A DNA stretch of 46,936 nt from Paenibacillaceae bacterium (GCA_020697475.1 JAJFMO010000001.1:1-46936); one strand, 5' to 3'; shown: positions 1 to 46,936, counted from the stretch's first letter. Translations and numbers: made by a program. Notes: generated by a model from the sequence alone, not told the origin.

Positions 1-1
1 G

Positions 2-583
2 ATCGCCAACGCAAGGCAAATCAACATGCCGAACGAGAACATCGAGCGGGCGCTCAAGAAGGCGGCCGGCGACTCGGACAACGTCGATTATGAGGAGATC
101 ATCTATGAAGGGTACGGACCTGGCGGGGTGGCGATCATGGTTCGCTGCCTGACGGACAATCGCAACCGCACCGCAGCGGATGTTCGCTCGATCTTTAATA
201 AGCGCGGGGGCAATATGGGCGAGACCGGCTGTGTCTCCTATATGTTCGACGAGAAAGGCGTGCTCACGATCGACCGCGAAGAACGGGACATCGACGAGGA
301 TGAATTCATGATGCAAGCGCTCGAAGCGGGGGCGGAGGACATCGCCGTAAGCGAGAGCGAGTTCGAGATTACGACCCACCCGCATGATTTCGAGAAAGTG
401 AAAAACTCGCTTGAGGCGGACGGATACGAGTTCTCCGGCGCTTCGGTTCGCTATATCCCACAAAACACGGTCGTGGTGGAAGGGGAAAATGAAGAAAAGC
501 TGCTGCGTATGATGGACGCCTTCGACGACAACGACGACGTCCAGGATGTTTATGCCAATTTCGAAACGGTCGGCGAAGATTAA
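2..583 (+). CDS. YebC/PmpR family DNA-binding transcriptional regulator (5' end lies outside the window)
   Basis: The reading frame is open from the window edge. IANARQINMPNENIERALKKA...YEGYGPGGVAIMV...TDNRNRT matches the conserved YebC/TACO1 core. Stop at 581..583. Confidence 0.9.
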   Translation: MANARQINMPNENIERALKKAAGDSDNVDYEEIIYEGYGPGGVAIMVRCLTDNRNRTAADVRSIFNKRGGNMGETGCVSYMFDEKGVLTIDREERDIDEDEFMMQALEAGAEDIAVSESEFEITTHPHDFEKVKNSLEADGYEFSGASVRYIPQNTVVVEGENEEKLLRMMDAFDDNDDVQDVYANFETVGED

Positions 584-586
584 CTC

Positions 587-1234
587 CTAGTCAACGATTT
601 CAAGGATTTCGTCGATTTCTTTGCGGCCAAGCTTCGACGGCGTGTCGGCAGGATATCCAAGCGCAATCACCATGTTGATTTGGCATTCGTCGGGAATGTT
701 CAAATAGTTGCGCAGTTCGTTCTGTGCCAGCAGTACCGGCCCGGTCATCGGGCATGTGGCTAGTCCTTTGGCGTGGGCGGCCAGCATCAAGTTCATCGAG
801 GCCAAGCAACTGCTCTTGATTCCTTCTTCTTCCCAGATCGCCTTGTCCGCGAAACCGATCGGGTCGAATATTTTCTCGCGAAACTTGGATTGATACGGCG
901 TGGCCAGGCAAACGATCAGTACCGGGGCATCGGCAAAGGCGGTTGCATAAGGTCCGAAGGAACGGGTTAACAGCTTCGCTTCGCGGCCGAGGCCTTCGGT
1001 TTCCGCCCGCGCGGCGACTCTGTGCAGACAATCCCAAGTCATCGCCTCGATTTGTTTGATCTTCTCGGCATTCATCACGGCAATGAATTTCCATGTCTGC
1101 GAGTTCGTATCGCTCGGCGCGTAGCGTGCGCAATCAATTAGATCGCGTACGTCATCGTGGCTTACCGGCCGGTCAGCATAACGCCGAATGCTTCGGCGAG
1201 ATTTCAAAATTTGCTTAAACTGCTCGTATTCCAT
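587..1234 (-). CDS. nitroreductase family protein
   Basis: RRSIRRY...APSDTNSQTWKF is the typical FMN nitroreductase N-terminal signature. I chose the ATG at 1234, which has GGAAAGAGGA 8 nt upstream, over the ORF-track start at 1264. Confidence 0.85.
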   Translation of the reverse strand: MEYEQFKQILKSRRSIRRYADRPVSHDDVRDLIDCARYAPSDTNSQTWKFIAVMNAEKIKQIEAMTWDCLHRVAARAETEGLGREAKLLTRSFGPYATAFADAPVLIVCLATPYQSKFREKIFDPIGFADKAIWEEEGIKSSCLASMNLMLAAHAKGLATCPMTGPVLLAQNELRNYLNIPDECQINMVIALGYPADTPSKLGRKEIDEILEIVD

Positions 1235-1262
1235 GATCAAATCCTCTTTCCTTATTTGAGTC

Positions 1263-1330
1263 AAGTTCGGGGTCCCCGTAAAGTACCTGAATCAGCTTCG
1301 AAGTATAGCCCCACTTTATGGGGTTCTTTA
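1263..1330. repeat. copy A of a ~70-nt intergenic repeat (copy B at 39442..39512, same orientation)
   Basis: By hand alignment about 55 of 64 positions are identical. Shared blocks are AAAGTACCTGAATCA, CTTCGAAG and CCCCACTTTATGGGGTT. It ends in the hairpin CCCC-ACTTTAT-GGGG followed by T-rich sequence. Confidence 0.7.
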
Positions 1331-1402
1331 GTACTAGATTCTAATGGCTCATCCTAAATTTACGCTAGACTGCGGCCTTTTATACGAACCTATACTTATT
1401 AC

Positions 1403-1442
1403 AAACCGCTTCCGTGCCCGAATCCGGGCATGGAAGCGGTTT
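1403..1442 (-). terminator. intrinsic terminator downstream of the Gfo/Idh/MocA gene
   Basis: 18-bp stem AAACCGCTTCCGTGCCCG / CGGGCATGGAAGCGGTTT (one G-T pair) with loop AATC. On the minus strand it is followed by TTTGTAAT. Confidence 0.7.
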
Positions 1443-1468
1443 GGTTTGCTATTAAGTCCGATTGCAGC

Positions 1469-2530
1469 TTAGAAATTCCAGTCCAGCTTGATTTCGTTGC
1501 CGGTGCGGGACGATTCGTATATCGCTTCAAGAATCAGGTTGTTCGTATAGCCGGTCAATGCCGAAGAAATCGGCTGCTTGCCCTCGTTGACACATTCCAC
1601 GAAATGCTTGTACATCCTCGTTCTCGATCCTTCGTCGCCTTCCTTCTCGAACTTTAGATCGACATCGAGTGTCGTGTTGAACTGCTCTGTCATCAGCTTC
1701 GCGTTGTTGCCACGGATCGAGGCGCCGCCATCGCTCCCCATCAATTGGATATACGGGTTGTTATTATCTGTATGAACAGCCCAGCTGACATCGAGCGTGA
1801 GAGTAGCGCCGTTGTCCATCTTGATCAACGCTGTGGCTAAATCTTCGACGTCGTAGTATCCGTTCCAGTCGGGTGTGCCCCAGCTGCCGATGCCCCGCTT
1901 CTTTGGGCCGAATTCTGCGTACGTGGCGCCAAATACGGATACGGGCTTCGGGTTGCCCATCAAGAAAAGTGTCAGGTCGAGCATGTGCACTCCGATATCG
2001 ATCAGCGGGCCACCGCCGGATTCGGACATCCGGGTGAACCAAGTACCCCAGCCGGGTATGCCTTTGCGCCGGAACCAGCCGGTCTTGGCGTGATAAATAT
2101 TGCCTAGCGAGCCGCGCTCCACATGTTCTTTCACTTGCAAATTCAAGCTCTCCCAACGACGTTGCTGGGTGACGAGCAGCGTCTTGCCGCTATCGCGTTG
2201 AGCGAGCAAAATTTCTTTGGCCGCGGAGGCATTGATCGCCATCGGTTTTTCCACCATGACGTGCTTGCCGGCTTTGAGTGCGGAAATGGCCAGCGGGGCG
2301 TGAAATTTATTCGGAACGCCAATGACAACAGCGTCGATGGCGGGATCGCCCAACAATTCATCAACGCTTTCGTATACGCGGGGGATGTGAAATTCTTCGG
2401 CTCGCTGCTGAGCGGCGGCTAAGAATACGTCCGTAATTGCGGCAACCTCAAACTCCGGCATCACCGTCAAGGTGCCAAGGTGCGATTTGGAAATGTTGCC
2501 GGCGCCTATCATTCCGATTCGAATAGCCAT
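1469..2530 (-). CDS. Gfo/Idh/MocA family NAD(P)-dependent oxidoreductase
   Basis: N-terminal Rossmann motif IGMIGAGNISKSH. It also has the EKP motif (VMVEKPMA) and a size (353 aa) typical of the family. Confidence 0.9.
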   Translation of the reverse strand: MAIRIGMIGAGNISKSHLGTLTVMPEFEVAAITDVFLAAAQQRAEEFHIPRVYESVDELLGDPAIDAVVIGVPNKFHAPLAISALKAGKHVMVEKPMAINASAAKEILLAQRDSGKTLLVTQQRRWESLNLQVKEHVERGSLGNIYHAKTGWFRRKGIPGWGTWFTRMSESGGGPLIDIGVHMLDLTLFLMGNPKPVSVFGATYAEFGPKKRGIGSWGTPDWNGYYDVEDLATALIKMDNGATLTLDVSWAVHTDNNNPYIQLMGSDGGASIRGNNAKLMTEQFNTTLDVDLKFEKEGDEGSRTRMYKHFVECVNEGKQPISSALTGYTNNLILEAIYESSRTGNEIKLDWNF

Positions 2531-2944
2531 AATGCGGTAAACCCTCCTGTAAGTAGAAATAATATGAACTCAGCCAGTCAAGACTCAACTTGCCTAGTAT
2601 AGCCTACAATCGAACGAAAGTGAAGATGCGGTTTAATGAGGCGCAAACCTAGGCGGATCAAGTAAAAAACATTTCACAATTGAAAAAATTACTATTATAA
2701 TATAGTCGAATAGTACTAGTGAAATTGGGGTGAAAACGATGTTTCTGTGGAATTTAGTATGCTTCAAGTACCATGAATGGTTGTCTTCCCTGTTTCGAAT
2801 CGATGGAGCGTTCCAAACTTCCAGATTCATCCATCATCGCAACAAGGTTCATTATTATCGAAGGAAGCTGAATAAGGGGGCATAGCCGGGTACATCCCCG
2901 GTTAACAAACCATTAGAGTCTTTAGATCGCAATTCGCTTAAAGT

Positions 2945-2982
2945 GCCAACAAGCCGTCCGGGTTCCCGGACGGCTTGTTGGC
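2945..2982 (-). terminator. perfect 18-bp hairpin, possible terminator for the MFS/MATE-like operon
   Basis: GCCAACAAGCCGTCCGGG tt CCCGGACGGCTTGTTGGC. It lies about 120 nt downstream of the MFS stop. The U-tract is weak on both strands, hence the low confidence. Confidence 0.4.
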
Positions 2983-3101
2983 AATGGGATACGACTATTT
3001 GAGAACGTTCGGGAGATTTGAACTAACAGGCGACACAGGCCGAATTACACGCGTCGTAGTTCGAATGGATCGAGTAGTTCGATATATCGGAGCACATCTG
3101 C

Positions 3102-4310
3102 TCACAGTGACTCTCCGCCGCGCGTTGCGGAGTCCCGCTTAGCCGCCGGATCGCGAAAGCGCATGAGCGTGAACGCCGCCAAGGCAACGGCGGCCAAGAC
3201 GGAAGCGGCGACGAAGACGCTCCGGCCTCCCTGTTGCTCGAACAGCAGACCGCCGGCGGCGCCGCTGAGCATCCCGCCGAGGCTGCTCCACACGACGGCG
3301 AATGCCGCCTGCCCTGTGGCGCGGAAGCGGTCCGGCACCAACTGTTGGAAGTAACGAATGGCAGCCAGATAGAATACTCCGAAGGAAACGCTGTTCAACG
3401 CCTGCACCGGCAATACCCACGCAGGATCGGATATTGTAGCCATGATCGCATTTCTTAAGACATAAACGGCGCTGGCGAAGGAGAGCAGAGTCAAAGCCGA
3501 GAACCGCTCGCCATAACGGTGGAACAAATAGAAGATTGGAATTTCACCCAAGGCGGATATCGTCCAGCTCAGCCCGATCATTGACTCGTTCGCGCCAAGC
3601 CCCCGCAAGTACAAAGCCAGGAAGACATCGTTCATTCGATGGGCTACGGAGATGATCAGCAGAGCGGAGAAGAAGAAGGCGGCCTGCCTTGAAAAAATCA
3701 TTCGCCATGCATCGGACAGCTTTCCCTTACTTGCTCGGCTTTTCCGCAACCCAGCTTGCACATCAGGAAGCGTGAACGTCAACAGCAAGCTCACGCCAAC
3801 GGTGGCGATGGGCAGATAGACAGCCGCTCCGGCGCCATTTACCTGAAGCACATAGCCGAACACGAGCGAAGAGAAGGCGAAGCCGAGCGACCCGTACACG
3901 CGGAAGGATGCGTAGCTTCGACCTGTCCCTTTGAGGGTAAGCAAAGTGAGGGAGTCGTTCAGCGAGCTTGTCGGCGTCTGAAAGAAGAAAAATACCGTCA
4001 TGAGCGCCAACAAGACGGGATAGGCTTGACTTGCAAACAAGCACAAAACACAGAGAAACTGCCCGACAAAGACGATATTAAGCGCCAGCTTGACGGCTTG
4101 CAAACGGTCGCTGGCGACACCCCAAAAGACGTTGGCGACAAGCCCGATCAGCGGCCCCATCGCGTAGATGGAGCCGATCTGCAGTTTATTCAGTCCCAGC
4201 GAATCGAAATACAGCGGCAAGCAAGTGACCAGAACGGCGCTCGTCATATAGTAGGCGAACGTAAAAGCTCGCTGCTTGGCCGCTGCGGGAATCAAAGTGG
4301 TCACTTCCAA
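3102..4310 (-). CDS. MFS transporter (12-TM, LacY/PPP-like)
   Basis: 402-aa hydrophobic ORF with about 12 predicted TM segments and an MFS-like GxxxDR loop (WGVASDRL). It has a TTG start; the GTG two codons later is an alternative. It sits 19 nt downstream of the MATE-like gene. Confidence 0.85.
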   Translation of the reverse strand: MEVTTLIPAAAKQRAFTFAYYMTSAVLVTCLPLYFDSLGLNKLQIGSIYAMGPLIGLVANVFWGVASDRLQAVKLALNIVFVGQFLCVLCLFASQAYPVLLALMTVFFFFQTPTSSLNDSLTLLTLKGTGRSYASFRVYGSLGFAFSSLVFGYVLQVNGAGAAVYLPIATVGVSLLLTFTLPDVQAGLRKSRASKGKLSDAWRMIFSRQAAFFFSALLIISVAHRMNDVFLALYLRGLGANESMIGLSWTISALGEIPIFYLFHRYGERFSALTLLSFASAVYVLRNAIMATISDPAWVLPVQALNSVSFGVFYLAAIRYFQQLVPDRFRATGQAAFAVVWSSLGGMLSGAAGGLLFEQQGGRSVFVAASVLAAVALAAFTLMRFRDPAAKRDSATRGGESL

Positions 4311-4329
4311 TCGCCTCCCTTCCTCACCT

Positions 4330-5633
4330 CTAAGCAGACAGAGTGTTCGGAGCGCGCAGTCGATGGCGCGTCAATCCGCGCAGAGCCAACGTCACGACGA
4401 CGAGCTCCGCCGCGCATCCCAATGACTGTGCCCACGCGCCGATCGTGCCGTTCAGCCCCGGGGCAAAGAAGATCAGAACGACTAAAACAACCAACGTCGT
4501 TGCAAGGTTGCAGGATTGCGACAAGATCATATACTTCGTCTGGTTGAATAACATAATGAGACCGTTGCAATAATCAAGCCAAGGGAAAATCAGGTTCATG
4601 ATCATGAACACGTGCATCGCCCCGAGAATTCCCCTCAACAGTTCCGAATTCGCTTGAATACCCATCAGATGAACGAGGAACCACGCCCCGAACGGCGTAT
4701 AACACATCAAACCAATCATAGCTCCGGGGAAAAAAGCAACAGCGAGTGTAAATTTACGGACCAACACTCGATCGATCCGATAGAAGTTCAGCACAATTTG
4801 GTGAATATAGGAGAAGAAGCTCTGCATCAACTGTGCGAGATTCGAAGCAATCGCGTAAGAGGAGATGGCCAGCATCATGTCTCCCGATTTGCCGAGGAAG
4901 GCGTTGATCGCCGGCCCGATGACGACGGCGATCAGCGAGGAGAAGACGAGCGGGCGGTAGAACTCGAATACTTGACCGGATCGTTCGATGTCGTGCCCGG
5001 GCTCCTTGGTCGGCAGCTTGTGCCGTACGAGATGCAGCCCTTCGACCATGCTGACTAGACATTCGATGATCATTCCGGTCAGAAAAATAATCGCTCCGAC
5101 ACTGCCGCTGTTGACTTGATCGGTCGCGAGAAAATACCAGGAAACAAGCGCCATTCCGACCAGCCGGAAGCCCATGCCGATCGTCAGCCATTTTGTGCGT
5201 AAATGATAGATGATCACCCCGTGATACAAGCAGCGGACGCCGGAGAAAAAACTGACGAACATCAGCACACGATACAGAATACGTGCAAAAACAACATTTT
5301 TCCAAGCGGGGTATAAGAAATCGTCAATCCGAACACGAGCAAGAAGGCGAATAAATATACGGCAACCGTGGACATCGCTTTGAACGACAGGCGGTCGCGA
5401 CCGAGCCGTGTACATGTTTGCCTCAGCAGCGTGGTCGGCCGTTCACCGAGAGACATCAAACTCATTGCGACGGAGTAGCTGGCGACCAGCAGCTCGGGCT
5501 GCGACGACCGAGCCAGTGTGCTGTTAATGATGATATGGGAGATCATAACCAGACTGGCGGAGGCGCCAAGCGGCAAGAAGAAGACCAACAGCTTGCGAAA
5601 TCCTAGCGGTTCAGTGCGGTGCGTAGTCGACAT
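4330..5633 (-). pseudogene. MATE/MOP-superfamily-like polytopic membrane transporter, disrupted by a -1 frameshift
   Basis: ORFs 5262..5660 and 4330..5415 overlap and join into one continuous hydrophobic protein (...YTPLGK|NVVFARILY...) if one A is added to the A5 run (plus-strand T5 at 5297..5301). Start ATG at 5633 follows AAAGGGAA. Confidence 0.7.
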
Positions 5634-5822
5634 TCGAAGCATTCCCTTTGCTGCAACCAAATAAGTTCAAGTATAATAGGAACATCATACACCAATTTCA
5701 GGCTTGGCGCTATTTCAAGAAGATGGCAGGAAAGCATCGCGAGCTTTTCAATACTTGCGATTCTCGTATATAATGAGGGTTGCCAATCGCTTAAGCTTGG
5801 GCCGATAAAGGGGAGTCGATTG

Positions 5823-6422
5823 ATGAATGAACTGAACGCTGTCGCGAATAAATTGTACGGGTACGAGCCGCAGTTGTACCCTGAAGATGTGTGGGATGAG
5901 AACCTGCAAATTCGGATCGGCAGGCTTAAAGTTCCCGGCGAGCCGTTCCCCGGCGACAAACAACCTTATGCGCTTGCCCTGAAAGCGGGGTTGCTGTTAT
6001 GGGACGAAGCGCTTGACGCTTCGCACACGATTTCCCAGAACGTGCACAATCGCACGGGAAGTTATTGGCATGGGCTTATGCATCGGATGGAGGGAGACTA
6101 TAGCAACGCCAAATATTGGTTTCGCGAAACGGGCAGCCACCCGATCTTTGCCGATCTCGGCGCCAAAGCGGCAGAGTATTTGAAGCGAATGGAACCGGGA
6201 CAAATCCCTGCGCCGCTTGCTTCTGCTCTGCGTGCGTTGACCGGAAGTGGCGCTTGGAAGCCCGACACGATGATCGATTGCGTGGAATTGCAGGTGACCC
6301 GGCTGCATGATGATGCAGCTGAAGCGCTCCTGCGCAAGCTGCAGTGGATAGAATTTTCCGCGCTTATGAATTATACTTACGATGGTTGTTGCGGAGGCCG
6401 GCTGTTCGATGATGTTGGATAA
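5823..6422 (+). CDS. hypothetical protein, translationally coupled to the ytpB-like gene
   Basis: ATG at 5823 lies 7 nt after AAAGGGGAG. The 199-aa soluble protein (YWHGLMHRMEGDYSNAKYWF) matches no family I recognise. Its 3' end overlaps the next gene by 14 nt. Confidence 0.7.
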   Translation: MNELNAVANKLYGYEPQLYPEDVWDENLQIRIGRLKVPGEPFPGDKQPYALALKAGLLLWDEALDASHTISQNVHNRTGSYWHGLMHRMEGDYSNAKYWFRETGSHPIFADLGAKAAEYLKRMEPGQIPAPLASALRALTGSGAWKPDTMIDCVELQVTRLHDDAAEALLRKLQWIEFSALMNYTYDGCCGGRLFDDVG

Positions 6423-7491
6423 AGCAAGCCCTGGAGCGCTCGTCCCGCACAATCCTCTGCAGCTGATGAGTCGGATATACAAATATGTGTTGCCCGACGT
6501 GAGACGTGAGCTGGCGTTCTGGCGGGAGAAAGCGTCTGCGATTCCCGACCCGGAACTGCGTAAGCAAGCGATCGCCTCGATGACGTCCAAGCAGTTCCAT
6601 TGCGAAGGGGGCGCCGTCTATGCGGCGGCCAACTTGCCGGCACGTCATGTGCTGATCCCGCTTATTGTCGCCTTCCAGACGATTAGCGATTATTTGGATA
6701 ATTTGTGCGACCGCAGCACATCGCTCGATCCGCAAGATTTTCGCCGGCTGCATCAATCGATGCTCGACGCCGTCGATCCTACAGCAACGCCGGGAGAATA
6801 TTATGCCTTTCGCTCCGAACAAGACGACGGGCAATATTTACTCGACCTTGTCCGCACTTGCCAAGCTTGCATTCGCCAGTTGCCCTCCTATGCCCAAGTA
6901 GTTCCGCAAGTTCGGGTTTGGGTCGGATTATACGGCGACTTGCAGGTGTTCAAGCATATCCGTCTCGATTTGCGAGAACCTTCCCTGCTGCAGTGGTGGG
7001 ACCGGCACAAAGCGGATTACGGAGATGTATACTGGAACGAATTCGCTGCCGCCACCGGCTCGACGCTTGGAGTGTTCGCATTGTTCCTCGCCGCCACACA
7101 ATCCTCTCTGCCGACTCAAACCGAACAACGAATCGCCAAGGCGTATTTCCCCTATGTATGCGGACTGCATATTTTGCTCGATTACTTGATCGATCAGGAA
7201 GAGGACAGGTTGGGCGGGGATTTGAACTTCTGTTTTTACTATGACAATCCCGATTCGGCGTTCGATCGCATCGCTTATGTAGCGGAGCAAGCGCGTCGGT
7301 CGGTGGAGCCGCTGGAGAATGCCTCGTTCCATCGGATGATTATCGAGGGACTGCTGGCGTTGTACTTGTCCGACCCGAAGGTGAGGAATCAACGCGAAGT
7401 GCGCGGCGTATCGCGCAAACTGATGAAGAACAGCCCGCTCACGAGGTTGTTTTTCTGGATTAACAGTGTGTGGATTCGCAAAGCTTTTTGA
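6409..7491 (+). CDS. ytpB: tetraprenyl-beta-curcumene synthase family protein (YtpB/DUF2600-like)
   Basis: The N-terminal region PLQLMSRIYKYVLPDVRRELAFWREKA...KQFHCEGG resembles B. subtilis YtpB as I recall it. The assignment is from memory and is not verified. Confidence 0.65.
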   Translation: MMLDKASPGALVPHNPLQLMSRIYKYVLPDVRRELAFWREKASAIPDPELRKQAIASMTSKQFHCEGGAVYAAANLPARHVLIPLIVAFQTISDYLDNLCDRSTSLDPQDFRRLHQSMLDAVDPTATPGEYYAFRSEQDDGQYLLDLVRTCQACIRQLPSYAQVVPQVRVWVGLYGDLQVFKHIRLDLREPSLLQWWDRHKADYGDVYWNEFAAATGSTLGVFALFLAATQSSLPTQTEQRIAKAYFPYVCGLHILLDYLIDQEEDRLGGDLNFCFYYDNPDSAFDRIAYVAEQARRSVEPLENASFHRMIIEGLLALYLSDPKVRNQREVRGVSRKLMKNSPLTRLFFWINSVWIRKAF

Positions 7492-7523
7492 CATTTTTAT
7501 ATAACAATAGGAGTGGGTTTACG

Positions 7524-8489
7524 ATGTCTATCGGTTCGATCGCCGTTCTGACGAGTGGCGGAGATTCGCAAGGAATGAACGCCGCAGTGCGTGCTGTAGT
7601 GCGCAGCGCCCTGTTTCATGGACTGGAAGTGTTCGCGGTACAACGCGGCTACTATGGATTAATCAACGACGATATTCGCGCGATGGATTTGCGCAGTGTC
7701 GGCGACATTATTCAACGCGGCGGTACGGTGCTGCAGACTGCCCGTTGTTTGGAGTTTCACGAGCGGGAGGGGCAAGAGAAAGCGGCGGCCAATTTACGCA
7801 AGCGCGGAATTGACGGTCTTGTCGTCATCGGCGGGGACGGCTCGTATCAAGGGGCCAACAAGCTCGATAAGCTCGGAATTCGTACGATGGGCTTGCCGGG
7901 GACGATCGACAACGACATTCCCTTTACGGACGTTACGATCGGTTTCGATACGGCAGTGAGCATCGTTGTCGATGCGGTCAACAAGCTGAGGGATACGATG
8001 ACTTCCCATGAGCGATCTTCCGTCGTTGAAGTGATGGGCCGCCATTGCGGCGATATCGCGCTGAACGCCGGGGTGGCGAGCGGTGCGGAAACGATTCTCG
8101 TCCCGGAAGTGCCGTTCGATCTCGACGAGGTTGCGTCACGGATGAAAGTGAATTTCGACCACGGCAAACGGCACAGCATTATTCTGGTCGCCGAAGGAGT
8201 CGGACACGGGCAGACGATTTCCGAAGAAATTTACCGACGCAACGGGATTGAGCCGCGGGTTACGGTGCTCGGACATATTCAGCGTGGCGGAACGCCGACA
8301 CACAACGACCGGATATTGGCCAGCCGGCTTGGCGACTTTGCGGTGCGCTGCCTGATCGACGGGGCTTCGGGGAAAGCGTGCGGGGTAATCAAGAACGAGT
8401 TGGTCGCCACAGACTTTGACAAAGTCGTCGGTACGAAGAAGCCGTTCAATATGGATCTTTACAACTTGGCGCTCAGGTTGTCCCAGTAA
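7524..8489 (+). CDS. pfkA: ATP-dependent 6-phosphofructokinase
   Basis: IAVLTSGGDSQGMNAAVRAVVR, VIGGDGSYQGA, GLPGTIDNDI and RVTVLGHIQRGG are canonical PfkA motifs. ATG at 7524 follows AGGAGTGGG. Confidence 0.95.
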   Translation: MSIGSIAVLTSGGDSQGMNAAVRAVVRSALFHGLEVFAVQRGYYGLINDDIRAMDLRSVGDIIQRGGTVLQTARCLEFHEREGQEKAAANLRKRGIDGLVVIGGDGSYQGANKLDKLGIRTMGLPGTIDNDIPFTDVTIGFDTAVSIVVDAVNKLRDTMTSHERSSVVEVMGRHCGDIALNAGVASGAETILVPEVPFDLDEVASRMKVNFDHGKRHSIILVAEGVGHGQTISEEIYRRNGIEPRVTVLGHIQRGGTPTHNDRILASRLGDFAVRCLIDGASGKACGVIKNELVATDFDKVVGTKKPFNMDLYNLALRLSQ

Positions 8490-8559
8490 GACGGGACTTC
8501 CCCCTGCGGGGGGGGAGCGAGTCTCGAATTCCGAATATCCTATCGCTCCGCATAAAAAA

Positions 8560-8582
8560 ACGCCTTCATTGAATGAAGGCGT
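8560..8582. terminator. bidirectional stem-loop between pfkA and a small minus-strand ORF
   Basis: ACGCCTTCAT/ATGAAGGCGT stem, flanked by A7 upstream (T7 on the minus strand) and CTTTCTG downstream. Confidence 0.7.
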
Positions 8583-8754
8583 CTTTCTGATATTCAGAAA
8601 TGCTGTGTTGGACAATCTCCAGTACATCCTCCGTGACCAGCGCATCCATGCCGTTGCGCAGCACGATCTCGCAATTCAGTTCGTCTTCCCGGAGGAACGG
8701 GTAAAGCTCGGGCGTTAATTCCATTACAATCCTGGACAGTTTCACGGCTTCCAC
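8566..8754 (-). CDS. small hypothetical protein (about 62 aa)
   Basis: GTG at 8754 is preceded by AAGGGTGG. An extended -10 (TGGTATAAT) lies upstream on the minus strand and the T7 terminator is at the 3' end. I recognise no family, and the stop falls inside the terminator hairpin. Confidence 0.3.
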   Translation of the reverse strand: MEAVKLSRIVMELTPELYPFLREDELNCEIVLRNGMDALVTEDVLEIVQHSISEYQKDAFIQ

Positions 8755-8891
8755 AAGCACCACCCTTTCAATCGGATTAGGATCAAAGGAAAGACTTACA
8801 GAATTCTCAAGATGCAATTACCAGAAATGATATGAAATTACTTTCCCATTATACCATATTCCTTGTTAGATTGCACTGGTAGGTGTACCCG

Positions 8892-9422
8892 TCAACCGGA
8901 TTTCATAAATTTGATGTCGGCATTGCTGGCGCGTTCTCCTTGCAAGGCAACGAATTTGCCGTCTTGCCATTGCAGATAGAAGCTGTTGTCGCCGTCCCCG
9001 AAATATTTCCAAACGATCACTTCATCTCCGCTGCGAAAGTCAGTATTCCCTTCCGTTCGGGTCAGATCGTAACGTTGATGTTCCAAGTCGTAACCGGTCG
9101 AGCCGTTGATCTCCAGATGGGTTGGGACATCGTCCGGCGTATCCAGTCCCCCCTCCAGAAAGGTGCAATGGAAGCACTCGTATACTCTTCCTTTTTCCAC
9201 AATCAGACATGAGATTTCTGCGCCGTCCTGCAAATAATACGCATAACGATGCGGCGGATAGCCCCGGTCGAAATAAACCACTTTGCCCGAAACGACATAT
9301 TCGTTCAATCCGACGGCGACGATATCCCCGACCTTCGTTTCTTCGTAAGGATTGATCGACGTCCGGGGCGGTTCTGGGCGGTTGCTGCGCACGATTTCGC
9401 CGATTCGTCTAAATATCGACAT
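8892..9422 (-). CDS. DUF4178-like domain protein
   Basis: ATG at 9422 follows AAGGAG. The family call for this 176-aa soluble protein (VGDIV...YVVSGKVVY...YYL) is from memory. Confidence 0.7.
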   Translation of the reverse strand: MSIFRRIGEIVRSNRPEPPRTSINPYEETKVGDIVAVGLNEYVVSGKVVYFDRGYPPHRYAYYLQDGAEISCLIVEKGRVYECFHCTFLEGGLDTPDDVPTHLEINGSTGYDLEHQRYDLTRTEGNTDFRSGDEVIVWKYFGDGDNSFYLQWQDGKFVALQGERASNADIKFMKSG

Positions 9423-9572
9423 GTTCCACACTCCTTGCATTGCGTTTGTTTAATACTTATACGATAAGGGAAGCCATCCGTTTCGGCAAGCGAGCGTCAC
9501 TTGCCCCCTGCAGAGGATATTTGTTATAATACGAAAGATATTTTGATGGGCAAAGAAGGAGATTGAATACAT

Positions 9573-11087
9573 TTGAAAACTTTCAACGAATTCGGCCTTG
9601 AGCCGAAAGTTATTCGCGCCATTACCGAACTGGGGTTCGAGGAATCCACTCCGATTCAAGAGCGGACAATTCCGCTGGCCATGGAAGGCCGGGATTTGAT
9701 CGGACAGGCGCAGACCGGTACTGGTAAAACGGCGGCGTTCGGAGTGCCGCTAGTTCATAAAATCGCTCAAAGCGAAGACAGAATCGTAGCCTTGATCATG
9801 TGCCCGACCCGGGAGTTGGCGATCCAGGTGGCCGAGGAGATAGGAAAGCTCGGCCGGTTCAAGGGCATTCGCTCGCTGCCGATTTACGGCGGGCAAGATA
9901 TTGTCAAGCAAATCCGCGCCTTGAAGAAGCGCCCGCAGATCATTATCGGGACGCCGGGGCGGCTGCTCGACCATATTAACCGCAAGACGATCAAGCTTGA
10001 CGATGTGCAGACGGTCGTCTTGGATGAAGCGGACGAGATGCTCGACATGGGCTTCATGGAAGACATCCAGGCTATTCTCGGTTTGGTGCCGGAAGAGCGC
10101 CATACGATGCTGTTCTCGGCAACGATGCCGCCGAACATACAACGCCTGGCGCAACAGTTTTTGCGCAATCCGGAGCATATCTCCGTCGTGCCGAAGCAAA
10201 TCAGCGCTCCGCTGATCCAGCAAGCATACATCGAAGTGCAAGAACGGCAGAAGTTCGAGGCGATGTGCCGCTTAATTGATATGGAGGCGCCGGAGCTCGC
10301 CATTGTGTTCGGGAGGACAAAGCGCAGAGTCGACGAGTTGTCCGAGGCGCTTCAGAAGCGCGGCTATTCTGCGGAAGGGTTGCACGGCGATTTGTCGCAG
10401 AATCAGCGCGATGCCGTGATGCGCAAATTCCGCGACGGCAGCATCGATGTGCTGGTTGCCACTGATGTGGCGGCGCGCGGATTGGACGTGTCAGGCGTGA
10501 CACACGTCGTCAACTTCGACTTGCCGCAGGATCCCGAGAGTTATGTGCATCGGATCGGCCGTACCGGACGGGCCGGTAAGGAAGGCACCGCATGGACGTT
10601 CGTTACTCCGCGCGAGATGGATCACCTGCATCTGATTGAGAAAGTTACCGCGGAACGCATTCTTGACGCGATACAGAGCGAAGCGTACGGAGAGTTCAAA
10701 GGTTTGGCGATCCAGTTGTTGGAGCAATACGATTCGGTCCAACTGTTGGCTTCGGCGCTGAAGCTGTTGACCGGCGAGAAGGCCGAAGTGAACATCGAAT
10801 TGACACCGGAGGAGCCGTTAAGGGCCAGAAAAAGGCGCCCGGACATCCGCAGCAGCGGACGCCGTACATCTTATGGCGGCGGCAATTCGCCGCAGCGCCG
10901 TTCCGATCGCTATGGCAGCGGAGGGGATTCGCGCTCGCGGGGGGGCGGCAGCAGAGATTACCGCGATCGCCGCGATTCGCGCGACAGCTACGGATCGCGT
11001 GACGGCCAAGGATCCCGCGACGGCGGCCGCGACCGGGTTCGCGATTACGATGGCAGCCGTTCGCACAGTCAATTCTCGAATAAATAA
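9573..11087 (+). CDS. cshA: DEAD-box ATP-dependent RNA helicase CshA
   Basis: It has the Q motif (F..LGL...[10 protein letters not shown]), [18 protein letters not shown] (VLDEADEM), SAT and [10 protein letters not shown]. The Arg/Ser/Asp/Gly-rich C-terminal tail is typical of CshA. TTG start at 9573 follows GAAGGAG. Confidence 0.93.
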
Positions 11088-11096
11088 TCATGATGA

Positions 11097-11124
11097 CGAG
11101 GGGTCGCAAGACCCCCGTTTTTTT
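11097..11124 (+). terminator. intrinsic terminator of cshA
   Basis: GGGGTC-GCAA-GACCCC stem with flanking CG pairs, followed by T7. Confidence 0.85.
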
Positions 11125-11310
11125 GGAATTCCGGTGTATTTTCGCAGAAGAGAGAAAGCGTCCTGAAGGAGCAGCAGAGTTTGCCTCTGGCTTCAAATGT
11201 TAACTGCTGTAAGCGGTTGTTTAAGGAAATTTTGAGACAATAGCGATCGTAAGGATGACTCACTTTTACAGCGAAACTTTTCACCGATTTACATTGGGGG
11301 GATCAGACGG

Positions 11311-12129
11311 ATGGAAATGAAAGGCTGGATGGGCGGAATATATAGGGTTTGCGAATGGATCATGCGATTCGCGGTGGCCAACATCCTGTGGGTCGTCTGC
11401 TCGTTCCCGATCTTCTTCTTGTCATTGCTGGCGATCGTCAATGTGCAACTGCCGGAAGTACCGCGCGCAGCGGTGAATCAGTTGTTGCTGCTGATGGCCG
11501 TCCTCACCCCTTTCCTGTTGTTTCCCGCAACGTCAGCTATGTTCGCCTTGGCGCGCAAATGGGTCATGGGCGAAGGCGATGTGCCGCTGGTAAAAACATT
11601 TTTCCGCAGCTATAAAGAAAACTATCGCCAGAGCATGGCCGGCGGAATCGTCTTTTTCATTCTGTACGCCATCATGTACGTGAACTACCATTTCTACATT
11701 TCACAGAGCGGAAACATTCATTGGCTTGCTTATTTGTTTATTACACTTTCCATCATTATGGGTGCGGCGTTGTTCAACTTTTTCTCCCTCACCGTTCATT
11801 TTCACATGACTTTTTGGCAGATCTTGAAAAATTCGATTCTCGTCTCCATCGGGCATCCGATTACTTCCGTGGCGCTGCTGGTCACCAATTTGGCGATTCT
11901 ATATATCAGCATTGCGAAGATTACATTCCTTATTCCGTTCTTTATGGGCAGCTTGATCGCCTTCTTGTCGTTTTGGCATTTCAACCGGATTTATTCGCGG
12001 ATGCAGTTTAAGCAAGAGCAGGCGGAATATGCAGCCGAGGAAGCTAAGGAAGCCCGGGAATCGAAAGAGCTGGACGTAAAGGATGAATACAGGACGGGCG
12101 ATTCGGAGAAAAATAATAAAAATCAATGA
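11311..12129 (+). CDS. DUF624 (YesL-like) membrane protein
   Basis: The N-terminus MGGIYRVCEWIMRFAVANILWVVCSFPIFF and about 6 TM segments are typical of YesL-family proteins. The C-terminal tail is charged. Confidence 0.8.
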   Translation: MEMKGWMGGIYRVCEWIMRFAVANILWVVCSFPIFFLSLLAIVNVQLPEVPRAAVNQLLLLMAVLTPFLLFPATSAMFALARKWVMGEGDVPLVKTFFRSYKENYRQSMAGGIVFFILYAIMYVNYHFYISQSGNIHWLAYLFITLSIIMGAALFNFFSLTVHFHMTFWQILKNSILVSIGHPITSVALLVTNLAILYISIAKITFLIPFFMGSLIAFLSFWHFNRIYSRMQFKQEQAEYAAEEAKEARESKELDVKDEYRTGDSEKNNKNQ

Positions 12130-12416
12130 AAAAGCCTGTTCTGGACGGCATTGGCGGTTTACATTCCGGAACGAAGCGCCTATAATACGGTTATAAGCTT
12201 TCATGAATCCTGCGATGTGCGTTGCGGTTTTATTTGTTTTAAACCAATGGTTGTTTCAAGGGAGACCTACATCGTCTTGTCGATGACCCGCCCTCAAAAG
12301 GGGACTTCAGAAGCAAGGCTGCGGACACCCACCTGCGAGAGCAGGTTTGAAACGCAAAATCGGACGGCATAGGCGGGGTTCTAGTTTTATTACATATGTC
12401 GATCGGGGGAAAAATC

Positions 12417-13073
12417 ATGCGTATTTTTATTGATACGGCCAATGTGGACGAAATCAGACAAGCCCATGAACTGGGAGTCATTTCCGGAATTACGACCAAC
12501 CCTTCGCTCATTGCCAAGGAAGGCCGCGATTTCTTCCAGACGATCAAGGAGATCATCGAGATTGTCGGCGACATGCCAATCAGCGCGGAAGTCATCAGCC
12601 TGAAAGCGGATGAAATGGTGGAGCAAGGCAAGAAACTTGCCGCGCTTGGATCCGGAGTCGTCATCAAAGTCCCGATGTGTGAAGAAGGGCTGAAGGCGAC
12701 GAATCAACTGACGAAGCTCGGAATCAAGACGAATGTCACGCTGATTTTCTCTTCTCCGCAAGCATTGCTGGCGGCCAGAGCGGGCGCGACCTACGTATCT
12801 CCGTTCGTCGGCAGATTGGACGATATCAATCAGATCGGCATGAATTTGATCAAGGAAGTCAGCGATATATTCGCGATTCACGAGATTGAGTCGCAGATTA
12901 TTTCCGCGAGCATCCGCCATTCCACCCACATCATAGAAGCGGCGTTGCACGGTGCGCATATCGCAACGATTCCTTACAAGCTCATTCAAGGGATGGTCAA
13001 GCATCCGCTTACGACGGTCGGGATTGAGCGATTCCTGGCAGATTGGAACAGCGCTAATCAGCAGCAATTTTAA
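12417..13073 (+). CDS. fsa: fructose-6-phosphate aldolase / short transaldolase (Tal-Fsa family)
   Basis: [14 protein letters not shown]...GITTNPSL...KVP...[10 protein letters not shown] are canonical motifs of the ~215-aa Tal/Fsa family. ATG at 12417 follows GGGGGA. Confidence 0.92.
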
Positions 13074-13113
13074 GCAATCTAACTAAAATTTACAATAACC
13101 GGAAAATTGTTTA

Positions 13114-13145
13114 CCTCCTGAGAAAGAGTTCAGGGGGTTTTTTTA
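13114..13145 (+). terminator. intrinsic terminator of fsa
   Basis: CCTCCTGA...TCAGGGGG stem followed by a T8 run. Confidence 0.75.
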
Positions 13146-13169
13146 TACTTGTATTATTTAAATGATATA

Positions 13170-13198
13170 TTGACATACCATTAATGACTTGATATATA
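13170..13198 (+). promoter_or_regulatory. sigma-A-like promoter for the solute-binding protein/sulfatase unit
   Basis: TTGACA, 17 nt, TATATA, located 37 nt upstream of the start codon. Confidence 0.45.
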
Positions 13199-13234
13199 TA
13201 GATATATGGTTAAATTATTTAGGAGGGGTTATGA

Positions 13235-14536
13235 ATGATTCGAACGTTTCTAAAAACAGTGATTACGCTTGCAATGGTCTTGCTGGTGGTTTCGGCTTGC
13301 GGCGGCGAAGGACAAGGTGATAAAGTAGAGGGGAGCGAAGGGGCTGCCAGTGCTGAGCCGGTTACCTTGAAAGTATACCCTCAAAGCGTCAATTTGGCGG
13401 ATGAGGAATTTCAACAATTGATGGCGGACCCAGTCAAACGCAAATATCCGAATATTACCTTGGAATTAATGAAGCCAACACCCGGAACCGAGTTGGAAGC
13501 CTATGTCGCTTCAGGCGAATTTGCCGATATCGTATTTACAGGCCAAGGCATGAAAGCGATCACCCTTCTGAATCTCGAAACCGATCTCACCCCATGGATG
13601 AAGAAAAATAAAATCGATGTTGCTAAATTCGACCCGTTGGCTATCCAGAATATCCAGAGTTACGGGAAATCCGGGGAACTTGTGGCATTGCCTTTCTCGG
13701 TTAATTTCAGTGTGTTGTTTTACAACAAAGATCTGTTTGATAAGTTTGCTGTGGCGTATCCCAAAGATGGGATGACATGGGACGAAGCGATTGCTCTGGG
13801 CAAAAAAATGACCAGAGAGGAAGGGGGAGTACAATACCTGGGGTTGAACGCCCAATCCGTTCATCACATGGCTTCCCAGTTATCGCTTACTTATACGGAT
13901 CCGAAGACGAACAAAGCCGCCTTCCTAACAGATGATTGGAAACGACTGTTCAGCACTTATCTGGCCGTTTCCGATTTATCGAAAAACATCCACAAGCAGT
14001 TGAACCCACTGTTCTTGAACGACCGGGTATTAGCCATGTTCGGGGATTATGGGGCCAAGATCGGCCAACTTGAAGAACTGGCTAACACGGGAAAACCGTT
14101 GAACTGGGACATGGCTGCGATGCCGGTATATCCGGATCATCCGAAGCAAGCTTTCGGGTTTGTTGCTCAATCTTTAATGATTTCCTCTTTAAGCAAACAT
14201 AAAGATGAAGCTTTCCAAGCGATTCGCTATTTGACAAGCGAAGAGGAGCAGTTGGCGATCGTCAAGAAGGGTCGACAATCGTCGTTGCAAGGCTCTCAAT
14301 TCGAACAAGGCTTCGGTTCGGAGCTTGCCACCATGAAGGGAAAGAATATCCAGGCGATTTTCAAAAACAAGCCGGCTCCAAGCCTGGAATTTTCGCCGTT
14401 CGACGACAATTTGAACGATGAGGTCAAGAAGCAAATTTCCGCTGCGGCAGATGCGGTTACGGCAGGCAAGAAAGATATCAATACGGCTTTGCGCGAGCTG
14501 CAGGAACAAGCGGATAAAATTTATGCCGGCAAATAA
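13235..14536 (+). CDS. ABC transporter substrate-binding lipoprotein (family 1 extracellular solute-binding protein), paralog 1
   Basis: Signal peptide plus lipobox LVVSACGG. The 433-aa size and content are SBP-like. It aligns along its length with the ORFs at 37860..39173 and 42867..44204. Confidence 0.9.
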   Translation: MIRTFLKTVITLAMVLLVVSACGGEGQGDKVEGSEGAASAEPVTLKVYPQSVNLADEEFQQLMADPVKRKYPNITLELMKPTPGTELEAYVASGEFADIVFTGQGMKAITLLNLETDLTPWMKKNKIDVAKFDPLAIQNIQSYGKSGELVALPFSVNFSVLFYNKDLFDKFAVAYPKDGMTWDEAIALGKKMTREEGGVQYLGLNAQSVHHMASQLSLTYTDPKTNKAAFLTDDWKRLFSTYLAVSDLSKNIHKQLNPLFLNDRVLAMFGDYGAKIGQLEELANTGKPLNWDMAAMPVYPDHPKQAFGFVAQSLMISSLSKHKDEAFQAIRYLTSEEEQLAIVKKGRQSSLQGSQFEQGFGSELATMKGKNIQAIFKNKPAPSLEFSPFDDNLNDEVKKQISAAADAVTAGKKDINTALRELQEQADKIYAGK

Positions 14537-14577
14537 TTTGGTATAATTCGTGCAATCCAACATGGAGGAGAATATCT

Positions 14578-15758
14578 ATGAATCGTCCGAATATTTTATT
14601 TCTATTTCCCGACCAGCATCGTGGGGACTGGATGCCCTATCCGGAACATGTATTTCAAGAGCGATTCGGACTGGAGCCGCTCAAGCTGCGAATGCCGAAC
14701 GTGGCTTCCTTGATGCAGCGAGGCACCTCATTCACCCGAGCGATTACCCCTTCGCCGCTGTGCGCGCCGGCCAGAGCTTGTATCGCTTCGGGCTTGACAT
14801 ACGAGCATTGTCCCGTGAAGGGCAATGGGACGGATTATCCGATCGAATTGCCTACCTTCTATTCGGTCTTGAAGGACAACGGATACGAAGTCGGCGGTGT
14901 CGGGAAATTCGATCTGCACAAGAAAACCCACTGGTGGGGGCTTGACGGATGGATCGACGATTTGGGCCGAATGGGGTTTACTGTCGGTGTGGATAACGCG
15001 GGCAAGATGGATGCCATCAATTCCGGCAAAGACGAGCCGAAGGATCCCTATATGAAGTATTTATACGACAAAGGATTGGCTCAAATCCATCTGAGAGATA
15101 TGAAAGGCAGAGGGAAGAAGACGAATCCGACGGACCTGCCGGAGGAAGCTTATTGCGATAACTGGTTGTCGGCGAACGGAATCGAAATGATCAGAAATTT
15201 CCCGGACAATAAACCGTGGTTTCTCGTTGTGAACTTTACCGGTCCGCATGGCCCGTTCGATGTGACCAAGCGGATGTGGGATGCTTGGCAAGGGGTTGAT
15301 TTCCCTCAGCCAGTCGAGCCTTCGGACGATCGGGATCAATGCTTGGCGCTGCGGCAAAATTATGCGGCGATGCTGGAAAACATCGATCGCAATATCGGCT
15401 TGATGCTGCAGGAAAAGCAGGTCCCGGCGTGCAAGCTGGAGTCATTTCGGACGCGTTGGTGGAACTTCAGGACTTGACTCGTACGATTGTCGAATTTGCG
15501 GGTGCGAAGATGCCGGAGGCGGCGGATTCCTTGTCGCTGAAGCCTCTGCTGGCAGGCGAGGAGCAAACTCACCGGGAAGTGCAAATTTCCGCCATTGACG
15601 ATTGGAAGATGGTATCCGATGGAGAGTATAAATTGATCGTCCAGGAAGGCAAACCAGTTCGACTCTACCATTTGCCGTCAGATCCATGGGAGCTCCATAA
15701 TATCGCCGAGCAGCACGAAGATAGGGTGAATTCTTGGCGGAATCGTTACTTGGGCTAA
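14578..15758 (+). pseudogene. type I (formylglycine) sulfatase, inactivated by an internal out-of-frame deletion
   Basis: The N-terminal part carries LFPDQHRGD and SPLCAPARA (the C-x-A-x-R FGly motif). The frame breaks near 15410..15425. The downstream frame resumes at GPGVQAGVISDALVELQDL. The ~45 residues carrying xTSDHGExxGDHG, which are present in the intact paralog at 39588..41147, are missing. Confidence 0.75.
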
Positions 15759-15808
15759 GCTGGGGCTCATATCCGGTATTGAGGGAATAAACATGAAGGA
15801 TGAGAGTC

Positions 15809-16978
15809 ATGGGAACGCCTTTGTATAAGCAGTTATATCAACATATTCTTGACGAAATTATTAGCGGGCGCTTGCAAAAAGGAGATCGGGTTCCTTCCGA
15901 ACACGAATTAGCCGAACAATTCGGAGTCAGTCGAATTACGTCCAAGAAAGCATTCGATATTTTGTCACAAGCGAAAGTCATTGAACGTTCGCGCGGAAAA
16001 GGTTCATTTGTCGCTCAAACCTTACCGGATTTGGCACAGATGAAGAGCGAACTGGATGAACAAGAGTCTTCCTCCTCGGAGGGCAGACCGGACAGCGAGC
16101 AACGATTGATCGGTCTTGTGTTACCTCATTTTGCCGAGGCGTACGGATTACGCTTGCTTTACTCGATTGAGGAAGAGTGCACAAAACATCAATCCCACTT
16201 GGTTTTGAAACGAACGCATGGAAGCCAGGAGGAAGAAGAACAGGCGATTCGATCGTTAATCCGCCTTGGTGTTGACGGATTGATCGTTTTCCCGGTTCAT
16301 GGCGAACATTACAATGCTGAAATTTTGCGTCTGGTATTGAGCGGCTTTCCGTTGGTCCTGGTGGATCGTTACTTAAAGGGAATCGATTCTTACGCCGTTT
16401 ATACGGACAATTATCACGCTGCGGTTGCATTGACGGAACAGCTTCTTGATGAAGGGTATGAACAAATTGCTTTGATCTCGCCGCCGATCGAGAATACTAC
16501 CGCCCTGGAAGAAAGATTCCAGGGTTTTTCGGCCGCGCTAGCCTCCAGAAACATCGTGCCGAATCCGGAATATTGTCTGATGAGCTTGCTCAGCACGCTG
16601 CCATCGTCTGTGCGGGAACAGCAACTGGCGGAAGATCGGAAGAAGCTGGAGCGATTCATCGTGCAAAATCCGCAAATCAACGCATTTGTCGCCTGCGAGC
16701 ATAGTTTGGCTGTATTGCTCTTTCGCTTATTAACGGAGATGGGTAAGAAGATGCCTGACGACTACTCCATCGTCTGTTTCGATTCTTTGAAAGACTCGCT
16801 AGGCAAGCCTTTGTTCACGCACATTCTTCAAGATGAACAGATGATGGGGAAGGTCGCAATGGATAAACTGTTAAATCAAATATCCGGACTCTCGAACTCA
16901 TCTACCAAGCTGACCGTAGTCGAATACACTCTGGTTCAAGGCAGTTCCACCCGTGTTCAGCACCATGGCGAAACCTGA
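15809..16978 (+). CDS. GntR-family transcriptional regulator with LacI/PBP1-type sugar-binding domain
   Basis: GntR winged helix-turn-helix (PLYKQLYQHILDEIISGRLQKGDRVPSEHELAEQFGVSRITSKKA). An acidic/Ser linker follows, then a periplasmic-binding-protein-like fold (LIGLVLP...DGLIV...VLVDR). Confidence 0.85.
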   Translation: MGTPLYKQLYQHILDEIISGRLQKGDRVPSEHELAEQFGVSRITSKKAFDILSQAKVIERSRGKGSFVAQTLPDLAQMKSELDEQESSSSEGRPDSEQRLIGLVLPHFAEAYGLRLLYSIEEECTKHQSHLVLKRTHGSQEEEEQAIRSLIRLGVDGLIVFPVHGEHYNAEILRLVLSGFPLVLVDRYLKGIDSYAVYTDNYHAAVALTEQLLDEGYEQIALISPPIENTTALEERFQGFSAALASRNIVPNPEYCLMSLLSTLPSSVREQQLAEDRKKLERFIVQNPQINAFVACEHSLAVLLFRLLTEMGKKMPDDYSIVCFDSLKDSLGKPLFTHILQDEQMMGKVAMDKLLNQISGLSNSSTKLTVVEYTLVQGSSTRVQHHGET

Positions 16979-17097
16979 ACGAACAGGAAAAGCATACATT
17001 TTATCATTGTCACATGGCACAAATTTCGCTACAATTAACTAGTTAATTCGGACACTTCATCTTGTCCGTCTATCGTATATCACCAGGAGGTTATATC

Positions 17098-17964
17098 ATG
17101 CCTTTAGTATCATCCACTCCGCTGTTGCAAACGGCGAGAGCCAACGGATATTGCATTGGCGCTTTCAACGTGCATACGCTTGAGATGCTGCAAGCCGTTG
17201 TCGAAGCGGCTGAGGAGACCGAGTCCCCGCTTATTATCCAATCGACCGTAGGCACAGTGAAGCATCTCGGGGCGGATTATATCGCCGCTGCAGCCACGGT
17301 GGCCGCCAACACGAATAAAGTACCGATCGCCTTGCATCTCGATCATTGCACCGAGTTCGAAACGATTGTCCAGTGCATTCGCGCCGGTTACACCTCGGTC
17401 ATGATTGACGCTTCTCACCATCCGTTCGAGGAGAATGTGAGGCAGACGAAACAGGTTGTTGAGTTGGCGAAAGCGATCGGAATCAATGTCGAAGCCGAGC
17501 TTGGCAAAGTCGGCGGGGTCGAAGACGAGATCGTCGTCGCCGAGAACGAAGCGCTGATGGCTGACCCGAACGAATGTGCCGAATTCGTCGAACGAACGGG
17601 AGTACCGACTCTGGCTCCGGCGATCGGGACGGCACACGGCATCTACAAAGGTGAGCCGAAAATCGATTTCGATCGAATCGATCGCATTGCCAAGCTGGTC
17701 GATGTGCCTCTGGTGCTGCACGGCGGTTCGGGCATTCCCGAAGCCCAAGTGCGCCGCGCCGTTTCGTTGGGCATGGCGAAGATGAACGTCGCGACGGAAC
17801 TGCGCATCGTCTTCTCCGACACGATCAAAGACGTATTCGCCAAGCATCCGGACGAGAACGACCCGCGCAAATATATGGTGCCGGCGAAGCAGGCGCTCAA
17901 AGCGGCGGCGATCGAGAAGATGCGTCTTTGCGGCTGCATCGGCAAAGCCCGCGATTTCCGCTAG
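17098..17964 (+). CDS. class II fructose/tagatose-bisphosphate aldolase family protein (GatY/KbaY-like)
   Basis: GAFNV...PLIIQ...LHLDH...SVMIDAS...EAELG...GTAHG...LVLHGGSG are class II aldolase motifs. ATG at 17098 follows AGGAGG. Confidence 0.9.
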   Translation: MPLVSSTPLLQTARANGYCIGAFNVHTLEMLQAVVEAAEETESPLIIQSTVGTVKHLGADYIAAAATVAANTNKVPIALHLDHCTEFETIVQCIRAGYTSVMIDASHHPFEENVRQTKQVVELAKAIGINVEAELGKVGGVEDEIVVAENEALMADPNECAEFVERTGVPTLAPAIGTAHGIYKGEPKIDFDRIDRIAKLVDVPLVLHGGSGIPEAQVRRAVSLGMAKMNVATELRIVFSDTIKDVFAKHPDENDPRKYMVPAKQALKAAAIEKMRLCGCIGKARDFR

Positions 17965-17996
17965 ATTTATAGTTACAATGGGAGGAGCAACACCGA

Positions 17997-19052
17997 ATGA
18001 AGCTTTTGGCTTGGAAAAGGGCGCGCGCGTATATCGCGGCGGCGGCCCTGGTCTCCACGCTTGCCCTGACTGCGTGCACGAATATCGAGATGGACACGAA
18101 AGAGGCGGCGGCTCCGCCGGATACCTCGGTCGAGCGGCTTGACGGGGTCAAGACCGATACCCCGATGCGTACGGCAGAAGTGTTCGACAAGGACAAGTAC
18201 AAAGGGATGATGACGATCCGTTATTTGTACCTGACCGGAGATACGGCGATGGGCGACGCGATTGTGATCCAGTCTCCCGACGGCAAGACGATGATGATCG
18301 ATTCCGGCTCCGCAGGAGCGGGTTCGCAAGTTGTGAAACATTTGAAAAATTTAGGCATCGATAAAATTGACGTAGCCCTGAACACGCATCCCCACTCCGA
18401 TCATATCGGCGGCTTTTACAGTGTTGCGAACGCGATGCCAATCGGCCAATTTTATATGGAAAATCTGGAGTTGCCCAGCAAGTCCTACTCGAACTCGATA
18501 TCCGCTTTGAAGAGGAAGAACGTGCCGATCACGTATCTGGAAGAAGGCTCGACGTTCAAACTGGGTGACGAAATTACTGCGGAAGTGTTAAGTCCGAAGA
18601 AAGGCGATTTGCCGGATAAAGTGTTGAAGGCGAAAGATGCCACGACGGACAGCGATGCAGCGATCGTCAACTATTACGCGTTGGTCGTGAAGATGACGTA
18701 TAAGAACAACACCTTCCTATTTTCAGGAGATATTTACACGAACCGTGAAGAAGAGCTGATCAAGCAGTACGGCGACAAGCTGAATGTCGATTTGGCGCAC
18801 GGCAATCACCATGGCTGGACGACATCCAACGGCAACCCGTGGATCACAGCCACGTCTCCTCAAATTGCCTTGGTGAGCAACAACATCTTCCGAAATCTGG
18901 ATGTCATGAAGCGCTACGACAACCATAAAACGAAAATTTTCACTACCCGGTTTAACGGGACGATCCTGGTGACGTCGGACGGGAACAAGCTGACGGCGAT
19001 TCCGGAACGGAACACAAGCAATTTGCCTCCGGGATTTTTGAAAAATCAGTAA
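17997..19052 (+). CDS. MBL-fold metallo-hydrolase lipoprotein (ComEC C-terminal-like)
   Basis: Lipobox LALTACTN. It carries the HxHxDH motif (NTHPHSDHIGG), later His/Asp ligands (LAHGNHHG), and DAIVIQSPDGKTMMIDSG. Confidence 0.85.
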   Translation: MKLLAWKRARAYIAAAALVSTLALTACTNIEMDTKEAAAPPDTSVERLDGVKTDTPMRTAEVFDKDKYKGMMTIRYLYLTGDTAMGDAIVIQSPDGKTMMIDSGSAGAGSQVVKHLKNLGIDKIDVALNTHPHSDHIGGFYSVANAMPIGQFYMENLELPSKSYSNSISALKRKNVPITYLEEGSTFKLGDEITAEVLSPKKGDLPDKVLKAKDATTDSDAAIVNYYALVVKMTYKNNTFLFSGDIYTNREEELIKQYGDKLNVDLAHGNHHGWTTSNGNPWITATSPQIALVSNNIFRNLDVMKRYDNHKTKIFTTRFNGTILVTSDGNKLTAIPERNTSNLPPGFLKNQ

Positions 19053-19083
19053 CGTTGGAAAGCGCGGTGCAATATTCAAGCCT

Positions 19084-20013
19084 ATGTTGACGACAGTGAC
19101 GCTGAATGCAGCGATTGACAAAACGTATTTCTTTAACTCCTTTACGCTGGGAACGGTATCCCGCACCCAAACGATGCGGGTCAACCCCGGCGGCAAGGGG
19201 CTGAACGTCGCCAGGGTGGCCGGCCAGTTGGGTCGGTCGGTTCTGGCGACTGGTTTTGTCGGGGGATATAACGGGCGGTTTATTATGGATGAGCTGGATC
19301 GCCAAGGGATCGCCCACGATTTCGTCCAAGTCGAAGGGGAATCGCGGCTTTGCCTCAACATGATCGATTTGTCCAACCGGTCATCCACTGAAGTGTTGGA
19401 GCCGGGTCCGGAAATTACGTCCGATCAGGTGGAAGAGATGAAGCGGAAGATACGCCAACTGGCGGCGAAATCCGCTATTGTCGCTCTCTCCGGCAGCGTT
19501 CCGCGCGGGGCTCCGACATCGATCTATGCAGAGTTGATCGCGATCGCAAAGGCCGAAGGCGCCCGCGTGTTTCTTGACGCAAGCGGGGACGCTTTGATGG
19601 CCGGGATTACCGCCATTCCTGAGATGATCAAGCCGAACGAAGACGAGGTCGAACGAATTATCGGCAAGAAGCTGGAACGCGAGGAAGACTTGATTGACAG
19701 CGTACGAGAGCTGATGGAGCGGGGGATCAAGCGGGTGATCGTCACACTGGGGGCAGCCGGTTCGCTGGCTGGAGTGGATGGACGATTGTACCGAATCCGA
19801 GCGCCTAAGTTGGATGCCGTGAACACTGTCGGCTGCGGCGATTCGTTCGTGGCGGGTATGGCGTCAGCCGTATTGCAAGGGATGAACGTCGAAGACAGCC
19901 TGCGCCTTGCGACTGCAGCCGGCTCCGCCAATGCGTTGACCGAAGAAGCCGGGAACGTAAGACTGGAAGACGTCGACGCATTATTTAAGCAAACCGTGAT
20001 CGAATGCCTGTAA
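19084..20013 (+). CDS. PfkB-family hexose-phosphate kinase (1-phosphofructokinase / tagatose-6-phosphate kinase-like)
   Basis: TVTLNAAIDKTY...NPGGKGLNVARV at the N-terminus and DAVNTVGCGDSFVAG at the C-terminus are the PfkB signatures. Confidence 0.9.
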   Translation: MLTTVTLNAAIDKTYFFNSFTLGTVSRTQTMRVNPGGKGLNVARVAGQLGRSVLATGFVGGYNGRFIMDELDRQGIAHDFVQVEGESRLCLNMIDLSNRSSTEVLEPGPEITSDQVEEMKRKIRQLAAKSAIVALSGSVPRGAPTSIYAELIAIAKAEGARVFLDASGDALMAGITAIPEMIKPNEDEVERIIGKKLEREEDLIDSVRELMERGIKRVIVTLGAAGSLAGVDGRLYRIRAPKLDAVNTVGCGDSFVAGMASAVLQGMNVEDSLRLATAAGSANALTEEAGNVRLEDVDALFKQTVIECL

Positions 20014-20151
20014 TATGTCGTAGTTGCTGTATGGCAGGACTCTCTAGGCTTTTCTTCCTATAAAATGTCCAGGTTTCCCGGCTGCCCTCTTTTGCTCACA
20101 TGAAAAGAGTGGTAAAATTATAGGTATACCGGCCGAAGGGGGAAGACTCGT

Positions 20152-20535
20152 TTGCTAAAAAGAACTTTGATCGGCATTGTTCGCAGCCATGAACAGTCGG
20201 GGGATAAAGCGAGAGACCCGGCGCTAAAGACGAAATATTACAAATTATCCAAAGACAAGTTGTGGGAAGAAGTCGTCATTATCATGAACAAGCTTCCCGG
20301 TTATAAGCTATTGCATGAGGCGAAGAACGTCGGTGAGATCGTGGTGGAGAAGAAGACGATGACCGGCCGCGTGCAGGATATTACGTTGACTTTGTTTTCG
20401 ATCAGCCCGGCGAAATCGGCGATCGATATTTATTCCGCTTCGCGGGGATCGCTCGGAGACTTGGGCTCCAATTACCGTACGATCTTGGACATTTACCGGC
20501 AATTGGACCGCAGGCTGGCGGCTTACAAAGATTAA
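20152..20535 (+). CDS. hypothetical cytosolic protein (possibly DUF1499-like)
   Basis: TTG start follows GAAGGGGGAAG. The 127-aa ORF ends at a strong bidirectional terminator. The family assignment is uncertain. Confidence 0.6.
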   Translation: MLKRTLIGIVRSHEQSGDKARDPALKTKYYKLSKDKLWEEVVIIMNKLPGYKLLHEAKNVGEIVVEKKTMTGRVQDITLTLFSISPAKSAIDIYSASRGSLGDLGSNYRTILDIYRQLDRRLAAYKD

Positions 20536-20552
20536 CGATCGCTTTAAACGAG

Positions 20553-20587
20553 AAAAACAGCGGAAGCGAATGCTCTCCGCTGTTTTT
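20553..20587. terminator. bidirectional terminator between the hypothetical gene and tpx
   Basis: AAAAACAGCGGA...TCCGCTGTTTTT, giving A/T runs on both sides. Confidence 0.85.
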
Positions 20588-20614
20588 GTCATATAGATAG
20601 GTTAAACGATCGTG

Positions 20615-21112
20615 TTAGATCAGCTTCTTGACCGCTTCGACCGCTTTCTCGTAGTCCGGGTGATTGGTCATTTCCCCGACGTATTCGACGTATTGCACTT
20701 TGTTGCTTGCGTCAATGATGAAGATCGAGCGCATTAGCAACCCTAACTCCTTGATGTATACGCCGTATGCTTTGCCGAAGGAATGGTGCTTGTAATCCGA
20801 CAGGGTGACGACTTTGTCGACGCCTGCGGCGCCGCACCAGCGTGACTGGGCGAACGGAAGGTCGAGGCTGACGGTCAAGATGACGACGTTGTCGCCGAGT
20901 TTGCCTGCTTCCTCATTGAAACGGCGGGTCTGCGCATCGCAGACGCCGGTGTCGAGTGACGGAACGACGCTGATCAGTTTTATTTTACCGGCATAATCGG
21001 CAAGCGTTACCTCGGTCATTAAATCTTTGTTCAGAACGAAGTCAGGAGCCTGGCTGCCGACTTTCACTTCATTGCCGACCAGTGTCAAAGGGTTGCCCTT
21101 GAAAGTTGCCAT
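20615..21112 (-). CDS. tpx: thiol peroxidase
   Basis: [12 protein letters not shown]...APDF...[19 protein letters not shown] contains the Tpx peroxidatic Cys context. ATG at 21112 follows AAGGAGG. Confidence 0.93.
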
Positions 21113-21222
21113 GAAATTGAATTCCTCCTTAATGAGTTGGTAATTGGCGATCAGTTTCAATTATAATGAGGTGACTGGGCTTTGTCCAATTTTTGGAGTG
21201 CAATCGAAGAGGAGCTTGAACG

Positions 21223-21831
21223 ATGATCTTTCTGCGGTACGAGAAACCGATGCAATATATCCGGATGTATCCGGTCACCACAGCGATTCTGTTGATCATT
21301 ATCGCAGTGTTTGCGGCGATGCTGATCACAGGCAGTCCGACTGATCCGGAGACGCTCATTCGCTTTGGCGCTCAAGTGAACGCTCCCCCTTATGAGAGTC
21401 AGCTATGGCGCATAGTGACGGCGATGTTCATTCATATCGGGTTTGAACACTTGCTGTTCAACGGTTTCGCCTTATATGTGTTTGCCCCGCCGCTTGAGCG
21501 GATGTTGGGCAAGCTGAAATACACGCTGTTGTATTTTGGCAGCGGGATCGTCGGCAATCTGGCCGGTCAACTGCTTTACCAGGACGTTCATGTGTCCGCT
21601 GGTGCGTCCGGTGCGATATACGGGGTATTTGCGGCGTATGCCTACTTGAGTTGGCTGCGTAAAGGGCTGTTCGATAAGCAAACGCGGAGTACGGTCAACG
21701 TCATGCTGGCGATGGGGTTGATCTATACGCTGCTCGTGCCTAAAGTCAACCTGTACGCCCATCTGGGCGGGTTTGTCGGCGGATTCCTGATTTTGCACGT
21801 GATGATTCATTGGGGACGCAAGCGGATATAG
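21223..21831 (+). CDS. rhomboid family intramembrane serine protease
   Basis: About 6 TM segments, with HIGFEHLLFN, the catalytic GASGAIYG, and AHLGGFVGG (catalytic His). Confidence 0.85.
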   Translation: MIFLRYEKPMQYIRMYPVTTAILLIIIAVFAAMLITGSPTDPETLIRFGAQVNAPPYESQLWRIVTAMFIHIGFEHLLFNGFALYVFAPPLERMLGKLKYTLLYFGSGIVGNLAGQLLYQDVHVSAGASGAIYGVFAAYAYLSWLRKGLFDKQTRSTVNVMLAMGLIYTLLVPKVNLYAHLGGFVGGFLILHVMIHWGRKRI

Positions 21832-21908
21832 GTTTTCACTAAGGGATCATGGTATAATGGTGGCAAAAATGGCGAATCGTAAGTTTTCACAGGCATCGGA
21901 GGCCACAA

Positions 21909-22793
21909 GTGGAGTTCAGACAATTGCAATATTTCATCAAGGTTGCGAAGATGCAGCATGTGACACATGCGGCGGAGGAGATGCACGTAGCGCAATCTGC
22001 CGTCAGCAGGCAAATTCATCTGTTGGAGGAAGAGCTTGGGGTCGCCTTGTTTTCCCAGAAAGGGCGGAACTTGCAGCTAACGCCGGTCGGACGGCTGTTT
22101 CTCAGCAGGGTTGAAGCGATTCTCGCCAATTTGGATCGCGCGGTTAACGAGGTGCACGAATTTCTCGATCCGGACGCCGGCGAGATTCGAATCGGCTTCC
22201 CGCACAGTCTCGGGATGAATTTGCTGCCGAAGATTATCGCGAAGTTCCGCCAGGATCACCCGAACGTCAAGTTCAAGCTGAAGCAAGGAGCGTATAACGG
22301 CTTAATCCACGACGTGAAGGATGGCGAAGTGGATTTGGCCATTGTTTCGCCGTGTCCGAAGAAGCTGGAGCACGTCACCGGGGAATTGCTGTTCAGCGAG
22401 GAGATGTTCGCGATTTTGCCGATGAATCATCCGCTCGCCGTACAGACTTCCATCCGTCTGGAGCAGCTGCAGCACGAGTCCTTCGTCATGTTCAATGAAG
22501 GCTATTCGTTGCGCAGTATTGTGATGGAAGCGTGCCAGAAGGCCGGCTTTAGGCCAATCATCGGGTTCGAGGGAGAAGAGACAGATACGATTCGCGGCCT
22601 CGTTACGGCCGGGATGGGGGTCAGCCTGCTGCCGGAGATGGCGCTGATGCATAATTCTCCCTTCATGCCGGCGGTCGTTAAGGTGTCGGAACCGAGCGTC
22701 TTCCGCACGATCGGCCTGATTCGCCGCTCGGGGGAGAAGCTTCCGCTTGTGGCGGAAGTGTTTCAACGCTTTTTGCTCGATTATTTCGCGTAA
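21909..22793 (+). CDS. LysR family transcriptional regulator
   Basis: The helix-turn-helix MEFRQLQYFIKVAKMQHVTHAAEEMHVAQSAVSRQIHLLEEELG and the 294-aa length are typical of LysR-type regulators. GTG start follows GGAGG. Confidence 0.88.
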   Translation: MEFRQLQYFIKVAKMQHVTHAAEEMHVAQSAVSRQIHLLEEELGVALFSQKGRNLQLTPVGRLFLSRVEAILANLDRAVNEVHEFLDPDAGEIRIGFPHSLGMNLLPKIIAKFRQDHPNVKFKLKQGAYNGLIHDVKDGEVDLAIVSPCPKKLEHVTGELLFSEEMFAILPMNHPLAVQTSIRLEQLQHESFVMFNEGYSLRSIVMEACQKAGFRPIIGFEGEETDTIRGLVTAGMGVSLLPEMALMHNSPFMPAVVKVSEPSVFRTIGLIRRSGEKLPLVAEVFQRFLLDYFA

Positions 22794-23312
22794 GGGACGA
22801 AGTGTAGTGAAACGACCGTAGGGTCGTATCGTTCGAAGGCTTGTGCGACAGGGACTTCCGATAGGAGGAGTGATTCAGGGAGGATCCTTCGCTTTATGTT
22901 GGGATTGGAGGGTTAAACTAACATAAAGCTTTTTCGAGCCCTTATTTGATGGGAAAGGTGGGGGTAGGCTGCCAATAAGGTTGTTTGGAGCCCCTATTCC
23001 GGACTTCTGAGCAGAAACTGGGCTTTCTCATTCAAATAACGTTCTGAAAAGACGTTATGAAGCGAAAAAAGCAAAAGTGTGGAAAATAGCGTATCGAAAC
23101 AACCTTATTGTGCTTGCGATATACCCAATATGTCGAACGAATCGAACTAGAAGAGTGTAATCTTGGCTGTGCCGCATGTAGGATCGGATTTCCCAACATG
23201 CATCAGCCCGGGCGCAGTGGCCACTCACTTGTTAGTCGCTTAATCCGCATAAAGTGCAATCCTTAATCAATGTAATCCATCCATGATGTAGAACCTGTCG
23301 ATATTACATCAA

Positions 23313-23351
23313 AGAGGCGAGTCGGAGGATGAAAATCCCCGACTCGCCTCT
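23313..23351 (-). terminator. intrinsic terminator of the MerR / Zn-peptidase operon
   Basis: 13-bp perfect stem AGAGGCGAGTCGG / CCGACTCGCCTCT. On the minus strand it is followed by TTTGATG. Confidence 0.85.
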
Positions 23352-23370
23352 ATTATTTGCTAATCCCAAA

Positions 23371-24075
23371 TTATTCGTTCGAGCGGTTCGCTCCGGCAAA
23401 AATCATAATAAATTTCAGCAATTGCAGGAGGGAGATCAATGCTGCGGCGACGTAGGTCAACGCAGCGGCGTTCAGCACTTTGGCCACTCCGCGCTCCTCT
23501 TCGTTGTTGATGAAGCCATGGGAGACCATCGCTTCCCTGGCCCGATTGCTGGCATTGAACTCGACCGGCAAAGTGATGAGTTGGAACAGCACGGCCACGG
23601 AGAAGAAGACGATGCCTAGCAGCGCGAGCTTGGAGCCGAGAGCTGAGGCGATCCCGAGCAGGAAGCCGGCAATGATCAGGAATGGCGCTACCCCTGAGCT
23701 GAAGTTGACGACCGGGAAAATATTGTGCCGAGCCACCAACATCGGGTAATGCACCTTGTGTTGAATGGCGTGGCCGATTTCGTGACAGGCGACGGAAATG
23801 GCGGAGATCGACCGGCCATGGTATACCGGTTCTGACAATCGGACGACCTTGTGAATCGGGTCGTAATGGTCGCTTAACGTCCCGGGCACCGGCTCGATCG
23901 GGATGTCGTAAAGCCCGTTGATATCGAGCAGCCTTCTCGCTGCCTCAGCCCCTGTCATCCCCGACATGTTCGGCACTTCTGCCCATCGGTTGAAGGTGCT
24001 TCGCACCCTAAAGGATGCCCAAAGCGACAGTCCGAAGGCGATCAGGATGAGAAAGTCCATCGGATGAAAAAACAT
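23371..24075 (-). CDS. zinc metallopeptidase (YugP-like, Zn_peptidase_2 family)
   Basis: The HEIGHAIQH zincin motif sits between an N-terminal TM segment and C-terminal TM segments, with a 234-aa size typical of YugP. Confidence 0.85.
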   Translation of the reverse strand: MFFHPMDFLILIAFGLSLWASFRVRSTFNRWAEVPNMSGMTGAEAARRLLDINGLYDIPIEPVPGTLSDHYDPIHKVVRLSEPVYHGRSISAISVACHEIGHAIQHKVHYPMLVARHNIFPVVNFSSGVAPFLIIAGFLLGIASALGSKLALLGIVFFSVAVLFQLITLPVEFNASNRAREAMVSHGFINNEEERGVAKVLNAAALTYVAAALISLLQLLKFIMIFAGANRSNE

Positions 24076-24100
24076 GAGTCATTCCCCTTCTCGTTATGGA

Positions 24101-24538
24101 TTATAAAATCGACCCGCGATCCAACAGGATCAACAGGGCTTCGATGACGGCGGCTCCGCTTGGCGCGATGATTTTGTACAAATTCTTCGCCTGGGAAGGG
24201 CGCATACTCTCGATCATCGGGCTAATCTCTTTCACTTCTTTCTCCAACTGCTGCAGATGAAGCTGCAAGGCCGACAATTTGTCCGTCACTTGCTCGCTCT
24301 GTCCCACCTTCTCGAACTGATCAAGGCATGCTTTAATTTCTTCGAGTGTATACTTCTCCTTCTTCATCATCTCAATACGTTTGAGCCTTAGCAAAGTTTC
24401 ATCGCTGTAATAGCGATAATTCGAGTCCGATCGCTTCTCAGGCTGAATGAGTCCAAGCTTCGTATAGTAGTCAATCGTTCGCGAACTGACAGAGGAAAGC
24501 CGGGACAACTGCCCGATCTTATACAGTTTGCGTTCCAC
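24101..24538 (-). CDS. MerR family transcriptional regulator
   Basis: YKIGQLSRLSSVSSRTIDYYTKLGLI...YRYY is a MerR helix-turn-helix, followed by a coiled-coil C-terminus. I chose the GTG at 24538 (GGAGGTG 6 nt upstream) over the ORF-track start at 24598. Confidence 0.85.
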   Translation of the reverse strand: MERKLYKIGQLSRLSSVSSRTIDYYTKLGLIQPEKRSDSNYRYYSDETLLRLKRIEMMKKEKYTLEEIKACLDQFEKVGQSEQVTDKLSALQLHLQQLEKEVKEISPMIESMRPSQAKNLYKIIAPSGAAVIEALLILLDRGSIL

Positions 24539-24581
24539 AGGTTCCACCTCCGCTAGGATTGAATGTGCGGTTACTTCTCTA

Positions 24582-24611
24582 ATGATACTAGAAATCAAAC
24601 CATACAGTCAA
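24582..24611 (-). promoter_or_regulatory. candidate sigma-A promoter of the MerR operon
   Basis: On the minus strand: TTGACT, 18 nt, TATCAT. Confidence 0.4.
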
Positions 24612-24685
24612 ACGTTATAGTTTTAAATCAACGAAAAATAGTTTGTGAGGAAATATTACACAAAACACAAAATAAAATCAATTTA

Positions 24686-24702
24686 TGTTACCTTATATAA
24701 CA
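24686..24702. promoter_or_regulatory. TnrA/GlnR-type box 1 upstream of amt
   Basis: TGTTACCTTATATAACA fits the TGTNA-N7-TNACA consensus perfectly. Confidence 0.6.
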
Positions 24703-24718
24703 TAGCAATGAAGGACAT

Positions 24719-24735
24719 TGTTATATAATATGACA
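24719..24735. promoter_or_regulatory. TnrA/GlnR-type box 2, overlapping a TATAAT -10 element
   Basis: TGTTATATAATATGACA fits TGTNA-N7-TNACA perfectly. Its centre is 33 bp from box 1. It contains TATAAT (24724..24729). Confidence 0.6.
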
Positions 24736-24750
24736 AAAGGAAGTGATCGT

Positions 24751-26145
24751 ATGTTTAAAAAATCGCTGCTTCTCATCGCACTGCCATTCTTCACGTTCCC
24801 CGCTGTTACATTGGCGGCCGACGGGCCGACAACCGGTCAATTGCAATCGGCTGTCGACGCGGTTTGGGTGATGCTTGCGGCGATTCTTGTCATCTTCATG
24901 CAAGCGGGTTTTGCCTTGCTGGAGGCCGGTTCGACCCGGATGAAAAATGCCGGGCACGTAGCAGGCAAGACAATTTTGACGTTCGGCATTTGCGCCATCG
25001 CGTTTTGGGCTGCCGGATTTGCCTTCGCATTTGGCAATGGCGGCAGTTTAATCGGTTTTTCCGGATTTTTCGTCAACGGATCGGAAGAGCAGGCGGCTCA
25101 AGTTTTTTCCTCCTTGTCCTTTTCCGATGTGCCGATTTCCATCAAATTCTTATTCCAACTCGCGTTTGCCGGAGTCTCCTTGGCCATTGCCTGCGGCGGA
25201 TTTGCCGAAAGGGGCAAATTGATCGGATATTTTATTTTCGGTACCTTGTTTACTGTAGTGATTTACCCGATCGTCGCACACTGGGTGTGGGGCGGCGGCT
25301 GGCTCGCACAAATCGGCATGCAGGATTTCGCCGGATCGACGGTTGTGCATCTGCAAGGCGCTACCGCCGCGCTGGTTGCCACGATATTGTTGAAGCCCCG
25401 CTTGGGTAAGTTCAACCGTGAAGGAAAACCGAACCAGCTGCCCGGTCATAATCAAGTATTCTCGGTATTGGGCGTGATCATTCTTTGGATCGGTTGGTTC
25501 GGTTTTAATCCCGGCAGTACATTAAGCGCAATGGGCGACGGATTTTTCGGATACATTGCCCTTACGACCAATTTGGCGGCAGCAGCCGGAGCAGTCGCTG
25601 CGCTGACCGTGTCTTGGCTTGTATTCGGCAAAGCGGATATTCCAAGCATGCTCAATGGCGTGCTGGCGGCATTGGTGGCGATAACCGCATCCTGCGCTTT
25701 CGTCGAACCCGGAGCCGCCATCCTGATCGGCGCATTGGCCGGCTCCATTACCTTCTTTACCGCGCAATGGTTTGAAAAAGCAGGGGTTGACGATCCGGTA
25801 TATGCGTTCTCGGTTCACGGCATTGCAGGGATTTGGGGTACGCTGTCCACAGGTTTGTTCGCAACACCGGAATTGGCGGCTAAAGTCGGAATCGGCGGCG
25901 CAGGCTTGTTTTACGGCGGCGGTTGGCACCAGCTGGGTGTGCAAGCGCTGGGCGTGTTCGGAGCGATGGCGTTTGTCGCCTTGTTGTCCTTCCTCATTCT
26001 TGGTATTCTTCATATGACGACAGGCTTGCGCGTCACGGAGGAAGAGGAAACGATCGGGTTGGATCTGGCCGAACATGGCGTGTACGGTTATCCCGAGCAA
26101 ATGAAAGGCGCGGACGCCCATACTCGAGATGCGATCGTCACCTAA
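24751..26145 (+). CDS. amt: ammonium transporter (Amt family)
   Basis: Signal peptide, then DAVWVMLAAILVIFMQAGFALLEAG, DFAGSTVVHL, and the second His region (FSVHGIAGIWG). ATG at 24751 follows AAAGGAAG. The ORF-track start at 24718 lies inside box 2. Confidence 0.93.
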   Translation: MFKKSLLLIALPFFTFPAVTLAADGPTTGQLQSAVDAVWVMLAAILVIFMQAGFALLEAGSTRMKNAGHVAGKTILTFGICAIAFWAAGFAFAFGNGGSLIGFSGFFVNGSEEQAAQVFSSLSFSDVPISIKFLFQLAFAGVSLAIACGGFAERGKLIGYFIFGTLFTVVIYPIVAHWVWGGGWLAQIGMQDFAGSTVVHLQGATAALVATILLKPRLGKFNREGKPNQLPGHNQVFSVLGVIILWIGWFGFNPGSTLSAMGDGFFGYIALTTNLAAAAGAVAALTVSWLVFGKADIPSMLNGVLAALVAITASCAFVEPGAAILIGALAGSITFFTAQWFEKAGVDDPVYAFSVHGIAGIWGTLSTGLFATPELAAKVGIGGAGLFYGGGWHQLGVQALGVFGAMAFVALLSFLILGILHMTTGLRVTEEEETIGLDLAEHGVYGYPEQMKGADAHTRDAIVT

Positions 26146-26159
26146 GGAGTTTGGTAATC

Positions 26160-27230
26160 ATGAGCGGACTTCATCTGTATTGTACCAAACAAATTGCCGA
26201 TTGTGTCACGGTTGAACAATTAAGAGCTATAAGGGATTGCGCGTTCTCCGGTTCTGACTCCAACTTCCTGTTGGAGGATCCACTCGAATGGAACCGGCAA
26301 AATAATGAGATGCACGACCAACTGATTCGCCGTACGATTCAATTATCGGAGATGAAGCTGGCCGATCAAGGCAAGGGAACCCCTCCGGTTCCCTATGTCT
26401 TTCTCTTGTTCGGAAGTGGAGGGCGAAGCGAGCAGACACTTTGGAGCGACCAGGACAACGGACTTGTTTATGAGAATATCGGAACGGATCGTGAGAGGGG
26501 GCGGGTTGAGCAATATTTCAACGACTTGGCCTCGCTCATTTTTCATAATTTAGTCCACTTAGGCTATCCGCCTTGTCCCGGGAACGTTGTGGCAGATAAT
26601 GGCCGCTGGAGAATTCCCCTGTCTGCTTGGGAAGCCATGATTACGCGATGGATATCGACTCCCGATTGGGAAAGCATGAGATATGCGTTGATGATTAGCG
26701 ATATGCGATGGATCCACGGCGATGCGAATCTTTTCAACCGTGTGCATCGTGTCTTTCGCAACGCCATCAGGGACAATCCTCAAGTGTTAATCCCAATGTT
26801 GAAGAACACCCTTCACCACAAAGTCTCCCTTGGAGTATTCGGTCAACTTTTGCGGGAACGTTACGGCGAGTTCGCGGGAAGCGTGGATGTCAAGTATGGC
26901 ATGTATATTCCTTTCGTCAACGGGATTCGCCTGCTCTCCCTGCGCAGCGGACTTTTCACCAATTCGACGCTTGATCGACTTATGCTGTTGGAACATACCG
27001 GCGAACTGCCAGGGGATCTTGATCCGATTAAGCTGCGACATACGTTCGCCGCTTTGTTGAAGTTCAGGGCATTAACACCTTGTGAAAAGACGAATAGCGG
27101 TGTATATGCCACAACCGGCAAGCTTCCTGCCGAGATGCTGACGAAGGAACGGGTGCGGGAGATCAAGCATTGTTTGATTACCGGAAACAGCCTTCAAAGA
27201 TGGGTGGAGAAATCGGTGAATCGCCGATGA
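26160..27230 (+). CDS. DUF294-type putative nucleotidyltransferase (GlnD-like NTase plus helical substrate-binding domain), lacking CBS/cNMP sensor domains
   Basis: Pol-beta NTase signature LLFGSGGRSEQTLWSDQDNG with a helical C-terminal half. ATG at 26160 follows AAGGAG, 14 nt after the amt stop. The family name is from memory. Confidence 0.8.
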   Translation: MSGLHLYCTKQIADCVTVEQLRAIRDCAFSGSDSNFLLEDPLEWNRQNNEMHDQLIRRTIQLSEMKLADQGKGTPPVPYVFLLFGSGGRSEQTLWSDQDNGLVYENIGTDRERGRVEQYFNDLASLIFHNLVHLGYPPCPGNVVADNGRWRIPLSAWEAMITRWISTPDWESMRYALMISDMRWIHGDANLFNRVHRVFRNAIRDNPQVLIPMLKNTLHHKVSLGVFGQLLRERYGEFAGSVDVKYGMYIPFVNGIRLLSLRSGLFTNSTLDRLMLLEHTGELPGDLDPIKLRHTFAALLKFRALTPCEKTNSGVYATTGKLPAEMLTKERVREIKHCLITGNSLQRWVEKSVNRR

Positions 27231-27961
27231 ACGGTCCGGATCGTCCTCGCGCAGGAATATGGGAATTGTATCGTATGGGCGGGCTTCGACCGGCGCTTCG
27301 CTCTGTGTTCGAACCGCAAACGGCTCAACAGATGGCTTTCATTCGTTCGATGATCAAGGATCAGCGCAGGGAAGCGGCGTACTCTATGCGGTTAAAGGAA
27401 TTGAACGCCGTTGTGTTCGATTTGGAGACGACCGGCTATTACCCGGAGCAAGGCGATGAGATCATCGCGATCGGAGCGGTTTCCGTCAACGGGACGGAGA
27501 TCGACGAACAGGAACCGTTCTATACCTTGATCGATCCTGAACGATCCGTTCCACCGGAAGTGCAAGCCATAACGGGAATTACGGATGAAATGACGCAGCA
27601 TGCGCCGAAACGGATGGTAGGGCTGCGTGCGTTTCTGGAATTTGCCGACAGCAAGGTATTAATTGCTCACGGTATGCGGCATGACAAGCGTTTTCTCAAC
27701 CGCGCCTTATGGACAACATCAAGAACCGGCCTTCCTCACCGAACGCTCGATACGATGATGATCGCCGCGCTGCTATATCCCGAGGAGGCGCCGTATACGC
27801 TTGAACCGTTGTTGCAGCGCCATGGAATTGCCGTCCATGGACGCCATCACGCTTTGCAAGATGCCCTCATGGCTGCCAAGCTGTGGTGCGCGATGTCGAG
27901 AGAGATGATGGATCGCGGATTGGAGACGTTAGGTGACGTCTACGAGGAATTGAACGGCTAG
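27227..27961 (+). CDS. DEDDh 3'-5' exonuclease (DnaQ/PolIII-epsilon-like) with an N-terminal extension of about 65 aa
   Basis: Exo I VVFDLETTG, Exo II region LIAHGMRHDKRFL, and Exo III HHALQDALMAA. The start overlaps the upstream stop (ATGA at 27227..27230). Confidence 0.8.
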   Translation: MNGPDRPRAGIWELYRMGGLRPALRSVFEPQTAQQMAFIRSMIKDQRREAAYSMRLKELNAVVFDLETTGYYPEQGDEIIAIGAVSVNGTEIDEQEPFYTLIDPERSVPPEVQAITGITDEMTQHAPKRMVGLRAFLEFADSKVLIAHGMRHDKRFLNRALWTTSRTGLPHRTLDTMMIAALLYPEEAPYTLEPLLQRHGIAVHGRHHALQDALMAAKLWCAMSREMMDRGLETLGDVYEELNG

Positions 27962-28017
27962 ATAATGGCATTCGTAAAAATAATTCATATGAATTTTGCG
28001 ACGTTCCCCCGACTGAA

Positions 28018-28047
28018 AACCGGAGATATTTTTCTCTGGTTTTTTTA
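28018..28047 (+). terminator. intrinsic terminator of the amt-NTase-exonuclease unit
   Basis: ACCGGAGA...TCTCTGGT stem (one G-T pair) followed by T7. Confidence 0.75.
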
Positions 28048-28246
28048 TTTGAAGCAAACAATCTGCCGTTTTGTTCCGTTTACTCATAACGGAACTATCG
28101 AGGTTCCGGGCAAGCCCGAGTTTGCTTACAAAAATTTTACAATCTCGATTCTGGTTGAAGCCTTAAAAACGATTATAATATAACTAAAAAGGTTGTATAT
28201 TGCATGTACTGCTTGTACTGCTTGGATAAGGAGATGAAAGGCCATT

Positions 28247-29362
28247 ATGATGTCGCGGCGCCGTTTCTTGAAAGGGATGTTGTTGTCACTCGGGATTGTG
28301 ACCGGAGGAATCATTGCGGTATTGGAATTTGTAACGGGAAAGCGGTTCGCGTTGTTTTCCCAGACCGTTCCGGTATCCGATGCGCCGGAGCAGGGCGGAG
28401 AAGTTCCGGTGTCGCGACCCGTTGGCGAGGCAGCCGTTGTAGAGCAGGCTGAACCCCAAGCAGAGGAAACGGCGTCGAACGAACTGCTGCTTTCTTTCTT
28501 CCTGCTCAGCGACATGCATATCTCGATGGATCAACCCATAATGACGGACAAATTGCATTGGGCGCTGAAGGATTTGACGAATTTCGAATCGAAGGTGGAT
28601 ATGATCGTGTTCGGCGGCGACTTGACCGATTTCGGCAGGGACGGCGACTACGATCTGCTGAAGAGCACTATGGCTCAATATAAGCTGCCTCCATTTTATG
28701 GGAACATGGGCAATCATGATTATTACGATATTTGGCTGGATCAGAAGAACGGCTGGTTTTCCGAGAAGACGATGCCCAACGGCAAGACCGACGCGATGGC
28801 TCGCAATCGATTCCTCAACTTTATCGGGTACAAGGACGGCAATGTCTATAAGGATGTGTATGTCAACGGTGTCCACCTGATTATGGTTTCTCAGGAATGC
28901 TATGTACAGGAGAAACGGGACGTCGGCGAAGGCGCTTGGTATAAGGACGATCAGCTGGATTGGTTGAAAAAGGCGATGGAACCGCACAAAGACGGATCTC
29001 CGGCGATTGTTTTTATCCACCAACCGCTGCCTTCGCAAGGAGGCGACGGGCGCACCCACCAACTGATACGCGCCACCGAGTTCCGTGCGATAATGGAACC
29101 CTACAAGAATGTCGTCGTGCTGTCCGGCCATACCCACTGGGATTTCAATGTCAACAACCACGACAATCCGGGGGAGACGTTCCGCTGGTTCAACAATTCG
29201 GCGGTCGGTCCTTGCCGCGGCGACTCCACCAGATCGAGCAAGCGGTCGCAAGGGATGTATGTTCAAGTGTACAAAGATAAAATCCATGTGCGCGGCCGGG
29301 AATTCAGCGATCGTTCATGGATCGAATCTGCGGATTGGGAAGTTCCGATCGTTAAAGTTTGA
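28247..29362 (+). CDS. Tat-secreted metallophosphoesterase (calcineurin-like)
   Basis: Twin-arginine signal MMSRRRFLKGM. All five phosphoesterase motifs are present: DMHI, GGDLTDFG, GNHDYY, FIHQP and SGHTHW. Confidence 0.85.
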   Translation: MMSRRRFLKGMLLSLGIVTGGIIAVLEFVTGKRFALFSQTVPVSDAPEQGGEVPVSRPVGEAAVVEQAEPQAEETASNELLLSFFLLSDMHISMDQPIMTDKLHWALKDLTNFESKVDMIVFGGDLTDFGRDGDYDLLKSTMAQYKLPPFYGNMGNHDYYDIWLDQKNGWFSEKTMPNGKTDAMARNRFLNFIGYKDGNVYKDVYVNGVHLIMVSQECYVQEKRDVGEGAWYKDDQLDWLKKAMEPHKDGSPAIVFIHQPLPSQGGDGRTHQLIRATEFRAIMEPYKNVVVLSGHTHWDFNVNNHDNPGETFRWFNNSAVGPCRGDSTRSSKRSQGMYVQVYKDKIHVRGREFSDRSWIESADWEVPIVKV

Positions 29363-29822
29363 TGATTTCGTATTCGTTGAACTTAAGCGGCGACAAATCG
29401 AATCCGAATGCTCGGATGCTCGGATCATATGGATTTTGCAATGAGACGATCAGAAAACAGGGGAGTTGACGCCAGGCCGTGTCCAAATCTTCGGAAGACG
29501 GAACGCCTGGAGTTTCCGGGTGGGAGTGATAGATTCCAGCGAGCTTCGGATGATCGGTCCGGTTGCCGGAGGAATCGTCTGTGCGATGAATATCTAACGC
29601 GCCTATGCGGCTCAACAGCGAAATCCACTCCCGCGGATCGATTTGAAAATGATGATGCGGATCCCGTGCAACGTTGGCGAGTGCCAAGCTGCCGGTGATC
29701 CGCATCGTTGTTTCATTGACCGTCTCCCCAAATAACGCACCGCATGCTTCCTTCGGCCATTCACGCCGGCAATGACCGACGATGTCGGAGTAGATGTTAT
29801 CGGTGATCTCGATGGTCTTCAC
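29352..29822 (-). CDS. JAMM/MPN+ (M67-family) metallopeptidase
   Basis: EACGALFG provides the Glu. HSHPETPGVPSSEDL is the H-x-H-x7-S-x2-D JAMM motif. I prefer the GTG at 29822; the ORF-track TTG start at 29855 is also possible. Confidence 0.75.
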   Translation of the reverse strand: MKTIEITDNIYSDIVGHCRREWPKEACGALFGETVNETTMRITGSLALANVARDPHHHFQIDPREWISLLSRIGALDIHRTDDSSGNRTDHPKLAGIYHSHPETPGVPSSEDLDTAWRQLPCFLIVSLQNPYDPSIRAFGFDLSPLKFNEYEIIKL

Positions 29823-29858
29823 GAACTTTTTCCCCGTCCTTTTTCCCAAAACCAAACA

Positions 29859-31184
29859 TTAGCTCACTTGCGCTTCGGGCTTGATCAAGAAAAACACCAG
29901 CCCCAGGGCGATCAGCGACAACGCCGAAACCGTGATGAACACCGCTTCGTGCGACATCTTCATCAGCCAATCGAACAGCGGAGGCCCGAAGGCGACGCCG
30001 AGAAACCGCAGGCAATTGTACATCGACGTGATCATGCCGCGTTCCTGCTTCTTGACCGAACCGGTAATCATGGTGTTGAGGCAGGGAAGCAGTAAGCCGG
30101 TTCCGATGCTGGATAGCGTCAGCAGGCTGATGAACACATACAAATTTTTGTTGAAAAAGATCGTCAGCGTCAGCGCCGCCGTCATCAGAATGAGTCCGAT
30201 GTTCATCAACCAGCGCATCAGGATGCCGTTCTTCTTGATAACACTGCCTGTCGTGTACGAGGTGACAACCATACCGAGCAGCGGGATAGCGAGCACAAAG
30301 CCTTTGGTGACGCCTTTGATATTGTACGGTGCTTCTTCGAGAATGTTGGACAAATAGAACAGCACCCCGAACAGGATGAACAATGCGAGCGACCCGGCGA
30401 AGAATGAAGTAACCAACCAACGGGCTTTTTCTTTTAAAATGTTCCAAACCGAGTGGATGTAAGCCTTCAACTTCTGAGGCTCCTGCTGTTGCTTCGGCTC
30501 TTTAATCAGCCAGATGACGGCGATGATCGACAGAATGCAAAACGCCGGGAAGGCAAAAAACGGTGCGTACCAGATCAGGAGCGCAAGCAATGAGCCGAGA
30601 ATCGGGCTAACTACTTTGCCGACTCCATTGGACGCCTCAATCATTCCGAGCGCCTTGCTCTCCGTGCCTTTCTCGTACTTGTCGCCGATGAGCGCCATCG
30701 CTATGGAAGCGGTTCCGGCCGCTCCGATTCCTTGTAAGGCGCGGGAAGCGATAAGCAAGGTGTAGGATCCCCACACAGCCCCGAATCCGGCTAAAATACC
30801 GGCCCCGCCGTAGACGGCAAGCGAAGGGATGATCACAACTTTGCGCGAGAAGCGATCCGACAAGTAGCCGGACACCGGGATGAAGATGCCTGCGGTCAAT
30901 GAAAACAGCGTAATGACCAAGCTGCTTTGGAACTGGCTGATCTTCATCGCCTTCTCCATTGCCGGCAGCACCGGGACGAGCATCGAGTTGCCGAGCACCA
31001 GAACAAGCGGTACAGTAGCCAAGGCAATAAATTCGCCGACCAACCCTTTGGTTTTGCCGCCGGACTTGGAGTTTTCTTTGCCCGCATCCTTCCCCGCGTT
31101 CTGCGCATCTTGCGAATCGTCAGGCTGCTCGTGTATATCGCTGCGGAACGTGACGAACAGCCTTCTGTCTTTCGTTTTCTCCAT
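29859..31184 (-). CDS. MFS transporter with a hydrophilic N-terminal extension of about 45 aa
   Basis: 12-14 TM segments and the MFS loop GYLSDRFSRK. ATG at 31184 follows GAGGAG. Confidence 0.85.
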   Translation of the reverse strand: MEKTKDRRLFVTFRSDIHEQPDDSQDAQNAGKDAGKENSKSGGKTKGLVGEFIALATVPLVLVLGNSMLVPVLPAMEKAMKISQFQSSLVITLFSLTAGIFIPVSGYLSDRFSRKVVIIPSLAVYGGAGILAGFGAVWGSYTLLIASRALQGIGAAGTASIAMALIGDKYEKGTESKALGMIEASNGVGKVVSPILGSLLALLIWYAPFFAFPAFCILSIIAVIWLIKEPKQQQEPQKLKAYIHSVWNILKEKARWLVTSFFAGSLALFILFGVLFYLSNILEEAPYNIKGVTKGFVLAIPLLGMVVTSYTTGSVIKKNGILMRWLMNIGLILMTAALTLTIFFNKNLYVFISLLTLSSIGTGLLLPCLNTMITGSVKKQERGMITSMYNCLRFLGVAFGPPLFDWLMKMSHEAVFITVSALSLIALGLVFFLIKPEAQVS

Positions 31185-31293
31185 GAACGTGTTGCTCCTC
31201 TTGTACGTTGATGCAGTTACTTTTCCCGTAAAGATGGAACAACATGCGCTTGAATTCAACCGCTGGCCGAGGATGTCAAGCAAACGTTAGCGG

Positions 31294-32913
31294 TCAATGA
31301 TTAACGATGCCGAGTTTCTCCAACTGCGCGGACGGGCGTTGATCGCCCAGTGTTTCGCCAAGCAACGCATAGCGGATCGAATCGATTAGTGCGTGCCAGC
31401 TCGCTTCAATAATATTTTCCGAGACGCCGACTGTGCTCCAAACGTTGTTGGCGTCTGTTGATTCGATCAGCACCCGCACTTTGGCGGCGGTCGCTTCTTT
31501 CTCGTCGATGACCCGCACTTTGTAGTCGGTCAGATGGATCTTGCGAATTCGCGGAAAATGCTGAATTAGCGCCTTGCGCAGCGCGTTGTCGAGCGCATTG
31601 ACCGGGCCGTTGCCTTCGGCGGCCGTATAGACCGTCTCGCCGCGCACGTTGATCTTGACGATCGCTTCGGAGACGACGGAATGATGGAGCGACTTCTCCA
31701 CCAGCAGCTTGAACGATTCGACGGTGAACATCTCCTCGATCGTGCCGAAAGCGTCGCGCAGCAGCAGCTCCAGTGAGGCGTCCGCTCCCTCGAATTGGTA
31801 GCCTTGATGCTCCAGCTCTTTGATCTGGTCAATAATCTGCCGTGACTTGGCGTTCTCCGTATTGATATCGAGCCCAAGCTCCTGCGCCTTGAAAATCAAA
31901 TTGCTCTGGCCCGACAGCTCGGAGACGAGCACGCGCTGCTTGTTGCCAACCAATTCGGGTTGAATGTGCTCGTACGTCTTTGGATGCTTCATGATTGCCG
32001 AGACGTGAATGCCGCCTTTGTGAGCGAAAGCGGAAGCGCCGACGAACGGTTGATTGGTCGGCAAGTGGAAGTTGGCGATTTCCGTCACGTAGCGTGCGGT
32101 TGCCGCCAAGCTTTGCAATTGTTCGCCGCTCACGCATTGGTAGCCCAGCTTGATCTGCAGATTTGGCATCACCGAGCACAGATTGGCGTTGCCGCATCGC
32201 TCGCCGATTCCGTTAATCGTGCCTTGCACCTGCTGCGCTCCAGCTTGGACGCCGGCGATGCTGTTGGCGACCGCAAGCTCGCAGTCGTTGTGCATATGGA
32301 CGCCGATCTGCGTCTTCAACTCAGAGCATACAAGGGAGACGATTTGGTGAATTTCCGACGGCATCGTGCCGCCGTTCGTGTCGCACAGGATGATCCAGTC
32401 GACCCCGGCTTCCTCGGCTTTGCGGATGCACGCCAGTGCATAATCCTGATTATTCTTGAATCCGTCGAAAAAGTGTTCGGCGTCGTATAATACTTCCAGT
32501 CCGTGATCCTTCAAATATTTAACCGAGTCATAAATCATCGCCAAATTTTCTTCCAGCGTCGTCTGAAGCGCGGTGTGAACATGGAAATCCCAGGCCTTGC
32601 CGACCAAGGAAGCGGCCTTCACTCCAGACGCGATGATGTTGTTTAAGTTGGCATCTTGCGCTACGTCAGCGTTCTTGCGGCGCGTACTGCCGAAGGCCGT
32701 TAACTTGGCGTTTTTGAACTCCATTTGTGCGGCCCGTTTGAAAAATTCGATGTCCTTGCCGTTGCTGCCCGGGTTGCCGCCCTCTATGTAATGGACCCCG
32801 AGTTCGTCCAATTTGCGGGCGATCTTTAATTTATCCTCTACGGAAAGACTAATTCCCTCTCCCTGGGAACCGTCTCTTAATGTGGTATCGAAAATTTTTA
32901 CCGGTTGACTCAT
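31294..32913 (-). CDS. cimA: citramalate synthase (IPMS/CimA family)
   Basis: KIFDTTLRDGSQGEGISLSVEDKLKIARKLDELGVHYIEGGNPGSN, HMHNDCELAVAN, and a ~540-aa length with a LeuA-dimer-like C-terminus. ATG at 32913 follows GGGGGAAG. Confidence 0.88.
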   Translation of the reverse strand: MSQPVKIFDTTLRDGSQGEGISLSVEDKLKIARKLDELGVHYIEGGNPGSNGKDIEFFKRAAQMEFKNAKLTAFGSTRRKNADVAQDANLNNIIASGVKAASLVGKAWDFHVHTALQTTLEENLAMIYDSVKYLKDHGLEVLYDAEHFFDGFKNNQDYALACIRKAEEAGVDWIILCDTNGGTMPSEIHQIVSLVCSELKTQIGVHMHNDCELAVANSIAGVQAGAQQVQGTINGIGERCGNANLCSVMPNLQIKLGYQCVSGEQLQSLAATARYVTEIANFHLPTNQPFVGASAFAHKGGIHVSAIMKHPKTYEHIQPELVGNKQRVLVSELSGQSNLIFKAQELGLDINTENAKSRQIIDQIKELEHQGYQFEGADASLELLLRDAFGTIEEMFTVESFKLLVEKSLHHSVVSEAIVKINVRGETVYTAAEGNGPVNALDNALRKALIQHFPRIRKIHLTDYKVRVIDEKEATAAKVRVLIESTDANNVWSTVGVSENIIEASWHALIDSIRYALLGETLGDQRPSAQLEKLGIVNH

Positions 32914-33127
32914 TGGCTTGCTTCCCCCTAGACTGGTTTGGTCGGAAATACGTTTATTATAACATATGTGACAAGCCATGCTGATATGAGATTCGCAATT
33001 TTGTACGTCTTTTTGGTGATATTGCCTGAAATGGCTGCTATATGCAGGTCGGCTTGACCTGCTTGCCGTTCAACGCTATTCTTTCTTTAAAGAAGTTACC
33101 CATCAGATTACGGAGGAAGAAAAAATT

Positions 33128-33487
33128 ATGCCAAGCGAACCGTCGAAAACGTTGCAGCCCGTACCCAATCCGCACCCGGACCGCGAGTACGAGGTGGAGA
33201 TTGAATGTCCGGAGTTTACCGCGCTTTGTCCGATTACCGGTCAGCCGGATTTCGCAACGATTACTTTTAAATACATCCCAGGTCCGTCCATCGTTGAGCT
33301 GAAGTCTTTGAAGCAGTATTTGTGGAGCTTCCGCGACGAGGGGCATTTTCACGAAGATGTGACGAACCGGATTTTGAAAGATTTCGTTAACTGGATACAG
33401 CCGCGAAAGCTTCAGGTGGTCGGCAAATTCAACGTACGCGGAGGAATCTATACGACGGTGAGAGCCGAGTATGAAGCCGAGCGGTAA
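33128..33487 (+). CDS. queF: NADPH-dependent 7-cyano-7-deazaguanine reductase (short unimodular form)
   Basis: [19 protein letters not shown] and [17 protein letters not shown] are the QueF motifs. Confidence 0.9.
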
Positions 33488-34748
33488 AGGCAGGGTCATT
33501 CTGCACATCGACATGAACGCGTTCTACTGCTCCGTGCACGAAGCGGTGAACCCGGAATTGTACAGAGGCAAGCCGATCGCCGTGGCGGGAAGTGTCGAGC
33601 TGCGTAAAGGCATCGTTGTCACGTCATCCTATGCTGCGCGCGGACAAGGAGTGCGTACGGGGATGACGGTGCGGCAAGCGATGAAGGTGTGTCCGGAGTT
33701 GATCGTCATCAGCCCGGACTTCCATTTGTACCGCCAGTATTCCAAGCGTTTTATGAAAATTGCCTACGAGTATTCGCCGCTCCTTCAGACGATGTCTATC
33801 GACGAATGTTATGTGGATATTACCGGTTCGGGGCAGTTCGGCACGCCTGTGGAGATAGCGGGGACGATTCAACTGCGCATCCGCGAAGAGCTTGGACTGC
33901 CGTGTTCAATCGGGATCGGTCCGAACAAGCTGCTGGCGAAGATGGGCTCGGATATGAAGAAACCGAACGGGATCTCGATCTTGCGGATCAGAGAGTTCCC
34001 GTCTTTGTTTTGGAACAAGCCTTGTGCGGAGTTGTACGGAATCGGACGGAGAACGGCCGAGCGGCTGAAGAAGTTTAACATCATGACGATCGGACAGCTT
34101 GCGCGCGCGGATGAACGGCTGCTGGCTCGCGAGTTCGGCGTGCTCGGAGCTGAGCTGAAGCGGGCGGCCAACGGGCTGAACGATTCGCCGGTCAACCCCG
34201 AGCAGGAACCGAACAAGTCGATCGGGCATACGACGACGTTGCCGCACGATTATACGTTGGCCGCAGACGTGCGGCGGGTATTCCTCAACCTGGCGGATCA
34301 AGTGGCGCGTCGGATGCGTCGGCAGCATCTGGTGGCGCAAACGGTGCAAATTACGATTCGCGATCCCGATATGAAGACGATTACCCGCTCAGTCACGTTG
34401 GAAACGCCTACGGAGCAAGCCGATGAAGTGTATGCCTGCGCGTGGAAGTTATTCGGGCAGCATTGGAAAGCCGGCGAACCGGTGCGGCTCCTGGGGATCA
34501 CGTTGCAAAACTTGAAGCCGCGTGAAGGGGCGGCGGTTCAGCTGGATCTGTTCAGCTACGAGCAGCAACCGCGTAAAGAGCAGTTGACCAAGGCGATGGA
34601 CGGAATCCGCGACAAATATGGGGAAAATGCGATTGTGACGGCGGGAATGGTCGGCAACGACCCGTCCGTGCTGCTTCGGGACCACAAAGTGCGAGGCACA
34701 TCGCTGCAGACGGATCACTTGAAGGAGATAGATTGGGAGGAGTTGTGA
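33471..34748 (+). CDS. dinB: DNA polymerase IV
   Basis: [15 protein letters not shown], the SIDECYVD catalytic motif, and the [20 protein letters not shown] and [12 protein letters not shown] HhH motifs. Confidence 0.92.
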
Positions 34749-35299
34749 TTGAGGCGATGGCGGCTGTGATCGGTTTTGCCGGGTTTTCCGGAAGCGGAAA
34801 GACGACGTTGGCCACTCAGGTGGTCGGCTTGTTGCGCGGACGCGGGGTGCGGGTGGCCGTCATCAAGCATGACGGCCACGGACATTATAAGGAAGCGGAA
34901 GGAAGCGATTCCGCTCAATATATATCCGCCGGAGCGCAGCAGGTGGTCGTTGTTTCGCCGGGCGCGGTGGTGACGTACGAGGCGCGGGCAGGAGTGACGC
35001 TGGATGAGCAGCTGCAGCGGATGGAAGACTTCGACGTGGTGTTGGTCGAAGGGTTCAAAGGAGGCGCGCATGCGAAGATCGCGGTATTTCGCGACGCCGA
35101 GCAAGCAGAGGTGTTGGAGCGGCTTGTGAACGTGGCGGCGGTTGTGGCGCCGGCTGAGGTCGCAGCTGTCGCAGTAGAGGCGTTGGGCGGGGCGATGGAG
35201 GCCAACTCTGCTGCCGCCGATGTGCCGGTATTCGACCCTGATGATGTTCCGGGAGTCGCGGATTTCGTCATGCAGTTCGCTGGGCAGATTCGGGAGTAA
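34733..35299 (+). CDS. mobB: molybdopterin-guanine dinucleotide biosynthesis adaptor MobB, with an Ala/Val-rich C-terminal extension
   Basis: Walker A VIGFAGFSGSGKTTL followed by VAVIKHDGHGH. TTG at 34733 lies 5 nt after GAAGGAG and overlaps the dinB 3' end by 16 nt. Confidence 0.8.
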   Translation: MGGVVIEAMAAVIGFAGFSGSGKTTLATQVVGLLRGRGVRVAVIKHDGHGHYKEAEGSDSAQYISAGAQQVVVVSPGAVVTYEARAGVTLDEQLQRMEDFDVVLVEGFKGGAHAKIAVFRDAEQAEVLERLVNVAAVVAPAEVAAVAVEALGGAMEANSAAADVPVFDPDDVPGVADFVMQFAGQIRE

Positions 35300-35306
35300 G
35301 TTTTTA

Positions 35307-35335
35307 TTGACACCCGGGCCTTTTTTCATTACATA
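35307..35335 (+). promoter_or_regulatory. candidate sigma-A promoter of the lipoprotein gene
   Basis: TTGACA, 17 nt, TACATA. Confidence 0.4.
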
Positions 35336-35371
35336 AGAGTTATAGTTGCAAATGCGAAGGGGGAGGGCGTC

Positions 35372-36817
35372 TTGGTCATCAAACGTTATCCGATATGGGT
35401 TACGGTCGGACTCGTTCTCGTGTTGCTGGTTGCTTGTCAGGGAGCCGATTCCGATTCCCGGGATTCGTTGAATGCCCGAGGCGCCCTCTCTTCCATCGAT
35501 TTGGAAGCGTATGCAAATGCAATGCCTTTCGGTGTCCCCTCACGCGGAGAATTTATGGAAGGCCTCAAAACCGATGAGAGCAAAGTATACGAAGTTCCTA
35601 ATATATCGATCCCCGGCTACATGAAACCGTTCAAAGATCCGACGTTCGGTACAATGATCACAAGGATCGGGGGGACGTTTCAGTCCAAGTTCGCGTTAGC
35701 GGGCGGGGTGGAAGGCGCATGGGGCAAAGACGTCCGACATCATTATATGGAAGTCCAGCCGTGGAGCTCGGACAACAGTCTGATTGAGTTGCAGAATGCC
35801 GGCATGCCTACCAAAGTGTATTTGAACGGCGAAACGTACGAACCGGTTTACGGTCCTTGCCCAAATTATCAGGTGTTCGATGATCGCTGGCACCCAAGCA
35901 AAGACCACCCGCATGAACGGATCAATGTAAAAGAATCGACCCTTAGTTGGTTCGACGTCACGACGTGCACTGAGACCAAACGCATAAATTTGCCATTTCA
36001 CGCGGACTACATAGGCGGAGGCAAGGGCAATCCGACGCAAGACGGCCATTACGTCGCCTTGTTGGATAAGCAGAAGTCGAAAATTTATATCGTCGATATG
36101 GAGCGCAATGTCGTCGGGCCGCCGCACGAAATCGAACCATGTCCGATGGATAAATGCAACGTCTCCTTCGCCTCCCTGTCCCCGACAGGCCGCTATCTGC
36201 TCGTCCACTACGGAGGAGTCAACGGGAATCGCATTTACGACGTCAATTTGGATGCGCTCACCTTTAAATTGCGTTCGTTGCCGGCCGATTCACCGGGATG
36301 CGAGGAGCGCAAGCCGGCGGACGGTTACGCGATGGATGCAGCCAACTTCGCTTTCGTGATCAACTCGTTCGATGATAATGAGGAAGTAATTGTCGGCGAA
36401 CGACGCAATTGGTGCACTACAGCCTACGGCAAGCCGCTGGGCAGTGTGGTCATGGTGCGGCTCAAAGACAATAAGGTGACGAGTCTGACCGACCCGGACA
36501 ATGAGGCGGAAGCGATCCAGATGTCGGGGCAAGCCTATGAGCGTCCCGGATGGGTATACGTGACTTACCAGACGGCTGCCGGCAAGCGATTCGATGGGGA
36601 AATCGTCGCGTTCAAGCTGGACGGGAGCGGGGAAATCGAGCGACTGGCGCATACGCACAGCAACGACCGGCCGTATCGCAACCAGCCGCAGGCTGTGCCG
36701 TCGCGTGACGGCACCCGCGTACTGTTCGCGAGCGCGTGGAACGACCATTGTTCGCGAGGTTGCGGCAAGCCCGACAATCCAAAAGCTTACATCGTAGATA
36801 TAAGGCCGAACCGTTGA
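35372..36817 (+). CDS. hypothetical Cys-rich secreted lipoprotein, probably beta-propeller-like
   Basis: Lipobox LVLLVACQG. TTG start follows GGGGGAGGG. The 481-aa protein has repeated beta-strand-like segments and a TolB/PD40-like C-terminus (DGTRVLFASAWN). I do not recognise the family. Confidence 0.75.
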   Translation: MVIKRYPIWVTVGLVLVLLVACQGADSDSRDSLNARGALSSIDLEAYANAMPFGVPSRGEFMEGLKTDESKVYEVPNISIPGYMKPFKDPTFGTMITRIGGTFQSKFALAGGVEGAWGKDVRHHYMEVQPWSSDNSLIELQNAGMPTKVYLNGETYEPVYGPCPNYQVFDDRWHPSKDHPHERINVKESTLSWFDVTTCTETKRINLPFHADYIGGGKGNPTQDGHYVALLDKQKSKIYIVDMERNVVGPPHEIEPCPMDKCNVSFASLSPTGRYLLVHYGGVNGNRIYDVNLDALTFKLRSLPADSPGCEERKPADGYAMDAANFAFVINSFDDNEEVIVGERRNWCTTAYGKPLGSVVMVRLKDNKVTSLTDPDNEAEAIQMSGQAYERPGWVYVTYQTAAGKRFDGEIVAFKLDGSGEIERLAHTHSNDRPYRNQPQAVPSRDGTRVLFASAWNDHCSRGCGKPDNPKAYIVDIRPNR

Positions 36818-36847
36818 GCGAGAGGTAGTATTGACTCATACAAAAAA

Positions 36848-36882
36848 CAAGGCCCGGGAGGCATCCGCCTACCCGGGCCTTG
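36848..36882. terminator. bidirectional terminator between convergent genes
   Basis: CAAGGCCCGGG...CCCGGGCCTTG 11-bp stem. A6 upstream gives T6 for the minus-strand gene. Confidence 0.8.
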
Positions 36883-36900
36883 TCCTTGATCCCCGTGCCA

Positions 36901-37836
36901 TCAAGCTTGCTCGGGGGTGTGCGGCTCCAGCTGCCGATCGACCGTGCCGTCTTCTTGGCGAATCCACGTCTCGAATCCGCGCTCGCCCTGCTTGAGTCGA
37001 ATCACCCTCGCACCGCGTAACAACCCTTCCCGGCTATAGCCGTTATAGCCGGCGGGCCGTCCGTGGCATAGCCGTACCCCGTACAGATCTCCTTGAAAAT
37101 CGTTGCCATGGCAGTGCCCGACGAAGATTCCCGATATGTCGCCCATTTCCAGCACGGAGGCGAAAAAGCCCGAGTTCACCTTGGCACAGCCGAAAGCGGG
37201 ATCGAGATGCCGGCCGAAGCACGTGCGGCGCGTCCACAATTCCGCATATTCCGGCAGCGGGATATGGAAGAACGCAAGTGAGTGTACCGGCACTCCGCCG
37301 TTCGCCTCGGCGAATGCCCGCGATTGCTCGCGATACCAGCCGATCTGGTCGTGTCGCAGCCAGTTATAGCCTTTGGCCGCCGTTTCGCTCTTGTTGCCGG
37401 AGTCCAGAAAATACAGGTTCGCCGCGATCGCCTCGCCTTCACTGCCCGACAACGGCAGCGTGTAATTCCCCGAACCGCTAATGTCCTCCGGCCCCGCCTC
37501 GGTGAGGCAGAGGGGCGACTGGCGCAGCATCTCCATCAGCCGCTCTTTCGTCACCCCGTTCTCCGCATCATGATTGCCGAATACTGACGCCCACGGGATC
37601 CCCCCTTCATCGAGTACCGACACGATTCGGCGGAACGATTCATACGGCTGCTCGCACTTGTTCGCCTCGATCGTGTCGCCGGTCACGACGACAAAATCTG
37701 GCGCCTCCTCCTGCAAGATTCGCAGCACCAGCTCGCGCGTGCGCAGGTCGTTCTCGTCGCCGTTCAACCAGTGTGTATCGGTAATTTGCACGATCGTGAA
37801 CGTGCCGTCATCGCGAAACCGCAGCGTCGAACCCAT
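36901..37836 (-). CDS. cytoplasmic metallophosphoesterase (calcineurin-like)
   Basis: QITDTHW, VVTGDTIE, FGNHDAE, FFHIPL and VGHCHGN. All five motifs are intact and there is no signal peptide. Confidence 0.85.
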   Translation of the reverse strand: MGSTLRFRDDGTFTIVQITDTHWLNGDENDLRTRELVLRILQEEAPDFVVVTGDTIEANKCEQPYESFRRIVSVLDEGGIPWASVFGNHDAENGVTKERLMEMLRQSPLCLTEAGPEDISGSGNYTLPLSGSEGEAIAANLYFLDSGNKSETAAKGYNWLRHDQIGWYREQSRAFAEANGGVPVHSLAFFHIPLPEYAELWTRRTCFGRHLDPAFGCAKVNSGFFASVLEMGDISGIFVGHCHGNDFQGDLYGVRLCHGRPAGYNGYSREGLLRGARVIRLKQGERGFETWIRQEDGTVDRQLEPHTPEQA

Positions 37837-37859
37837 CGTTTCTCCCCGTCCTTTTCACC

Positions 37860-39173
37860 CTATTTGGAAGCGATCATCTGGTTGATCTGTTCGTCTGCCA
37901 ACCGAATGGCCGTATTAATATCCGATTTGCCCGCGAGGAAATCGCGGAATGCCGCTTGCGCCAGCTTCTTGCCGTCGATCTCATAAGGCGAGTAGTCGGG
38001 GGCGGACACAATTTTACTTTTGAAAATCGCCTGCAAGTTTTTCCCCTTCAAATAAGGGAGGTCGGCTCCATACTGCTTCTGCACCTCGGTCGTCTTCAGA
38101 GGAGACATTCTCGCCGTCTTGCGGACGTTGGTCAACTGAACTTCATCGGACGTAACCACTTCCAGTACCTTGATCGCGTCGTCCTTGTGCTTGCTTGTCT
38201 TGGCGATGGCGAGATTGTGCGAGTCGACCTTGCCGGAGACGTTCGGCGCTTCCTTGTAGCTCGGGTATTGCGCGATATCTCAATTCAACCCTTTCTCCCC
38301 GGCCGAACCCATCTGCACCATCAAGTTGACGGAGACGAGCATCGCGATATTCTTATCCTTAATAAAATAATCCGCTTCCGTCGACGCGCCAGGTTCCGGC
38401 TTCGGCGGCTCGTTCCCGGGAATCGTCTGAATTTGCTTGGTGATTTCGAAGACGCTCTTCCACTTCGGGTCGGTCATCGCCGACTTGTTCGTCTTGCCGT
38501 TGACATAAGGCAAAGCGAACGGGAAGCTCATCAAGTAGCTGCTGACCACGTCAAGGCCGCGGTACTGGACGCTGCCGTCTTTGCGCGTAACCTTCTTCCC
38601 CAGCTCGATCGCATTGTCCCACGTCATCCCGTCTTTCGGATAGGCCACGCCGAACTTGTCGAACACGTCCTTGTTGTAATACATCGTGTCGAACTGCATT
38701 GCGTAAGGAACCGCCCACACTTCGCCTTTGTCAGACTTTACGGCATCGATCGTGGCCGGCAAGAAGCGGGACAGATCGATCTTATTTTGTTTCAAAAGGG
38801 GGGCGATATCATATAGCAAATCCTGCTGCTTGTAGCCCAGCATATCGGCGTTCGGAGTTGTGATGAGGTCGGGGATTGTACCCGAGGCGATCAACTCGTT
38901 GATGGTCGTTCCTTTGGCGGGGGCTACCGACTTGAGCGTGATGTTCGGGTACTTCTTCTGCACGGGATCGGCGAACAGCAGCTTGAAGTCTTCGTCGCTG
39001 ACACTTGCGCCCAAATAGACAAGCAACGTAACCGGATCGTTGGACACTTTCTGCGGTACTGACTGGGCGGTGGTGTTGGCAGGGGCGTCGGTGCCTGCTG
39101 CGGATCCTACGCACCCGGCGCACGCAAGTGCTGTCGACACTAGCAAACCGAAAAGCAAACGCTTTCTTGACAC
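37860..39173 (-). pseudogene. ABC substrate-binding lipoprotein paralog 2, interrupted by an in-frame TGA at a conserved Trp
   Basis: ORFs 38280..39329 and 37860..38159 are in the same frame. Read through the TGA at 38280..38282, the sequence is GLN*DIAQYP. The paralogs have LNWDMAAMP and FNWDLAQYP at this position. GTG start at 39173 follows GGAGGG, with lipobox ALACAGC. Confidence 0.75.
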
Positions 39174-39269
39174 AGGTAAACCCTCCGTTTCGAATATAAG
39201 ATTGGTTAGGTACACGAATAAGTTGTATAAAAGATATATTCGTGTTAGGTTGTCATACACTATGAGCCT

Positions 39270-39298
39270 AGTATAATTTGTTACTCCGGGAGCGTCAA
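39270..39298 (-). promoter_or_regulatory. candidate sigma-A promoter of solute-binding paralog 2
   Basis: On the minus strand: TTGACG, 17 nt, TATACT. Confidence 0.45.
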
Positions 39299-39310
39299 TG
39301 CTAAATTTGA

Positions 39311-39338
39311 TTGGCAAGAAATTGGGCAAGCCTATAAT
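39311..39338 (+). promoter_or_regulatory. candidate sigma-A promoter of the intact sulfatase, back-to-back with the previous one
   Basis: TTGGCA, 16 nt, TATAAT. It implies a leader of about 240 nt. Confidence 0.45.
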
Positions 39339-39441
39339 TAGAGTATATTCGCCATTCTCTGAATTAGTATATAACCAATAGACAACTCAACGTAAGGAAA
39401 CGCTGGACACTGACGGTTTCACTTACCTTTATAGAACTTAT

Positions 39442-39512
39442 AAGTTCCGGGGCTCCCGCAAAGTACCTGAATCATCTTCGAAGCGAAACCCCACTTTATG
39501 GGGTTATTTTAT
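39442..39512. repeat. copy B of the ~70-nt intergenic repeat (copy A at 1263..1330)
   Basis: It has the same shared blocks and the same terminal hairpin AACCCC-ACTTTAT-GGGGTT followed by ATTTTATT. It lies inside the predicted sulfatase leader. Confidence 0.7.
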
Positions 39513-39587
39513 TGATCTTATGGAAAAAGTGACCTACTATTAATGTAATATGAATGTCTGAAACCATTGATGAAGGAGCATGCCGCC

Positions 39588-41147
39588 ATGAAATCCGCCA
39601 ACCGACCGAACATTATTCTGATTACGACTGATCAACAACGCAAAGATTCGTTATCTTGCTACGGTTCGCCGTTCGTACATACACCGCAGCTCGACAGTCT
39701 AGCTGCTGAGGGTATAAGATGCGAGCGGGCTTATTGCACGAACTCCGTCTGCACGCCAAGCCGCGCCTCGCTGTTCAGCGGGCAATACGTTCATCGGCAC
39801 GGAGCCTGGAATGTCGGCATGAAGATCGCCCCGGATACCAAGCTGTTGCCACAGGTTTTGGTTGAGCGAGGGTTTCGCACGCACCATATCGGAAAGGCGC
39901 ATTTTCAGCCGTATCAACCGAAGGCCGAACAGACGCGGGAATCGACCCCCGATTGGGACAAAATTTACCCTGAGTTCTCCGGGCCTTACTATGGTTTCGA
40001 GACAATCGAAATGTCCATGGGGCACACAGTCGGCGGGGTGAGCGGTCATTACGGGACATGGGTCAAGGAGCGTTGCGGCGACGGAGGTGCGAAATTCGCG
40101 CAAACTCGCCGATCGTCTGTGCCGTTCGGAGGAGCGGCGGTCGACTGGGAACTGCCGGCCGCTTACCGGCAGACCGAATGGGCAGCGGAGCGGGCGGTTG
40201 CTTTTTTGCAAGAATATGCGGCTGAACAGGCGAGGATACAAGTGGAGGAGCAGGCGGGTGAGGGGCGACCTTTCTTCCTCAACATCGGTTTCCAGGACCC
40301 GCACCATCCGCATGCATTGCCGCCGGAGTGGCGGGAGGACTTGGATGTCGAACGGATTCCGGCGCCAACCTTCGTCGAGGGGGAGTTGGACGACAAACCG
40401 GCGTTTTTTCGGGACGTGCACGAAGGAAGTTGGTCGTCTAAACACCCGCTTCACGGCGCTTTTCCGCTGGCAGGACAAGGGCGCAGCGGCACTCATGCGG
40501 GACAAATCCCATTGACGGATCAACTGTTGGGAAGAGCGTATTATTACCGGATGGTTGAAGGGATTGATGCGGCTTGCGGGCGCATTTTTCAAACATTGGA
40601 CGAATTGGGTATGGGCGACAACACGATCATCGTGTTCACTTCGGATCACGGGGAGCTGCTGGGGGATCACGGGTTTTGGATGAAGGGGCCGTTCCATTAC
40701 GAACAGCTGATCAATATCCCGCTCATTATCCGATGGAAGGGTGTTCTGCCGGCAGGCGAGGTGCAACCCGGAATCGTCAGCTTGGTCGACATCGCGCCGA
40801 CGCTGCTTGCCATGTGCGGGATCGAACTTCCTGCCGATATGGAAGGGAAAGATCTTTCCGCTTGGCTTGCGGGTAAGGGAGGAAGCGGCCGGACTCGCGC
40901 ATTGGTCGAAACGGTCGATGATCCGCACAAAATCCGGGTGAAGACGATTGTGACCGAGCGGTGGAAGCTGTCATGTTACCCGGGACAAGCCTTCGGGGAG
41001 CTGGTCGACCTGCAGCAAGACCCGGGGGAACTGCGGAATTTGTGGGACGATCCGGCGTATCGGCACATTAAGGCAGAGTTGTACGGAGATCTGCTGGCCG
41101 AGCTGGAAACTTCCGAGCGGCGCAATGAGCGGATCAGCTATGCGTGA
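39588..41147 (+). CDS. type I (formylglycine-dependent) sulfatase, intact
   Basis: ILITTDQQRKD, CTPSRASLFSG (C-x-P-x-R) and VFTSDHGELLGDHG. There is no signal peptide. ATG at 39588 follows GAAGGAG. Confidence 0.9.
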   Translation: MKSANRPNIILITTDQQRKDSLSCYGSPFVHTPQLDSLAAEGIRCERAYCTNSVCTPSRASLFSGQYVHRHGAWNVGMKIAPDTKLLPQVLVERGFRTHHIGKAHFQPYQPKAEQTRESTPDWDKIYPEFSGPYYGFETIEMSMGHTVGGVSGHYGTWVKERCGDGGAKFAQTRRSSVPFGGAAVDWELPAAYRQTEWAAERAVAFLQEYAAEQARIQVEEQAGEGRPFFLNIGFQDPHHPHALPPEWREDLDVERIPAPTFVEGELDDKPAFFRDVHEGSWSSKHPLHGAFPLAGQGRSGTHAGQIPLTDQLLGRAYYYRMVEGIDAACGRIFQTLDELGMGDNTIIVFTSDHGELLGDHGFWMKGPFHYEQLINIPLIIRWKGVLPAGEVQPGIVSLVDIAPTLLAMCGIELPADMEGKDLSAWLAGKGGSGRTRALVETVDDPHKIRVKTIVTERWKLSCYPGQAFGELVDLQQDPGELRNLWDDPAYRHIKAELYGDLLAELETSERRNERISYA

Positions 41148-41166
41148 AGACGCATGTATATAAGCC

Positions 41167-42600
41167 TCAAAGAGATGGGGCAACGCGGGATTTGGTTGCC
41201 TGTTCGAAGGCGTAGGCCAGCCGCAGCAATGTCGGCTCGCTGAACGCGTCTCCGGTGAACGACACGCCGAACGGCTTGCCGTCGGCCTTATACCCTGCCG
41301 GCACGATAATGGCGGGGTAGCCGGCGACGGCTGGGGCGTCGGAGAAATCCGGTGCAAACAGCGCATCAAGTCGGTGCTCGATCAGCGCCTTATCGATGCC
41401 CTCTTCACGGGACGCCCGCCAATCACGCAGCCGATCCTTGAGGTACTCCGCTTCTGTGAGCGTCCCGGACGTTTCGTATTCAGCCTTGAGCAGAAGCGAT
41501 TGCCCATAACGGAGCGCCTCCGGGTGGTGCAAATTGTTGAACTCGATGACCTCCCGCAGCGTCTTGACAGGCGCTTTTGGCCCAAGCGACGCGAGGTAGC
41601 GGTTCACTGCGGATTTGAACTCATATAGCAGGACGGTGGACTTGTTGGCGATATGCGGTACGTTTGCATTCTCGATAATAACCGCCCCTGCTTCTTTCAG
41701 TACACTTACCGCCTTGGCGAAAAGCCCCAACTCTTCCTCATCAAAGTTTTCGATGTATCCACGGTTGATGCCGATACGCGCTTCGCACAGCCCGTTGCGA
41801 TCGAGGAAGATCGAATAATCGGGATGCGCCTTGCCCTGACTTTGCCCCGTGCTTGCATCCGACGGATCTTCCCCAGCCAATACGCCGAGCAAGATGGCCG
41901 CATCCTCCACGGTGCGGGCAATCGGCCCGGCTATGTCCTGGGTGTAAGAGATCGGCACAATCCCTGCGCGACTGACCAAACTAACGGTCGGCTTCAAGCC
42001 GACGACACTGTTCTTGCGCGCCGGGTTTAGGATCGAACCGGACGTTTCTGTACCGACGGCCGCTGCGCATAAATTGGCCGCCACCGCGACCGCCGAGCCG
42101 CTGCTGGAACCGCCAGGATCAAGCGTGGCTGGGGCGTAAGGGTTGAGTACTTGCCCGCCTCGCGAGCTGTAGCCGTTCGGCATGCCTTTCGTCATGAAGT
42201 TCGCCCACTCTGTCATGTTCGTCTTCCCAAGCAGCACGGCTCCCGCCTCTCTCAATCGCCCTACGAGAAACGCGTCATAGGACGCGAATGAATCCGAGAG
42301 AGCCGCCGAACCGGCGCTGGTATGCATGTTGTCGGCTGTATTGATATTGTCTTTCAGCAAGATCGGTACCCCGTGAAGCGGCCCGCGAATCATCCCGCGC
42401 TTGCGCTCTTCGTCCCGTGCCGCGGCGATATACCAAGCGTCCGGATTTAACTCCAGCACCGAATTCAAGGCAACTCCACCCTTATCATGTTTCGCAATTC
42501 GCTCAATGTACATATTCGTCAATTGTACGGAAGTCAATTCCCCGGATTTAAAGGCGGCTTGAATGCCGAGAATCGTTACTTCTTCAACACAAAAGTCCAT
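41167..42600 (-). CDS. amidase (amidase-signature family)
   Basis: GGSSSGSAVAVAA and GTETSGSI are the AS-family Ser-cisSer-Lys signature. Length is 477 aa. Confidence 0.9.
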   Translation of the reverse strand: MDFCVEEVTILGIQAAFKSGELTSVQLTNMYIERIAKHDKGGVALNSVLELNPDAWYIAAARDEERKRGMIRGPLHGVPILLKDNINTADNMHTSAGSAALSDSFASYDAFLVGRLREAGAVLLGKTNMTEWANFMTKGMPNGYSSRGGQVLNPYAPATLDPGGSSSGSAVAVAANLCAAAVGTETSGSILNPARKNSVVGLKPTVSLVSRAGIVPISYTQDIAGPIARTVEDAAILLGVLAGEDPSDASTGQSQGKAHPDYSIFLDRNGLCEARIGINRGYIENFDEEELGLFAKAVSVLKEAGAVIIENANVPHIANKSTVLLYEFKSAVNRYLASLGPKAPVKTLREVIEFNNLHHPEALRYGQSLLLKAEYETSGTLTEAEYLKDRLRDWRASREEGIDKALIEHRLDALFAPDFSDAPAVAGYPAIIVPAGYKADGKPFGVSFTGDAFSEPTLLRLAYAFEQATKSRVAPSL

Positions 42601-42746
42601 CTAGAACCCTCCTCTAAAATGATGATTCAACACGAGGCAACATAACGTTAAGGTAAACTAATCATGACATTTTTGGCAAGGACATATCTCTATATGAATC
42701 TTTTGTTTATGGGTAAATATACACTATACTAATAGTGAATAATGGG

Positions 42747-42776
42747 TTGACACTGGCATCGTTTCTGTTTTATGCT
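42747..42776 (+). promoter_or_regulatory. candidate sigma-A promoter of solute-binding paralog 3
   Basis: TTGACA, 17-18 nt, TATGCT. Confidence 0.4.
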
Positions 42777-42866
42777 GAAATTGTGAACGCATACATTTGT
42801 GGATTTGGTATTGAAAGCGATCACAATATTAAGCTCATTGTTCATATACAATGAGGGGGAGGGAAA

Positions 42867-44204
42867 TTGTTTGTGAGGAGAAAATGGCTTTTTGTATTGG
42901 TAGCGCTCTCAATCGTCCTGCTGGTTTCCGGGTGCGGCAACGGAGGGACGGCTGCGACAGGGGCGGCTAAAGACACCGGAGGCGTCGAGAAGGCGGCGGT
43001 GAAGGAAAATACCGAACCGGTTACTCTAACGTTGTTTATGAACAATTTGATCTCCGATGCGGACCTGGAGCGGGAGCTCTATGAACCTTTGAAGAAGAAA
43101 TACCCGTACATCACGGTTGAAGCGACGATGAACGGCGGAGAAAATAAAATTGAAAATTTGATCACTGCGGGGACTCCGCCCGATTTATTCAATTATTATG
43201 TTGGAGCCATGGGGAACATTATCAAGCTGGGCCTGGTAGAAGATATTACTCCGATGCTCAAGAAGAACAAAATCGATTTGTCGCGTTTCCAGCAGGTGAT
43301 GATCGATTCGGTGCGGGCGGCTTCCGACAAGGGCGAGCTGTACGGTCTTCCGCGCTACTCCAATACCGTTGCCTTGTATTATAATAAGGATATTTTCGAT
43401 AAGTTTGGGGTTCCCTACCCGAAAGACGGCCTAAACTGGGATCAAACTTTGGAAATTGCTAAAAAGGTATCGCGTTCGGACGGAGGGGTCAACTATTATG
43501 GTTTGTCGGGCGACAGCCTGTACCGTCCCAGCTTTATCTATTCATTGTCGCCGGTGGATCCGAAGACGAACAAAGCCAGCATCAATAACGATCACTGGCG
43601 CAAGGTGTTGGAGCTTGACCGGAATATTTTCTCCATCCCGGGCAATCTTCCCGATCCGATCAGCTTAGTTAACAGCGGCGTTAAGCGATTCACGGAAACA
43701 CGCGACTTGGCGATGTTGGCTTCGGTGAACAACTTGCGGCAAATCGAGCCGGCCGCCGCGAAAGGATTCAATTGGGATTTGGCGCAATACCCGTTCTTCC
43801 CGGACAAACCGAATGTCGGCGGAATGGTTGACGTCCACGTCATCGGGGTAAGCAAGACGAGCAAGCATAAAGATGCGGCGATGAAGGTCGTCGAACTGAT
43901 GACTTCAGACGAAGTGCAATTGATTGCGGCACGGCAAAGCGCTGCGGCGTCGCCGCTCAATAATAAGGAAATGCAGAAACAATTCGGTGCGGAAGCACCC
44001 TACTTGAAAGGAAAGAACGTGCAGGCGTTCTTTAAGAGCAAGGCGGCTCCGGCGCCCCAGTTCAGCCTGTATTTGAACGACGCGAAGAAAGTGTTCACCC
44101 CGATGTTTACAGACTATGTTGCCGGCAAGTCGGATCTCAATACATTTATCCGGGAAGCGGAAGATGCAATCAACAAGAAGATGGAAGACGTAGTCGGGAA
44201 ATAA
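42867..44204 (+). CDS. ABC transporter substrate-binding lipoprotein, paralog 3
   Basis: Lipobox LLVSGCGN. It is colinear with paralogs 1 and 2 (PVTLTLF...KKKYPYITVE...AGTPPDLF...KNKIDLSRF...YNKDIFDKFGVPYPKDG). Confidence 0.9.
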   Translation: MFVRRKWLFVLVALSIVLLVSGCGNGGTAATGAAKDTGGVEKAAVKENTEPVTLTLFMNNLISDADLERELYEPLKKKYPYITVEATMNGGENKIENLITAGTPPDLFNYYVGAMGNIIKLGLVEDITPMLKKNKIDLSRFQQVMIDSVRAASDKGELYGLPRYSNTVALYYNKDIFDKFGVPYPKDGLNWDQTLEIAKKVSRSDGGVNYYGLSGDSLYRPSFIYSLSPVDPKTNKASINNDHWRKVLELDRNIFSIPGNLPDPISLVNSGVKRFTETRDLAMLASVNNLRQIEPAAAKGFNWDLAQYPFFPDKPNVGGMVDVHVIGVSKTSKHKDAAMKVVELMTSDEVQLIAARQSAAASPLNNKEMQKQFGAEAPYLKGKNVQAFFKSKAAPAPQFSLYLNDAKKVFTPMFTDYVAGKSDLNTFIREAEDAINKKMEDVVGK

Positions 44205-44222
44205 GGGTTGGCCAAACGTTCA

Positions 44223-44265
44223 GAAACACCCCGTTGCTATTACGGTAAGCGGGGTGTTTCATTTT
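44223..44265 (+). terminator. intrinsic terminator of solute-binding paralog 3
   Basis: GAAACACCCCG...CGGGGTGTTTC 11-bp stem followed by ATTTT. Confidence 0.8.
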
Positions 44266-44456
44266 GGGATCCTCCAGCTGAATTGCACTGTTCTACCACA
44301 AGATCGCGTACCTGGACGGGGAGCGGGAGGAATTGGCGCGCCTTTCGCGAATTGTTTCTACCAGAGATGGGACTCGAAGAAAATAGCCAAAGCACTCAGG
44401 CTGTCCCATTATCGGATCTATGTGCAGGATATAATCCTAAGCCGGTGGAGGACATC

Positions 44457-45977
44457 ATGGGGAAGACAGGGACAACGAACAGACTGACTATTTTTTACAC
44501 CAACGATCTGCACAGTGCTTTCGAAAATATGCCGAAGGTAGCCGGGGCCATTCGCACTTTTCGTGACCTGCTGCCTGCGGATGAGGTGTTGACGGTCGAT
44601 ATTGGCGACCATCTCGATCGAATGGCGCTTGAGACGGACATGAGCGATGGGCTGGCCAACGTGGAGGCGTTGAATCTGACGGGATACGACTTTCTCGTTC
44701 CGGGGAACCGGGAGGGTCATACGTTCACTCCGGAACAATGGGCGGAGATGTACAATCCGGCGAACGCGGGGTTCAAAGTGTTATGCGCCAACGTGGAACC
44801 GCCGAAACGATATGGGAAGACGCAGGATTGGTTGCGCAAGTGGGCGATTGTGGAGAAGGGCGGCATTAGAATCGGGCTGTTCGGCTTGTCTGCTATATCG
44901 GCGAAATTCGCCTCCCCGATAGGTTGGCGGGTGACGGGCAGGCCGGAGGCGGCAGCGGAGATGGTAAAGCTGCTTCGGCCGCAGGTGTCGGTGCTGATTC
45001 TGTTGTCGCACTTGGGCTTGAACGCCGACAAACGGTTGGTCGAAGAGTTGCCTGGAATCGACTTGATTTTCGGTGGCCATTCGCATCATTTGTTGAGGGA
45101 ACCGCTGAAAATCGGCGATACATGGCTGTTCGCAGCAGGGGAAAGGGGTCATCACGTAGGTATTGCACGGGTTGATATCGACATGGCTGCGGGTAGGATT
45201 ATTTCTGCGTCGTGCGATGTGGTGGAGACGGCGAATTACCCTGCTGATGCCAAGGTGGCAGCGGTCTCGGCGAAGTATCGCGAGATGAGTGAAACGTACC
45301 GCAAAAACCCGCAAATCGAGTTGGATGAGCCGCTTGAAGCGGTGTTTGAGCGGGAGTCGGTGCTCGGGAATTTACTTGCGGCCGGTGTAAGTCGCCATGT
45401 CGGGACGGAGATCGGCATCGTGAATACGGGGCAGTTTGTTGCGGGTTTGGAATCGGGGACGGTGACGTACAAGCGGCTGCTCGCGTGCTGTCCGTCCCCG
45501 GCGAAGCCGTGCCGCGCCGTCGTCACCGGCAAGCAAATTCGCCGTGCGCTGGAGGATGCGCTGAAGCCGGAAGTTGTGAAGCGAGGCACGACCGGATTCG
45601 GATTCAGCGGTATGGCGCTCGGCACGTTATGTGTTGACGGGCTGACGGTGCAATATCGGCCGGACGCGCCGGCAGGCGAGCGAATCGGCGATGTGCGGGT
45701 GATTGGCCCGCGGTCCGGCGACAGAAGCGTTGGTGGTGAAACGGATGACGTCGCGGCGAAATTAGGCGAGTTGCTGGATGAAGAACGGAGCTACACGGTC
45801 GGTACGGTTGATCTATTCACCTTCGGCCACGGCTACCCGGTGTTCGCGGAAGCGTCAGAGGTGACGTATTTCCCTGACGAGTTCATGCGCGATGTCTTGG
45901 TGGAACAATTGAAGCGGCCTGAAGAAATCGCTCGCGCCAAGATGGTCAGGTGGGTTGTTGCAAATACATTGAATTGA
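44457..45977 (+). CDS. bifunctional metallophosphatase / 5'-nucleotidase-like protein with a variant motif III
   Basis: YTNDLHS, DIGDHLD, LLSHLG and GGHSHH, plus a 5'-nucleotidase C-terminal-like half. ATG at 44457 follows GGTGGAGGA. Motif III reads GNRE instead of GNHE. Confidence 0.85.
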   Translation: MGKTGTTNRLTIFYTNDLHSAFENMPKVAGAIRTFRDLLPADEVLTVDIGDHLDRMALETDMSDGLANVEALNLTGYDFLVPGNREGHTFTPEQWAEMYNPANAGFKVLCANVEPPKRYGKTQDWLRKWAIVEKGGIRIGLFGLSAISAKFASPIGWRVTGRPEAAAEMVKLLRPQVSVLILLSHLGLNADKRLVEELPGIDLIFGGHSHHLLREPLKIGDTWLFAAGERGHHVGIARVDIDMAAGRIISASCDVVETANYPADAKVAAVSAKYREMSETYRKNPQIELDEPLEAVFERESVLGNLLAAGVSRHVGTEIGIVNTGQFVAGLESGTVTYKRLLACCPSPAKPCRAVVTGKQIRRALEDALKPEVVKRGTTGFGFSGMALGTLCVDGLTVQYRPDAPAGERIGDVRVIGPRSGDRSVGGETDDVAAKLGELLDEERSYTVGTVDLFTFGHGYPVFAEASEVTYFPDEFMRDVLVEQLKRPEEIARAKMVRWVVANTLN

Positions 45978-45989
45978 TGCGGATGTCAA

Positions 45990-46033
45990 TCGTCTGTGAA
46001 AATGTCACCGCAACTCGTCTGTGAAAATGTCAC
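45990..46033. repeat. two direct copies of a 19-nt sequence at the IS boundary
   Basis: TCGTCTGTGAAAATGTCAC occurs at 45990..46008 and again at 46015..46033. Confidence 0.6.
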
Positions 46034-46055
46034 ATTAACGTATTGCCGAGGCGGC

Positions 46056-46936
46056 TTACCAGAGCGCCTCGGCATAGCTGTTGTGCTGAGAATATAAGGC
46101 ATCTTGGAAGTCGTTCTTACTTGTGGTACGCTTGTTTTGGTTTTGGTGCTTCGTGGTTTTCCACGGATGCATGGAGGCGGGTTTGCGTGGCGACGCAGAA
46201 CTCGCCTTTTTCATTTGCTGCTGGGGCCTGCGGACAGGCTTCTCGATCTCCACAAGCTTGATTGCCGCACCGTCGCGCCAAACGATGACTTCACCCGTGA
46301 GCGTCTGACGCACCTCTACGACCGTCTTGGCGTCGAAACGGCGGGAGGCAGGCTTGGCGAACGTATACAGCTTGTTGGCGTAGGACAGCGTGTTGCCCTG
46401 GCCGAGCGTTCGTTTCTCACGGATCGTAAACACATGTTCCAGGTGCATGGATGGATCGAGCTTGCTGTAGGCGCTCTCGTCGCTTTTCGGCTTCAAAGCG
46501 AACTTGCGATTGTGCTTGCGTATGAGCGCCGGTAAAGCCGCATTAGCCTCCTCTAGCATGTTGATGCCAAGCAGCCGCAACTCAATGACCAAGCGATCTT
46601 GGAGCGTCCCCCAGAGCCGCTCAATGCGCCCTTTAGCCTGCGGGGTTAACGCCTTGATATGCGTGATGCAGAGCTCATCCATGGCTTTGCCAAAGTCCGA
46701 CAGCGGTTTCGTCTCGCCGGTCAGTTCCTGCTCAACCGTTAACGTCTCGTTTGGCGATCTGAAGATCGTATGACGGTCGCTGTAAAGACCAAGCGGAATG
46801 CCGTAATTCTTGATTCCTTGCTGCATCACGAGCGAATAGCCTTCGCGGCTCTCGTTCGGTCTGAACACGGCACCGACAACGATGCCAGTCGCGTCATCGA
46901 TGGCCGCGTGAAGGGCGAAGGCTGGCGCACGGTCTT
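46056..46936 (-). CDS. rve-domain DDE transposase (ISNCY/IS481-like), N-terminus beyond the window edge
   Basis: The frame stays open to the window end (..LHAAIDDATGIVVGAVFRPNE..). YSDRHTIF and TPQAKGRIERLWGTLQDRL are integrase-core DDE motifs. Confidence 0.85.
   Translation of the reverse strand, partial: DRAPAFALHAAIDDATGIVVGAVFRPNESREGYSLVMQQGIKNYGIPLGLYSDRHTIFRSPNETLTVEQELTGETKPLSDFGKAMDELCITHIKALTPQAKGRIERLWGTLQDRLVIELRLLGINMLEEANAALPALIRKHNRKFALKPKSDESAYSKLDPSMHLEHVFTIREKRTLGQGNTLSYANKLYTFAKPASRRFDAKTVVEVRQTLTGEVIVWRDGAAIKLVEIEKPVRRPQQQMKKASSASPRKPASMHPWKTTKHQNQNKRTTSKNDFQDALYSQHNSYAEALW

Follow-up and report, generated by a model that had tools for sequence, protein, structure and literature searches.

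A three-gene amt operon of Paenibacillaceae with a DUF294 nucleotidyltransferase and a DEDDh exonuclease: a candidate switch for solute uptake

The window, i.e. the whole stretch of Paenibacillaceae DNA that was analysed (46,936 nt), contains a tightly packed trio of genes with a single terminator at its 3′ end (Table 1). The trio encodes an ammonium transporter (Amt), a short-form DUF294 nucleotidyltransferase (NTase; ORF2) and a DEDDh exonuclease (ORF3). Direct reading of the sequence places the amt stop codon TAA at 26143–26145 and the ATG of ORF2 at 26160; the gap of 14 nt with its AAGGAG is as described in an earlier note on this DNA. ORF2 and ORF3 overlap in ATGA (27227–27230), again as that note had it. 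The gene caller chose for ORF3 the in-frame ATG at 27200 (253 aa), and both starts, 27200 and 27227, overlap the stop of ORF2. Across 80 related loci the gaps within the trio are mostly 27–60 nt and 0–50 nt. Promoter-like and terminator-like matches inside the operon, which might have split amt from the other two genes, were no commoner than in shuffled sequences. A stable hairpin within ORF2 (26368–26401) is not conserved among relatives.

Table 1. Features of the amt–DUF294–exonuclease locus (positions counted from the first nucleotide of the window)
Feature	Coordinates	Strand	Remarks
Divergent MerR-family regulator, 165 aa	24101..24598	-	PF13411 E=2e-19; context only
GlnR/TnrA-type box 1 TGTGAGGAAATATTACA	24644..24660	+	exact TGTNAN7TNACA match; upstream of the region covered by the earlier note
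GlnR/TnrA-type box 2 TGTTACCTTATATAACA	24686..24702	+	exact TGTNAN7TNACA match
GlnR/TnrA-type box 3 TGTTATATAATATGACA	24719..24735	+	TATAAT hexamer inside, 24724-24729
amt, ammonium transporter, 464 aa	24751..26145	+	PF00909 E=1e-111; RBS AAAGGAAG 24736-24743
AAGGAG RBS of DUF294 gene	26144..26149	+	overlaps amt stop codon; read from sequence
Short-form DUF294 nucleotidyltransferase, 356 aa	26160..27230	+	NTase domain + helical DUF294_C
DEDDh 3′-5′ exonuclease, 244 aa (ATG 27200: 253 aa)	27227..27961	+	PF00929, NF005836
Intrinsic terminator, operon end	28015..28050	+	12-bp stem 28015-28044 + U-run

The GlnR/TnrA operator TGTNAN7TNACA, as in canonical nrgAB operons, occurs three times in the window (at 24644, 24686 and 24719), each time upstream of amt; 0.21 occurrences are expected by chance, and none of 100 shuffles gave three. 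At least one box is present in the matching intergenic region of 77 of the 80 related loci, where box density upstream of amt is 2.3 per kb vs 0.021 per kb elsewhere; in two further loci (L085 and L086) boxes are found upstream of amt and nowhere else. Box 3 overlaps a −10-like hexamer, which suggests that it could be a repressing site. At the far end the terminator hairpin (−15.9 kcal/mol, z = −4.6) agrees with the terminator of the earlier note (28018..28047). This layout lets us predict with high confidence a single nitrogen-regulated operon of three genes controlled by GlnR/TnrA boxes; the earlier note had also proposed one operon, with two boxes where we count three. The divergent MerR-family gene was considered as TnrA or GlnR and rejected (27.5 bits vs a cutoff of 140); it adjoins amt in all 80 Paenibacillaceae loci, an adjacency not kept beyond this family. 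A TnrA-like gene (122 bits) lies immediately upstream of the trio in Aneurinibacillus.

The product of ORF2 matched PF03445 (DUF294, E = 1.7e-35, 122.3 bits, GA 21) and PF10335 (DUF294_C, E = 7.5e-19, 68.4 bits, GA 22.5), in agreement with the initial description of a 356-aa pol-beta NTase with a helical C-terminal half. These were the sole Pfam matches, and no NCBIfam family was matched. The Pfam profile search found neither CBS (PF00571) nor cNMP (PF00027) domains; instead of the N-terminal cNMP and tandem CBS domains typical of COG2905, ORF2 begins with ∼48 helical residues. The pol-beta NTase motif G85-x11-D97-x-D99, together with S86, is invariant in an alignment of 42 homologues; we take G-x11-D-x-D to be common to the GlnE and DrrA families.

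A sequence search of PDB chains with ORF2 gave no match. An AF2 model of ORF2 (pLDDT 92, pTM 0.91) was compared by Foldseek, where the only PDB matches at E ≤ 1e-3 were the AMPylation domain of Legionella DrrA/SidM (1e-8) and the two GlnE domains (1v4a, 7e-7; 3k7d, 1.6e-6), with TM of 0.57–0.63; E-values for these two families ranged from 1e-8 to 3e-6. Aminoglycoside NTases reached a TM of ∼0.27 and polymerising NTases still less (HalB 0.19, TUTase 0.15, CdnE 0.15). The model thus supports a GlnE/DrrA-like fold, an NTase joined to a helical substrate-binding domain (TM ∼0.6), at 13–15% sequence identity. Membership in the GlnD/GlnE family was rejected: ORF2 has a single NTase domain, no HD or ACT domain and no family-level NCBIfam match. 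Its partners differ from those of GlnE and DrrA, and its targets would differ too. Of the ‘GlnD-like’ of the earlier note, the fold is supported (as GlnE/DrrA-like) and the family is not.

ORF3 matched PF00929 (RNase_T, E = 2.7e-32), NCBIfam NF005836/PRK07740 (267.8 bits vs a cutoff of 261) and an Rv2179c-like exoribonuclease profile, so that all three domains for which the earlier note had suggested profile searches (DUF294, DUF294_C and RNase_T) were recovered. The DxE of Exo I, D of Exo II and Hx4D of Exo III are present: D65, E67 and D153 are invariant in 88 of 88 sequences, and H207 and D212 occur in 85 of 88, the remaining three having gaps. The DEDDh assignment is thereby upheld, and both enzymes look active, since the catalytic residues are invariant in each. 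The closest folds are the PolC, DinG and DnaQ exonucleases (rmsd ∼2.3 Å, ∼30% identity). ORF3 also has a conserved N-terminal extension of ∼55 aa; residues 1–30 are conserved, yet have pLDDT below 50.

An NTase gene adjoining a nuclease gene recalls the MNT-HEPN (MntA-HepT) toxin–antitoxin systems, in which Tyr AMPylation and poly-AMPylation take place, and whose KNTase_C/HEPN-related clan also includes DUF294_C. Structural similarity to ORF2 is weak (TM ∼0.2, E > 0.3), and those systems have a HEPN nuclease in a mobile or defence locus, whereas the window has a DEDDh enzyme in a transporter operon.

The trio was found in 80 of 80 Paenibacillaceae genome loci. The LysR–peptidase–MerR–amt–…–JAB–MFS block is syntenic as a whole within this family, so the count by itself is no proof of coupling, and housekeeping genes of DNA repair or nucleotide metabolism could have come to follow amt by chance. 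We consider such an accident very improbable. Five other Bacillales lineages (L084, L085, L086, L091 and L092) carry the trio between unrelated flanks, and a sixth context, in Kyrpidia (L087), has the rearranged order DUF294–exonuclease–amt; the junctions are tight or overlapping and the GlnR/TnrA boxes upstream are conserved. The survey of amt neighbourhoods proposed in the earlier note thus supports a linkage of the pair to amt kept far beyond local synteny.

With E. coli GlnB as the query, tblastn detected no PII-like ORF in the window, where the best E was 1.0, nor any within ±10 kb of the 80 related loci. The locus is therefore not a canonical amtB–glnK (nrgAB) operon with PII adjoining amt, as the earlier note had observed. 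That note also held amt to be almost universally paired with PII, which fails in Bacillales: by our count from Table 1 of Kormelink et al. 2012 (BMC Genomics 13:191), glnK is present in ∼14 of ∼34 amtB-bearing genomes, and the missing PII is thus unremarkable in itself. The three-gene arrangement is not new. Footnote d of the same table records amtB–DUF294–dnaQ operons, for the most part from Bacillales that lack glnK; the organisms are Anoxybacillus, Geobacillus, Paenibacillus polymyxa, Paenibacillus sp. JDR-2 and Brevibacillus. For Geobacillus, Anoxybacillus and Brevibacillus we take the trio from PMC3412718. The footnote is attached to amtB in eight genomes, and six of these lack glnK altogether, which supports mutual exclusion of the pair and glnK at the operon level. 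The operons recorded in 2012 share with ours the gene trio, the GlnR-site context and the absence of an adjacent glnK; the 2012 paper gives them only as a footnote, neither analysing them nor assigning a fold, a wider distribution or a function.

We are highly confident that ORF2 and ORF3 represent, in the short form of Bacillales, a widespread two-gene module of DUF294 nucleotidyltransferase and DEDDh exonuclease. Such pairs were found in Cytobacillus, Vibrio, Paracoccus, Shinella and Archaeoglobaceae, and P0174 is a natural CBS–DUF294–DUF294_C–RNase_T fusion; the fusion and the recurring pairs indicate that the two proteins work as one unit. In Alphaproteobacteria and Archaeoglobaceae a long cNMP/CBS DUF294 gene and the exonuclease gene adjoin sodium:solute carboxylate symporters and acs. 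Clusters of DUF4212/DUF485–SSF–DUF294(–exonuclease) genes were also detected, and in a Desulfonatronum locus a long DUF294 gene adjoins DUF485–SSF without the exonuclease. With equally high confidence we link the module genetically to transporters of small solutes. In Bacillales this is Amt; in Proteobacteria and Archaea it is a sodium:solute carboxylate symporter, accompanied by acs in some loci only.

The COG2905-type modules (cNMP–CBS–DUF294 plus exonuclease) have NTases 26–36% and exonucleases 30–37% identical to those of the window. They too lie downstream of a transporter (ActP/SSS–DUF4212/DUF485, with acs) and are fitness-linked to it; the long form has cNMP and CBS sensors and goes with carboxylate symporters, whereas the window form is sensor-less and goes with Amt. 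Published data connect the module with symporter function. PA3232–PA3235 are co-induced with actP, and Price et al. report a ‘COG2905 (RNAse T domain protein)’ gene, two genes downstream of a symporter, as cofit with it; their wording is ambiguous as to which gene is cofit, and they prefer an effect on expression. The symporter-side modules and this cofitness make the module look like a general transporter-linked device, joined to Amt by Bacillales, and the proposal that the pair is a nitrogen-specific occupant of the PII slot has to be given up. What survives of the earlier interpretation is the operon, the profiles, the linkage to amt and the fold.

Possibly the pair turns the uptake of small solutes on and off, as a switch not studied before. 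The reading that we favour, tentatively and with rather more reserve than conviction, is a writer/eraser switch that works with nucleotides and has the transporter as its target. The DUF294 protein would be a GlnE/DrrA-type protein nucleotidylyltransferase. It would mark either the transporter, at its cytoplasmic face, or a protein bound to that face with an AMP/UMP or short oligonucleotidyl group, and the mark would turn uptake off. The co-translated exonuclease would cut the phosphodiester, free 5′-NMP and bring activity back. Loss of the eraser would lock the transporter off, hence cofitness of exonuclease and symporter would be expected. In glnK-less Bacilli the switch would take the part that GlnK plugging, together with GlnD uridylylation, plays for AmtB, as a fast post-translational brake against futile NH3/NH4+ cycling, while transcription would be set independently via GlnR/TnrA. 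As the short form has no CBS or cNMP sensors, its input is probably the state of the transporter itself or a nitrogen metabolite.

Several points count against the writer/eraser switch. Some DUF294–exonuclease pairs have no neighbouring transporter, the nearest relatives of ORF3 are DNA proofreaders, and we know of no DEDDh enzyme that takes off a protein-linked nucleotide. A C-terminal tyrosine of Amt that aligns with other Amts is generic rather than specific to the trio. A literature search found no biochemical work on any DUF294 protein and no paper with both the words ‘DUF294’ and ‘exonuclease’.

The same pairing and fusion of an NTase with a bona fide nucleic-acid 3′–5′ exonuclease would also make a natural writer and eraser of polynucleotides. 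The DUF294 protein might then make a short template-independent oligo(deoxy)nucleotide that binds the transporter or a partner and holds it closed or open, and the exonuclease would degrade it. Hailong works by a comparable logic: its HalB nucleotidyltransferase produces an oligo-dA that gates the HalA channel. A PHP phosphoesterase domain on another DUF294 protein (P0251) fits this non-covalent gate as well, and so does the finding that RNase T gene and symporter are cofit. We rate it as unlikely: the fold matches protein AMPylators and is a poor match to polymerising NTases, DUF294 gave no PADLOC match and Amt has no evident nucleic-acid-binding domain.

Less likely still is control at the RNA level, a speculation of Price et al., in which the pair would tail and trim the 3′ end of the operon mRNA or of a regulatory RNA and would be required for transporter expression. 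The RNase_T and Rv2179c-like profiles of ORF3 and the constant cis position of the module next to a transporter agree with it. The DUF294 fold is distant from RNA-tailing NTases, though, and an exonuclease normally destabilises RNA, which should give anti-correlated rather than cofit phenotypes; a non-systematic look at the operon found no conserved RNA structure, its sole strong hairpin being the unconserved one in ORF2.

The transporter itself bears on a further alternative. The amt product matched TIGR00836 (402.8 bits vs a cutoff of 343) besides PF00909, in accord with the gene as first annotated, and has a signal-like segment at the N-terminus. Its best PDB sequence matches, 6eu6 (presumably the Ks-Amt5 sensor) and 8qj3/8qpf (226 and 214 bits), outscore canonical Amt-1 and AmtB (187 and 175 bits). 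In parallel to sensor Amts that carry a fused kinase or cyclase, Amt could be a transceptor reporting external ammonium or its transport state, with DUF294 nucleotidylylating soluble GS, GlnR or TnrA and the exonuclease resetting the mark. GlnE, which modifies GS, is a precedent, and the short form lacks sensor domains of its own. We nevertheless think this improbable. The Amt/Mep/Rh pore motifs DFAGSTVVH, WFGFNPGS and VHGIAGIWG, which we equate with E. coli D160/H168/F215/S219/H318, are intact; no soluble partner is shared by the SSS-linked modules, the transporter alone recurring across contexts; and we know of no adenylylation of Bacillus-type GS.

A writer/eraser switch would parallel AmtB–GlnK–GlnD, where an Amt channel is likewise co-transcribed with a presumed regulator under nitrogen control and a pol-beta NTase performs nucleotidyl transfer. 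The window operon differs in having no PII, in an NTase without HD/ACT that is encoded inside the amt operon, and in a DEDDh exonuclease in place of the HD hydrolase. Put most broadly, a hitherto unrecognised PII-independent nucleotide gate at the cytoplasmic face of transporters, whether a covalent (oligo)nucleotidyl mark or a non-covalent oligonucleotide plug, is a possibility that we regard as doubtful. If true, it would be common to Bacillales Amt and to sodium:solute carboxylate symporters of Bacteria and Archaea, and with the DEDDh enzyme an ‘exonuclease’ would for the first time be seen to de-nucleotidylylate a transporter or to erase its signal.

The operon is a concrete, testable candidate for Amt restraint in many PII-less Bacilli, and the trio is present in tractable organisms (Paenibacillus polymyxa, Geobacillus and Brevibacillus). 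Its study could bring to light a new way of controlling transporters after translation, and it is relevant to ammonium retention and excretion in diazotrophic Paenibacillus. In Proteobacteria and Archaea the module comes after symporters of the acetate, lactate and alanine type, and a fitness phenotype is already at hand there; one solution would thus give a function to a widespread family with 2978 cluster representatives at E ≤ 1e-3.

In the window, amt, a gene for a DUF294 nucleotidyltransferase and a gene for a DEDDh exonuclease (Exo) form an operon controlled by nitrogen boxes (see the table below). The gene content read in the earlier note (amt, a 356-aa nucleotidyltransferase ORF, a DEDDh ORF and a terminator) was found in place, and the DUF294, DUF294_C and RNase_T profiles all match. 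The junctions are as described there: the amt stop codon (26143-26145) shares bases with an AAGGAG motif, with the DUF294 ORF starting 14 nt further on, and the ATG of the third ORF overlaps the DUF294 stop codon; the start chosen by the gene caller (ATG at 27200) produces an overlap as well. Pfam profiles detected no CBS or cNMP domain in the 356-aa protein, hereafter the short form.

We searched for the GlnR/TnrA consensus TGTNAN7TNACA as quoted in PMC6191146. The entire 46.9-kb window contains three such boxes (0.21 expected), all inside the 92 bp upstream of amt; two had been noted earlier, the third lying just beyond the region then described. The absence of an adjacent PII gene extends to the whole window, where tblastn with an approximate E. 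coli GlnB sequence found no PII-like ORF. The original observation is thus confirmed; its interpretation, a nitrogen-responsive nucleotidylylation or nucleotide-signalling module in the place of PII, is partly supported.

Features of the window and of compared loci (prefix L)
Feature	Coordinates	Strand	Description
MerR-family regulator	24101-24598	-	165 aa
amt	24751-26145	+	PF00909, E=1e-111; TIGR00836 score exceeds cutoff
Amt C-terminal segment	26077-26100 region		module-linked motif
DUF294 ORF	26160-27230	+	356 aa; PF03445 (DUF294), 1.7e-35; PF10335 (DUF294_C), 7.5e-19
Internal hairpin	26368-26401	+	-18.7 kcal/mol, z=-4.8
Exonuclease	27227-27961	+	RNase_T, 2.7e-32; NCBIfam 'hypothetical protein' equivalog PRK07740, barely over cutoff
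Exo N-terminal extension	27227-27391		residues 1-55
Terminator	28015-28050	+	12-bp hairpin, then U-run
Phosphoesterase	28247-29362	+	calcineurin-like; twin-arginine-like N-terminus (MMSRRRFLKG)
TnrA-like gene	L086 4173-4436		122 bits; Aneurinibacillus
Hypothetical protein	L082 6914-7411		165-193 aa in the three loci
Hypothetical protein	L083 6918-7499		
Hypothetical protein	L094 7026-7556		
PDDEXK_3 nuclease	L088 7918-8289		Desulfonatronum

The gene arrangement itself has been known since 2012, and the window is a further instance of a widespread, uncharacterised operon type. A table footnote in Kormelink et al. (PMC3412718) records amtB-DUF294-dnaQ operons in Anoxybacillus flavithermus, four Geobacillus genomes, Paenibacillus polymyxa E681, Paenibacillus sp. 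JDR-2 and Brevibacillus brevis, with no further discussion. In the same source glnK is absent from six of these eight genomes, while the other two have glnK plus additional amtB copies. By our own count of its Bacillales table, only ∼14 of ∼34 amtB-bearing genomes have glnK; PII-less amtB is therefore common in Bacillales, and the earlier note's premise of near-universal amt-PII pairing is too strong for this order. Our literature searches found no paper mentioning 'DUF294' and 'exonuclease' together, only a HEPN survey for PF03445/PF10335 and only expression data for PA3232/PA3233.

A scan with one genome per species gave 310 loci with relatives of the DUF294 protein. We retained the best 80 of them, each belonging to Paenibacillus, Cohnella, Gordoniibacillus or a Bacilli MAG. 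All 80 have the order amt-DUF294-exo with short spacing: in most cases DUF294 follows amt by 27-60 nt and the exonuclease gene follows DUF294 by 0-50 nt. The intergenic stretch ahead of amt holds at least one GlnR/TnrA box in 77 of these best 80 loci, at a density ∼110-fold above the remainder of the loci; tblastn with the approximate E. coli GlnB query detected a PII gene within ±10 kb in none of them (glnK absence at larger distances is taken from PMC3412718).

Still, the LysR-peptidase-MerR-amt-...-JAB-MFS block is wholly syntenic across the 80 genomes, so the conserved order alone could reflect inheritance; we therefore also examined distant short-form homologues (30-36% identity). The trio of genes recurs in L084, in L085, in L086 (Aneurinibacillus), in L091 (a Bacillaceae MAG) and in L092 (Marinithermofilum). 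The flanks are unrelated, where visible, in all but L084, a 2.3-kb contig showing the trio alone. Kyrpidia (L087) has a rearranged order, DUF294-exo-amt. In L085 and L086 the sole GlnR/TnrA boxes in 10-13 kb stand directly upstream of amt. Since amt adjoins every short-form DUF294 gene with a readable neighbourhood, the linkage is, judged from gene context, functional rather than accidental.

A MerR-family regulator gene is divergent from amt in all of the best 80 loci. Its score as TnrA/GlnR, 27.5 bits, falls short of the cutoff (140), and this identity was rejected. In Aneurinibacillus its place immediately upstream of amt is taken by a TnrA-like gene.

In the DUF294 protein the G85-x11-D97-x-D99 motif is invariant among homologues, as are D181 and R183. 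By sequence we found no solved structure (DUF294 profile against PDB sequences, best E=0.42). The AF2 model (pLDDT 92, pTM 0.91) has only four Foldseek matches in PDB at E≤1e-3, namely DrrA and both GlnE halves (TM 0.57-0.63), all of them protein-tyrosine AMP-transferase or AMP-removal domains. Aminoglycoside nucleotidyltransferases score much lower (TM ∼0.27), and the RNA-tailing, cGAS-like and HalB enzymes lower still (TM <0.2). The predicted structure thus shows a GlnE/DrrA fold. The label 'GlnD-like' in the earlier note is apt for the fold and fails for family membership: unlike GlnD/GlnE, the protein lacks HD and ACT domains and tandem modules, and NCBIfam gave no match. We consider a Hailong-type gate, with a non-covalently acting oligonucleotide, unlikely. 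A defence-system reading was rejected, as the DUF294 protein has no PADLOC match and the exonuclease has generic DEDDh matches only.

The DEDDh pentad of the exonuclease is invariant as well, and both enzymes are predicted to be catalytically competent. The nearest relatives of the exonuclease by sequence and fold are the proofreading domains of PolC, DinG and DnaQ. Few parts of the exonuclease are as conserved as its family-specific N-terminal extension (W12, Y15, G18, G19, Q35, M36, A37, F38 and R40 are invariant), and the QQxAFIR core is retained in other Amt-linked lineages; yet residues 1-30 are predicted to be disordered (pLDDT <50), as docking segments typically are. The extension may thus serve as a docking peptide, with DUF294 or Amt as candidate partners.

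The window Amt retains the pore motifs and ends with a conserved YGYPEQ segment. Its best PDB sequence match is 6eu6 (226 bits), which we take to be the ammonium sensor Ks-Amt5, followed by 8qj3/8qpf (644-661-aa chains, 214 bits), Af-Amt1 (187 bits) and E. coli AmtB (175 bits). A transceptor model, where Amt would signal to DUF294, seems improbable to us, somewhat more so than the oligonucleotide gate.

The C-terminus of module-linked Amts (L001-L092, five families) reads GLRV(T/S)EE(E/Q)E..GLD(L/V/I)(S/A)EHGxYGYPE(Q/A/H). The final Tyr aligns with the 'AY' tyrosine generic to Amts and does not discriminate as a trio-specific target; the preceding Tyr and PEQ may be group-specific.

We searched more widely for the module by tblastn against plasmids and chromids, with additional contig look-ups. 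Long forms of the DUF294 protein (∼590-640 aa, cNMP-CBS-DUF294-DUF294_C) have a 3'-5' exonuclease downstream and small-solute symporters adjoining. Gene orders are acs, DUF4212, SSS, DUF294, hypothetical, response regulator, exonuclease in Paracoccus denitrificans; DUF4212, SSS, DUF294, hypothetical, exonuclease in Shinella; DUF4212, SSS, DUF294 in Skermanella; and DUF485, SSF, DUF294 in Desulfonatronum. In an archaeon (Archaeoglobaceae) DUF294 and RNase_T are divergent from SSF-Acs. Cytobacillus and Vibrio tritonius have the pair alone, with no transporter adjacent. Sequence comparison thus shows a general module, a nucleotidyltransferase-exonuclease pair whose short form is linked to Amt and whose long forms are linked to SSS symporters, some pairs being transporter-less. 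A single-chain natural fusion, P0174 (CBS-DUF294-DUF294_C-RNase_T), shows that the two predicted enzymes act together.

Published expression data show ∼16-fold induction of P. aeruginosa PA3232-PA3235, actP included, as one cluster. In the fitness data of Price et al. (bioRxiv 10.1101/072470), a 'COG2905 (RNAse T domain protein)' gene close by (Sama_1525, Psest_0349) shows cofitness with the DUF4212/SSS transporter genes, and the authors speculated that symporter expression requires it. The cofit gene lies two positions past the symporter; given the Paracoccus and Shinella gene order, it most likely encodes the exonuclease. Control of expression at the RNA level is an explanation that we rate as low as the transceptor model.

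Our best reading, held tentatively, is a nucleotide-based writer/eraser switch on the transporter. DUF294 would write a nucleotidyl mark on the cytoplasmic face of the transporter, or on a partner bound there, which would switch the transporter off, and the exonuclease would remove the mark. This model fits the transporter being the sole neighbour common to all contexts, and also the exonuclease/symporter cofitness, as a transporter deprived of its eraser would be stuck in the off state. The C-terminal region of plant AMT1 and yeast Mep2 is under covalent control, and AmtB is braked by GlnK/GlnD; the proposed switch would parallel both. Its weak point is that the exonuclease resembles a DNA proofreader; we know of no DEDDh enzyme that removes protein-linked nucleotides.

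New here is that the amt linkage is broad and independent of context. Also new are the unification of the SSS-linked long-form module, with its fitness phenotype, and the Amt-linked pair, the natural fusion protein and the specific GlnE/DrrA fold assignment. Together, the findings give a testable hypothesis of ammonium uptake controlled independently of PII, with implications across a large family.

Several observations concern possible further components. Alphaproteobacterial SSS-DUF294 clusters carry a hypothetical protein after DUF294, with no Pfam match (L082 and L083 copies) and no NCBIfam match (L082 copy), which may be an unrecognised third component. P0251 is a PHP-Cache-PAS-CBS-DUF294 fusion, where the PHP phosphoesterase may stand in place of the exonuclease. 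In Desulfonatronum a PD-(D/E)XK (PDDEXK_3) nuclease gene follows long DUF294 in place of the DEDDh gene. Members of this family are often mobile-like, so we did not count it as a partner and regard it as probably incidental, though it might instead serve as a substitute nuclease for the pair.

Within the DUF294 coding region of the window a hairpin is followed by UCUUUCUCU; as a conserved terminator or attenuator it was rejected, since only four of 62 related loci reach ≤-15 kcal/mol. The JAB gene usually lies ∼100 nt or less after the exonuclease gene in the 80 related loci (0.6-8 kb in six). In the window a phosphoesterase gene stands between the two; with no tblastn counterpart in the best 80 of 310 loci, it looks like a lineage-specific insertion.
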